This document shows, one piece after another, positions 1-64,000 of a DNA stretch of 64,000 nt; within the stretch, counting starts at the first letter, position 1; the number at the start of each line of letters is the position of its first letter. Below the pieces are notes generated by a model that worked only from the letters and a program-made list of their open reading frames with translations, was not told the origin of the DNA and did not search any database. The stretch is taken from the NCBI RefSeq assembly GCF_021028975.2, contig NC_059432.1, positions 22,072,001-22,136,000 on the forward strand. The letters are read 5' to 3'. The position numbers and the translations under genes are program-made. This DNA is from Sphaerodactylus townsendi (Eukaryota).

Positions 1-229
1 CAATGTTATGTACATCTACAAGGCTTTCAAATATGAGCTTAGAGGCATAGCACAAAAGTGATGGATGCTGGTCAGTGTAAGCCAGTATGATGGCTTATTC
101 ATCAACTTGCTATGTAGTTCAACTCTTCTCTTCAATTTATTTGAATTCATGTTATTCCAGTCAGCTGCTTATATGCATTCTTTTGTCTGCCACCATCTTT
201 TTGAGAGAAAATTGAGTGCTAACTAGTTA

Positions 230-2500
230 AATGTGCTAGAAGGAATTTCCACATCTGCAGTACTTCTGTTGAAGTCTGTCAACTTTTGCTAATTAAATAT
301 GAGGGATCGTGATATCTTTGTTCTCTGTAACAAATATGGAAGTATGTTAAAAGGATTATTTTAGAAATAAATTAATTCTCATATCTAAAGGTATTTGTTA
401 AGTCTCGGAACCTTAAGCCAATAAATGGACTTTGAGGTGTTGATCAGTAGCATTTATTGATGAGGCATCAAAGCATCAAAGTTTGGCAAAGCCAGTTCTG
501 ATAAACCTGGCATTTGTCATCCTCTTTATCCCCACTGCAAGTCCCCCCTCCTGCTTTCCCAAGAGGTTGTGAAAACAGTCCCTGGAGCTGAGGCGCCCCA
601 AGGTCAGTGGTAGATAGTAGGAGAAAGCCACCTGGCTTTCTGCCTCCAAGAGATAACGGATGTAACTCTTTTTTCTCATGGCACCAGGATGTCAGGAAAA
701 GCCTAGTTATCTACAAAGCATGTGAAGCCATAAAGTAAAGATCAAGGAAAGAATGCTCCAAATGGCAGTGTTTACATATAGCAGGCTGGTTACATATATC
801 TTGTAGCAGCATTGGCCCTTTCTGCATGGGCGTTTCATGGCCCCCTGGGGACGGCAAAAAAGCTTACCCGTTCCCAGGGAGACAGTGGCAGCCCCGTGCC
901 CGCTAACTAGGCGTGAAGCCCGGCATTTTCCCAGCCTCGCTTCGGGGAGCGGGGTTGCTAAAGCTCACCAGCTTGGAGCCGCTGCCGTGCGAACGGCAGC
1001 AGCTCCAAGGCACCTACCCCCCCACTCCCTCCCTTCACTTACCTGGTCTCCGGCCCTCTGGCGCGTCGCCGGGGCCTGGGGACATGCTTCCCCCTGCGGC
1101 CTGTGACGCTGGAAGCGGCGCCCTAGCGGGAGGCAGGAGGCGTGTCCCCAGGCCCCGGCGACATGCCGGATGGCCGCAGGAACGGTAAGTCCACCGGGCG
1201 ACGGCACCCAGTAGCGCTGTCTTCCCTGTTCTTTCTGGGACCATTCATGCGAACGGTCCCAGCGGCGTCGGGTCAGCGTCGACTATGCCGACCTGGCTGC
1301 TTCTGCCTCCGTGTGGAAGCGGCCATTGATTTGTTGTTTTAAGCAATTACATTGAGTTAGGAAACCAATCACATAGATACTATCCCCCTGACTGTATTCT
1401 TGCATGCATGACCATGGATTTCGAGTTTCGTTGAAGGCTGTTATTTTTCCTGCATAGCATTTAGAGTTGTTGTCATTGTTGGACCAGAGTAACACAAATT
1501 ATATTACTTGAGGTATTCATGAAAACAGGTAGGGCTGGTTTAAAAGTAAGATTCAAAGATTGCCACAAGTCTTAGAGGAAACATAACCACATGAAACAAA
1601 GGCTTTACTGGTGCCCTCAGTTTAGCTGAAGTGAAACATAGTTATATTTTCACCCATCACATAGGTACCAGGTGCTAAGCAAATTGTTTAAGGGAACAAA
1701 AATTTTAAAACAAATCTTCAGGATGTGTTTAGATGTTCATCAATAAGATCTATCCATGGGTTTCTGAAGCCTTTCCCACAATATTTGTCATGTCCTGAAG
1801 AGAATAGAATGTCTCCCAACAGGACTACAATCTCTCAGCAGAGGATCCTGGATCTTAGCAGAATTGGACCCTTTGTGGTCCTCAAAATAGGCTACACCCT
1901 AATTCTTTAGTGGACCCTCCTAAGCAAGGCATGAGAGGGATTTGTAATTAGGAAGAAGTGAGCTCTGTGGAAACAGTCTGAGATGGCAGGGTTGGGTGGA
2001 GTAGGCTGGAATTGATACGTCATAGCAGCGGTCATGGGATGAAGCAAAGCGAGATTGGATAAGGAGAAGTTTGAAGTCAGGGTTTCATCACATGCTGTGT
2101 GACAGGCACTCAAGCATAAGCAATGGAAGAAGCTGGGGCCGGTGAGGAATCCTGTATTTGGGACTGGCAATTGCCCCCTAAGCTCAAATCTCCTAAGGAA
2201 CCAAACAGACCAGATTTCCTCATATTCCTCTGTCCTTTCCCCCACAACTGTCAGCTTGTCAGTTTTGAGAGTAACAAACAACCTCTTCAAGCCACTGTTG
2301 AAGTATTTTATTTTTTTTAATGAAAAGCAATATTTTTCTGCATACCAGAGAGTGTCTTGTGTATGCAGAAACCCCAACCTTCGAATGGAGTGTGCCCCTT
2401 TCTTTTCCATTGTGATAAACCCGCAATGAAGCTTACCACAGGAATAAATTAAGGGAGGAGTGTGCCATTCAGGGGAGGGCAGACTGTAAGGAATAGTGTA
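230..2500 (-). mobile_element. Very old degraded non-LTR retrotransposon (LINE ORF2-like) remnant, interrupted by the MITE at 814-1324
   Basis: Only weak, frameshifted RT/endonuclease-like traces on the minus strand (YYLPLTL resembling NYRPISL near 600-620; VLLGD near 1812-1830). Boundaries are approximate. Confidence 0.3.
814..1324. mobile_element. PIF/Harbinger-type non-autonomous element (MITE), GC/CpG-rich
   Basis: Imperfect TIRs GGCCCTTTCTGCATGG ... CCGTGTGGAAGCGGCC; 3-bp TSD ATT (811-813 and 1325-1327); termini related to copies at 22986 and 38190. Confidence 0.75.
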
Positions 2501-3714
2501 AGATGGGAACAATTCAGAAATTACATCACACATTCAAAAATCTCCCCACTGGGATTATATACATTCTCAAGAGCTTGAACAGGCTTGCCTATCCTTTCGC
2601 CCTTTTCTCTTTGGGACTTTTCCTCTTTCTCATTTTCCTTGCTTGGTGTTCCTGTTACTTTGTGGATTTCCCCTCTGTTCTACATGTGTTTTGTGTAAAT
2701 TGGTATTATCTCTCCATTTTAGATGGGGTGGCTGCTGAGAGAACAAGTGCCTTTTGGTAAGGTTGGACCAGCATGAATGAACCAGATCAGTGGATACCTT
2801 CTTCTGAGAAGGAAAGAATGACCAATGAAGCACAAAAGATGGTTTCAGAGGGCCCTATTCTGGGCAATATAAACTTGGGGAGTCCAAGTAGTAGGGAAAG
2901 AAGAGAAGAGTAGAAGTTGGACATAGTCAAATAACTCCATTAAAATATTATATTTGGGCTTGTGCTGGAGCTTGTCTTTTTTAATTACATTCAGTAATTC
3001 TCTGTAGGAATACTATGGCTTTCCCCCTGATTAGCACAAGTCTGTGTGAGGAGAAACTAAATGTAGTGGTTAAATATTCATCTAGTCCCTTACTTTTCCG
3101 AACCATTAGCTCTTTACAGCTGGAAAACACTTCCTTCACTACACTCCATGGATGCATTTTTTTTTCAGTCCAAGCACTTGAGCCTTGGCAGTATGTGGCA
3201 GCAAGAGTTTATTAAAAAACACACAACTTCAGCGCTAATTTAAATGAACCGGAAGCACAGCGATACTTCATCTTAATTTTTTATGCCAAGGGCCCTTGTG
3301 GCTATGCACGAAAAGTTCGCTCAGGCTGAAGTGTGTTTCTCATTCAGCAAGTGATGACAATCATGAAGGAGTGTCCATATGGATTGGAAAGTATACAGGC
3401 TCTTACAGAAGCCAGCATGCACACCTGACTGGAGTGTATCACACATGGATGTAACTGACAGCTACCATAGGCAAAACTTTTCTCACAGCTGAAATGTTCA
3501 AGAAAAAATTCGCCAAGTAGTTTCTATATAATGGCAAAAAAGAATCTCCAGCAATGGTGGGTAGGGTTGGTAAATGAAAAAAAAATTCGGCCCTGGTTTG
3601 GATTCGGGGACCCAGATTCAAGGTCTATCTCGGAGATTGATTTTTTAAGATTTGCGCAGTGACATCCGAGATTCTCGGATGCGTTTTTATTTTTTGCTGG
3701 TTTTTGCATTTTGG

Positions 3715-4029
3715 CCTGCAGGGGGCGCATTTTTAAAGGTATCAGCATGAAAATTTCAGGGTATCTTCATAATACTGTCTGGATTATGTCCCCCAAGTTT
3801 GGTGCAGTTTGGTTCAGGGGGGCCCAACTTATGGACCCCCAAAAAGGTGGCCCATATCACCCATTGTTTCCAATGGGAGCCAATGGAAGATAGGGGCTAT
3901 CTTTGAGGGTCCATAACTTGGGCTCCCCTGCACAAACTGCACCACACTTGGGGTGCATGATCAGGACAGTATTCTGAAGATACCCTGAAATTTCCATGCC
4001 GATACCGTTAAAAATGCGCCCCCTGCAGG
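3715..4029. repeat. Long internal inverted repeat (~130-bp arms) in the hAT element
   Basis: CCTGCAGGGGGCGCATTTTTAA...ATTTCAGGGTATCTTCA...AACTTATGGACCC is mirrored by GGGTCCATAACTT...TGAAGATACCCTGAAAT...TTAAAAATGCGCCCCCTGCAGG. Confidence 0.85.
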
Positions 4030-4098
4030 TACCCCAGGTGGTTTGCATTGAATTTTTTTTCAATTGCTTTCAATTGGGGAATTCCTGGGATGCCTGCA

Positions 4099-5360
4099 GA
4101 GGGTTTGTCTGTCCAGACACCCCCCGGGAGGTCTGTCCGGACACCCCCCGGGAGGTCTGTCCAGACACCCGCCGGAGGTCTGTCCGGACAACCCCCGGGA
4201 GGATTGTCTGGACACCACTGTCCGGACATCCCCCAGGAGGTTTGTCTGGACACCCCCTGGGAGTTTTGTCCCGACACCCCCGGGAGGTTTGTCTGGACAC
4301 CCCCTGGGAGGTTTGTCCGGACACCACTGTCCAGACACCCCCCGGGAGGTCTGTCCGGACACCCCCCAGGAGGTCTGTTCGGACACTCCCCGGGAGGTCT
4401 GTCCGGACACCCCCCAGGAAGTTTGTCCGGACACCCCCGGGAGGTTTGTCCGGACACCACTGTCCGGACACACCCCGGGAGGTTTGTCCAGACACACCCT
4501 GGGAGGTTTGTCCGGACACCCCCCCAAGAGGTCTGTCTGGAACCCCCCCGGGAGGTTTGTCCGGACACCCCCCTGATGGTCTGTTCGGACACCCCCCGGG
4601 AGGTCTGTCTGGACACCCCATGGGAGGTTTGTCCGGACACCCCCCTGATGGTTTGTCTGGACACCAACCACTGTACGGACACCCCGCAGGAGGTCTGTCC
4701 GGACACCCCCCAGATGGTCTGTCCGGACACCCCCCGGATGGTTTGTCCTGACACCCCCGAATGGTTTGTCCCGACACGCCCCGGGAGGTTTGTCCGGACC
4801 CCCCCGGGAGGTTTGTCCAGACACCCCCCAGATGGTTTGTCCGGACACCCCTCGGATGGTTTGTCCAGACACCCCTGGGAGGTCTGTCCGGACACCCCCC
4901 GGGAGGTCTGTCCGGACACCCCCCGGGAGGTCTGTCCGGACACCCCCCGGGAGGTCTGTCCGGGCACCCCCCGGAGGTTTGTCCGGGCACCCCCCGGAGG
5001 TCTGTCCAGACACCCTGGGAGGTCTGTCCGGACACCCCCGGGAGGTCTGTCCGGACACCCCCCGGGAGGTTTGTCTGGACACCCGGAATGTTTGTACGCA
5101 GACCAGGAAGGTTTGTACGGACACCCGGGAGGTTTGTCCAGACACCTGGGAGTTTGGGCAAGATGCCTGGAAGGTTGGGAGGGATGTCTGAAAGTTTGGG
5201 CTGGACTCCTGGGAGGTTGGGTGGGCTACCGGGGCTTTTGGGCTGGATGACTGGGAGGTTCGGCGGTACTCCTGGGAGATTGGCCGGACCACCTAGAAGG
5301 TTGGGCGGGATGGCTGGCAGGTTGGGCAGGACCCCTGGGAGGTTGGGTGGGACCCCAGGC
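4099..5360. repeat. GC-rich minisatellite, ~22-bp unit GGGAGGT(C/T)TGTCCGGACACCCCCC, degenerating after ~5150 into a ~21-bp GGGAGGTTGGGCGGGACCCCT-like unit
   Basis: Directly visible tandem array of several dozen units; each unit contains the palindrome TGTCCGGACA; explains the long repetitive ORFs on both strands. Confidence 0.95.
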
Positions 5361-5415
5361 ACAGGCATGGGGGGCAGGGAATTTTTCCCCCACCCCTTCC
5401 CTCAGACCAACCTCA

Positions 5416-5565
5416 TGTATCACAGAGGGAAGTCTGTTACACACTGTGTCCTCACATCCCTCTTGGATGCACTTCTGAAGATGCCAGCCACAGATGCAGG
5501 CAAAACGTTAGGAACAAGATCTACCAGACCATGGCCACACAGCCCGGAAAACCCACAACAACCAT
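5416..5565 (+). mobile_element. Penelope-like element pseudo-LTR fragment with a degenerate minimal hammerhead ribozyme motif
   Basis: CTGAAGA (5475-5481) - TGCC...GGC stem - AAAACGTTAGGA (GAAA mutated to AAAA); homologous to the palindrome at 49637-49792. Confidence 0.75.
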
Positions 5566-5584
5566 CTGAGGAAAAGATTTCTGA

Positions 5585-5590
5585 TTTATT
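5585..5590 (-). terminator. Putative poly(A) signal of the captured FFAR2-like fragment
   Basis: TTTATT on + (AATAAA on -), about 105 nt downstream of the stop codon at 5694-5696. Confidence 0.45.
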
Positions 5591-5693
5591 GTACAAAAAT
5601 GAATTTTGAACGTTAGGAACCATATTCAAGATTTTTTTTGCGGGGGCACTTAGTTGAGTTACTGGATTTTGAATCAGTTTGTGGACATTGCTT

Positions 5694-6353
5694 TCAATTT
5701 CCCGGTGCTTTGGAGCCAGGGTGCAAACTTTCTACTGATAGTGCTGTGCATTGCGTTTGCTGTAGAATGCTCTTGAGCTCTGATTGCACAGAGTCTATGC
5801 AGGTTGGTCCAAAGAGAAGTTTTTTTGTCTGGGCATCAGCTCCTTGATATCTACTCTGAAGACCTGAACTAAAGAACTGGTCAGCATCTACTCCTTCATC
5901 ATTATTTGTAGGATGTTTAGAGCAGAAGACCACAGTTTGGAGTCTGAGGAACATGGCACCCCAACACTCATTAATGGTCCGTCAGATGGCCTTGGAAGAG
6001 AAGAAGATGACAGGATCAACACAGGTATTAAGTGTGCTGAGGAGGAGTGCTTCCATTCTCCAAGGTGGACTCTGGTTCTTTATAAAGCCCACCATGTGGG
6101 AAACATTGTACAGAGCAAAGCAGATGATGAAATTGAGCAAAGTGGCCACAGCTAGGCCCACCGCCCGTCGCTTCTTGCTGGGTTTGACATTGGAGAGGGA
6201 GCTCAGGAGGTGGATGACCTTCACATAGCAGAAGAGGGTGATAATGAAAGGGAAACAGAAAAAGAACAGGCAGAGTTCCAATCGGAGAGAGTAGATGACA
6301 CGGAGCTGTTGGGAAGAGAAGTTATCATAGCAATGGGAGGTATTAGGAGAATA
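5694..6353 (-). pseudogene. FFAR2: 5'-truncated free fatty acid receptor 2-like GPCR fragment (ECL2, TM5-TM7, C-tail)
   Basis: Reads YSPNTSHCYDNFSSQQLRVIYSLRLELCLFFFCFPFIITLFCY...KKRRAVGLAVATLLNFIICFALYNVSHMVGF...LNTCVDPVIFFSSKAI*RTINECW...; matches FFAR2-family motifs CYxNF, RLEL, RRAVGLAVxTLLNF, YNVSH, DP. Premature TGA at 5982-5984 (probably from CGA), same frame continues to a stop at 5694. TM1-TM4 are absent. Paralog identity within the FFAR cluster is not certain. Confidence 0.88.
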
Positions 6354-6440
6354 CTATCTGTACCCGGCCACGCGTTGCTGTGGCTCAGTCTGGTGAAGTG
6401 GAAAGGAAAGAGAAAGTGGACGCTTGTTAAATTTTTAGTG

Positions 6441-6960
6441 TCACAATGCATGTTGGTATACAGTATCTTGTGTTGTTCCATTGTTTTGTTGTGAAGTAGC
6501 TGTTGCAGTTGGCAAACAGTGGAAGTTCTGATGGTGGTAGAAATCACACAGTGTGCATGCAGTGCATCATTGGCATCACCGATGGAATTAATTGGAAGGA
6601 GTTCATGGTGACTATCTGGATAGGGGAGCAGGGAGGCGAGTATATGGTAAATTTGTCCTGTCACTGTGAAAGTTTGGAGGAATTGAGTTGTGTCAATTTC
6701 CTTGGGGGAATGAGTGCATTTGGAAGCATGAGTTGTATTTCCTGGTGTTACCTAGGAATGGATTTGATTTGGCGGTGGTTTAAAGGCTTGTGGTGGTGTG
6801 GTTGTGCCTGTTGAGGCATTGTCATTGTTGTAGTGCATAACACATTCCTTTGGTGTTCCAGTGAATTTCAGAGCCGTGTAATAAGGACACACTTCAGTCA
6901 TAGAAGTGAGTGATAACATGCTGGCTGTTTGCCATGTGGTAGTTTGTGTAGGTATGTGTG
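6441..6960 (-). pseudogene. Helitron RepHel remnant: N-terminal region fused to the last codons of the helicase
   Basis: Frameshifted translation MTEVCPYYTALKF (ATG 6899-6901), RKYNSCFQM (6717-6743), TFTVTGQIYHILASLLPYPD...QLQQLLH, then NNGTTQDTVYQHAL* (6441-6485). These resemble RepHel motifs C-x2-C-x-ALKF, KYNSCFQMTSFG, GQIYH-x-GSLLP and the C-terminal T-x-N-x-VY. Confidence 0.8.
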
Positions 6961-8031
6961 ATGTGTGGAATGAATGGGGTTTAGCAGGTGAATGTCAGAG
7001 GACGGCATAGGAGCCTTCTGAGGGAGGCCAGTGTGGTTGTACTTCCCATAGCAGAAGGAGGCAAAGGAGGGTTTGTGGGAGGGCATGAGTGTGTATAGGG
7101 GTGTGTTGTGGGTAGTAGGGTGTTGTAGCAGTGAGTTGAGGATGTCGAAGAGGCCGTCATGGGTACATGGGTGTTGGTTGGTACAGTTAGAGAAGTGTAG
7201 GTGAAGTGTGTGGTAAGTGGTTGGTGTTGTGTTAGAAGCTGTGCATAGCCCCTTAGGGCAGTGGTGGGTAACCATGGTGCAGAAGCGTTAGGGGTGGCGT
7301 TTGGAGTGTAGGCTGGCGTGCAAGGCTGGTGTGCGCCCTGAGCCTGTGGCTGGGAGTAAGAGTGGTGGATGGGAAGGGGGGGTTGTGTCTGAGGAAATCC
7401 TCATTGGCTTGCGTGTCATACAGTGTAAGTGCTGCACAGGTGGTTCACCAGATGTACCCCTGAGGAAGGCACACCTGCATTCTAAACAGAAACCTCAGTA
7501 ATCAGGTGGAGTTGGCATGGTGGAATGTAACGATAAAAGAGTGGGTTTTGTCTTGCAATTTGGGCAGTCGGTCTTGAGAAGGCTGGCCAACAGTGCTGTA
7601 GAGCAAGGAAGAGGAGTATATGCAGCTTAGGTATGTGAATTTGGAGAGAAGGGATGGTAGATTTGGGGTAGAGTTGAAATCCTCATAGCATAAATGTCAG
7701 TAAGCAGGATGAATTGCCAAATTGGTCCGTTCTGAAAAATAAGTGGGGTTTGTCTTGCAATTTGGGCAGCTGGTGTAGAGAAGGCTGGCCAACAGTGTTT
7801 GAAACCACAAAGAGGAGTATGAACATATGAGGTAGAGCGCAATGGGAGAGAGCAGGTGGTGGAGTAGTTGCAGAGTTAGTTGTTTGCAGTGGGAGAGCAG
7901 AGATGGTTGAGTTGGTGGAGAATTGTGTGTGAGGGACAGACTGTTTGTTGTTGGTAGTTATAAGCGAGTAAGTAAAGGCAGACAGCTGTGGAGAATATGG
8001 GTGAGGAATTGTGTATGTGATGGTTGACTGT

Positions 8032-8173
8032 GGCTCATTCCGCACATGCAGAATAATGCACTTTCAAACTGCTTTCAGAGCTCTTTGAAGCTGTCTCGGA
8101 ATGGCAAAATCCACTTGCAAACAGTTGTGAAAGTGGTTTGAAAAGCATTGTGTTGCGTGTGCGGAATGGGGCC
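8032..8173. mobile_element. Short Harbinger-type MITE nested in the Helitron
   Basis: TIR GGCTCATTCCGCACA / TGTGCGGAATGGGGCC; 3-bp TSD TGT (8029-8031 and 8174-8176). Confidence 0.8.
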
Positions 8174-8176
8174 TGT

Positions 8177-9460
8177 GAGAGGGGGCAGAGTGAAGTGGGT
8201 GTGGAGGAGATGGGTGCAGGAAATGAAGTAGTGAAGGCAGAGAGATATGGAGAATATCTGAGAGGCAGTTATGTTTGAATGTGAGGGACAGCACACTGAA
8301 GTGTAGAGAGGAAAAGGTGGATGAGTGTGGGACAGGGCCGCAGTGAAATGTGTGAGGATGGGAATGTGTGTAGAGAGTATTTGTTGTGTGTGGGAAGTAA
8401 TGGATTGAGAATTGAGATTGAAGGTAGCGATTTGCAAAAGAAAGAGAGGTGAGAGGCAGACAGTTGTTACTCTGTGGGAGGCTGAAGAGCGCAAAGGTGT
8501 TAAGCTGAGAGAGGGAAAGTTGGTCGCTAGGGGAGCAGGAGGCAGAGGAGTCCTTGTGAGAAGGTGTGAGTCGAGGTGTGGAGTTTTGGAGGATGCAGGA
8601 GAAAGAGAAATAGAGTGTGGGGGGAGGGGGGGAGGGAGAAGTGTGTGACTGGTGGGAATGTGATGGAGGGGCAGAGTGAAAGTGTGTGAGGGAGGTGGGA
8701 AATGTGTACATATTTGTATCTTGTGTATGTGGTAGTAGTAATGGAGGTGAGACAGCAATTGAAGAGTTAAAAGTGCACAGGAAATAATTTAAAGTAGAAA
8801 GGCAGAGAGAGATATAGGAATGAATATGTGTGAGAGCAGTGATGTTTTGAATGTGAAGGGAGAGGCAGACTGAAGTGTTGAGGAGGGAAAAGGTGGATGG
8901 AGAGTGTAATGGGACAGGGCAGAGTGAAAGGTGTGAGGATGGGGGGGGGGGGAACGATGTGTGAGGAAGTATTTGTTGTGTGTAGGAAGAGGATAATGGA
9001 TGAGATTGAGAATTAGAAGGTAACAGTGCAAGAAAAGAAAAAGTGAAGGCAGAACAGCTATGGAGAGAATTGTGTATGTGATGTTTGAATGTGTGGGAGG
9101 GCAGAGTGAACTGTGTATGGGAGGGTTGGACACAGAAAAGTGGAGAGGCACTCACCACAACTGTGTAATGTGTGAAAAGGGGAGAACCCCCCCCTCACGT
9201 GTGAAATGAGAAGCGTGTGAAGTGTGAGTGGGGCAGTATATGGGTTGCTTTGGTGAAGGAGCCGTGAATGGCCGGAGCTGCAGCCCTCAGAGGCACCCGG
9301 CTGTGGGAGCTGAAGTGAGGAAATGAGGGCAGCCGAGGTGGCTGAGAGAAGAGGGAAAGGATTGGTTGCTGGGGGCGGGAGGCCCGAGGAGTCAGCTTGA
9401 AGAATGTGAGTCTGCAGGTTTGGAAGAGCAGCAGGGAGAAAAAAAGAGAGATGTGGGGGA
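8177..9460. repeat. Degenerate G/A/T-rich internal duplications within the Helitron
   Basis: Recurring blocks GGGCAGAGTGAA (~8183, 8668, 8916, 9099), GAAAAGGTGGATG (~8312, 8887), GTATTTGTTGTGTGT (~8377, 8969). Confidence 0.7.
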
Positions 9461-9461
9461 G

Positions 9462-9722
9462 AGGGGATTGCCTGGAGTTAAGGAGGAGCGGCTGCGTTAA
9501 AATGGGAGACTTGTGTGGCCGTTTTGGCTGGGAATGGCTGAAGCTGGAGGGAGAGGGAGGGGGATTGCCTGAGTTAAGGAGGAGCGGACTGCGTTAAAAT
9601 GAGAGGCTTGTAGTAGCCAGCCGTTTGTGGCCGTTTAAGAAACTGGGGGAATCACGAAGCTGGAGGAGGGGAGGGATTGCCTGAGTTTAGGAGGAAGGCG
9701 GACTGCGTTAAAATGAGAGAGC
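9462..9722. repeat. Three-copy ~100-bp tandem repeat within the Helitron
   Basis: GGGATTGCCT(G)GAGTT(A/T)AGGAGGA..CGG(A)CTGCGTTAAAATG occurs three times. Confidence 0.8.
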
Positions 9723-11844
9723 TTATTGTGGCAGACATTAGCGCTGGGGAGAATGTGCATCTGGAGGAGGTGTGTGGGTGGGCTGGCTGGCTGGTAGCAC
9801 CAATTGCTTGAGAACCCGGTGCTTGAAGGCTGACGTAGCGAAGGTGGTTTTAGCGCATTTGGGCCGCGCACACTGGCCGAGGATATGTCAATGCAGATGG
9901 AGGCGTTATAAGGAGCTGGTTGATTTCAGCGGCGAATGGGTGATTGTGCTGACTTAGCGAGGGAGTTGCATGTAGAAACGCTGCTACGCGGACAGCCTAG
10001 AGTAGAAGCGTTGGGAGAGGCTGCAGAAGAAGTGTTGCTGGGACTGTAGAGGAGGTTTTCCTGGCACAGGAGGAGTGTCAGAGTTTCCGAAGATGCTTTG
10101 AACACACTCGCTTGGCTGAGGAGTGTGTATGGGAAGTTTCAGAGGAATTGGCCCAGTAGTTATTGAGGTACCCTGTCATCAACACATACACGGTTAGCTT
10201 TTTATATATATAGATGGAATGCTCGTCCGAATCTGTCCGAATCAGTGCAGATTCGGTCAAAATCTGGATTCGGACTGTCCGAATCTCCAACCCTAATGGT
10301 GGGAGTACTCTTTGGGAATAATGTTCAAGTACCCATAAGAGCTTGGAGAAGATGACCCTTCGCAGTTGAGGGGAGAGGCAGGTGTATGATGAGATGAAAT
10401 GACAGGTTGAGTTTGGGAAGGGAACAGAAGCAGAAAGATGTGTGTTGGTTAAAGCATCTTGGGATATAGCATCTTTCTCCCTCTGTGGATCTTAGTAATA
10501 CTTGATTCAGTACAAGCAGAGCACAGGTGGGGGACCCACAGCCACTCCCACGGGGCAACAGAATCTGTAGGAGTGGCTGTTGGTCCCCACCTGTGCTCTG
10601 CTTGTATTGAATCAAGTATTACTAAGACACTCTGTCTCCAGTGCTCATTTTCCCAAAGAGAACCAACCCAGGAGGCACTGACTCTGGACCTTTTCACATC
10701 TTGAAGAAGTTTGGTGGGCACAACAGAATAGTTAGCTCCTCACTGAACAGAATGTGTGTGCTCTGCCACATTTTTAATTGCATTCTTTCTCAATAGAAAT
10801 TAACAGCTGGTCAGGTTTGTATTTCACTGTCAATTTTTTCCCCATTGTACTAGTGCAGTTTGCACAAACTATAGATCTGTCAAGACCTGTTCTGTTCTTG
10901 CCATGCTTCCCGGATGGGATATGGTGTCTGCAATCCTGGATTGTTTTTTTTAACTGTTCTGTTTCTTAGATTCACTTTTGCTTTCCACTTCTTTGCATTG
11001 CTATACTAACTGTGGGCTTCAAGGATGGAGGGGTTAGATTGCTCAGCAGTGGGAGGGGCCCTACAGAGCTGTACATCTTGGGGATTTGGGTGCCAAAAGG
11101 CAGTCTTGACTTTGTCAAAGATTCTTACCATGTTGCATTCCTGGGACCTGTCATTCAATAAAAAGGGTTTCATTATTAAATGAGTCTGATTATTGGACAG
11201 CCTAAGGCAACAACAAGATAGCATATTTATTTAAAACATCCAGGTCCCACAGATTCAGTAAAACATTTTCAAGGCAGCTTGCATCATTACTAGAACAATA
11301 AAACCAATAAAAAAATCTAACAGTTAAAACCAGCAGCATAAAATTAGCAAGGATTATTAAAATAAACAGCAGCAATAAAATAAATATTTAAAAATACAGC
11401 AGTGGCAAGTTTATCCTCTCTTTTGTCCTACTTTTACCTTATTTTGATATTTATAAAAAATGTTTTGCAGTTATATTGCTCTTGTTTTTTTGCTTAACAT
11501 TTGAAATCCTATGAGAAATTTATGAGGTGAACTTTGCTGGTAGCCAGATGTCTTTGCATCTGCCAGAGGACTGACATGTAAAATAGTGGATTTAATGGAT
11601 TAAAGGATGCCCTGGTGTTGCTATTCTAGTCTTCTTGGTCAGATTATATACCTCAATCAGTTATCATAATTGCTCAAGGCAACTGAATTATTATGCCGTT
11701 GCTAAGTAACCTTGGTCCAGGATTCTGGATAATTCCTCATCTTTCCTCATAATACGTTAATATGAACCCTTACATTAAGTATGGTTCATATGTTGGCTTG
11801 CATTTATCTGCAGGTTCAGAACAAGTCAAATGGACGAAACTGAT

Positions 11845-12062
11845 GGTGGTGGAAAGGGCAATCAAGTTGCAGCTGACTTATGGCAACCCCATAAGGTTTT
11901 CAAGGCCAGAGACGTTCAGAAGTGGTTTGCCTTTGCCTGCCTCTGCTTTATGACTCTGGACTTTCTTGGTGGTTTCCCATCCAAATACTAACTAGGGCTG
12001 ACCCTGCTTAGCAATCAAGATCTGACAAGATTGGGCTGGCCTGGACCATCCAGACCAGGGCT
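11845..12062 (-). mobile_element. 5S rRNA-derived SINE
   Basis: Reverse complement contains GCTAAGCAGGGTCAGCCCTAGTTAGTATTTGGATGGGAAACC, matching the 5S rRNA internal promoter region, followed by a non-5S tail. Confidence 0.8.
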
Positions 12063-14857
12063 GGGAGGGTTTATTAGGACAAGATTAAAAATAACTTTTG
12101 GTTCTGGCAAAGGAGGCACCAGAGGCCAAGTATAATGTCCAAAGCCCAAGACAACCATGTGATTCGATTATTTAGAAATACTTTTGGAGAGGTTCCCCCA
12201 ATGTGTTGGTTGGTCCTGAGAATCACATGAAGTGCTTTAGAGGAACCTTTCTGTCTTCCCTTCCTAGTACAGCCATCTCTATCCCTTTAAATTGTTTCCC
12301 CTGGGCATTAGTGCACCCTGGGAACAGTGTGCGGGAGTAAAGTTGGGGTCTTTTGTAAAAGGAAATTTGTAAAAGGAATTCTCTTCTGGGGATGGAAATT
12401 GTTTCTTTGTGGGGAGGGGGAGGTTAAGATCAAAGCCACAACTCAGGAATAATTGCAAGCCATCTTTTTATGTGACAAGGAAATTTGCAATTTGAGGCAG
12501 GTTTCCAAAGTATGAGTTAGAAAATTGGCTTTGATCTCAAGGCAGTGTTGAGTCAACTTACAAGTTTACTATTTTTGCTGATCACCTTTGAATAAAGAAA
12601 AGGGCCAGCAAATGCTTCAACATTCAAAACCCATTGCCTAGGGATATGGTTAATTTCTCCTAACTGTGAAGTCATTACCTTTTCAAGGACCTGGAGGGTT
12701 AGGGAAAGGCATGACTGATTACAAAAAAGCCCCTAACAATTGATCTTAATTTAGAACAGTGTTCATTTTTGTTCAGCATTTACATAAAAGACTGCAGAAT
12801 CTACATTCTGTGCAAGGGGACCATATGAATATAATATAATTCCAGTTTTCAGATTCTCTGGTGTGTATGCAATAGGTTTTGGTGATAAAATAAATATAGT
12901 AGTCTGAAATGAATCTGAGACACCAAATGAGCTGTGCATAACATTTTTTTAAAAAAATGCGCTAAATGGGTTTTAGTGTAACTGAAAGCATTTACAGAGT
13001 TTGTTAGTGGTATAACAGCTACAATTAGGAAGAAAATCAAAGTATGCAAATCAGGCACATTTGTGCCTGTTTGCTTACTTCGTGTAAGTTATTCTGCTTG
13101 TGATGGACTGTAGGAGGAATATATGCAGGAATTACTCTTTAGTAGCAGGAAATTTTGCTCAGTGCCCCTTTGTTTTTCTTCATTTTTATGCAACAGAATA
13201 GAGACCATTTTGCGTAGGTGGCTGTTGTAGGCCTTTTTCAAATGTTTTATGAAACATCTTCTTGAAATAGAGAAGTGAATGCAGTTTTCCTCACACCATA
13301 GACACTCTGTAGTAAGTAAATGAGCATTCTGCATTCACAGATGACTGATTATGTTCTTGCCCTCCCGAAAACAGGGGTGGTGGTGGTCATAGTGAGGAGT
13401 ATACGTGAGTTGGATCTCATGTTTGACCATCCTGCATTGCTAAAGATCTGTGTAGCATGCCTGTGACAACACCTGTGTGGTGAGAAGAAAGACTTCTGCC
13501 CCATTGCTGTAGACAGACTCCATTTTAGTAAATGTTCAGACTGGGCTGTAAGTCAAGTGATACCTTTTCAGGATAGAGATTGTGTGAATGTCTGAAATGT
13601 TTCAGGTGTCTTCTGTATTGTGTATCAGCATCCAGGGGGAATTTCCTTGTATGTGCACCCAAGTGGGAGAAGGGAAACAGTATTCTGCTGGGGGTGGGAT
13701 ATGTGTTATTTATGTACCCTGCGACCTTCATTTCAGCACCTGAAGAGTCCATGGTGAGTAGGGGGAATTGCCTCTTTCAGTTTAAGTAGGGCATCTCATA
13801 GCACTATTGTGAATACGTGAGCGCACAACTAAAAACTCTCCAGAAATTCTTGGACTGGCAATAATCAACTGTAGTAACCATCCAGAAACCAACTTCAAGT
13901 TTCTCCTTCTACAAAGGCCTTTATAATAAATGGGCCTTATACGGGCATCTGTAAAGTAGAGGCATAATACCTCCTAAGGGATATCATTCTGTACAAATGG
14001 GCAGCCCATGAGGAGACTCTACTCCATAAGGTCTAACCCCTTAAGAAGATATCTGAAGCAAGCCTTAGACAAAGGCCTGAAAAGATTCATGTGAGTTCAT
14101 ATGGGGAGAGGCAGTATCTAAGTTTTGAGAGTGATCTTGTCCATCTGAGCAGCAGCAAAGGCAATTCAAAGTTGTGATGGGCTTAGAGGGCATATCATCA
14201 GTCTTTCAAAAAGCAGCATAAAATCAGTGTTCCTCTTTTGTGTGGTGCCTAGTAAAATGACTTGAAGAACTGATGACAGCTGCTCCTTCCATGAGATTTG
14301 TTACTTTCTTTGAGATCCTCCATCCCACTGGTGCAGCATCAGGCCCTGTCACTTTCTGTAACACATGTTCCTCTGTGCACTGAAGGGGGTGATTAAAAGT
14401 CTATTTGTAAATACATGCAAAGTAGGTTTTCACTGGGTATTTGAAGGTTTTTTCAGAACATCTTGACAAGCATTCTGTTGTTCGCTTTATGTAATTGTCA
14501 GTACACGTCTAGAAATCCAAGCAATGTAAATTGAGGTTTTCTCTCTTGGCTTAGAAATTCCCCAGCTCCTTTCATTCTTAATTCTTTCCACCCCTTGGAA
14601 TTACAGTTTTAGAGTCTGCAAAAAGTAAATAAAAACTAGGTCTGGTATTTAAGATATGCATTGCTTCAAATGGTAAATGTAGGCACGTATTAAAGAGAGA
14701 AATACAATATCTCAAGTAATACATGTGTTACTGCTTCTGTAAGTCTGAGCTCACGTGGTATTGTTTTCACAATAAATTCAGTTTTTAATTGTAAGTGGAA
14801 CCTCAGTTATCACAAGATAATCACCACATACGCTGTGTATTGAGCTATTGCGGTTTC

Positions 14858-15012
14858 TGTTGTTAAGAGGGTGACGTCAGCTGAGAGTGTTATATTTAAA
14901 TGACTGCATGTGTAGTTTCTCTCTCTCAGCATCTCAGCCTGATGTATCACTGTGGAAGCTGTCTGTGTAAATAAACCTTGTTTTTACCTTATTGCTCACC
15001 TGATGATTGAGA
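14858..15012 (+). promoter_or_regulatory. LTR-like or promoter-like module (CRE, TATA, poly(A) signal)
   Basis: TGACGTCA at 14872-14879, TATATTTAAA at 14891-14900, AATAAA at 14970-14975, in U3-R order. Confidence 0.35.
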
Positions 15013-15439
15013 CATAGCTGTTGGAATTTTCAGCCTTGTCTGCATGCAGCAGGAGCAAAGCAGCAGGGAATTATGGGAAGCTGCATGAACATTCTAAAGG
15101 TGACAGTTTAAAAAAAACATTGGTGGTGTTCTGTTCCCTCACTCACTTCCCCCTGACTGACTGACTAAGTGAAAAGATGTTCTCTGTGCTTTGTAAACCA
15201 AATGCTATGTAAAAGTGCTCTGACAAAGATATTGTATCACAACCAAACTGTAACAATGAGCCATGCATGTAACTATATATTTGTGATACTTTGTTGATAT
15301 ATATATTTTCTCTCTCAGTTAAGTAAAGTTCTCCTTATGCTTATGAACTTCTGAGGTAAAACGGCTGGTCTTTTGAGAGATAACTATTCTAATTTAACAT
15401 GCCGCACAATCCACATTTCTGCTCGTTACTTTGCTTGAT

Positions 15440-16595
15440 AGGATTATATATTGATTGATTGATATTTAATTTATATACTGCCCTCCCCCGGAGGGCTCAG
15501 GGTGGTGCACAACATAATAAACAATAACATGATAATACATAACCAAAAAGCTAAACATAATAATAGTACCAATTCCAGTAACCCCCCAACCCAAAAGTTC
15601 AGTCAGTAGTACAATCAGGTTAACAATTCAGAACAAAATAATCAACTTATAACAACCCACATTAATATAACATTTTCTAGTGACTGCATAATAATAAGTA
15701 CAAAACACAATAATTGACATAACATTCCATATAACGTTTCGTAACAGCAACAATATGATAATTACCTAACAACAATAGCATAACATTACACAAAACATAT
15801 CATGACAATATGATAATGTCAGAACAGTAACAGCATAACATTTCACAGTAAATTAACAGTAATACAAGAACAGCTACAGTATAACATAATATCTAACTAC
15901 AGTTCCCCAACAACCCAACCTACAATAAACCTTGCTGCATAACAAATAACCAAACAATGTAACCTGACATAGTATAAATTGGAAAAGATAGATGGTGACT
16001 TCTTAGTAGTTCCATACTCCAGAAACCTTACCAAAATGACCTAAACAACAACATCAATCCTTCGTACACTACCAACCCCAATTTAGCGAATACAGATTAG
16101 TCTGTCTCTAATTCTCATATCACTAACTAAACTTTACAGTGACATTCTACTCATCTAAGGGCCCTAATACTTTGAATAATGAAAAATAATGTCCGAATCC
16201 ACAATGTCATGCATAGCAGGATCTAGCGTAAGTACCAGCATCTTTACAGGGCCGCCGCCATGTTCTTAAGAGGCCCCATTCTGCAATAGGGGACTCTCCA
16301 ATGTTTTGCAGGTGAAAAACTCTCGGAAGTTTATTCTGGGGGCTCTGCCACTGCCCCCTCACTGCTCTCTGGTATTTAATGGGCGAAAGACTCCCAAAAG
16401 TTTTGTGGCCAAAAGACTCACAAAAGTTTGTTCTGGGGGCTCTGCCACCACCACCCCACACTGCCATACTCCAGGCTCTGTTAGCAGGGGCTGCCATGTC
16501 ACAAAGGGGTCCCTGCCACTGACCCCCTTCTCCATCCAGACATCCTCCGAAATAGGCGGATGTCGCAGCCCCCCCAACTTCACCAATATACCTGT
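15440..16595 (-). mobile_element. LINE 3' end with long AT/AC-rich 3' region inserted into the copia LTR
   Basis: Tail plus TATA(C/T)(C/T)GCCCTCCCCCGGAGGGCTCAGGG motif shared with 17131-17290 and 50410-50700. The right boundary is approximate. Confidence 0.55.
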
Positions 16596-16784
16596 TGCCC
16601 TTCAAGTTATGGGCCCAGCTGTACCCAGCTGTGCATTGTGTAGCCAAGTGAAACACAATCTGACCAGACTAACAAAAGCCAGCCAGATACAGGTTTTAAC
16701 TGAGAGAAATATAAAAGCTGCAATAAGACTGAATTTTAAAAGACAATCATAATGTTTCTTGTAGAGGTCAAAACAAAGGGAACT

Positions 16785-18545
16785 ATGCAACCAATTCCCA
16801 TACTATCTACAAGTAATTATCAACAGTGGAGAAAAAGAGTAATTGTGTCTTTAAAGGCAGAACAATGTTATAAATGTATTGAAAGTCCTAAGCCTGGCCA
16901 AAGTGAAGAAGAAATTAGAAAGTGGGAATTACAGGATGCAGTTGCTACTAAAATAATTTATGCATGTTTAGATGATACTCAGTTAATATATGTATATGAA
17001 TGTGAAACTGCAAAAGAACTGTTAAAGAGAATAGAAAATACATTTTCTCAGAGTAGTTACAAAACACAGAATAGATTGATTAAAGAACTAGTGAAAATTA
17101 GATTAGAAGAAAGAGAAACCTGTGAAAATATATTTTATTTTTATTTATTTATAATTAGTTTTCTATACTGCCCCTCCCCCGAAGGGCTCTGGGCAGTACA
17201 CAACACAAATACAACAACAACAGATGGAGCACACAAATAACAGATTATAAAATAAACAATATAAGCTCCATTAACCATAACACTAACCCATTTACTATTG
17301 ACAGTATTTGATCAACTAAAGTTAACAGGACTAGAATTTAATGAACAACAGAAAATTGACTTTTTAATGGGAACACTTGGTGAAAGATTTGATGCATTTG
17401 GCTTAGTCTTAGAGGGAAAAGAACGTTTAACTCTCAATGAAGCTATTTCAAAACTCAGTCAAGAATGTGAGATGATTGAGAGATCAGATCTCTGTAAGAG
17501 ATTGAATCAAAAGGATTCAAATTATACTGTAAAACAATACAGTACAGGGAGAAATAAATTTAGAAGTCAAGCACCAAGATGCCTTAATTGTGGAAAATAT
17601 TGTCATATTGCTAGAAACTGTAAAGAGAAATGATTTAGTAATCAATATGATAAATATGTAAAAAGAAAGATAGAGATAAATAATGATTCAAAACGAAGTC
17701 AGAGCAAACATAAGAATTTCAGAGAGCATTCACAAAATGCCCTATAGTATGAGAAGGGGCTTACAATAAGAAAAAAATAGTTTGAATTCTGAAAAATGGA
17801 TTATTGATAGCGGATGCACAAGTCATAGGAGTAACTCAGAAAAAATCTTTAAAACTATTAACAAAAGTGTAAATGGAACACTCCAGACAGCAAATGGTGA
17901 AAGCATGAAAATACAAGGATCTGGGAGTGGATGTCTAAAGTGTAATTTACCACAGGAGACTGTTGAGCATAATGTTAGTAATGTGTTGTATCTACCAGAA
18001 TTAGATTGTAATACGCTAAGCTCTAGATAAGAAAGGGTTTGCTGTACACTTTGAAAAAGGTAAATGTACTGTGTCTAAGAACATTGTACTGTATGCACAA
18101 GCATTTGAAAACAATGGTCTGTACAAACTAAGTATATCAGAACCATATGTAAACAAAGCTCAAATGTGCACAGAGAAAAATACTTTGGCACAGAAGACTT
18201 GGCCATAGGAATACAAAAGCAATATATGAATTACAGAGCAAGGGCTTTGCTACAGGAATCGAAATAAATCTACATGACCAGGATAAAACAACAAAATGCA
18301 TACACTGTGTTACAATGAAAGGAGTTTGACCTTTTAAACCAAGAACAGAAAAGAGGAACACTAGAGCACTGGACATTATACATACTGATATCTGTGGACT
18401 TTTTAATGTACCATCACTGGGAGGAAGCAGATATGCCCTAATATTTGTTGATGATTTTTCGAGGTACTGTGTGACGTACGTACTGAAGGAAAAGGTCCAG
18501 TTGAATGAGATGCTTAAGAAGTATATTGCCATGGTGGACGTCGGT
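16785..18545 (+). pseudogene. Copia gag-pol pseudogene (gag, zinc knuckle, protease, integrase N-terminal half)
   Basis: NYQQWRKRV...ETAKELLKRIENTF (copia gag), CLNCGKYCHIARNC (CCHC knuckle), WIIDSGCTSH (protease), LWHRRLGH (pre-integrase), IIHTDICG...SRYALIFVDDFSRY (integrase core); several stops and frameshifts. Confidence 0.9.
17131..17290 (-). mobile_element. Short LINE 3' fragment inserted in copia gag
   Basis: T-rich tail followed by CTGCCCCTCCCCCGAAGGGCTCTGGGCAG; gag homology stops before it and resumes after ~17295. Confidence 0.6.
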
Positions 18546-18785
18546 TGACAATCTTTCTCAAGGAAAAGTATATCTCTACTCGAACAGACCACAGGTTTAC
18601 ATGGACGCCGGTCTCCAAGGTTGGGGTGCCACACTGGATTGTCATGTAGTTCACGGGAAGTGGTCCCCGTCGCTCAGCCGACTACCGATCAATCTGCTGG
18701 AAACTCACACCATCCATCTGGCCCTGCTGCTCTTCAAGGACATAATCAAATACTGCCATGTTCTTGTATGAACAGACAATGTGTC
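18546..18785 (+). mobile_element. DIRS1-like retrotransposon RNase H fragment
   Basis: VYMDAGLQGWGA...GKWS...LPINLLE...IHLALLLF...HVLV*TDN matches the DIRS RNase H pattern TDAS-x2-GWGA / IN-x-LEL / TDN. Confidence 0.8.
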
Positions 18786-19840
18786 AGGAAGGGTTTGAGA
18801 GAAGCATTGTGCAATCCGATTCAGAGGGAGTCAAGTCCGGACATAATTCTTTCTCCTTATGGTGCACTGAGCCAATGCAAGGAATGGGCTCCCTATTTTG
18901 GCACTGCACTGCTAGGGACCACAAGGGTTGGCTGAAGTGGAAAAGATGCCACTGTCTTCCAAACCGTTGGTCAGTCTGGCAACAGCATTACTCTGTTTCC
19001 ATTGGCTTCAGCATTTTTTAAAAATTGTTTTGGCTTTTTTCTAATGCCTATTAAAGATTTCTGAAATCTGAAATCAGACAAGAGATGTTCCGCTAGGGTT
19101 TTTTTACAGTTATATTGAACACTTTCAGAACATTTGTAAACCAAATTCACCTGTTTGATATCATTGTATTTGTAGCAGAATGGAAGGTTGGCCTTTTTAC
19201 AGGAAACTACCTAACTGTGTGTGTATGTATGAGTAGTGATACATAGAAAACACTTTGGCTAGGATGTAGGAAAGGCAAAGAACTGAACTCCAAAGGCCTG
19301 TGCCTGCAGTGGTATTGTGCAGTTCTTAAATTCCCTGGCCTGTGTCTGCAGTAGCCTTGAGGAAGTATTTTACTTTTTAAAAGGAAGGGTTAGTCTCCTG
19401 TTTTTCTTCTTTTATGAACACATAACAGAGAACTTTCCCATTGGCATGCCAGACAGGGTATCAAATGGAGTACTCTCGGCTAATTAGGCCTTTTGGAGTG
19501 GTGGCGCTGTCCATCAAAAGAGCTCGGGCAGCATTAAACATTCTGCACAGCTGGCTGCTGACCTTCTTCCACTGCTATTCGTCTTCTAAGATAGACAATC
19601 TGGCCAGAGTGCTGTTTCTAGCTGACACAAGTGGTGTTTACTTTTACTGAGGGGAAACTAGGAATTTCCATGTCAATCTTGGTCCTGAAGTACACTTTTT
19701 TTGTTTTGTTTTTATAGTACCGTTGCCTTCTTTTGTTCTGTAATGTTAAAATGTGCCAGTATTTTGTGACGGCAAGACAAGAATGAGGTGAAATGAACCC
19801 AGAGATGGGAATGGGAAATGACCTCTCTTTCAAGAAGTTC

Positions 19841-20230
19841 TAGTGGTGGGATCCAAAAATTTTAGCAACAGGTTCCCATGGTGGTGGGATTCAAACTGTG
19901 GCGTAGCGCCAATGGGGCTGGGCGGGGCATGATGGGGCGTGACCAGGCATTCCGGGGCGGGGCATTCCTGGCTAGGGCTGTGGCAAGGACGCAGCCACTG
20001 CGCCGGTCCTTGGGCGGGAAATGAATGTACGCAGGCGCAGGCTGCCACGCATGCCGGTGCACCTCCTGCTAGACTGCTTCAAGTTCTGCGCGCTACTGCT
20101 GAGAGGAGGGGCATAACTAAGGCAAAAATCACGTGGCAAAATCACCAATTAGTAACCCCCTCTCGGCACACACAAATAATTAGTAACCTACTCTCGGGAA
20201 CCTGTGAGAACCTGCTGGATCCCACCTCTG
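19841..20230. mobile_element. hAT-like MITE
   Basis: TIR TAGTGGTGGGATCC / GGATCCCACCTCTG; GC-rich interior; no clear TSD. Confidence 0.65.
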
Positions 20231-22049
20231 CCCTGTTCTAGAACATCCCATAAGGACTTGACTGTAGGAACTGGGTGTTTGTTATGCCCTTTCCCTAGGC
20301 CCTTATGTGGCCCAGATGAGTACGAAATAGGGGAAATAGCACACATTACTTTTACAGCCATATTCTGGGGTTTACCTAAAATAGGCAAGTCAATTTTAGC
20401 ACTATTTCTGGTGTCTGTTTCTTTCTTCCAGCTTCCTCTCCATCCAGCATTCAGTTCCTTCCCATTGTTCCCTCTCCCCCTCAGTGTATTCCTCAGTTAT
20501 GAGAACTTTCCTGTCACAATTTGTTCACACAGTAATCACTTAGGTTGCAGCCAGGCAGTGCTGATCACCTTTGGACAGCTAGCTTTGTTCCCTCCTGTTG
20601 ACATTGGCACTATAAGTGCTGTTGGCAGTGAAGAGGTGTTTGGACCAAGTGTGATGCTTGCCACTTTTGATAATTATGGGGAATTCATTAGTGCAAACTG
20701 GGTGGGAGGCATTCAACAAGAAAGCATGACTTGAGAACTAAAGCCTCAGTACCTCATTATAGGCACTTTTGAAAAGTCTAGTATCACCTGGAGGATGAAT
20801 ACAAGACTGAAATTAAAGATGTAGTGTGAGAATAAGTGGAACCAACATCCGTGTCTGGAAGAATTAGTGCAGTGGCGCTAACTCTGCTGATTGTGGAGAG
20901 CAATATTTGCAAAACAATCACATTTATTGTTATTCCTGGCATGAAATCTCCCTCCTAGGGAGGCTTTCAGCTTACCTGTTCCTCCAACAGCAACTATTTC
21001 AAGGTGGGAACCATCTGGCAATGCAAACCCCCAGGCAAAGACCTTGCCCCTTTCCTGAAACTTGGGGCAAGTGATCAGGAGAGCCAAAAGTGGAGTGTCA
21101 GGGAGTCACATTACTCCGAAATCACTGACTCTTCTGGTTCTTATATCCATTGGAAATGCTTAATGATCCTATGCAAACTTTTGCTGCTTCTTTGGTGCCC
21201 ATGACTGCATGGAGAGTCTCTTGTGAACCAGACATGTGTGTTTTCACAGGTACATGATTTGTAGCATGTCCTTGGAGAAATTGAGCACCACCTTACCAGT
21301 GTGAGCTGACAGAAATCATGTCCAAGAGAAGACAGCAACAGGAAGTCATGGCTGATTGCTTCCTCTTATCTAGCCGGAACCCTGAATGGTTGGTTCACTT
21401 GTCTTGGGAGCTAGCCACTTATTTGCTACAAATAAATGTGGAGAAAAGCAAAATCCGCTCAAATATCAAAATATGAAGCTATTTGTAGTAATTACTCACC
21501 AAATGCTAAATAATAAAAACTAGCAATCAATAAGCTGCTAACAACCAATTTTGTCAACAGATTAAAGTGATAAATTCATCAGTGGAATGATTTACTATAA
21601 ATTATTTTACCTAGCTCTGTTAAATATATAGCTTCCCCCCCTCCTTCATTTTTATTAACTTCTTTACAGCTGCCGTGTTCAAAATGTCAGCAACTGGCAC
21701 ACAATAAATATTAATGGCCCATAAATTAAGGCATTACTCTACCTGACATCACACTATTTCTCCGGGGTCCAGTAGAAGAAACACAGGAGACTGTTTATCA
21801 AACAAGAATGGCCAACCTGCAAAAGAAAATCACATTTAAAAACACTTGATCTATCGAAATTTATGAATTATAGGAATAGAATGGTGTGTTTGTATGCTAC
21901 ATTTGCACAAATGCTGAGGAGGAAAGTATATGCCATTATGGCATATAAGTTCATTGAGAAGATGTATGTTGGCCAGGCAAAAATCCATGGTGCAATTTAG
22001 ACTTTAAACACAGAAAATGAAACTATTTGTGGGGAATTGTTTAGATTGT

Positions 22050-22185
22050 TGTGATCTGGATGGTGTCGTCTGGAAGTTAAGCAGAGTTAGCCCTGGTTAG
22101 TACTTGGATGGGAGACCACCAAGGAAGTCCAGGATTGCTACACAGAGGCACCACCTCTCAACATCTCTTACACTGAAAACCTTAC
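22050..22185 (+). mobile_element. 5S rRNA-derived SINE fragment
   Basis: GGAAGTTAAGCAGAGTTAGCCCTGGTTAGTACTTGGATGGGAGACCACC matches the 5S box A-C region. Confidence 0.8.
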
Positions 22186-22985
22186 AGCCCTTCTTGACCC
22201 TGCCCGCACAATGGGAATTTTGACATGGCATGGTGGGTGCAGCAACAAAATGGATGCCACAAAATGGCTGCCTCAGGAGATAGAGCCAACCACAAAACGA
22301 TTGTCATAGCTTATTTTCAGTAATACAATGCTACTGCCAAAGCAATGTTTAACAAAATCTGTACAACCAATCAAATCTCCTCCTATGGTGTGTATGGGGG
22401 TGGGGAGTGGGATAGGATTTCTCAGGCTGCTCAGGAAGGAGAGGGGTTGTAGTGAGTGCCATGGAACTGGCATAATGTGAACCCTTAGTGTGAGATTGTT
22501 CCAATTGATATGAACATCAAAGTTGGATGGTTTTTATATTATAGAGCTATTTCCAAACAAATGCTAGTATTATAGAGCTATTTCCAAACAAATTTCCAAA
22601 GGTGATTGAAGTTCAGTAGTCAAGTCCTTATGGGATGTTCTAGTTCAGGTAAAGATGGTAAGGGAATTTATTGTTAATCACATAATCAGTGATGAGACCA
22701 TGGGCATAGTTGTAGAAATTTAGCCCGGATAGTTCTGTGCCTTATGTTGTTACCATAAGCAATCACTGTCCACTTTTAAGTTGGGTGAATTAGCTAGAGA
22801 CAGGAGAAGGAGAGGGGATAGCTGGGATCAATAACCAGTGTATACCAGAATTATCTGGGTAGGAGCTCTTAAATGAGCAGGCAGTTGTACAATTTAGAGC
22901 TGAGTTTTATTTAAAAAATAAAAAACCAAGGAATATATTTTAAACAATAAACAATACACACACAAGAGATACAAGAGCTGACTAA

Positions 22986-23537
22986 AGCCGTTTCTGCATG
23001 GCGGCAGAAGCGGCTGTCCACTAGCATAATTAATGCTGGTTGAGCAATGGGACCATTCACAAGGTCTTGTGTGGATGGCCCCAAAGCTGCTGCGAACCGC
23101 AGAGGTGGCTCTGCATGGAGCCGCCTCCGGTCTGTGTGTGTTGTTTACCTTGTCTTCCCTCCAAGGCTCAAAAGGGAGGAAGTGACATGCCCACGCTGCC
23201 CTCTGACCCACGGGGGTTGGAGGGCAGCAAGGGCATGTCTCTTCTCCCTCTGGAGCCTCGGAGGGAAGACAAGGTAAACAACATACGCAATAGACAGCGT
23301 CTGAAAATGGCGCTCTCACACTGGTGCCCTTCGCACAGCGCCAGCAGGAAGACATCCCTTTCCAAACCCCATGCTCATGCAAATGCTGCTTTTGAAAGCA
23401 GAATTTTTGCACTGTTGTTGTGGGGGGGTAAGCATGGTGTTGCTGTGCTGCAGCAGCGGCAGTTGAATGAACAGCGCCCCAGGGACGGTGTTTTTACCCT
23501 CCCTAGGGAGCTGTTTTTGGGCCGTGCAGAAACGGCC
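22986..23537. mobile_element. PIF/Harbinger-type MITE
   Basis: TIR AGCCGTTTCTGCATGG / CCGTGCAGAAACGGCC; canonical Harbinger TSD TAA at 22983-22985 and 23538-23540. Confidence 0.85.
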
Positions 23538-24139
23538 TAAGAGAAATAGGGAGGAAGTTGGATAGGGGTTTTTTTTTGGGGGGGGGGGGGTTGATCATTA
23601 CTAGTCTTGAACGAATGTCCAGGAAAAACAGAGCACTTTGAGGAGCAAAAGAAAGAGCCCACACAGAAGTGGGGATACATGCACAGATCCAAAACACACA
23701 CACACTGAATGACCAAAGGACCAATATTTATACCCCAAATGAGTCCTGAGGCAATATGAGTCAAGTCAGCAGGAAAGCCAGAGACAAAGAATTGATTGCT
23801 TTTCCAGTGTTCCAGCAATAAGATCGGAGAAGCTTGATGAGTCATCAGGATTCAAGAGAATGCCTCTACTATTCTCCTGAATACTGATTAATTGTTGGGA
23901 TGGGTACAGTTTAGGGTAAATAAGGTCTGCTTGGAGCACTAATTAAATGACTTTCGGGTGAGACAATGGAGATTAACTGGCCATCTTGTCCAGCCAGATA
24001 CACCTTTAGGCCAGGGGAAAAGTTCAGCTGCTGACAGCTTTCCTGCCCAGGCTTGACACACAAGATGGATCCAAAAATTCCATTTTGTGCGGAGCAGTGT
24101 CTTATTCTTATGCCAGTCTTTGGTCCCCATGCCTTAGAG

Positions 24140-24325
24140 CTGTGGTTCTCAACCTGTGGGTCGTGACCCCTTTGGGTGTCGAACAACCCTTTCACAGGGG
24201 TCGCCTAAGAATCTCTGCATCAGTGTTCCCCATATGTAAAATGGATAAATGTTAGGGTTGGGGGTCACCACAACATGAGGAACTGTATCAAAGGGTCAGA
24301 GCATTAGGAAGGTTGAAAACCACTG
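24140..24325 (-). mobile_element. SPIN (Space Invader; URR1-like) hAT MITE
   Basis: TIR CTGTGGTTCTCAACC / GGTTGAAAACCACTG; perfect TSD CCTTAGAG (24132-24139, 24326-24333). The minus strand reads CAGTGGTTTTCAACCTTCCTAATGC...TACAGTTCCTCATGTTGTGGTGACCCCCAACC, which I recognise as the SPIN/URR1 end. Confidence 0.85.
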
Positions 24326-24454
24326 CCTTAGAGGGAGAAGGAGTCTGATAACTTACTATGTGTGGCTGTAGGGAAAGAGAAAGGGCCCATTTGCATGTTA
24401 ATACAGTGACCAACTGAATCCCTTCTGACTGATGAATCTGCCTGTAGATCCCAG

Positions 24455-24635
24455 GGCACTTAGATGTCAAAGATTAACACCAGCATCTTGAATTGGGCCC
24501 TGAAGCAAGCAGATCCACTGAGGTGGAGCAGATCAGACTGAATATGAGCATGCCCCTTGTCACCACCCAGAATTGTGCAGCTGTGTTTTGTACCAAAATG
24601 AAGTTTTTGACTCACAATTTTATGTACTCTGCAGC
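24455..24635 (-). mobile_element. L2 LINE ORF2 fragment
   Basis: Minus translation LLHLSGSACFRAQFKMLVLIF resembles the L2 LHWLP-x3-R-x2-FK-x-L-x-L motif. Confidence 0.55.
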
Positions 24636-27600
24636 AAGACATTAGTGGGGAAAGAAGAAAATTCCCAGCCTTTATTGACTATTGTTGTATTAACTTAGTA
24701 AGGAACTGTGGGGTTTTTTGTCATATGAAGAGGTCAAGGGAGATATTAAATTTCTTTTAATGCCATCAACAGGAAGCATTCAGCGTGCAGGCAAACAGCT
24801 ATGGTTTTGAGTTATGGGGAAAGATGAACATTAATAAGTGGGGAGGAGGTCAAGGAACTTGTTGTAGGAGGTGTTTTTCTATTCTGCCAGCATTTGTCAC
24901 CAGATGTCAGCCCTCAAATAAATCTTGCTTTGAGAAATGGTTTTTAAGACTTACTTATATCTGACAGCTGTAAATGTCCCTTGTGAACTATGAAAAAGCA
25001 ATCTCAATCCAGCTGCTTGTGTTTAGGGTGACACAAAATGAAAAGTGCTGTACATGACACAACCTTTTTTTCTAATAGGTTTTACAAACAGTAAACAGCT
25101 GTATAGTCATAGGGTTTGATATTTTGTTTCTCTAATTGACTAGGTAGTAGCTTTTCCTTGAGCTAAGCATAAAATTAATGGTAGAATAAAGTCCTTTTCT
25201 TGGTAGCCACTGGTTGCAGAATAAAAATACAATTAAGGAATAAACAGCATGTTACAGAGCAGTGGTTTTCAAAGTTTGTCAGGGATTCTTTGATGTGAAT
25301 GTTAGTAACGCCGCGCACCTAGACAAATTTCAAAATACCGCAGCACCCATTCCGGCAAATGCCTTTATTAAAGGACCAATCAAAATACTACAAAGCAGTA
25401 TGGAAGCTTTTGAATTTGTCAGAACACTTCGTTGGGATGGTACAGGGCATACTGGGTGTGCTGCCAGCAGGTGTCAGCTAAGGCATGGTTAGATAGTCCA
25501 AGGTCAAGGCAGATGGCAAGCAAAGGCATAGTCAGACAGTCCAGAGCCAATACAGACAGGCGTGCGTGCATGCGTGCGTGATGTCAGGCAACCGGAGTTC
25601 AGAGAAGCTGAGGAAGACCAGGTGCCTGGAGCTTCCCAGTGAAGCACACGTTGCGCCCAGGCAAGACAGGGCTTAAGTAGGATGCCCCTGTTATTGCGGC
25701 CAGGCCCTCTGCGAATATGTAGTCCACTACGTATGCAGGTGTCTCTAGTTCACAGAGCCTTCTACCATACTGAACAGCAATACATGCACTTCTTTTACAC
25801 TGTAGCTGCAGCCTCTTGTTTCCTTTGTGCAGCTGACTCATTACTGAGCTCATCTGAGGTTCCTGAAGACTTTCCCCACTGCAGAGCATCAGGCTCTGCC
25901 TCAGCGGGCAGGAAAGGCTTGGAGCTGCCTCTGCTGTCTGCATCTCCTTGCGAAAAACCAGCTGTGAATCCACAGTGTCTTCAGGCTCTAGGTCAGAAGC
26001 CTCAACACTTGGGGACCAGCTAATGACTGGGAGACTTCCAGTGTCTGCAGCTTCAAAAGGTAGTACAGGATATATTGCAGACTAAATTTGATTATGTAGC
26101 GTTATGTACCCAAAGCTGAGCCAGTATCAGGGCTGAAACTGTAGACTCAGGGTGATTTTCACCATAGTCAAACCATGGTTCTCATAATTGTTTATGCACT
26201 GAGTTCTGCAGAACTCAGAAGTGTAACATTGTATGCTATACATGTGACGTGTTGCTCTTTTGCGATGTTTTGGTTGCTCCTAATGAAAAGAAGGCTATGA
26301 TATTTGCTTTAGGTCCCTGATGGCCGGCAAGCTTTTTGAAACACAGCTTGCCCACCATGATTGATCATCCCTTAAAATGCATGACTACTGAGCTGCTATA
26401 GTGGCATCTTAGGAACTTATGGAGAACAATAGTAAGTGCCAGTTGGCCTGCCTAGTCTCTCACGCAGTCTGACGGTGTTGATAATCCCCATTGCCAGAAG
26501 TACTGAATATTTACTCTGTTGGCTGCATATATATTTAGAATCCTAGAGTGATAATGGCAGTCAAGCTACATATAATCAGCTTAAAGCTTACTTTACCGAG
26601 ACACTTACAGAGCAATCCTATGCAGAATTACTCAGTCTAAGTATCTTGATTGGGATGGTTAACTGCACTGGCCTGAACCATTATTGTCTTTATGGCATAA
26701 TTGATCCTTTTATATGTACAACTGGGTTGCATCTGTATTGTGGAATTCAGAACAGTTTTTTGCTTTAGGGCATGTAGGTCATCTGTTTGGACATGTGAAT
26801 AGATCAGCTTGCTGGAATGAAACACACAAACTTGAGACTTCTTTTCTTTTCTGTCTTTTGTAATATACATTATAAACCTTCTGATAAGGTTTCTGTTTAA
26901 TCTTTTCTCTTGTTCCTGATTGTTGTTTTTAAGAGCTTAAAAATTAAAGTATAATGACAGACCTGAACTCTGTCCAAATCCATATTGTTTTTACATCAGG
27001 GAAATGTTGTGTAGTAAGGCATATTACCATAATTGGGAGGCCTCAGCATGGAGGGACCTGGATCCATACCCCCTTGCTTGTTGTTGTAACCCTTGGCAGC
27101 TGTACTGTCTGTAGCAATGAGCAGATGTGTTCCAGAGACTGTGACTGTAAGAAATGCAAAGCCTTACCAGACCACTCTGATTTCCAACAGATTTATATGC
27201 ATGTTAGACTTACTCTCCAAGTAATGACCCCAAACTTGCAGGGAGTTACAAAAAGCTCCCCAATCCATTATGGAAGCATGAGTATGTAGATAGTGAGGTA
27301 ATAAGGAAAAGTTCCCCATGGAACATCTTTTAACAAATTGTCTGGGAGAATGCACCAGTTGGGTGACCTAATAAACTGTTCTGCTACTGAGAGCTTATAA
27401 CACTGAGAATCAATGTTTGGTCTAAAATTATGAAGGAACCAATTTTGCAAATGCCTCAAGTTCAGTCTGTAGAACAACAGAGGTATAGAGGCATAAAACC
27501 CAGGAATTTTTGGATGCAAATGGCCCTTTGAAATCTATTAGAAAAGACAGGGACTAAAGACTGTATGGCCTTGAACTATGTAATGGATAAGATAACCATT

Positions 27601-28774
27601 TGTGAACCATTTGTGAAAGGGAACCCAACACTGCCCCGATAAACTCTACATTCTGTGTAGGTTCTAAATGAGATTTTTCAGTGTTAATTAACAAACCCAG
27701 GTTAGTCAGTCAGCCTCTGCAAGGCAAAGGCCAAATTGCGCTCCAATGATATGTAGGAAAGAGCTACAAATACTCTCCTAGACAGCTTAACATTTCACCA
27801 TCAGAAAGGGTACTACAGCTGACATATATGTTGTAAAGTTGCAAGGGGTGGTAGCCAATCCCCACAGGGGGCTCTCTGAACAGTTCTAAAAAAGGCCACA
27901 CAATTTTTGGATTCCAGATGGTTGTAACCCGTTCTCTCTCCTGGCTATAGTAATAGAACCAAGATAGGTAATAATAGGAGTTACAAAGAACTGGTGCTCC
28001 ACAGTGGTTGTTGGGGGTGGGGGTGGGGGTGGGGATGGGCAGAAGCATTTTAATAGCCTGGGCGTCCCTGCTTACCATTTACCTCATTGTGGAGAGAGAG
28101 AAAGCATCTCTTGGATATTTTTCTGAAAAGCCCATGCTTCAATTTAGAATGCATTCAATGAAAAACTATTTTCTTTCCCTTAAAAGCCTCAAAGAATGTT
28201 ATTGTTGCTGCTGTCTGAGGGAATTGTCCTGCCAGCTGGATACTTGATAACTCGAAAGAGTCCAAGTACACCTTATTAATCTTACCTTTTAGTTAAGCAA
28301 ACTATTCTCCCAGCTAGAGCCATTGAGAGTTTGATGAGCCGGGGAAGAGGTGAAAGTCAGGATTCCTTTGTGTTTGATTTCATATCGTTAGTGATTTTCA
28401 CACATTTTGATCTCACCAATCTCAGCTGAAAGGAACTGCTTATGGATGTCAAACACAGTTTCGCAGCTTTTGCTTGAAAACCGATATTGCTGCTTTTCAG
28501 AACTGCATGCTCTAAGCAAATTAGCACTCTGCTGTCCTTTTCAGTGCACAGAAAAAGGAGAGGTCATTACAAAACCATCTTCTGATTTCAATGTTCTTAC
28601 CCTCAGGAGCACTTTGAGATCTTGAGCTCTTCCCTGTAGTTTACCATCCCATCAGATAAGCTGAATGTACTTTGATGACTGGCTAGGCTCCTAGATTTAA
28701 GGCTGCCAGGTTGCAAACAACAGATTCTGGTTGAGATTAAATTGATTCTGTACATGTCCTTAACTTTTCTTTTT

Positions 28775-28912
28775 TGCCATCATGTCGCAGCTGATTTATG
28801 GCAACCCTGTAGGGTTTTTTAATCCAGAGATCTTCAGAGGTGGTTTGCCTTTGCTTGCTCCTAGTCACAATCCTAGGATTCCTTGGAGGTCTCCCATTCA
28901 AATATTAGGCAC
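28775..28912 (-). mobile_element. 5S-derived SINE fragment
   Basis: Homologous to 11845-12062 (CAGCTGATTTATGGCAACCC...TTCAGAGGTGGTTTGCC...GGTCTCCCATTCAAATATT). Confidence 0.7.
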
Positions 28913-29039
28913 GGTCAGGGCTAAGAGTGTGCAACTGGCCCAAACTTACATGCTCCAGGTTCTAGTGTGACACCTGAACCATTATACTCTGCTGACTCTC
29001 TACCAAGGATCTATTGAATGTATCCAGCCAGCTCAGTTT

Positions 29040-30385
29040 CCCTAGGTCTCAACGAAGAGTTCACTTTGAACTGGTTGGCCTTGTTTCTCCTGGGCTGGGA
29101 ACAGCAAGTATCACTCAGGGAGGGGATGCCTCAGTGACACCCACTTAATTGTGGGGTGCCGCAGTGAGCTCTCCTCTCCCCAATGATGTTTTACATCCCT
29201 ATGCAACACCTGGCACCACTGGTCCAGAGCTTTGGGCTGGGTTGTCACCAATATGCTGATGACACCCAACTTGTTTTGTTGATGGAGGGCCGGCTGGCCA
29301 CAGCCCCAGACGTTCTGATGCAATATCTGCAGGCCATTGTGGGATGACTGAGGAAGAGTAGGCTGAGGCTAAATCAATCAAAGATGAAGGATTCTGTAGT
29401 TACCTCTGGAGAGAGATGCCAGAGGGTTTTCAACTGCATCCTCTGTCAAAAGCCTGGGTGTGACCTTGGAATCCTCCCTATCAATGGAGGCCCAGGTCAC
29501 CCACACAGCAGGAATGATGTTTTTCCTCCTTCAACAGGCCTGGCAGTTGGCCCCCTACCTCTTCTATCCAATGTACCCAAAGTGATCCATGTGACTGTCA
29601 CCTTCAGGCTAGATTACTGTAACTCATTGTATGCTGGCCTATTCTTGAGATTGATCTGGAAGTTAAAGCTGGTTCAACACATAGCAACCAGGCTCATCAC
29701 TAGAACTTCAGTGAGGGAGCATATTACTACCATCTTACATTGGCTGCTCTGGTTGCCAGTTGAATTCCAGGTCATGTTCAAGGTGTTAGTTTTGACTTTC
29801 ATGGCCTTGAGCAGTCTGGGACACTCATATCTTCAGGACCACATTTCCCCATATTTCCCACAGAGGTTACTCCATTCCTCCAATGGAAATCTGCTGGTGG
29901 TCCCCAGCCCTAAGGATGGTCTCAACCAGAGCCAGGGCTTTTTCAGCCCTGGCTCCAGCCTTGGGGAACTTTCCTTCTGCTAACACCAGGGCCCTCAGGA
30001 TCTTACTCAATTCTGCAGGGCTAGGAAGACAGATGTTCTTCTGGGCTTTTGGCTGAGACCATCCATCAACATTGTATCATTCTGCTGGCCTCCCGACCAC
30101 TTATCACCATCTATAATTGGACCATTGAGTGATAGACCCCTTTTGTTCTGTGTTCAAACAGTGTGCCTCCCTCTTCCTGTTCACAACTTACTCTCCCCAC
30201 TCATCTTTTTGTGATTTAGATAATGGGGATTTTATAGGCTGAATTGATATGTTTATTGCCATCAAGGAAGCAATTTAGATCTTAATACTTTAATTGGATT
30301 TTAATGTTTACATCTTACGTTGTGTTTTATTGTCTGTAAGCTGCCCTGAGCCTGGCTGTGGCCAGGAATGGGTGGGGTATAAACA
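29040..30385 (+). mobile_element. L2-clade LINE, 5'-truncated ORF2 plus 3' end
   Basis: CGVPQ (~29150), HQYADDTQL (~29247), RLDYCNSLYAGL, LWLPVEFQVMFKVLVLTF; 3' end TGTAAGCTGCCCTGAGCC...GGGGTATAAA. Confidence 0.85.
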
Positions 30386-30801
30386 TAATTTTAAAAAATC
30401 AGATCTTTGTGATTTGAGATCACAGATTCACAGAGTTTGGGATACTTGTTTTAAGTTTTGAAGGCTGCAAAAAGGCTCAGCCCAAACTTTCTGTCGGCCT
30501 ACTGTCACTTGGAATCACCCTGCCTGTGGCACCAAAGACTTCACTATGGAATGTACATGAGCTTCCAGCATAACGACCCTGAATGGCATGCAACAGAGAA
30601 TCCTGTTCTCATTTAAAATGTCCTCTTACATTTTGAGAACACTTCAAGTTCTAGCATACACTTGAAATACGTCTAGTAGGAAACATTCCAGGCATACATG
30701 AACACTGAGGGTCTGCCCACCAAAAGCACGAGAACCTAATGAACGCTATATGACAACTCACCCAACTCCAGTCAATTTTCATAGCTTTTCATGTTCTAGA
30801 G

Positions 30802-30970
30802 CAGGGATCTGCAACCTGCGGCTCTCCTGCATGCCCAAGGACTCCAGCTCCCATCAGCCCTTAAGTCTGCACAGCCAGTTGGAAGGCTGGTGCGGATGGC
30901 TTGAAGGGCCAGAAAGTGATGGATTCTGTAGTCCTTAAACATCTGGAGAGCCGCAGGTTGCAGACCCCTG
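30802..30970. mobile_element. hAT-like MITE
   Basis: 26-bp TIR CAGGGATCTGCAACCTGCGGCTCTCC / GGAGAGCCGCAGGTTGCAGACCCCTG with 1 mismatch. Confidence 0.8.
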
Positions 30971-33511
30971 CTTTTCCAGAGTTTCATCTGTCCGGTTGCA
31001 AGCCCCAGCAACACAGGCCTATTAAATCAGTGTTCATTTCAAAATTCCCTCTGTATGCAACAGGAGAGAGCCTCTGCACCAAATGGTGAAAAGTGTTCAT
31101 AAGGCAAGACTGGATGATTGCCTCAGGGCTCTGTGTCCCAGATATTTACCTCCAGGGGACAGTTGCTGCAGGCATCTACAAGCTGCAGGTATTGTACTAT
31201 ACCTTTTATTGAAAACCTCTCTCTAATTGGATGAAAAGCCTGATTACCGTGTGTTTTGAATCCCTTTACCATGTAGTGACTCATTCCTACCATTGGGAAT
31301 GCTGAGAGCCCATCCCTAATTGCCTCAGAGAGCACAGGAGAGCTCCAGAGTGACAGCTTATGTATATAGTTGAACATGATCACAGGTTTTTTTGAAATCC
31401 ATCCTATTTCTTTGTTTAATAAGAAGGCTGGCAAGGCCAGTTGTGAGTGAAAATTGCCAAGCAGCCTAATACAACGGATGGAGAGTGACTGAAGTCTCAT
31501 TAGCATCTTAAATTTCATACCCTAGGAGAAGCTTGACTGCACCCCATGCACATACGATGTACTAAAAAGTATGCAAAATACAATGTATTAAAAATTATGC
31601 AAAAGGCATAAAATGTAGAACATGCATATAATGATGCCAATTGCTTTCCAATCACAATGTGATGTCGTGCAGCCCAGAAATATGGAAACCCTGCACGGTT
31701 TTGGGGCTTCTGCCTTTTGTTAGTGGCTTATTTGACATCTGTCAAATTAACAATTAAAACTTCTCACTCTTGGCATGGATTATTGGGAGCGTTGGGGCCA
31801 AGCCCTGATCCTGGTAAGCAAATCTGTGTTAACCCAGTTGGGCGGGGGGGGGGGGCAATAATGTGTCCTGCAACAGAACCCAAATATCTTAGCCATGCCA
31901 CTATTATGCAGCTCTTATTTTTGCGAAGTGTCAGGCAATCATTGAAAAGTACTTGATTAAATCTAAACCAAAACATTTTAAAAAAGTATTTCACAAGCTC
32001 TACTTGTGCTATGAGGTGCAAATTCCAATTACCAGCCTTCACAGATCAAATAAAGAGTAACAAAGATGTGACCACTTTTGTGTATCGCCACTCCATCACA
32101 AAGGTTGTCTTTGTAGCTGATTCTATTTCATTGAATGACTTGATCCAATCTGTAATATTGCAGCTGTCCATTGGGCTCAATAGATTGCCAAATCTTGATG
32201 AGCTCTGAGGTTCCAACCGACTTTGATTAAATGGCTCAAACTGTCCTTCTCCTGGTATTTTTACACAGTGCGGAGCAAGAAAACAATTTCCCAGGTTTGC
32301 TTTTCTGGACAGTTAGATTGGAAGCTGTCCTCACTTTAAGTTACTGTACAGAGGCATGTATTGTTAGGTGTTTAATAAACAGCAGATTGGATCCAAATTA
32401 TCATGAGCCTCTCCACATTATGTTCTTGTGGGTCAGGGGACCCTCAAAGATAGAATGGAAGGTAAAGTAAGAATCTGCAGTGAGGGGAAGAAATTAGCAA
32501 AACTTGTTTCCCCTCCATCAATTTAGATGCCATTCCACAGGTGTAATTACCACTGTGCTGACAGGACAATATCTTTGCATCCAACCCAGATTAGAGCAGA
32601 TGTTGCAGTGTGGGGTAGAGAAGAAAATTTCAGCAAAATGAAGAAGATATGGCTTAACTTTAGAGCAAGCCTTTATTAGCATAGACAACAGTACAACAAT
32701 AATAAAAACAGATTTAAAAGCATATACAAGAAGATATGGGATATATTAAGAAACAAAATGGATATATGGGATATATTAAGATATGGGATATATTAAGAAA
32801 CAACTTTTTTCTTGCTACAGTTTTCATTCTATCCTTCTAAGCAGCTTGAGTTGGCCCACATGGTTCTCCATTTCACAGTTTACCGTTTCAACAATTTTGT
32901 GTAATCAATTAGGTATAGACAGATTGCCGAAGTTCACCCAGTAAGCTTTATGTTTAAACAGGGGTTACAAGGGCTGGTCAATGGAACCTTCAGCATTTGC
33001 CCGAAAATTTATCTGCAAAAGACATGCAACTGTTTCGAATCAATACTCTGTGACAGAAAGTTCCACGAGTTGACCAAATTTTGTTAAATTTCTAATATAA
33101 TGTTCAGTAACTGGAGGACCTAGTAGCCTAGTCACATATCCTCTAAAGCTGCCAGTTTCTACAAGGGAACTTATCTCTTTAACTTGAAGATCAGTTGTAA
33201 TGTTGAGCAATCTCCAGGCCACATTGGAAGGATGGGAACCTTAATTGGCACTATAGTCCAGCACACGACAGCCTCTTGTGATCAGTGAATGTGCAAAGGG
33301 TGGGGGGAACAAGTGTGAGTGTGCTGGCCCTGCCCCTGTCTCTGTGTGATACCCTGGTTGTCTCAAGGTGTGACAGTGCAGAGGTAGAACTTGTTGATAT
33401 GCCCCCTTCCAATGATGAGCAACATTGTTTTCCAAATGTCACTGATCATGGGGAGAGAGAATTCTTCCCTACAGTCATCACCCTAGGGACTGGAGTTAGT
33501 GTGCTCACCCC

Positions 33512-33677
33512 CAGCAGCATAGCACCAACGGGGCAAGGTGTGTGTGCGACACCCTGGGCATGTGCTGCAGCAAGGGTGTGGCAGGGGCATGGCATGGTGG
33601 GCCGGATGGGCGGCACTGCAGAAGGGGCTCAGGGCATGTGTGCACCCTGGGGGCAGTTTCCGCTCACGCCGCCTCTG
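33512..33677. mobile_element. hAT MITE
   Basis: CAG...CTG termini; TSD CTCACCCC / CTCACCTC (7/8); homologous to 47537-47724. Confidence 0.7.
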
Positions 33678-34413
33678 CTCACCTCTGCTTCTCCCTCTTC
33701 ATATGTTCAGTGAACACCTGGGACTGTTGTGTGTTCCTTGCTACTGTGGACACCTAATGCAGAACTCTGACCTTAAATGAAATGTTATTAGAATCTGTGG
33801 ATGTCTTTTAATTAACTGCTGGCATTATCTACATGTGAACTGATTATGAACTATGTCATCTGGTTAATATTAGCCTCCCCTGCTGATTTTTTTAAAAAAG
33901 AATTGAGTTGGCAGTGTGGCATTTCTCTCATCCTTGGTCTGAAGGAGCAGCAACAGTTCCTGTTAATCCTAAATAAAGGAAATGAAACTTTTTCAGTGTG
34001 GAATTGACTTTCACTGAACTAGGAGTCTGTTTGTTACATAAGAGTATTTTTTGCTAAACTAAGATTTTACATAATGATGAATTGTAAAATGAGGACACAT
34101 GCAACAAGTAATTGAACTGGTCAGTAATACAAAATAAGGTGGATCTTCAGTGCACTTTCAGCCATTATTTCAAACAGGTTTAATGACACAGAGAGGGAAA
34201 AATACATATCATCTTCTTGATACATCCTTGTGCTGTGTATTCAGCCCTATGGTTGAGAAATATAAAAGCTTTCTGTCCTTAATTATTCCTCTTTACAAGT
34301 GGTTTACAAAAAGCAACATATTCTAATCTTGTTTAGATAGAAAAACCTTTGTGTGTAGTAATTTTGTAACAGAAAATATAATTTTCTGCCCATTATTTAA
34401 AAAAGTTGACTTA

Positions 34414-35714
34414 CCTATATATACTTGTGTATAAGTTGACCCGAATATAAGTCAAGGCACCTAATTTTGCCATAAAAAACTGGGAAAACTTATTGACTTG
34501 AGTATAAGTCTAGGGTGGGAAATGCAGCAGCTACTGGTAAATTTCAAAAATAAAAATAGAGACCAATAAAATTACATTAATTGAGGCATCAGTAGGTTAA
34601 ATGTTTTTCAATATTTATTTCAAAGAAAAACAGTAAACTAGCTCTGTAGGTGGAAAGGAGGGTCAACAAGAACAGTATGGTATCAACAATATAACTTTAA
34701 AAGTACAAAAACCTTAGCTCAATCAGCAACCAAGCTAAAGCACAAAAGTTAAAATCCTTCAAAACTGGATTCCTCGTCATCATCTGTATGTCCAAATGTA
34801 ACCCAACTTAGATTTTAAGAGGGATATTATCAGAAATGGAAAAGGAGTTCAAGTCTTTGACAGTGTGATCCCACCTTGTGACCCTTAACATTCATCCGAC
34901 TTACAGCAAAAGAAACTTTAAATCTGTTTTCTGTTTCATAACCAATAGTGTGCAGTATAACAACTGGCTAACTTTTTGTGCTCTGTCATCAGCAAACGGT
35001 TATAACTGTACTGGAGATTGTATCATTACACTGAGGTCGCCATTTTTCTGGTATATTGCTGCTGTTTTAATTATGCCATTAAAGGTTTATATATATAAAC
35101 TTTTTGTGCTCTGTCATCAGCAAACGGTTATAACTGTACTGGAGATTGTATCATTACACTGAGGTCGCCATTTTTCTGGTATATTGCTGCTGTTTTAATT
35201 ATGCCATTAAAGGTTTATATATATAACAATGAAATATGGCAAACCAATACAGAAACAATAATCAACATATAATAGTTCTGGCCTGCTATGCAAAACAGAC
35301 TAGCAGGCCTCTTAACAATTCTGAGGAAAATAATATTTATATAGCACCCATTATAACATTTTATAACAGGAAACCAAAATATAAACTAATAGTCAATCAA
35401 TGTAAACACAATATACCCTTCTCAACAATTAATACAAACATTCTCATACCTGAAATATGCAAATACAGTTCACAACAACTGAACTCAGGGGAACTGAATT
35501 CTGAGGAAATGGAGCCTTTTCTTCCTTCTATGGAAAATCTGAGCTCTTTAGCTTCCCCTAACGGACCCTGGGTTACACAAACAGAGCTTAGCTATAGTAT
35601 AGCACCAGTTACTGTATTTTCTTGAGTATAAGTCAACCCGAATGTAAGTGGAGGGGGGCTTTTTCAGCATTTAAAATGTGCTGAAAAAGTCAACTTATAC
35701 ACAAATATATATGG
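34414..35714. mobile_element. Tc1/mariner-superfamily non-autonomous element
   Basis: TIR CCTATATATACTTGTGTATAAGTTGAC / GTCAACTTATACACAAATATATATGG flanked by TA on both sides; internal TATAAGTC repeats near both ends. Confidence 0.8.
34971..35226. repeat. Exact 128-bp tandem duplication
   Basis: 34971-35098 is identical to 35099-35226. Confidence 0.95.
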
Positions 35715-38187
35715 TACATTTATTGTGGAAGCACAACCACAAGTATGGAAAAATTGCAAAAATTTGGAGGGGCGTAGTTTTTTGGTCACCTGGGGTCTGA
35801 AATACAAATGGCCCCAATCCTACATCCACTGAAATTAATTATAGAAATATAATATACTCCAGTAGATTCTGTACCAGTACAATTTTCAGTGCAATCCACA
35901 GTGGGGTGTTGAAGCCACTTCGGAGGTTATGTGACGCTGATGCCCGCATAAATGCCACTTGTGCTGGCATAAGGGGCATTTACACTGGCACGGAGGCACT
36001 TATGTCTGTGCTGGGGAGCTGTGGCAGCATTGCTCCTCCAGAGCAGGATCCCATTCTGCCTACCACTTTTTTCACCCTGTCTTTGATCTAGCATTACTTA
36101 ACTAGACCATGTCAATTCCATGTCAATTTCACAAAGTCTATTGCTCCAGTAATAGACCTTCAGTAAAAAGGTAGTCATTATGATAGTTTTGAAATTGTGG
36201 CCCGAAGAGTGGGAAGTACAGCTGTGGCAGGTAAAGGAAGGGAGGAGCGAGAAAACCCACAGAAAGCCTAATGCACATACATCTCCTTCGTTTTTTCTGA
36301 GAAGGGAGATTAAAAGTTGCACTTAAACAGGGTTTGGAAACTGGATATTCTCTGGTTTGAGGGTAGGGTGACTGCCGAAGAGGGGAAATGCATAACTGAG
36401 AGTCAAACCCTAAGGGAATGTACACTCAACGTGAAGGAGACCACATATGTGTAAAAGCCTGTTGTGATATGGGACTCAAAGCACAGGCTTCTGCGACAGA
36501 ATTTCGTTACAACCATTTTACCCCATATGTCCCCCTGGCTGGTATGCCCCTGATGCTAGGCATTAAATATGAGGTTTCAGTCTGCAAAGGATGTGATGTG
36601 CAACTGAGCTATGGCTCCTCTACTTCACTTTTATGACAGCCAGCTTGTGAAGACTGATTATGACATTTGAGCTAATAGGTTGGTATATGTATGTACAAAA
36701 TCAAATAAATGTGCATGAAATATGACAGTTTAGTCAGTACTGAAGTATATGGTACAATCCAAACTGAGGCAGTCTACTGGTTTAAGATTTAAATTCTTTA
36801 CTGGATCAGAAGTAGAAAATTGCAATGTGGGGCTACCAGGTCCCTAGCAGTTGCAGGGGATCCCCCAGCTCTCCTTTGCCACTGGAAGAAGAAAAAATGT
36901 GGGCAGGGTGATATCATTTCTGGGTAAACCCAGAAGTTACATCAGTACTTTCTAGGAATCACCAGCTCCAGGTGGTAAAAATTCCTAGAGAAGCGTGACA
37001 GAACTTCTGAGTGTCCCCAGAGGTAATGTCACACTGGCACCGATGGCTGCCCTCATGTAACCCCTAGTCTCCCTCGGGTAACCAGTTGTGTTGCACTGCA
37101 CTGTCATAAATCCAATAACCTTGTTTCTTAAGGGGAAAAAGGACTGAAGCAGGAACACAGATAGTCTGAAAAGATAAATGCAACATTTTGGTTTCCATAT
37201 AATGGAACTTCCACACTGACTTTAAGTGCCATCTTAAACAGGAGCACTCTGTTTGTGTCCCCGGAACTGTGACCTATAATTAGCTTTCTAAATGTGTAGT
37301 AGGTAACGAAGAAGTAGGCATAAAAAGCTATTATACAAATATATACGTATTCTACAGTTATAGAAAATATATTTAAATACCTGGCTGCAGAATGAGTAAA
37401 CAAAACCCACAGAAGTCTTTGTTAAGTTGGCATAGGAAAGGTATCTCCCTGCCTTATTTTAGTAGATGTGCTTTCAGAAAATCTCATGTGGCTACTTCTG
37501 TTTTTCTCTACCCCTCAATTCTGGGCTTTTATTTCTCAGTGGTCAGCAGTGTTTTGAGACCGAAAGCCAAATTTGCCTCTGTAATTTATTTCTCCATCTT
37601 TCAATTTCACCCAGTAAATTCTTCAAGCACTCTTGTACAATCTGAGTGATTTACTGAGGGCTCAATAATGATTTATTTTCTTTGGCTTCAAAGATCTGTG
37701 GGAAGCGATAAAAATGTACCTCCAACTGCACCGGGCACAGAATAGTTATTTGGAATGGAGGAAAATAGTCAGAGGAAGGAGCCATTGCAACTTGATTAAA
37801 TATTTCAACAGTGGGACAATTCATGTTGATCAAAGTGAAAAAAAAACACCTGTATGGCTTTGGAAAGACAATCTAACAAAATTAGGACAAAATGAGGATT
37901 TGAAGCTGTAGACTGTGTCTTCTCTTGGCTGCTTTTAAGAAAGTCCACTGTGTCTTGCTTCCTTTTAGTTCTTTCAGTCCCTTGTCTGGTTCTAATCCCT
38001 GTTAACCTTAACTTGTGCTCTATGGACCATCATATACATCACGAATATTCCAGTCTCCAGCTACCCTTGGCACCTCACTCTGACTGACTGGCAAGAGCTA
38101 AAACAGGGGATTGCTGGGTAAAAACAGAAGACTGCCTATTGGGAAATGTCTTAAAGGGACAGGGGCTAACTAAAATTCCCTCCCTTA

Positions 38188-38723
38188 GGCCCAAGCTCTC
38201 GCGACGCGATCGGCCATCGAGGCGCCTCCACGCCGGCAAGAATTCTGCCGGCGTGGAGGCGGAGGCCGTTCGCATGCAAGCATGCGGACGGCCTCTGGAG
38301 AGGCCGGCAGATGGCAGGCAGCTCCGCATGGAGCCGCCTCTTCCCTCTTCCTCGTCTGAGCATTCGTAATGCTGTCCTGCGGGTTCCTCCTCAGCCTGCC
38401 CACGCTGCCCTCCCGACCTCCAGGGGTCGGAGGACAGCGAGGGAGGGACTTAGGAGGCCAGCAGGATGGCGACACGAGAGGTAAATGGGAAAGGGAAGGG
38501 GAAACAGTGTGTTCCCGGCGGTGCGGTTCGCACTGCGCCGCCGGGAAGACGCTTTCCCCTCAACAACAACCCTTTAAAGGGTTGTTGTTTAGGGTGGCCT
38601 GAGGCCGCCCTGGGGGAGGGGGAGCGCAGTCAACGCAGCAGCGCCGCCTGTGCGAACGGTGGCCTGGGGGCGGCGTTTTGTCAGCTCTGTGGGCCATCGT
38701 TTTTGGCCCGTGCAGAAAGGGCC
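38188..38723. mobile_element. PIF/Harbinger-type MITE, CpG-rich, left TIR degenerate
   Basis: Right end CCCGTGCAGAAAGGGCC is the reverse complement of the 814 left end; shares GCATGGAGCCGCCTC and GCCCACGCTGCCCTC modules with 22986-23537. Confidence 0.7.
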
Positions 38724-38739
38724 CTAGAAAACAATGAAC

Positions 38740-39950
38740 TAAAACCATGCTAACTATGGGGAAACTTAATGAGGAAATGAGGAAGCTTAATGAAATAACA
38801 AAAGGCATTACAGGCCCTCTTCTGGCTGCCTTATTTATGATCTCAGACAGAACTGGGTTAGTCCTAATTACTTGGACCAGTGTGATAATTGTTTCCATAT
38901 TTATAAAGGGAGATCATATATTGCCAACAAACTATAGGCCCATCAGTCTTCTACCTGTAATTGGAAAATTATATTCTAAACATTTCTTAGGTAAACTTAA
39001 CCTTTGGATGTTTCAAAATAATATACTAGATTTGGAGCCAATTGGATTTAGACTTGGTGAAACCATCCTTGATCACTGTATTGTCCATAACCATCTAATT
39101 AACAAATACAGCAGGAAATCAAAGTGAAGTTTTTCTAGGCCTTGAAGAGGCTTTTGATTCAATTTACAGGGACTTGCTCTGGCAAAACTTTGCAGAATGG
39201 GTATTGAAAGAAGAGAACTGTATATGGCTTGACTGTGAAATTTAATGTACTCACTCAGGAATTCTCTCCTAAAATTCTTATCAACAGACAGGTCAAACAG
39301 GCATGTGTTTTAGCACCTGTCTAATTTAACCTTTTGTTAAAAACCATCTGGCTCCCACTCTTTCGAGCATCAACAGCCATTGTCCGTCCTGATATTATTC
39401 TATGCTGATGATGTGATCCTGCTATCTTGCTCAAGGAAAGGTCTGAATCACCTGTTGGTGCCACAATTTCTGTATAAAGAACAGCCTCAGTCTAGATTAT
39501 ATGAAATTTAAAATCCTGGTCTTTTCAAGGTCTTGGAAAACAACCAGATGAGAGTTAAAATGGCAATATCCTAGAACAGGTCAAATCCTTAGGTCTCCAT
39601 TTTCATCATAAAGCAGGCTGGTCTACACAACACAACCAAAATTAATGTCTTGGCCATCTCTCTCTTTTTTACACTGGGGTTCCTGCTGCACTTAAAGTAT
39701 TCAAAGTCAAAGTTAGCCAGCAACTGCTTTATGGCATACCAATTTGAATGGGTTCTTTTGATCGCTTTATAGAAGGCATGCAAACCTGCTTTCTCTAAAA
39801 AAAATTGGTTTGCCCCATTGTGTACCTTATTCAGTCCTTTGTCTGGAAACTGGCCATCATTTACTTGAGACTAAAGAATGGCTCATTACCTTTAAGTTCT
39901 GGTTATGACTTTTCTTCCACTTGGATTGTACTAGTCTCACCTATCATTTG
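38740..39950 (+). mobile_element. Degraded non-LTR retrotransposon reverse transcriptase fragment
   Basis: KGD...NYRPISLLPVIGKLY, GFR...LDH, AFDS (~39150), VKQACVLAP (~39290), FYADD (~39400); stops and frameshifts. Confidence 0.85.
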
Positions 39951-41221
39951 CTCTCTGATCTTCAGCTTATTCCTAATAAACAGGACAGTCCTACAAGTCC
40001 TGAAAGATGCACTTTTCTCTTCCACCCCACCCTTTTTGTTTTTAACATCCATTCTGATGAAGTGTTCTGAAGAACATGATAGCTTGCACAGTGTTCTGTG
40101 ACACTTCAGATAGTCTCAATAGAAGTTATTATGCGGTTTGATCAGTTTTGTGAGTGGCTCTCTTACTATCTTTTAGTACAAAGTATAAAATTGGTGACAG
40201 TTTCTCTCATAACCAATAATTTTTGGCAGTGTTCTCATCTGCTTAGATAGTTTTCTCTTTTTAATTTGGATGCCTTTGGGTGATGAAAAGTCATGATTAA
40301 CCCTGCTGCATGACAGTCTGGATAAGCTTCCTGTTAGATGAGTTATGTCAGGAATAGCTGTTGAACTGTTCCATGCAACTGCCCTACACCTAGTCAGAAA
40401 GGCAGAGTGATGGTAGTTTTAGGCTATGGTACTGTATAAATACAAAAATCAGAAGGAAATGCAGGAACAAACAAGGACAGAAAAATTCTGATTGGAATTA
40501 CCCTTTGCCTTGGAATGAAGCAGTTTTTCTACTCTTGAAAGCTCTTCAAGGTCTTGCACCCACATATCAGCCATCATGTGCCAACTGTAGTCTCTGGTAG
40601 CTGCCCTCTGGTGGTTTCCCTATTTAAGGGTGTTCTCTTGGCATCTATCAGAGTCTGGTCCTTTTCAATAATGACTTTCAACTTGTGGAATGACTTCCTG
40701 AACCATTTCTTTTTCTATTTAAATGAAAAAATTATTTCAATACACAAAGTAAGCATAAATGTATGCATAAAGCATACATTAGATCATTTTCCCCCTTTGT
40801 GTTATCACAGTAAACATTATCTGGAAATGTTAATGGTGATGGTGGCCTTATTTTACTTTAGAACAATATTCTTAAAAAACTGTCTTTCAAAATATGTCTT
40901 CCATCTTGAATCTGATTTGTTCTTAATGACTTCTTAATCCATAGATACTTATGCATTTCTTCTTGGTTATCAGTTGTTTCCAGTTTTACATTCCTTTAAT
41001 TAGGATTAATAATCCAATAGCAGCTGGATGATACTAGTTAATGTTGCTTACTGTTAGACTTCCTCTTCCTGAACCATTCCTGAGTAGTTCCAGAGCAGGT
41101 GAGAAAGGTCCTGTCCTTGGAAGATTTAGAAGATGCTATATGACTGTTTTATTTGCTTGGGGTTTTATTTGCTTGCTTGAGCTGCAGGGCTTTTGTTGGG
41201 GAATTTTTTAATTATTATGAA

Positions 41222-42182
41222 CTAGCGGGGCCCAGCCACACGTTGCTGTGGCTTATTGTGGTGAAATGGGAAAGGAACAGTAGCAGCAAATCAATTGCAG
41301 AGGCCAGCAGTAAGTGTTCATGCAAACACGCAGTCTGATACTATGCGATGTCATTGATGTGTGTGCCTGCATTGGGGGGGGGAATGGAAAGGCACCTCTC
41401 CCACACATCTAGGCTGGCTAGTCATGATCCTTTACCTGGGAGTAAGCTTGGTTGGTGGCAATGGGTGTCTCTTCTAAGGAAACCCTCTGAGGGGCGCGAC
41501 GCAGCCATTCAAAGTATGTCACGGTTGCTATACCGAGCTTACTCCTGAGTAATGTGTGCCTGGTTTTCTTAACTGTAACTGCAGTATTCAGAGAATCTAG
41601 GGTGCCTAGCCCCTCCCTCCCGTCCCTTGCATGTCGCCCCTCACTCTCTTCCCTCCCTCACTTCTCTTCCCTTGCATGCCACCCCCTCCCTCCCTTCCCT
41701 TTCCCTCCGCTAGGGTGGGTGGGTCATATCAAGATGCTGGGCCCCCTGCCTCCCCTCCCTTGCATGCCACCCCTCACTCTCTCCCCTCTCTCCCTTCTCT
41801 TCCCTTGCATGCCACCCCTCCCGCTCCCTCCCTTCCCTCTCCCTCGTGTGTATGTGTGTGTATGTGTTTCACTTCCACTCAAGTTACTGCCTATGTACTG
41901 TTTTCACTGCTCATATTTGGCCATTTGAGTGAGCATTCTAAGCAGCACAAACATTCTAAGGGTGACAGTTACACACAGGCAGCTGCATGTCCTTCACCAT
42001 GGAGCGCCAGGAAAAAGGCGTTTTACCTGGGCCAGGTATGAAATTTCAGGTATGTGAACATCTAAAAACACTCTTGCCTGGCTGACTATAGTGGCTAGGA
42101 ATTTTCAGAGGAATTGGCCCAGCAGTTACTGAGTTACACTATCATCAACAAAAACACTGTTAGCTTTTTATATATATATAGA
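41222..42182 (-). mobile_element. Non-autonomous Helitron, same family as 6354-10214
   Basis: Minus strand 5' TCTATATATATATAAAAAGC ... GCCACAGCAACGTGTGGC hairpin ... CTAG 3', inserted between A and T; ~75 bp at the 5' end align with 10138-10214. Confidence 0.88.
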
Positions 42183-45100
42183 TGGTGTTAGTTCTGAATT
42201 GTAAGCAACCTTAGTTGCAAGGGATATATGGGGTATAAATATTTTAATAAATACTATCAAATAGCATTTGTGTAGTGGATGAAAATACATCACAAAAAAT
42301 ATCATATCTGTAAAGAAAGCCTACTGAATAAGTGAGATGTTATTATATTGTGTTTGCCCCTTTTCCTCCCTGAATTTGTTCATGAACATGAATATATTTT
42401 GACAAAGGCATAAGTATGGCAGTTCACAACGCAGTGACACTATTTAATTTAAAAATATTTATATGGTAGTTTCCATGGTTATGTATGTTGTTGTTTAGTT
42501 ACAATTTTTTCAAGTACAAATAAACAAAACAAAATCTACCAACTTGTTTTAACCACTTAATATTATCCAAACTTTAATCCTATGTCCTATTAAGTAGGAA
42601 ACATCATAAGGAAAAAATCAGAATGACTGATCAATGCAAGACTTTCTTGCATTAGGTAAGCACAATGAGCTTAAATAAATGGAAGCACACAGAACAGGAG
42701 TAAGTGGCATCTGGAGCAATATATGATTACAAAACAACCACCACCACCACAAGTCAGGGTGGTTTGCCTAGAAGCCTATTCACTGTATCCTTATTACAGG
42801 GGAAGAGATAAGTATTTTCCCTGATGTACCTATCAGGGAAATTAATTTCATCAGCTTACAGTATTTAAATGAATATGTTTTGTGATAGACATGTTGGGCG
42901 AATTGATTCTGTCATGAATCTGTTGTGCTTTGAATGTGAAGACTTAGAAATGAGGAAGAGGTAATTTATTTGCTTACTTCGTTAGCTTGCTGACTTTCTC
43001 ACACAGTATAATGTGGTAGGATGTTGAGACAAAACCAAAGAGAAGTACAGTACAAACTAGAAACACAGAAGCCAATAATGAAGTACCTCAAAGCAGATTT
43101 AAATGTGAATTTAAAAAAAAGTGACCCGGGCATCAACATACCCCTTACAACAAATACTAACCCCTATATAAGCTACATTAAGAATACAAAATGCATACAA
43201 GTTGACTTATGACCATGCAAGTACAGATTCTCTTAAATAAGCAAAGCTTTTTATAAGATTATCCAAATCATCTCCACAAACTCATAAATACACTTCCCAA
43301 ATGTACCTCCCCACAGCAGTTACATTGCCTTTCCCTGCCATACATATCTATTTGTGATTATTATCTCCTGACATTTATGCCTGTTGCATTGAAACAGACC
43401 TTTACTTTTATTGTAGTGGTAATAATCAGTAATTTGCATAAATCTGTCCAAATAGACCTACCTGTAGACTGATAGATGGTGAAGTTTTAATGCTTAGGGC
43501 TAATGCTGTGTTAGTGGTCTGGTCTTAGAAAACTCTTTGAAACTGAAATTTTGAATAGTTTGTAATGGAAATGGACTTGTCATAAAACAGGTACTGGTTA
43601 TCAAGTGGCTGTGAAGTGATGGGAAGAATTAAAAAAACATTTAATGCATTGTAACTTAACAAGCAGAGACAAACTTGCTACTTGTCAGGAATTTTGCCAG
43701 GACTGATAGGATAGTCTGTTAATATAATCTGGGGGTAGCCCATCATCCTTGTACTTACTGGAGGCAAAGGGCAGAGGGCTGGCAGCGGCCTTTGGATGTT
43801 ATAATTCAGCCCTGCCCCTGCCAACCAATATGGCAGGACAGTATTCCCTCAAGGTATGGGCCCAACTTTGAGGATGGTGGCACAACTGGCCCAGCAGGGC
43901 TAAACAGTGAGGCAAACCACCAGGTGTTGGCTGGAGATCTCCTGGGATTACAACTGATTTCTAGGTGACAGAGTTCAGTTCACCTGGAGACAATGGATGC
44001 ACTGGAAGGTGGACTATATGACATTAGACCCTATCCCCAAACGTCATCCACTTTATGCTCCATCCCCAAAATCTCCATCTATTTTTCAACCTGGAGCTGG
44101 TAACACTAGGGCTGAGTAAGGGATGAATGGCTGCTGCTTGAGATGGCCCTGAACCTTAGTATGTTGGCATCAGCTGTCTGTGGGAAGACTGGGCAGCCAT
44201 TTAAGGGAGACTGAAGTTGAGACTGGATGGCAAGTGCTCTGCCCATCAATACTGGATTGATGGGCAGTATTGCTTGTGGACCAACCCCAGGGAGGCAGAG
44301 GGGGAAAGGGATGGTCATGCCTAGGGAATCTCCCACACAAGGGCCAAGGTCTCAGGCCTCAGAGGGCAAAAGGGGGACAGGGTGCCATTAACCCCTTTCC
44401 ACTGTCAAGTCTGAGGCCTGCCAAGACCCCCACAAAGAAACGCTGTAGAGTATGTCAGCCCTGTCCAGTGACACAGCCAGCTCTTGCAAATGTAAAGGCT
44501 TAACACATGTATTCAGCTAGACTGCCCCCACTTTCTTCACTTCTGACCTCTATGAATTCAGTTGAAAGTATTAACAGGAACTCATGTTCATGCAGTTTGA
44601 ATGTGAATAAATGAGACTGGAAGCCATGCAAATGATAGAGCTCCCTGTTGCACACACATAATTTGTACATGTCGGTTGTACATATCTCGAGTTTTAGCTA
44701 TATACATGAGGATCAGGGAGCACAGAATGGATGCAATCTACCCTTCATTTGTTCAATGAACGTAGATATATTATATGAAAAGAGCTTCAGTGTAACAGTA
44801 CAAGAATGAGCAGTGAGCTTGGAAGTCATTAGTTCAAATTTCACTCAGGCAAGAATGTGCTATATAGCTCTAGATGAGCTGGTCTGTCTTATCTCTACCC
44901 CATCTATAATTTAACTGGATTACTTTGTGTTGTAAAGGTTATGGTAATACAAGTGAAGCACTGTAAGTACATGTGAAATGTGGTTTTTAAGTGTTACTTT
45001 ATAATAATGTTCTATCTAGGCTACTCTTAATATTCAGACAACCTACTTATGAAGTAGGTTTAAATTCTGTGTCGAGATAGCTGAGGAATCCTGGGAAACA

Positions 45101-45625
45101 ATATTATGCTGCCCAGGAGGATCAGGCAAATGTACAGTTCCGAGAGAGTTGTTTTTATTTATTCTCCTAGTCAGTCAACTATAAATATATTTACCGGTAG
45201 TTTTTTTTTATAAAGCACAGATTATCTCTCCTCTTTATTTTAAGTCAATATTAGAACAATGTGTTGAAGGTTAAGACATAGTCCAGTTCAATAGCTGCAT
45301 TCATGATCAGTTGATTGTGTATCCAGTCATGCAGATATCATAATTATATTGGCCTTGTCATAGCCCAGAGAAGAAAGCAGAGTGCTCTTTGTAGTTTTCT
45401 GTCACTGGAGTTTGCTAGTATGAGCTATGTAACAACTTCTGAGTGACAGAAATCCTCTTCCTGTTTTTCCTGAATAATACTATTTGTGGGAACAAAACCT
45501 CTGTCAGCAGCATTTCAACTACAAAGACATTGAAACTGTCTTCGTGAGATCCAAGCTTTGTAATAAGCCAATATTTGGAGTTTCAGGTAGTGTCTAATCT
45601 GACCAAGGAAAATATGCAGATAGTA

Positions 45626-46230
45626 GAGGGTTGCCAACTCTGGTTTTGGAAATTCTGGAGACTTGGGGGGTAGAATTGGGTCTATTTGGACAGATTGGGT
45701 TGACAGCTCTGAGTGGAAAAACACCAGGAGATATTATTTTCATTCTAGCCGAGCGTGCTGAGGCCAGCAGACACTGGGGTAGGGACAAGGCTGGAAGGGC
45801 ATACTCCTTCCCTGGCCTTGTCTTTGCTCCCAGTGTCTTGCTGGCCTTGGCGCCACTTGGACCGTCAGAGGAAAATAAACTGGATTTTAAAATAATGTTG
45901 CTACTGACCTTGACATGCTCAGTTTGAACAAAATGATTTTTAAAGGTCCCCAAAAGGGTTTTTTTGTGGGGGGCAGTGGCAGGGAGGCAGTGCCGAGACA
46001 GGCACTCACAGGTACCTTGTCCCTCACTGCACCTCTGACCAGATCCCACCTAGATGTTGGCAACCCTAGTATAGAGCTTCTGGAGAGGATTTGGGGAGAA
46101 ATGGACCTCAACAGGGTATAATGTCATAAAGTCCACCCTTCCAAGCAGCATTTTCTTCAAGTAGACTGATCTCGGTAGCCTGGAGATCTATTGTAATTCC
46201 AGGAGATTTTTGGGACACTGGCTGGAGGCT
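45626..46230. mobile_element. TAGGGTTGCCA-family non-autonomous DNA element(s), nested or fragmented
   Basis: AGGGTTGCCAAC (45627) and GTTGGCAACCCTA (46056-46068); the CTGGAGATC/GTAATTCCAGGAGAT body is also seen at ~43925-44105, 47725-47840 and 63569. Confidence 0.55.
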
Positions 46231-46411
46231 GATAACAATATAGCAAGACAAGACCTGCATTGTATAGTGCAGATAATAGTGGGTACTTTGAGCCAGCATT
46301 TCTGGATCTTCTTCTACATCAGTCATGTAGCTACAACAGGGAGGGGGGATGTGTGTGTGCTGTGCCCCCACATCCTTCCCCTCTTGCCCCACCCTGCCAG
46401 GCCTGGCAGCC

Positions 46412-46686
46412 AGAGGCGGATCTACAAGGGGACCAGGGTGTGTGTGTGCATGTAGCACCGGGCGTGCTCCTGGGGGGACAGCAAAAATTTTAGGTGGTTT
46501 TTTTGGGTATTTTTTAGTGTTTTTTCAGTTTTTGGCCTGCAGGGGGTGGGGCAGGGGAGAGCTGCTTTTATAAGCACTGAGGCTGGGGACAAGGCTTGGG
46601 GAGTGTGGCCATGCCCCCAGGGGCGGGTGGAGGCATGGCCACACCCCCACAACCTACCCCATAAAAAATCTATACCTACGTCCCTG
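46412..46686. mobile_element. hAT-like MITE
   Basis: CAGAGGCGGATCTA ... TACCTACGTCCCTG termini; shares TTTTGGCCTGCAGGGGG with the hAT element at ~3710. Confidence 0.5.
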
Positions 46687-47536
46687 GCTCACCTAAATAC
46701 CTTGATGACAATAAAAGGATATTTACCTGACTGGAAAGATAACAAATCTGGTGCTAAGCAGGCACAGTACAGAGAGCATTCCATACCTGGAGCATCATCT
46801 TTGAAAAGGACCTGCTCCGAGCTGCTATACACTTCTCCTCTGAACAGGTGGAAGGCAGAGCAGGGCTTTTGATCTCAGAAGACAGGTGTGATCCTATGAA
46901 AGATGGTCCTTCAGATATCCCAGTTCCAAGTGGATTAAATTAGGCCTGGAACAAATAGAAAACCACTAAAGTTGTCTAATATCAGTGAGATGCATTCTGT
47001 TTATGCGAACCTGTATTGTATATTTTAAAAATCCCACCACCCACTAACAGACTTCTGAGGAATGAATCACCCATGGTTCTCCTAGTATTACTTAACTATT
47101 ATATTTTATGTATTCAGTCTGTTTATTTTTTATCTCTTATTTTTTCTCCCATACTTAACTCTTGTTTGTCATTAGGTATGGAATAGACACACACCAAGTG
47201 ATAATAATAACTATTTTTTAAAAAAATATTTAAAAGGAATTAAGTATTAAAAGTATAAAGACAATATGATGGCTTATCTGGATACTTGTATAGCTTCTTG
47301 TTGATTTACTCAAAGTTCCTGTAAGAAAGGGAGGTGGTAATCACTGCACTACTTTAATCCCCTAATTGAATTTAATTACGTAGTCAAGTTCTTGCAGTCT
47401 AGCTTCACCCAATGCTTGGTTGTTTAACTTTGAAGTCTTCTTTCTGTTGGGCTGTTCCCAGGCTATGGTTGCCATCTTTTGGTTCTCCCAGAGTTACCAC
47501 TTATCTCTAGATTACAGAGGTCACCTGGAGAGTAGG

Positions 47537-47724
47537 CAGTGGCGTAGCGCCAACGGAGCTGAGTGGGGCATGACGCCCCGGGAAGAGCAGCAGAGGGGGT
47601 GTGGCTGGGTCATGGAGGGGGCATTCCGGGGGAGTGGCATTCCAGGGCAGGGGCATATGGCTCTGCGGCAGGGGTGCAGGGCGCATGCGCGCCCTGGGTA
47701 CAGTGCCTCCTCACTCCGCCTCTG
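47537..47724. mobile_element. hAT MITE
   Basis: CAGTGGCGTAG ... CTCCGCCTCTG termini; TSD AGAGTAGG / AGGGTAGG (7/8). Confidence 0.75.
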
Positions 47725-49636
47725 AGGGTAGGCTCTATGGCCTCACATCCCTGCTAAGCTCCCTCCTCAGACTTTGCCCTCCCCAGACACCACCCCCAAA
47801 CTTCTTGGAATTTCCCAAACCAGAGTTGGCAATCCTATCTTTGGCAGTTGTGCATTCTGAAAGGAACTATGCTGCTTCTGAAGCTAGTGACTTTCTGAAC
47901 TGCTGATTGAAGACAATGGAACTAGAACACTAAAAACTGAGTGAGTGAGCTGGAACCTGTCATGTGGGAATAAAAAGTTCCCTCAGGACTTCTCTGTCTT
48001 TCCAAACAATGTTGTCACTAACCTGTCAAGATTTAGTTTCAGCTTATTCACTCACAGGCATTATAGCATAGGCACTGGTTCAGAACCTCTTCAACATTAG
48101 GCAATTTAGATTTTAAAAAATTGCAGAGCTAGATTACAGCCAATGCCAAATCCAGAAATAATTTATCTTAATGGCTTCACTTAAAGATTGAATAGCACAA
48201 GGAATAAATTTGAGCCCAGAGGAATCCTGTATTAATATTATCCACAAATGGACCAGGTGGTGTAATGGACTTTTCTAACATCTCAGTTATGTTGCAAACT
48301 GGGACCATCTCAAGTTTTCAACTGGAGCACTGACCATGCCAGCTGGAAGTTCCCTGAAGGCAAGCAGGAATCTCTCAAGATCTGTCAGCCTATGAGGGTG
48401 TACCTTGAGTCCCCCATCCCTGTGGAGGCTGTAAATCCTCTTTGGAAGGGCAGTTCTTTCGAGGGCTTTGTAGAAAAAGCTTAGCAAAAAGCTAGCAAAG
48501 AAAAGCAAAAACTTTGAAGCCTGGAAGAATAGAGTAATGCTGGCTTTGTTCTCAACCACATTATTTAGGATATAGATAAATGGATGTGACTTTTCATTCT
48601 AAATTTTCCCGTTCTTTATCAGTACTTCAAGGAGGCATAAACCTTCAGAATAAAGTATGTAGTGTGCATAGAACAATGAAAAGACACTGCAAGAAAAGAC
48701 AGACGCAAGAGGTTGGGACCTTATTGTCTTTGCTGTGTTGCATTTTGGTAACGTGATTGATTTTGATCAGATTTGTTTACCCATTTCCCTCTTTCTGGCT
48801 TTTGTACTAAGATGCTGCTGCTATTTTGGTGGGCTATTAAATGTGCTTCCTTTTTTCTGATATGAAAGTGTTGACTCGGCATGCCTTCGACTAAAGTATC
48901 AAAGTGAGCCTATCCAAATTGCCTAGCAAAACAACAACAGCAGCAAAAAATATTTTTCACCTTAACTTTACCCTTGTTACTCAACCTAGGTGAGGTTTTG
49001 GAAATGTAGAATGAATGGCAAGTTTCCAAAGCTTAAAGGCATTCAAATGCAATCAAAGGTCACCCTTCACGATCATTTCCTCAACCTTTGAAATTAGCAA
49101 ATATCTTTGCCAGAACTTTAATTAATAAAATATACTTCAGAATCAGCATTCAATTCAGTGCAACTTGCTGATGAAGAAAAAGGATTATAGTTCTGTTTTT
49201 TACGAAGTATGATGAAGGTAGGCCATCAGAACCGAGGAAATTATTTTCATATTTGGTGGTTGTGCACAAGATGTTCTGGAATATGATTAATACTGCTGTT
49301 CGAATACAGTGCCCTCTAGATTAAAAGATTTTCCTGCAAATTTACAGTATTTGATTTGATTTGATATATAAAAGCTGCAGCAAGGAATGGCATGTTGTGC
49401 AGGGTTAGATCCTCCTCCTAAAGAAGCCTGGTTTTCTTTTTAGACCTTGTCTTTGTGAATGATTGTAAAGTTCAGCACTCATTAGATCCAATATGAAGCA
49501 GAATACATTCATAAATAAGCCTCCAACATTCATCAGTACTATGAATTCATTTCAGAATAACATTGAATGGCTAAATTTGGTGTAATTATTGGTGGATATA
49601 TATCTTATAATTGTGCATTTTATAATTGTTTGTGTT

Positions 49637-49792
49637 TCTTGTTCCTGACGTTTCACCTGCGTCTGTGGCTGGCATCTTCTGAGGTGTATCACAGAGGGAA
49701 GTGTAACTGGACACAGTGTGTAACAGACTTCCCTCTGTGATACACCTCTGAAGATGTCAGTCACAGATGCAGGTGAAATGTTAGGAACAAGA
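49637..49792. mobile_element. Penelope-like inverted pseudo-LTR palindrome with two degenerate hammerhead ribozyme motifs
   Basis: ~66-bp arms around a ~24-nt loop; + strand CTGAAGA (49748-49754)...GAAA (49775-49778); - strand CAGAAGA...GAAACGTC. Confidence 0.8.
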
Positions 49793-50409
49793 TCCATGAT
49801 AACTTCTTAACAACCTGCTGGTGCAACCAATATAAAAATTACATGAAACTGTTGTTCTGAGTTAAGGTGAGTAATTCTGTGTTGAAAATGAAGCTCCAGG
49901 GCTGGAAGTTTTCTAAAAAGTCTTATTTTTAAATCAGAAAAATTTAAGCTTGCCAGTGTTATGACATCAGCACTCAGCTTCAGATGCTAACTAGTATGCC
50001 ACAGAGTGTGTAAACCTCCTCTATTGGCACATTAGAATAGTATAAAACCTTTGTGTATGCCCAAAAGGTGGGACTGTTTGAAGAAAATATTCTGCTACAC
50101 TCAATGTGTTATTCACTGAATTCACTTCATAATTCTGAATACTACTGGTAGTGTTTGTTAATGAAGGCTATTTAGTAGTATTGTGGTTTACCACTATTTA
50201 TTCACTTTGCAAAAGAACCTGAGAGAACCCTGCCCCCCCAATACTAATTACTCTGATCCACTGCATTCTGTGACAAATAATGAAAATGCAGGGATTTAAA
50301 AGGGGCTTTAAAATCTGGTTTTATTGTATGCTGTACAAAAGGTAACGGTTAAGTGCATTCTGTTTCTTAAAATGTAGAAGTTTGTTTCAAAGGAGCAGAA
50401 GATGTAGTT

Positions 50410-50700
50410 GGATAGGATAGGATATTTAATTTATATACCGCCCTCCCCCGGAGGGCTCAGGGCGGTGTACAACATAATAGGAATAACAGTAACATGATAA
50501 TACAAAGCCATAAAGCTACATATAAAGACAATATCAATTTCAGTGGATCCACAAATTAACAATTCAAGATCAAAATAATGCTATCAAGTTAACAGCTCAG
50601 AGCAAGTTTGCTATCCAACTAACTATCCTAGAGTTCCAGCTAACCTATCAGAACATCCTGTGGGACCCTGAAATCAAGGTAAACATTGCTATTGGCATTC
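50410..50700 (-). mobile_element. LINE 3' end fragment, same family as 15440
   Basis: GATATTTAATTTATATACCGCCCTCCCCCGGAGGGCTCAGGGCGGTGTACAACATAATA is nearly identical to ~15461-15520. Confidence 0.7.
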
Positions 50701-53700
50701 CCACAATTCAGGATACTAATATTGGAACTGGTTAACTGTTTTTTATGAACTTTGCCGAAGAGTTGAAAAGTTCACTGTATTGACTTAGAAGGTTACTTCC
50801 TTTTCTCACACCAGCTGTCTCTTGCCACATTATTTGAGAGATGACTCTCAGATGGAGGGTGCTGCATGTCACGGGTGTGCTGACAGCATTTCATAGATTT
50901 GCAAGTCACACAGGAGCAAGGCTAAGCGGGTGTACTCAGCAGTAGGTCCCATTTTCTTCACTGGCGCTCTTTCTGTGCCACTCCACCTGCTCCAAAGGGC
51001 TTTCCTGTGATGTGGGAAACTGAAAAAAATTAAAAAAAACCCCTCACCTTTGAATCCCCCATAGGCAAGAATAGAGATATGCCATTAAAATTGTGGCACA
51101 TCTCTGCCGGCGATTCTGCCAGTGCATGGGGGTTGAGCAGTCTCTGGAGGCCGACTGAGATCGGCTCTACCCCGTGGAAAGCCCCTGGAGCAGCCCCACC
51201 ATGCCAGTGCAGCTGGGCATGGTGTGGGAGCATCAGCCCAGAGCTGGGCACTGCATCCACCTGTCCCAGGGCCCCACAGTGACTGGATACTGATGGATTT
51301 GCCTCTCCACTGGCATAAGTGCTTCAGGGAGGGCAAATCCACTGGCATAAGCCTGCGTCACCTCCAGAGGGGGATTCAGTCCACCCCTCTGGATTGGGCT
51401 GCCCGTCTCAGGCCTGTTATGCATGGATGTGTTCCCATTTTCAAACATCCTTTTGCTTTGGATCAGATTTTTAATTACGCAATGATCCAGGTTAGATTTT
51501 TCCTCATGCAACTGCTCTGAAGTGACCACACTTTTAAAAGAGGAAGCCCTTCATTTTCCATGAAAAACCCACCATGCTTTCCAAAAAGGGCTATGCTTTC
51601 CAAAAAGGACTATGTGATGTATCTACAGAATTTTAGATTCAGGGTTATTGCCTGGAAACGAGTTCTGTCTGGTGAATTGGGATGCCCTCACTAAACTGAA
51701 GGATCCTTTGAGAGAGCCATCCGAAGCAGGTCTACTCAGAATCCCACTTAAAGAGAGAAATAGATATACAATTTTTGTTTGTTTATTGATCTACTTCATT
51801 TATCCCTTGCCTTTCTCCCCACTGGGGACCCAAAGCAGCTTATATTGTTATCCTTCAGAGCCGCCAGTTCTGGGTGGGGAAATTTGTGGAGATTTCAGAG
51901 TGGACCATGGGAAGGGCAAGATTTGGGAAGGAAGCTGGAGTTTCATAACTGACGTAATTAGCAGGTATGTGCGCTGTGTGCAGAAGCATTAACGAGCCTC
52001 TCCAGTCCACTCATGACCTGATTCAAAAAGGAGAGTTTTGTGAAGATTTGGTAGGAGAAGTTCCTTACATTTCCACAAATGAAGCACAGGAATATATCAA
52101 ATATTGCAAACGACACTTATTTCAGCATGTTCTCACCCTTTATGTGTGTCTGCCCCAGGGTTGCAAGAAGTCTTGATGTACTTCTAAATTGAAATATATA
52201 TTTCATTGTTATTCTACATGTATAACACTTGTTCTGATAGTAAAATGAGTTATACAGTTGAGAGGATCTGAATGTAACTGAAAAAATTGTTCATGGAAGA
52301 AACTGGCAATTTCTAGCCTAAACCATGCCCAACTTGCTTTATTTTCAACTAGTTGGTTTAAATTGAAAAGGGTTGTACAGAACTAGCCCATAAAACATCT
52401 GTGGATGTTTATTGATGGTTTCCCATGTGCCACTGACTCAGAAAGATAATAGAAATGTTTCGTGAAATGGCTCAAAGACTTCTCTGACCCCCTTTGCAAT
52501 GGAAGAGTTACCCAAGTATTCATTTATTTTTCCTCTTTTTCTGTTAGTTTTATATTATTCTGTTTTTTGTTGATATGTTTATGATGGAGGATTTTTTTGA
52601 CAGCTTCATAACACGAAGGTCTTTCTATAAAGGGAAAGATTTAGTATAATGGGTTTCCCTTTTTTTATAGCCAAATTGAGCCTATATTTTTTGAGCAACT
52701 TGATAACTAGCCCTTCCTGAAATGTCAACAGCCATTTCTTGCAGCAGTTCTTTCTCTCCATTTCATTTTCATCTATGGCTTTACTTTCAAAAGGTGAAGT
52801 AGGTGTTTTATGTTTCTGCTTTCAGTGATGAATTGGCTTAAAGATTTCTGTTAAAGGCATTTCATGAGACCTGTTGGGTAACAATTCGAGAAACAAGGCA
52901 CTGGTGAAATAATACATCCTATGTGAAGTTAAATGATTAGCTTGCATTGATGCCTATAGTCATGTTCCCCAATCCAGAGGATATTAGCTGGTGCTTTGGA
53001 CGTGATGGAATCAATTAGCTAGTGCTTTGGGCCTGTTGGAATCAATGGAACTTATTCATACCTCATTGAGTGATAACTTCTCTAGGGTGCTAGAAAGGGA
53101 AGGCTTTTTACTATCAAGAGATAGTAATGAACAGGTTTATGGTTAACAGTGTAGAGTTCGTTAAAATATTGAGAACTGTTACAATTTAAATAGTTGGGCA
53201 TCTAAGGTACATAAGTATACCTGAATCAATCTACTTGCTCATGTTGCTGAAACAGACTGTAAAAATAACATGTTTGAATAGTCTATTTTTTCATAATAAA
53301 TTGTTTCTTTTACGAGAAACATAGGTTTACAGTATCTTGTTAACCCGTCAAGCCTGTAACCTACTTGGCAGGAAATGATTTGTCCCTAAACTGGGATTTG
53401 TCTATAAAATGTTGTAAAAATGATACTGCATACCCAGAGCTACCATTTAAAGGACAGAATTGAGTGGTGACAGAGGAAAGCTGGTAGGGCAGAGCCCGAC
53501 TTAGATCACCTTCTAGACAAAACTGGTGCTGTCTGACTGTTTTGCCACAAGCAACTTGACTGAATGGAAGAGGGAGACCAAAGTGAGGAGGGGGAAGTGT
53601 GGCGTTCACTAGGCTTTTCCCTTCCTGTTTTACTGCAATGAAGGATCTGGGAGGCTCAGGCTCAAACCCCATTCTGTCTTGAAATTTACTGGGGTAAGTG

Positions 53701-56334
53701 TGCATCAGTCAGTCTGTCTTGCAGCCTCACATAACACACAGGGGTGTTTGTGAGGATCAAATAGAGAAGGGGAGAATAACATGTCCCACCATACGCTCTT
53801 TGGAGGAAGAGTAGGATAAAAGTGTATTAAATAAATAGATAGTAAGGCTTTGCAAGTAGCTTGACAAATCAGGGTTGCCAATTAGGTTAGAGAAAAATAC
53901 CCCTTCCATTTAATAGATGCTTAATGAAATGTTATTTACCACCATGCCTTAAAAAGCTTCAACTGCCCACTTCTTCACATTTATTAAAGGGACAGGACAT
54001 TTTCTTCTTTGTTTCTTGGTTCCCCTTGTTCATGTGGCAAATATTGTTTATGTTATTTGACCTCAGAAGGGTGCGGTGTTAAATAATGATACACAGACTT
54101 AACAAATAGTAATATGCATATTTTTTAACTAATAGGACAGAGCTGCCCAAGAGCACGAAAATAATGGCAAAGTTGTTGTTTTGAAAAAAAAATCTTTAAA
54201 CTGCTTCATTGCAGCCCTAGCAACATTGGAGAGAGGTTCACTCCTTGAGGAATACCACACACCCAAAGGTGAGGTTCTCTCCCCTAGTGCCTCCCTCTGT
54301 CCTTGGTCCTGGAGAAATGAGCGGAACTATTGCAAGTCTGTCCCATGGATACCAGCCTTGGCAAGGTGTTGAGTCAAGAGATTGTAATCAATCGTATCGA
54401 ACATTGCCATCAAATCTAGCTATAACAGCTGTGCTGATCCACCTTGATCCACTTGCCTCCAGAGGCCATCTGTGCAGGCAACCAAAACTGTCTCTGTTCC
54501 ATAGCCAGGATGGAAGTTGGACTAAAAGGGGTCCAGTACCAGTATATCCTCCAGGAAACCCAGAAGCTGCTCCACAGCCATTGCTGGGATCCAAAACACA
54601 AAAAGGCTTTAGTGAAGAAATCTGGCTGCAGCTCTACCATTTAGTATTAATTCTCAGGTCTGAACCCAGACATTATTGATCATGCTGTCCATCTCTGGCA
54701 GAAGTAATCTCTCTTACAGATACTTGGCAATATTATGTGTGACCCAGCTCAGCAAGGACATCCTTGTACACAAGTTTGTTTTGCCATTTCAGTTACTATT
54801 GTTAATCAACATGCCTGTTAATAGAATGTTAGATTAGACTATGAGTCTGGCCAGTTAGAACAAACTCTATATTAAGTAAATTTAGGTGGTAGGCAGATGA
54901 TAGCTCCTTGGACTACAGGTGGGTGGAGTTATATTTCTCGATGTTCCCTGATTCTAAAAAAAAATCCCCATAAAACAGACCATTGGGAAGAAGACTAGCT
55001 TATCTACATCCAGGAAATTAATTTTAACACAGGTAACTATACAAAAAGGATGACTCCCTCCTTCCACACAAGTCTGCAGTGGTATAGTCCAGAACCATTG
55101 GGCTTCATTGTACTTATTGGTTAGATTGGCTCATACTTAACCATAAAAAGTGTTTTTCTTCAAAAAATATATGGCATACACACAACCATGGCTCATTTAA
55201 CATGCGAGCTTCCTTTTACCAGTTGGTCAGAATGATATCTTTGATTAACTCCATGCTTGGTCAGTTGTCATTCATATGCGATTAACATAATTCAGAGTGC
55301 ACTAGACCCTGTGCCCCACTCAATTTTATGTATTTTTGAAACTTGAATTCAGGCATACATACAAATTATTTTGGACTCCAGAGATGGAGTACATGCTTGA
55401 TTCTGGAGCATAGCCCCAGGTTCTCACTTAAAGCTCTATTTGATTTACATCTAATAGAGTACTTCAACTTCCAAGTATTTATTGCCTAGGGCAGCGATGA
55501 ATGGGTAACCAAAAAAGTAGGCAAAAGCGGACAGTATTTGCACACTCTGATTTATATTCATGGATGCAAATTAACACAATTACTATAATTTAAATAGCAA
55601 TGCAACTCACCCTAGTGCCAGCTGTCTGCCTTCCAAGTGCTAACGGTTGTGGGGAAACTTTCCAAGGCCCCCATTCTCCTTATGGCTCATCATCTTTAAT
55701 TCATCCCAAACAGCCTGGTGAGCTGAAGCTGCTCTTTTCCAGCTACAAGTAGTGATGGAGGTCCGTTGGCTCCTGAGAAATGGAGCCTCCACAGTCATTT
55801 CAGCTGATTTTACTGGACAAAAAGCAGAACCCAGACATTTCAGAGGACAAGCCTCAAAAAAGATGGTCCTCTGAAGAAGAGTTGTACCCATCTGACTACA
55901 TAGTTGTACCCACAGTTGTACCCATCTGACTACATAGTTGCCTCGTTTACTGGAACTTAACAGTTTCCTCAGTGTATATTCAACTGTCCATTAGTTTGCC
56001 TTTAATACCTCATTGGGACCCTCCCAGTCAAATGTTCGCATAGAGGCTGAAGATAAAAGCTGTCATATGTTTTCTTCTGACTACATAATCCTATATATGA
56101 AGGGGTAAATAAAAGCATTTACTCCTTTCCATCATGATCCAAGAGGGGAACAATCACTCAAACTAAAATCATCATGTTTAAAGCTATCAAACCTTAAATC
56201 TGGCAACCCCTCAGACAAAAAATAAACTCATAAAGTTCATGCAATTGCTGTCTGAAATAAGGGTTTTTCTAGCCTTCCTGCAGGCGAACAAGGGCTACAT
56301 CCACACATCATTGCACTATATGTGGAAAACCTGC

Positions 56335-56560
56335 TGAGTAACCTCTCAGCCTAACCTACTTCAGAGGGGTTGTTAAGCGATTACTACTGTTTTATGGTTT
56401 TTATCGTAACCCACCCTGAGTCTGCGGTAAAGGATGGGGAATAAATGTAAATAAATAGAAATAGAATATAAATAGATTTAAACTGAGGATAGGAGACGAT
56501 ATAAGTCGCTTTGGGTTCCAGCTAGGGAGAAAGGTAGAGTATACATGAAGTAAGCAAATA
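56335..56560 (+). mobile_element. tRNA/CORE-type SINE 3' portion with an embedded LINE tail
   Basis: CTCTCAGCCTAACCTACTTCAGAGGGTTGTT...AAGTCGCTTTGGGTTCC...GGGAGAAAGG; reverse-complement similarity to 59495-59720. Confidence 0.55.
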
Positions 56561-59494
56561 CTGTTGCACCATAGTTATCCATCACAATTGGATTTTCCTG
56601 TGGAACTTAAGTCAGTCTGGGAGGTAAAAGGAAGGCTATGGTGCAATATTGGTGGGTGGATGCAGCCTTGGAGGAGATATTTTGCATCTTTCAAGGAGTT
56701 TGTTCCATGATTGTGGGCAGCCTCAAGGCAGCACCTTCAACAAGCATTGTTCATTGAAGTGTAATTCTTATGCCAATACTGACCTTCCTTGGCTGAGCAA
56801 GGAGTATATAATTTGTTTGACTCATGTGATACTCCTCTATGGGTGTTAATGTAGCAATGTAAGACTGGACCATAGGAGAACAGCTTTCATGCTGCTCTGG
56901 TAAAATCTGAACGGGCTAAAGTATTATACCATAAGCTGGGATGCTCTTTCCCTTGGAAACCCACCGAAACATAAGCATTTTCTTCTGGATGTGCTGCTAT
57001 TCTGCTGCTTTTAAATCTGCTTTTATGGCCAGAGGCATATTGACATGGGGGATACTTTGGTTAAGATCCTGATGGATTTAATGTGGGTGTATTGTGTAAG
57101 TCAGCAGTGTTGAATGCATTTATTACAAGGGCAGGATATAACATAAATGTGACTTGGGCTGATTATGCACAAGGTGTCTGCTGTGCTGCAGGGGTGAATG
57201 CCTGTCATGGCAAGAATTTTTGTACAGAAATATTTCCTTGAGCCCCACTTTCACATTCCATTCTCCCTGTGACAAGTGACACCCCTTCTAGTATGACTTA
57301 ATTTGCTTCACCGCCTGAGCAGGGCAAATTTGCCAGTGAGTACAGCTTTGCCCCAGATATCTTCCCTCCACCCATGGCCAGCCTATCTAGCTTCGCCATT
57401 CATACTCCCTTCCATTGCCATCCACACCTTCCCCCTTGGCCCCCCATTCCACATTTCTGGCTCCTTCCTGCTTCCTACTCATCCTGCTGGCATCTTTTGG
57501 TAGCCATCAAGTGGAAGTCAGAGAAAAGAAGCTCAACCACATGGGTTTAGCCAAAGCACACCAACCTCTAAATTCTCACATCAATATCTCAATACAATAA
57601 CAGTGCATGATCCCATCATAAACCCAATGTTCTTGTGAACTCAGTCTCCCCTTTTCCAGGGATGGTGTGAATCTCCCCCATACACTACAAGGATGTCAGA
57701 GAGCAGATGTGGGGGTAGATCTAATGCAGGGATATAAAAAATCAAGGAATATTGAAATAACAAGCCTCTCTCTCCTCCTGTGGCAGCAGTTGCAGCAGGA
57801 AGTATGAGTGTTTGTGTGGAGGGGGGAGAATATCAGTTTTGGGACATAGTCCCCTTCTACCTTGTGATCCAGAAAATTGCTTTGCCACTTTCACTGGGGG
57901 GAATTATTTTGGAAAGGAACTACGATATCAGTTTAACTGCAACAACAGTAATATTGATAAAACAGCAATTTAAACAGCTTTAACAAAGTTCAGCAGTCTT
58001 GTGACTGTGTACTTTAAGTTTGAGTTAATAATAACACTCTCTCGCATTTTAATCTCAACGGATCACGTTTTTATCCCACCCTTCCTCCACTGGGCCCAGG
58101 GTGACATACATGTGAGCTGGAAATATGGGCTGCAAGTGACTGGCCCCCACATCACCCAGTGAGCTTCTTGGCTGAGGCAGGTTTGAACTAGAGATGTGAT
58201 TGAGCACCTACTGGTTTGATGCCCATGATCCATTTGTTTATCAAAAAGCTGTTTATCAAATTTGTTTATCAAAAAGTTTTGATATGTTTATTAAAAAGTT
58301 GGGTTATTTGTGAGCAACTCACTAGGTTGCTTTCTGCACACACACACAGACAGAGAAGGGCTCATTAACTCCTCTACCCATGGCTGCCACCTTGCCACAC
58401 TCTACCACCAGTAGTTCAAATGGGAGTGGTGGTGGAACACTTCATATATCAACCGTACTTTAAAAAAAGACTTATCATTTTTGTGTTTCACGGAATTTGT
58501 CACACATCAACATTAATCTACCTGCATCTGCAGCTATGTGCTTATAAGCACTGTTGCACAGCCCCATGGGATCCATAGTTTTCCAATCCCTTTCTAACCT
58601 TGTTTAGTTACCTGACTCAGCCTTGCTTACGAGGGAAAAGGATTTCATGATGCACTACATAGGTGCCAAAAAGGCCACAAGGGAGAAGGAAATGAAACTT
58701 CACCATCACAATGATTATATAACCTCAAAGTTGCTCAACACAATGTTCCAGTGAATTGGTAAAAAGTAAAGGTGAGTCAAGCTTCACTTGTGAGTAATTG
58801 TAGCTGTCAAAAAAGGTGTATTCACCTGCAAAACTTGTTCTTGTGCTTCATTCAAACCTAGGTCTCCCCTGTCCCAGTCTGATATTTTAGCTACTCTGCT
58901 GTATTGGCTCTTGGCTTTTGAATGCATTCCCATCGATCTCATAGTTCTATTTATAGTTGCATAGCTCTTTATGGTACCAATCTGTGGACATCATGTTATA
59001 TCTATCGATTCAAACAAATGGAATTATATTAACATTTTTGGATGGTGACATTCTTAAAAAAGCCCAGTCCATGAAACTAGGAGAAAGTTGACAAGGAATA
59101 TTAGAGTCATGTGAATGGTCATTTCTGGAAGGAATCTTGGCTGAGACTCTTGAAAACAGGTTTCTCCTCTTTGACTGACAAGTAGTTAGTTTTCTTATTC
59201 TTGAAAGCCCAGCTGTGCCCGACAATGCGACCAAGACTTGTCATCCATTACTTGCAAAAGAGAGGGTTTTTCATTCTATCCTGTCACTTTTTCATTACTT
59301 TTTATGTCACAGACATCATTCACACATTCTTCAAAGTCTCCTGTATTTCTGACCTGAATTAAGTGAGCTGAGCCACAATTCTTTGTTTCTCATTGTATGT
59401 GAAGGCAGCTTGTCTTGATGTTACTGTCACAGGAGAAGTGTACAGACCTACCATCTTTCAGAAAATGAGATGCACCTATGCAACAAGCCACTTC

Positions 59495-59720
59495 CTTTAT
59501 TTATTCCTTTATTTAATTCATTTGCACCCCACTTTTCTTCCCAATAGGAACCCAGTCACTTATATTGTACTTTTTTCTGTCCATTTTATCCTTACAGCAG
59601 CCCTGTAAGGTGGGTTAGGCTTAGAGAGCGTGACTGGCCCAAGTCACACCAACGAGCTTCCTGGCATCAGTGGGGATTCAAACCTGGGTCTCCAGAAACT
59701 AGTCCAACACTCTGGCTCTT
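59495..59720 (-). mobile_element. tRNA-derived SINE (squamate Squam3/MIR-like)
   Basis: T-rich tail, CAGCCCTGTAAGGTGGGTTAGGC core, GGATTCAAACC (B-box on the minus strand). Confidence 0.65.
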
Positions 59721-60189
59721 GATTATGTTGAACTACACACTGGTGCAAGCCAAGGGGCTATAGAGGCAGAGGGCTTATCTCCAGGAAGCGCAAACTGTAT
59801 ATAATGGGCTGGTTACTGCAGTGCTGAAGTGGCAAATTACATTTCCTCCATTAGACTTAGTGGGGGGGCTACTATGCAATGATTTCAGATGAGTTGCAGG
59901 CAAAACTTGCTCACTGAGAAGTTCAGTCGTGGTAAATAAGCCTCCCTAAAAGATAATGTCTAATGCTGTCAGTCGTCTCCTACTGTGAAAAGCTGTTGGA
60001 TACACTCTCATTTAATGCAAAATGATGGCAAGAACCAGCGCTGCTGGATCTAGTCAGTCCCAATCTAGTTAAAAATTTCAGATTATTTTTTAATGTATTT
60101 TGTTGTGCCTGGTTTCCCAAACAGTCATTTTCAACTGAAGCAATTTCAAAATACTCATTTTTATCAGAGACTGACAGTGTTTCTAATGT

Positions 60190-60193
60190 TCTC

Positions 60194-60251
<58 letters not shown>

Positions 60252-60280
60252 GCACGCACACACACACACACACACACTCT
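60190..60280. repeat. Compound (CT)n(CA)n microsatellite
   Basis: Directly visible. Confidence 0.95.
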
Positions 60281-60289
60281 TTAAAAATT

Positions 60290-61150
60290 ACCTTATTTAT
60301 AGCCCGCCTTTCTTGCTGAGACTCAAGGCACATTACAGAATACAAAACAAGCCCCACAGAAGAGACCTCCATTTAGCAGTGCTGTAGGACTAGGATTACA
60401 GTATTGGACGACAATGCAATTAAAAAAGAAAAGAAAAGTGTATTTCAGGCATAACATGCAATAATACAGAAAGCAGGTAAGAAAGCCAGAAGACCATGTA
60501 GTAAAGGGAAAGTGAGAGATACAAATAATATTGCAAGAGAATACAAAATCTGTCCCTTATAAAATGGCCTCATGCACTGTCTTCAGTTTTAATCCTTTAC
60601 AAAAATGCCCTTCTGAACATTTCTGATTGCAAATTCTGGAAATGACGTTAAGCATTGGGGGGGGGGGCGCTTTGTGACCTTCTCGGCCAGGCTGTTCCAC
60701 AAGGCGCACTGGAGTCCTAGGTTTGGATCATGTAAGTACATTTCCTTTAACAGAAGCATGATTAATTTTGCCAACTTCCCCCTCCTATTGCAGACCTCCA
60801 ATTTGCCCCAATGTTGTTTCTGGGGCATTTTGGACTGTTGTGGGAGGAAACGAGTTGGAAGGTCCTATTTTGGTGAAAGAAGTATCTTCCATTATTGGAG
60901 ATCATGGAGCCAAGCTTCTATCTGATTGCAAAATACTGTGATTCACTTGAAGGCCAGGTTCAACAATTTTAGCATACATTTTTCACTCATCTCTCAGCTG
61001 TGCCACTTTCAACTGATGGGCAGCCCCATCCAACAGGCCGCCTGTCTGCCCATGGTGCTGTGGCCGTGGCAGTTGCCATTCCCAAGGAGGCTTCCTGGCA
61101 GCTTGGGGAGCCTTGAAATGCAAAAAAGCCTCCCCATCACCAGGAACCCC
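60290..61150 (-). mobile_element. Old L2/CR1-group LINE 3' fragment
   Basis: 3' end TTTATAGCCCGCCTTTC...GAGACTCAAGGC; minus translation ALWNSLA resembles the L2 LWNSLP motif. Confidence 0.5.
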
Positions 61151-63568
61151 CATTGGGCTTAATAAACGTATGCTACCTTTTCTGTGGCATTAAGTCCAGA
61201 GCCCCAGCCACCAGCCCAACAGGGACAATGGTTGCGCAGAAGCCAACTAATGTCAGCTCCTCCCCTGGCCATGCTCTAGGACTGCCCCGGCTACACAGGC
61301 AGCAGGAGCTCAGAGATGCTGGTGGGCATTCAGCACCATGTCTCACTGTTGGGAAGGTCTGCGACAGCTGCCCGTTGGCAGATTCACCCCTCTGCCAGGA
61401 CAAGCACCCAGGGTAGGGCAAACCTGCTGGCATGGCTTCACACTGGTCCCACTGATGGATTCAGACTCTCTTTTGGATGGGGCTGTTTGTGCCCGAAGTG
61501 GCTTTTTAGTTCACGTGGCTGGGGTACTGGTCCTGTGAATAGGGGTATGTGGTAGGGAGTTTAATATAAGTGTTCTTGCCTTTTGGTCATTTACTAGAAA
61601 ACAGCTGAGCACAAGATTAATAACATCATCTTGGATGGTGATGCAGAATACCAAATAGTGCAGAGTGAAGGAAAAATCTAAGTGTCAAGAGCAGCTGAGC
61701 AGTACTGTGTAAGAGGAGACATAAGGCTATCAGGATTGGCAAGAAAGATTGTGTCCCTGTCTATGATCAACTATATTCCCAGATTTCCCTTTATTTCAGA
61801 GTCCAATACAGAACACGGGTCAACTTATCTGCAACAGCTGGTGCCTTCGGCACTCTTTATACATTGGCTAAGATTGTGAAATGGCTGTTCAAAAACATGA
61901 ACATTGGAATGGGTGGGAAGGGACAGTTTGTACTCTCCTCCTTCCAGCAAAATGAAAATGGGATTATTTAGTTTCCCATACTCAGCCCAATGGGCCACAA
62001 GGAATGCAACCCAAAAGCTTCTTATTTTATGTTGGAGACCGAAACAACATCCAGGCTCACTTCTGACACCATGTTGTATCCCCTGAGTTATAGTATTCAG
62101 GCACAGGTTCTCAAATCCATTCAACAGAGACAAGCTGGTCCAAAAGAACAGCTTTTTAGTTAACAGGAGGAGCAACTTTTGGAACCATCAGCTTTAGCTA
62201 GCTGCCAAGAACTGGGAACTGGAACCAAGAGCTCCAACCAACCAGCAGGGCCAAACCAAATCACACATGTAACAGGGGAGGAGCAGACTATTCTCTTGCG
62301 TACATACAAACACAGTAACTATACCACAGTTACCAAAGAGTCTAGAAATGAGAAGTGGCAGCTGTTTGCACCTCAACAGAGTAGACACAGACAGCTTAAA
62401 GATAATGGGAAGAAGGAACAACTCTGCTTTTGTTGAGAGCTAATCCAGATAACAGAAAAGTAATTTCATGGGGGGAGGAAAGGAGAAGAAAAATGTAAAA
62501 ACAGGAAATGAGCTTGCCTTGATCATCTGTGTAAGAACGGAAAAAAGCAGTAGATAGGTAACAATTTGAAGAGGACTATGGGATAGATTACTGAGTTCCA
62601 CATAGAGCTGTCAACTATGTGCAGAATATAAAAAGACTTGAGTCTTAATGGGATGCTACCTACCAGGTGATGTAATTTTAACTTTCCATTTCTGCACATA
62701 AAGCCTTTTGTTGAAGAGTTGTAACATTTTTTGAGGTTGTTGGCATCCCTAGCACCATGGCAACTCATCATATTGCCTGGCTTCATTATGACACTACAGA
62801 GAAGAGCTTGGGGAGGGATGAAGTCTGAGATAGGTGCTGGGTGCTCCCAGTTTTCCGAGGAAAACACCAAAATGGATCTTTTTGAAATATCTGCAGGATG
62901 TTTTATTTCTGCTGTGTATTTCTGCTGTATATTTCTGGATTTTCAAAGGGAAGTGTTAGATGATAAAAACCCCTTTTGTGCATCCTCTTTCTCAGGATTT
63001 TTTTAAAACTTTCATTTAAATTTAACAGACATTCACACTTGGGGAATGGATCTAATTACCATCCATATCTATGTATGCTTGTTTAAAGTTAATTAAGAGA
63101 CCACTCAATAATTAATCAGCAACCAATAATTAAATGCCTACAATAATTAATTTTTAACAACACACCTGGCGGAATGCTTGAAGTCTTAACACTCTTGTGT
63201 TGAGTCTTGTCATCCAGAAGATTCATTTTTCATTCAACCACACAAGTGACTAAGCATCAAAGGAACAGAATCTTGACAAAGCAGAAAGGAAAGAAAGCCT
63301 TTTTGACAGGAGATTGTATTACATTGGGCCGGTGACCTAGAATTGCCTTGGAATTGCCAGCAGGGGCTGGAGGATTTTTTTGGTCCATTTAATAGAGGAT
63401 TAATATGTAGAAATGAACTGCTGGAACTTTTCATGGCATGGAAATAAATGACATCACCTGTTAAAAAAGATCCCATTGAGCCTCTGTTAAGTTGCCCGGA
63501 AGTTTTTTTATTCCTCTCCAGGCAATTGGGAACTTTACTGCAATCTTTTCATTGAAGATCCTGGGAAC

Positions 63569-64000
63569 TAGGGTTGCCACCCTCCACATGGTGACTGGAT
63601 ATCTCCTGGAATTACAACTGATCTCCAGGAGACAGAGGGCGTTTCCCCACTCACCCTGATCCCCCCTATGCCGCGCGCTGCTCTCAGCGTGCGGCATTCC
63701 ACGCGCGTGTCCAGGCGTCCCCACAATCAAAAGGCGTCCTTTGCAAGAGCGCCTGGGATGCTGCGCGCTGAGGGGGCGCGACAGCGGCAGCGTCGGGGCG
63801 GCTGCGCTGTTGCCGCCCCTGTCATGGGGAGTGCCGGGGGACCCCGCGCTATTCTCCTCAAGTAACGCGGGGCTTAAGGTAAGTGGGGAAAGGCCCAGAG
63901 ACTTTCCCTGCATAGCACAAATAAAATATTTTGAGGACTGGGGGGCGGCGGGGGGGGGGGCTCTGCACAGCTTTCCCACCAAAATATCTTCACAACATTT
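63569..64000. mobile_element. TAGGGTTGCCA-family element with CpG-rich interior, probably continuing beyond the window
   Basis: Starts TAGGGTTGCCA...GGAATTACAACTGATCTCCAGG; interior rich in CGCG. Confidence 0.55.

What the first reader, a model, noticed from the sequence alone, without database searches (positions are those of the whole stretch)
3554..10303. 6.7-kb nested mobile unit: an intact-ended hAT element enclosing a Helitron, a host gene fragment, a Penelope ribozyme remnant and a Harbinger MITE
Seen: a perfect 8-bp TSD (ATGGTGGG) and matching TIRs 6.7 kb apart, with subterminal CCGAAT motifs retained at both ends. Inference: the cis-requirements for hAT mobilisation appear intact, so the whole package could have moved as a Pack-TIR-like unit. 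That would be a two-step relay in which a rolling-circle element captures a gene and a cut-and-paste element disperses it. This window alone cannot show whether the cargo arrived before or after the hAT inserted here.
Basis: partly seen in the sequence, partly recalled or inferred. Interest (0 to 1): 0.75.

Follow-up and report, generated by a model that had tools for sequence, protein, structure and literature searches.

The report
Gecko transposon carrying broken receptor gene
A cut-and-paste transposon in a dwarf gecko encloses the broken back half of a fatty-acid receptor gene, likely copied in during DNA break repair; a rolling-circle element splits that gene piece and so did not capture it, which makes this a new but ordinary case of a known kind of gene-carrying transposon.

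Summary
The structure is real; the proposed relay is not. A non-autonomous hAT (3562-10295; TSD ATGGTGGG, 9-bp TIR, CCGAA motifs) encloses a Penelope remnant, the 3' half of a gecko FFAR2-like gene and a 3,861-bp non-autonomous Helitron holding a Harbinger-like MITE. The gene piece lies outside the Helitron: codons S-I-P stand just before its 5' TC and Y-S-P just after its 3' end, and a Sphaerodactylus townsendi gene model reads ..ESIPYSP.. unbroken. The Helitron therefore inserted at an A|T site inside the gene and did not capture it. That gene model is a second locus joining a longer, Helitron-free FFAR2 piece to the same hAT body. Depth ratios in four runs give roughly 2 copies of the gene piece (about 4 in one relative) against about 10 for the Helitron in one run. 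Dispersal of the 6.7-kb package is not shown. Best reading: a Pack-hAT formed by template-switch repair, with dead cargo (premature stop). Close precedents are animal Pack-TIRs and the composite hobo_AC hATs of Anolis. Open: whether the second locus is the parent gene or another mobile copy. New member of a known kind.

The parts
3554..3561 (.). Left 8-bp target-site duplication ATGGTGGG
3562..3714 (+). hAT left end: 9-bp TIR TAGGGTTGG (3562-3570), TTCGG motifs at 3586 and 3603
3715..4029 (.). 315-bp palindromic module of the hAT body; no TSD; its left flank is shared with another repeat at 46508-46546, so probably not a separate MITE
4107..5353 (.). hAT body: 24-bp minisatellite (about 4107-5146) grading into a 21-bp array (5119-5353); 5141-5344 matches an exon of P0006
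5354..5415 (.). Unassigned 62 bp; the hAT-body/cargo junction lies here or at its edge (inferred)
5416..5564 (+). Penelope/Poseidon-type remnant: inverted tail plus minimal hammerhead (about 5475-5512) with CUGANGA kept and GAAA changed to AAAA; very high-copy family
5565..5693 (-). DNA 3' of the FFAR2-like frame; its junction with the Penelope remnant is spanned by contigs in X1, X2 and X5
   Evidence: table 8
5694..6353 (-). 3' half of an FFAR2-like gene (second extracellular loop, TM5-TM7, tail; 219 codons) with a premature TGA at 5982-5984
6354..10214 (-). Non-autonomous Helitron, 3,861 bp: 5' TC after A, 3' hairpin and ATAG (CTAG in the second copy) before T, no TSD, no Pfam match in six frames
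8032..8173 (.). 142-bp palindromic Harbinger-like MITE inside the Helitron; 3-bp TSD TGT; very high-copy family
10215..10224 (-). 9-10 nt of FFAR2 (codons S-I-P) left on the far side of the Helitron
   Evidence: against P0006
10225..10295 (-). hAT right end, 71 bp: five CCGAA/TTCGG motifs and TIR 10287-10295
   Evidence: contig 16 of X2 spans 10270-11160
10296..10303 (.). Right 8-bp target-site duplication ATGGTGGG

Best explanation
This is a non-autonomous hAT element that encloses about 950 bp of host DNA (the 3' half of an FFAR2-like gene, its 3' flank and an older Penelope remnant), likely copied in by template switching during repair of a break in the element, and a Helitron interrupts that gene piece at an A|T site, likely by a later insertion. 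Shown: ends, TSD, gene identity, the split of the reading frame by the Helitron, a premature stop, and a second locus joining a longer Helitron-free FFAR2 piece to the same hAT body. Inferred: the second locus is the parental gene with a related hAT body beside it; a broken hAT invaded that homologous body, copied on through Penelope and FFAR2, and rejoined its own right end 71 bp from the tip. The cargo has no start, lacks TM1-TM4 and would not make a receptor. The unit would still be a transposase substrate, but there is no sign that it spread with the Helitron aboard.
For: Frame split S-I-P | Helitron | Y-S-P against ..NESIPYSPNT in P0006; chance of those three codons 2.7e-4. P0006 is the only protein with E<=1e-8 among 8000 candidates for the hAT-body frame, and the window has a GT and an AG at the positions where P0006 joins FFAR2 to that frame. 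The rest of P0006 (before residue 66, after 307) has no match in the window, so it is another locus or allele. Contig 10 of X2 aligns to 6116-6353 and runs on for 208 unlike letters. Gene piece/flank depth: X2 2.0-2.5, X1 1.9-2.4, X8 about 2 (noisy), so two copies, parent plus this one, suffice in 3 of 4 runs. Against P0006 the hAT body differs more (at least 9 of 183 and 14 of 171 nt) than FFAR2 does (6 of 387; Fisher p 0.025 and 0.0003), as expected if body and cargo came from different copies. Gap filling is the main route for animal Pack-TIRs (PMC8277862 sections 7-8); DNA uptake and inter-element recombination are described for lizard hobo_AC hATs (PMC3014272 section 8).
Against: P0006 is a predicted protein; its DNA, flanks and intron lengths were not seen. 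Run X5 has the gene piece at 3.5-4.3 times flank (6.8 against its lowest flank contig), which two copies do not explain. The tool warns that contig depth is no copy number. The higher hAT-body divergence may be tandem-repeat turnover: P0006 has an extra repeat block and one of the two comparisons crosses a shifted unit. No intact Sphaerodactylus orthologue appears among 16 and 14 hits and P0006 starts at an inner Met, so it may be a mobile copy rather than the parent. The Helitron sits only 10 bp from the cargo edge, which this order leaves as a coincidence. Microhomology at the junctions could not be tested.
Confidence: 0.55

Rival explanations
1. A small mobile Pack-hAT family: an earlier hAT captured most or all of the single-exon FFAR2-like gene and moved as a unit; P0006 is a longer member, and the window copy is an internal-deletion derivative that gained a Helitron, the deletion perhaps arising next to the Helitron's 5' end.
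For: Gene piece with its Penelope junction at about 4 times flank depth in X5. FFAR2 and hAT body are joined at two loci. The right end is only 71 bp, as after an internal deletion, and ends 10 bp from the Helitron. Structured multicopy composite hATs are known in Anolis.
Against: About 2 copies in 3 of 4 runs leave little room for a native gene plus two mobile copies. The hAT body is more diverged from P0006 than FFAR2 is. No second TSD was seen. Extra copies in X5 could be tandem duplicates in the FFAR cluster, which already holds several paralogs in geckos.
Confidence: 0.28
2. The Helitron first inserted into the parental FFAR2-like gene; the hAT then took up Penelope, the gene piece, the whole Helitron and 10 bp beyond in one 4.8-kb event, or carried all 6.7 kb to this site in one jump. 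The Helitron is a passenger, not the captor.
For: It would tie the cargo edge to the Helitron's 5' end, 10 bp away. In hobo_AC, nested TEs were judged to arrive with captured genomic DNA. Window differs from X2 contigs by 1.5% in FFAR2 and 1.1% in the Helitron, too alike to order the events.
Against: P0006 and contig 10 of X2 are Helitron-free; in X1, X2 and X5 the contig pieces covering 6312-6315 stop aligning at 6353. It needs a further Helitron-bearing parental allele that was not seen, though these contigs cannot show absence.
Confidence: 0.12
3. One reading: the Helitron captured the gene piece (inside it or by 3' read-through) and the hAT then dispersed the package.
For: The gene piece lies directly past the Helitron's 3' end, whose CTAG reads ATAG here; read-through capture is a shown Helitron mechanism (PMC4778049).
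Against: FFAR2 codons lie on both sides of the Helitron, including before its 5' TC. Four CTRR-T sites lie further downstream; none is near the cargo edge at about 5416 and none has a hairpin as stable as the true end (-5.4 at best against -5.8 kcal/mol). Helitron interior and gene piece have different depths. P0006 joins FFAR2 to the hAT body with no Helitron at this site.
Confidence: 0.02
4. No capture: the native gene decayed here and two unrelated hAT ends happen to flank it.
For: Only 3.5 kb of left flank is in the window, so the FFAR cluster could be close on that side.
Against: Identical 8-bp TSD with matching TIRs. No other FFAR sequence, including the gene's 5' half, in the 53 kb upstream or elsewhere in the window. 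A longer copy exists elsewhere.
Confidence: 0.03

Closest known systems
Animal Pack-TIRs (Tan et al. 2021, PMC8277862): 370 cases in 100 genomes, 208 with hATs, 4 multicopy
   Same: Host DNA between the two ends of one hAT, flanked by a TSD; likely gap-filling origin.
   Different: The likely parent is linked to TE sequence, which that pipeline excluded; the cargo was later split by a Helitron; the words lizard and anole do not occur in its main text (supplements not read).
hobo_AC and hobo-N1..15_AC hATs of Anolis carolinensis (Novick et al., PMC3014272)
   Same: Lizard hATs with 8-bp TSD and TIR TAGGCTTG.. (7 of the first 8 bases as here), 1.3-3.4 kb non-autonomous bodies that take up genomic DNA with Penelope and other TE pieces and recombine between copies.
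   Different: TIR here is 9 bp, not 11; the section read names TE fragments, not a host coding exon, as cargo; no sequence comparison beyond the TIR was possible.
Maize Ds2 and Ds-l4 elements with gene fragments (Du et al. 2011, PMC3260210)
   Same: Non-autonomous hATs with 8-bp TSD, subterminal motifs, filler and gene pieces, up to 7.3 kb compound.
   Different: Plant; different TIR and motif.
Gene-capturing Helitrons (Helibat/Helraiser, PMC4778049)
   Same: Termini and A|T target of the nested element.
   Different: This Helitron holds no recognised gene cargo and interrupts the gene instead.
Chicken FFAR2 expansion (Meslin et al. 2015, PMC4453067)
   Same: Extra FFAR2-like copies in a sauropsid.
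   Different: About 23 clustered, expressed genes there; here a broken half gene inside a transposon.

Membership tests
hAT, non-autonomous | 8-bp TSD | tested here: met
hAT, non-autonomous | Short TIR starting YARNG (PMC3014272) | tested here: met
   TAGGG, 9-bp perfect TIR; shorter than the 11-16 bp typical in that table
hAT, non-autonomous | Subterminal repeated motifs at both ends | tested here: met
   5 in 71 bp right, 2 in 100 bp left, against 0.53 per kb
hAT, non-autonomous | Ends belong to a dispersed family | tested here: met
hAT, non-autonomous | Autonomous partner encoding a hAT transposase with these ends | not testable with these tools
   No genome; no Pfam match in 12 frames of the element. 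Assignment rests on ends only.
Pack-TIR (Tan et al. 2021) | Both ends of one TIR element around 100-5000 bp of internal sequence | tested here: met
   948 bp without the Helitron, about 4.8 kb with it
Pack-TIR (Tan et al. 2021) | Internal sequence at least 90% identical to a unique parental non-TE copy | tested here: inconclusive
   98.5% to X2 contigs and 97% to P0006, but the parent locus was not located
Pack-TIR (Tan et al. 2021) | Parent free of flanking TE (their filter against segmental duplication) | tested here: inconclusive
   P0006 links FFAR2 to the same hAT body; distance unknown. It would probably fail this filter, which the paper says drops TE-linked cases.
Multicopy Pack-TIR | Same chimeric structure at several loci with different TSDs | not testable with these tools
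   Depth hints at about 4 copies in X5 only; no second TSD seen
Helitron, non-autonomous | 5' TC after A, 3' CTAG before T, hairpin about 10 nt from the 3' end, no TSD | tested here: met
   3' end reads ATAG here, CTAG in the copy at 41222-42182
Helitron, non-autonomous | Independent copies | tested here: met
   Second copy with the same ends in the window; interior at 9-10 times flank depth in X2
Gene-capturing Helitron | Host DNA lies between the 5' TC and the 3' terminus, with none before the TC | tested here: not met
   FFAR2 codons on both outer sides; no later terminator near the cargo edge
Penelope-type minimal hammerhead | CUGANGA and GAAA core around helix II | tested here: not met
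   CUGANGA kept, GAAA reads AAAA; copy at 49748 keeps GAAA; no Rfam hammerhead among 27 weak matches. Remnant; core layout from PMC4209133 passages and recall.
PIF/Harbinger MITE (8032-8173) | Short TIRs and 3-bp TTA/TAA TSD (PMC3014272) | tested here: inconclusive
   3-bp TSD is TGT; the family's loose-end consensus in X8 has TAA before the TIR, agreement 0.44; fold z -10; no transposase link

The most novel reading that the evidence does not exclude
A Sphaerodactylus hAT subfamily captured most or all of a single-exon FFAR2-like receptor gene and has moved it repeatedly (about 4 copies in one species), a multicopy Pack-hAT with receptor coding cargo in an amniote; the window holds one deleted, Helitron-hit member. 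Some copies could be whole and expressed.
Probability: 0.2. Interest if true: 0.55.

Novelty: new member of a known kind. Interest (0 to 1): 0.27.

Why it matters
As it stands it is a clear, datable case of coding-sequence capture by a hAT in a gecko, and a warning that a gene piece beside a Helitron need not be Helitron cargo. If the parent has a related hAT body beside it, the case shows capture guided by homology between two family members, a route that the published animal survey filtered out. If the unit is multicopy with different TSDs it would join only four multicopy Pack-TIRs in that survey's reference genomes and offer a cut-and-paste route to receptor gene expansion. The window copy itself is unlikely to have a protein function.

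Tried and rejected
No whole genome is held, so no search for other junction copies, empty sites or an autonomous hAT. Rfam over 3000-11000: 27 matches, all below gathering score, no hammerhead. Pfam over 12 read-through frames of the hAT body and Helitron: 0 families, so no RepHel or transposase remnant. Pfam over 52 + 203 flanking stop-to-stop frames of 62 aa or more: 4 hits, all copia-type LTR domains at 16.7-18.6 kb, no host gene; shorter exons were not tested, so the genomic context is unknown. The 3715-4029 palindrome as a MITE: rejected, no TSD. A later Helitron terminator near 5400: not found. An empty-hAT joint from about 5400 to 10225 is not among the 15 joints shown; 1394 were hidden, so this says nothing. 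The left end and minisatellite were left out of the one read-laying run. Right-end pattern in metagenome contigs: 0. Search of 50% representatives: 102 hits, P0006 best, nothing else close. Earlier findings: none by place, sequence or words. Paper searches: Pack-TIR terms 2 papers; Helitron+gecko+gene capture 3 reviews, listing only; Helitron+CTAG+hairpin+Anolis 0; gecko+hAT+captured+gene fragment+non-autonomous 0; S. townsendi+TEs 7, listing only. None of these listings names this locus; the library lacks most subscription papers, and Repbase/Dfam could not be searched.
Full report
OBSERVATION. The ends are as described. ATGGTGGG stands at 3554-3561 and 10296-10303, and a perfect 9-bp TIR TAGGGTTGG lies just inside each. 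Such a pair is rare: 0.1 per shuffled window (10 shuffles), with one other real hit that is an artefact of a palindrome. CCGAA/TTCGG motifs are dense at both ends. An 8-bp TSD and a YARNG start are the hAT marks given for lizard elements (PMC3014272 section 8). No transposase was found, so the hAT call rests on the ends.

ORGANISM. The gene piece matches FFAR2 (PDB E 1.3e-35; Pfam 7tm_1). Its best relatives are gecko FFAR2-like proteins. In a tree of 18 rows it pairs with P0006 from Sphaerodactylus townsendi (100/100; 97% over 112 columns), and the pair joins one Euleptes paralog (98/96). The window is therefore from Sphaerodactylus; the species was not determined.

ANATOMY, left to right. hAT left end; a 315-bp palindrome without TSD; 24-bp and 21-bp tandem arrays to 5353; a Penelope-type remnant at 5416-5564 whose hammerhead core has lost GAAA; FFAR2 3' flank and coding piece, 5565-6353 on the minus strand, with a TGA at codon 124 of 220; a Helitron at 6354-10214; 10 bp; a 71-bp hAT right end. 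The Helitron's limits are fixed by a second, 961-bp copy at 41222-42182 that shares both termini. A 142-bp palindromic MITE with a 3-bp TSD sits inside the Helitron.

THE DECISIVE JUNCTION. On the minus strand the nine bases before the Helitron's 5' TC read S-I-P and the bases after its 3' end read Y-S-P-N-T-S-H-C. P0006 reads ..NESIPYSPNTSHC.. without a break. The chance of those three codons is 2.7e-4. The Helitron thus sits between an A and a T inside the gene, the standard target (PMC4778049 passages). A Helitron begins at its TC and cannot carry bases 5' of it, so neither internal capture nor 3' read-through explains the arrangement. The mutated 3' end (ATAG) is the one feature that favours read-through, but no later terminator lies near the cargo edge.

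A SECOND LOCUS. P0006 is a chimeric gene model: 65 more FFAR2 residues upstream, the piece seen here, then a stretch matching the reverse frame of the hAT body at 5141-5344, then sequence absent from the window. It is the only hit to that frame among 8000 candidates. The window has GT and AG at the matching join positions. FFAR2 and this hAT body are thus linked at a second locus or allele without the Helitron. Only the protein was seen.

SEQUENCING RUNS. Five of 8 listed runs hold part of 5400-10400, none half of it. Four were laid on 5250-11200 (3 studies). X2 has a contig over TIR, TSD and flank (10270-11160, no substitutions, depth 20.9), so it shares the insertion; it and X1 are very close to the window and may not be independent of its source. 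X5 differs by 1.7% in the flank. Depth relative to flank: gene piece 2.0-2.5 in X2, 1.9-2.4 in X1, about 2 in X8 raw reads (about 1.4-fold coverage, noisy), 3.5-4.3 in X5 (6.8 against its lowest flank contig); Helitron interior 9-10 in X2, 1.3-2.8 in X1, 1.7-5.8 in X5, under 1 in X8. The tool warns that summed contig depth is no copy number; I used single contigs where shown and treat the ratios as rough. In X2 a contig follows FFAR2 to 6353 and runs on 208 unlike letters. In X1 and X5 the aligned pieces also stop at 6353; either they run on unlike or the graph branches there, and both mean that a Helitron-free copy exists. These contigs cannot show that the Helitron junction is absent. The Penelope/FFAR2 junction is spanned in X1, X2 and X5, so Penelope was there before the duplication. 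At 5984 the stop codon is G in X2, X5 and 2 of 2 X8 reads; in X1, 7.6 of 48.6 depth is not G. The window differs from X2's contigs by 12 of 795 bases in FFAR2 and 11 of 1025 in the Helitron: both events are young and cannot be ordered by divergence.

MECHANISM. Shown: the hAT ends enclose host DNA; the Helitron interrupts that DNA; a longer Helitron-free version exists next to the same hAT body. That the gene was acquired without the Helitron's help I put at about 0.95. Inferred, 0.55: repair of a break in this hAT, whose body is rich in tandem and inverted repeats, used a related body beside the parental gene as template, copied through Penelope into FFAR2 and returned to its own right end. 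Two copies in three runs and the greater divergence of the hAT body (at least 4.9% and 8.2%) than of FFAR2 (1.6%) against P0006 fit this; repeat turnover could give the same gap. Rival, 0.28: a small mobile family of which this is a deletion derivative; X5's depth, the short right end and the lack of an intact Sphaerodactylus orthologue among the hits favour it. Rival, 0.12: the Helitron was already in the parent and rode along. The 10-bp distance between Helitron and cargo edge is unexplained under the best reading. Whether the cargo arrived before or after the hAT reached this site remains open.

COMPARISON. It works like a Pack-TIR. Tan et al. found 370 in 100 animals, 208 with hATs, mostly single-copy and made by gap filling, 4 multicopy; their pipeline dropped parents linked to TEs (PMC8277862: abstract, sections 7, 8, 9, 14 and passages; supplements not read, and they may list lizard cases). 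Formal membership is incomplete because the parent was not located. In Anolis, hobo_AC hATs with TIR TAGGCTTG take up genomic DNA with Penelope and other TE pieces and recombine between copies (PMC3014272: passages and section 8), so a nested composite of this type is expected in a lizard. Maize Ds elements with gene fragments are the plant precedent (PMC3260210 passages). For the hammerhead I saw passages of PMC4209133 and PMC11167929; naming the remnant Penelope/Poseidon from its sequence is partly recalled. For chicken FFAR2 I saw the abstract and outline; for PMC12001565 two passages, not informative. Searches showed no paper on this locus.

VERDICT. Observation confirmed, relay rejected, Pack-hAT supported, dispersal unproven. 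New member of a known kind; interest 0.27. The bolder case, a multicopy hAT moving a receptor gene in geckos, has a probability of about 0.2 and would merit 0.55.

Noticed in passing
window 41222-42182 (-): Second, 961-bp non-autonomous Helitron with the same termini as the nested one but an unrelated interior; intact CTAG.
   Followed up: partly
window about 16700-18600 (+): Copia-type LTR retrotransposon remnant: Pfam gag_2, Pol_BBD and rve matches in separate broken frames.
   Followed up: no
window 49637-49794: Second Penelope-type insertion as a long palindrome, with the hammerhead GAAA kept.
   Followed up: partly
window 5560-5564 joined to 8031-8038 in runs X2 and X5: 7-19 contigs per joint place the Penelope 3' end directly against the start of the MITE family elsewhere in the genome; chance between two very abundant repeats or a target preference.
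   Followed up: no
P0017 and P0006: The Sphaerodactylus pair shares a long branch (0.22 against 0.053 for Euleptes), and no intact Sphaerodactylus orthologue came up: this FFAR2 paralog may have been decaying or evolving fast before the capture.
   Followed up: partly
window 34970-35226: Exact 129-bp tandem duplication; recent event or assembly artefact.
   Followed up: no
window 10490-10627: Short hairpin element, 43-bp arms 98% complementary, 190 bp right of the TSD.
   Followed up: no
window about 5607-5622: A dozen bases that repeat part of the Penelope remnant (5505-5516); contigs of X1, X2 and X5 over this region are 11-15 bases shorter net, so possibly a private templated insertion.
   Followed up: no
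window 6400-10000: Strong G-over-C skew (0.44-0.57) along the Helitron interior, with internal direct repeats such as 7487-7619/7689-7820 and 8226-8460/8792-9053.
   Followed up: no
window 46400-46690: Another short repeat shares the motif that flanks the 3715 palindrome (46508-46546), suggesting a module common to several gecko elements.
   Followed up: partly
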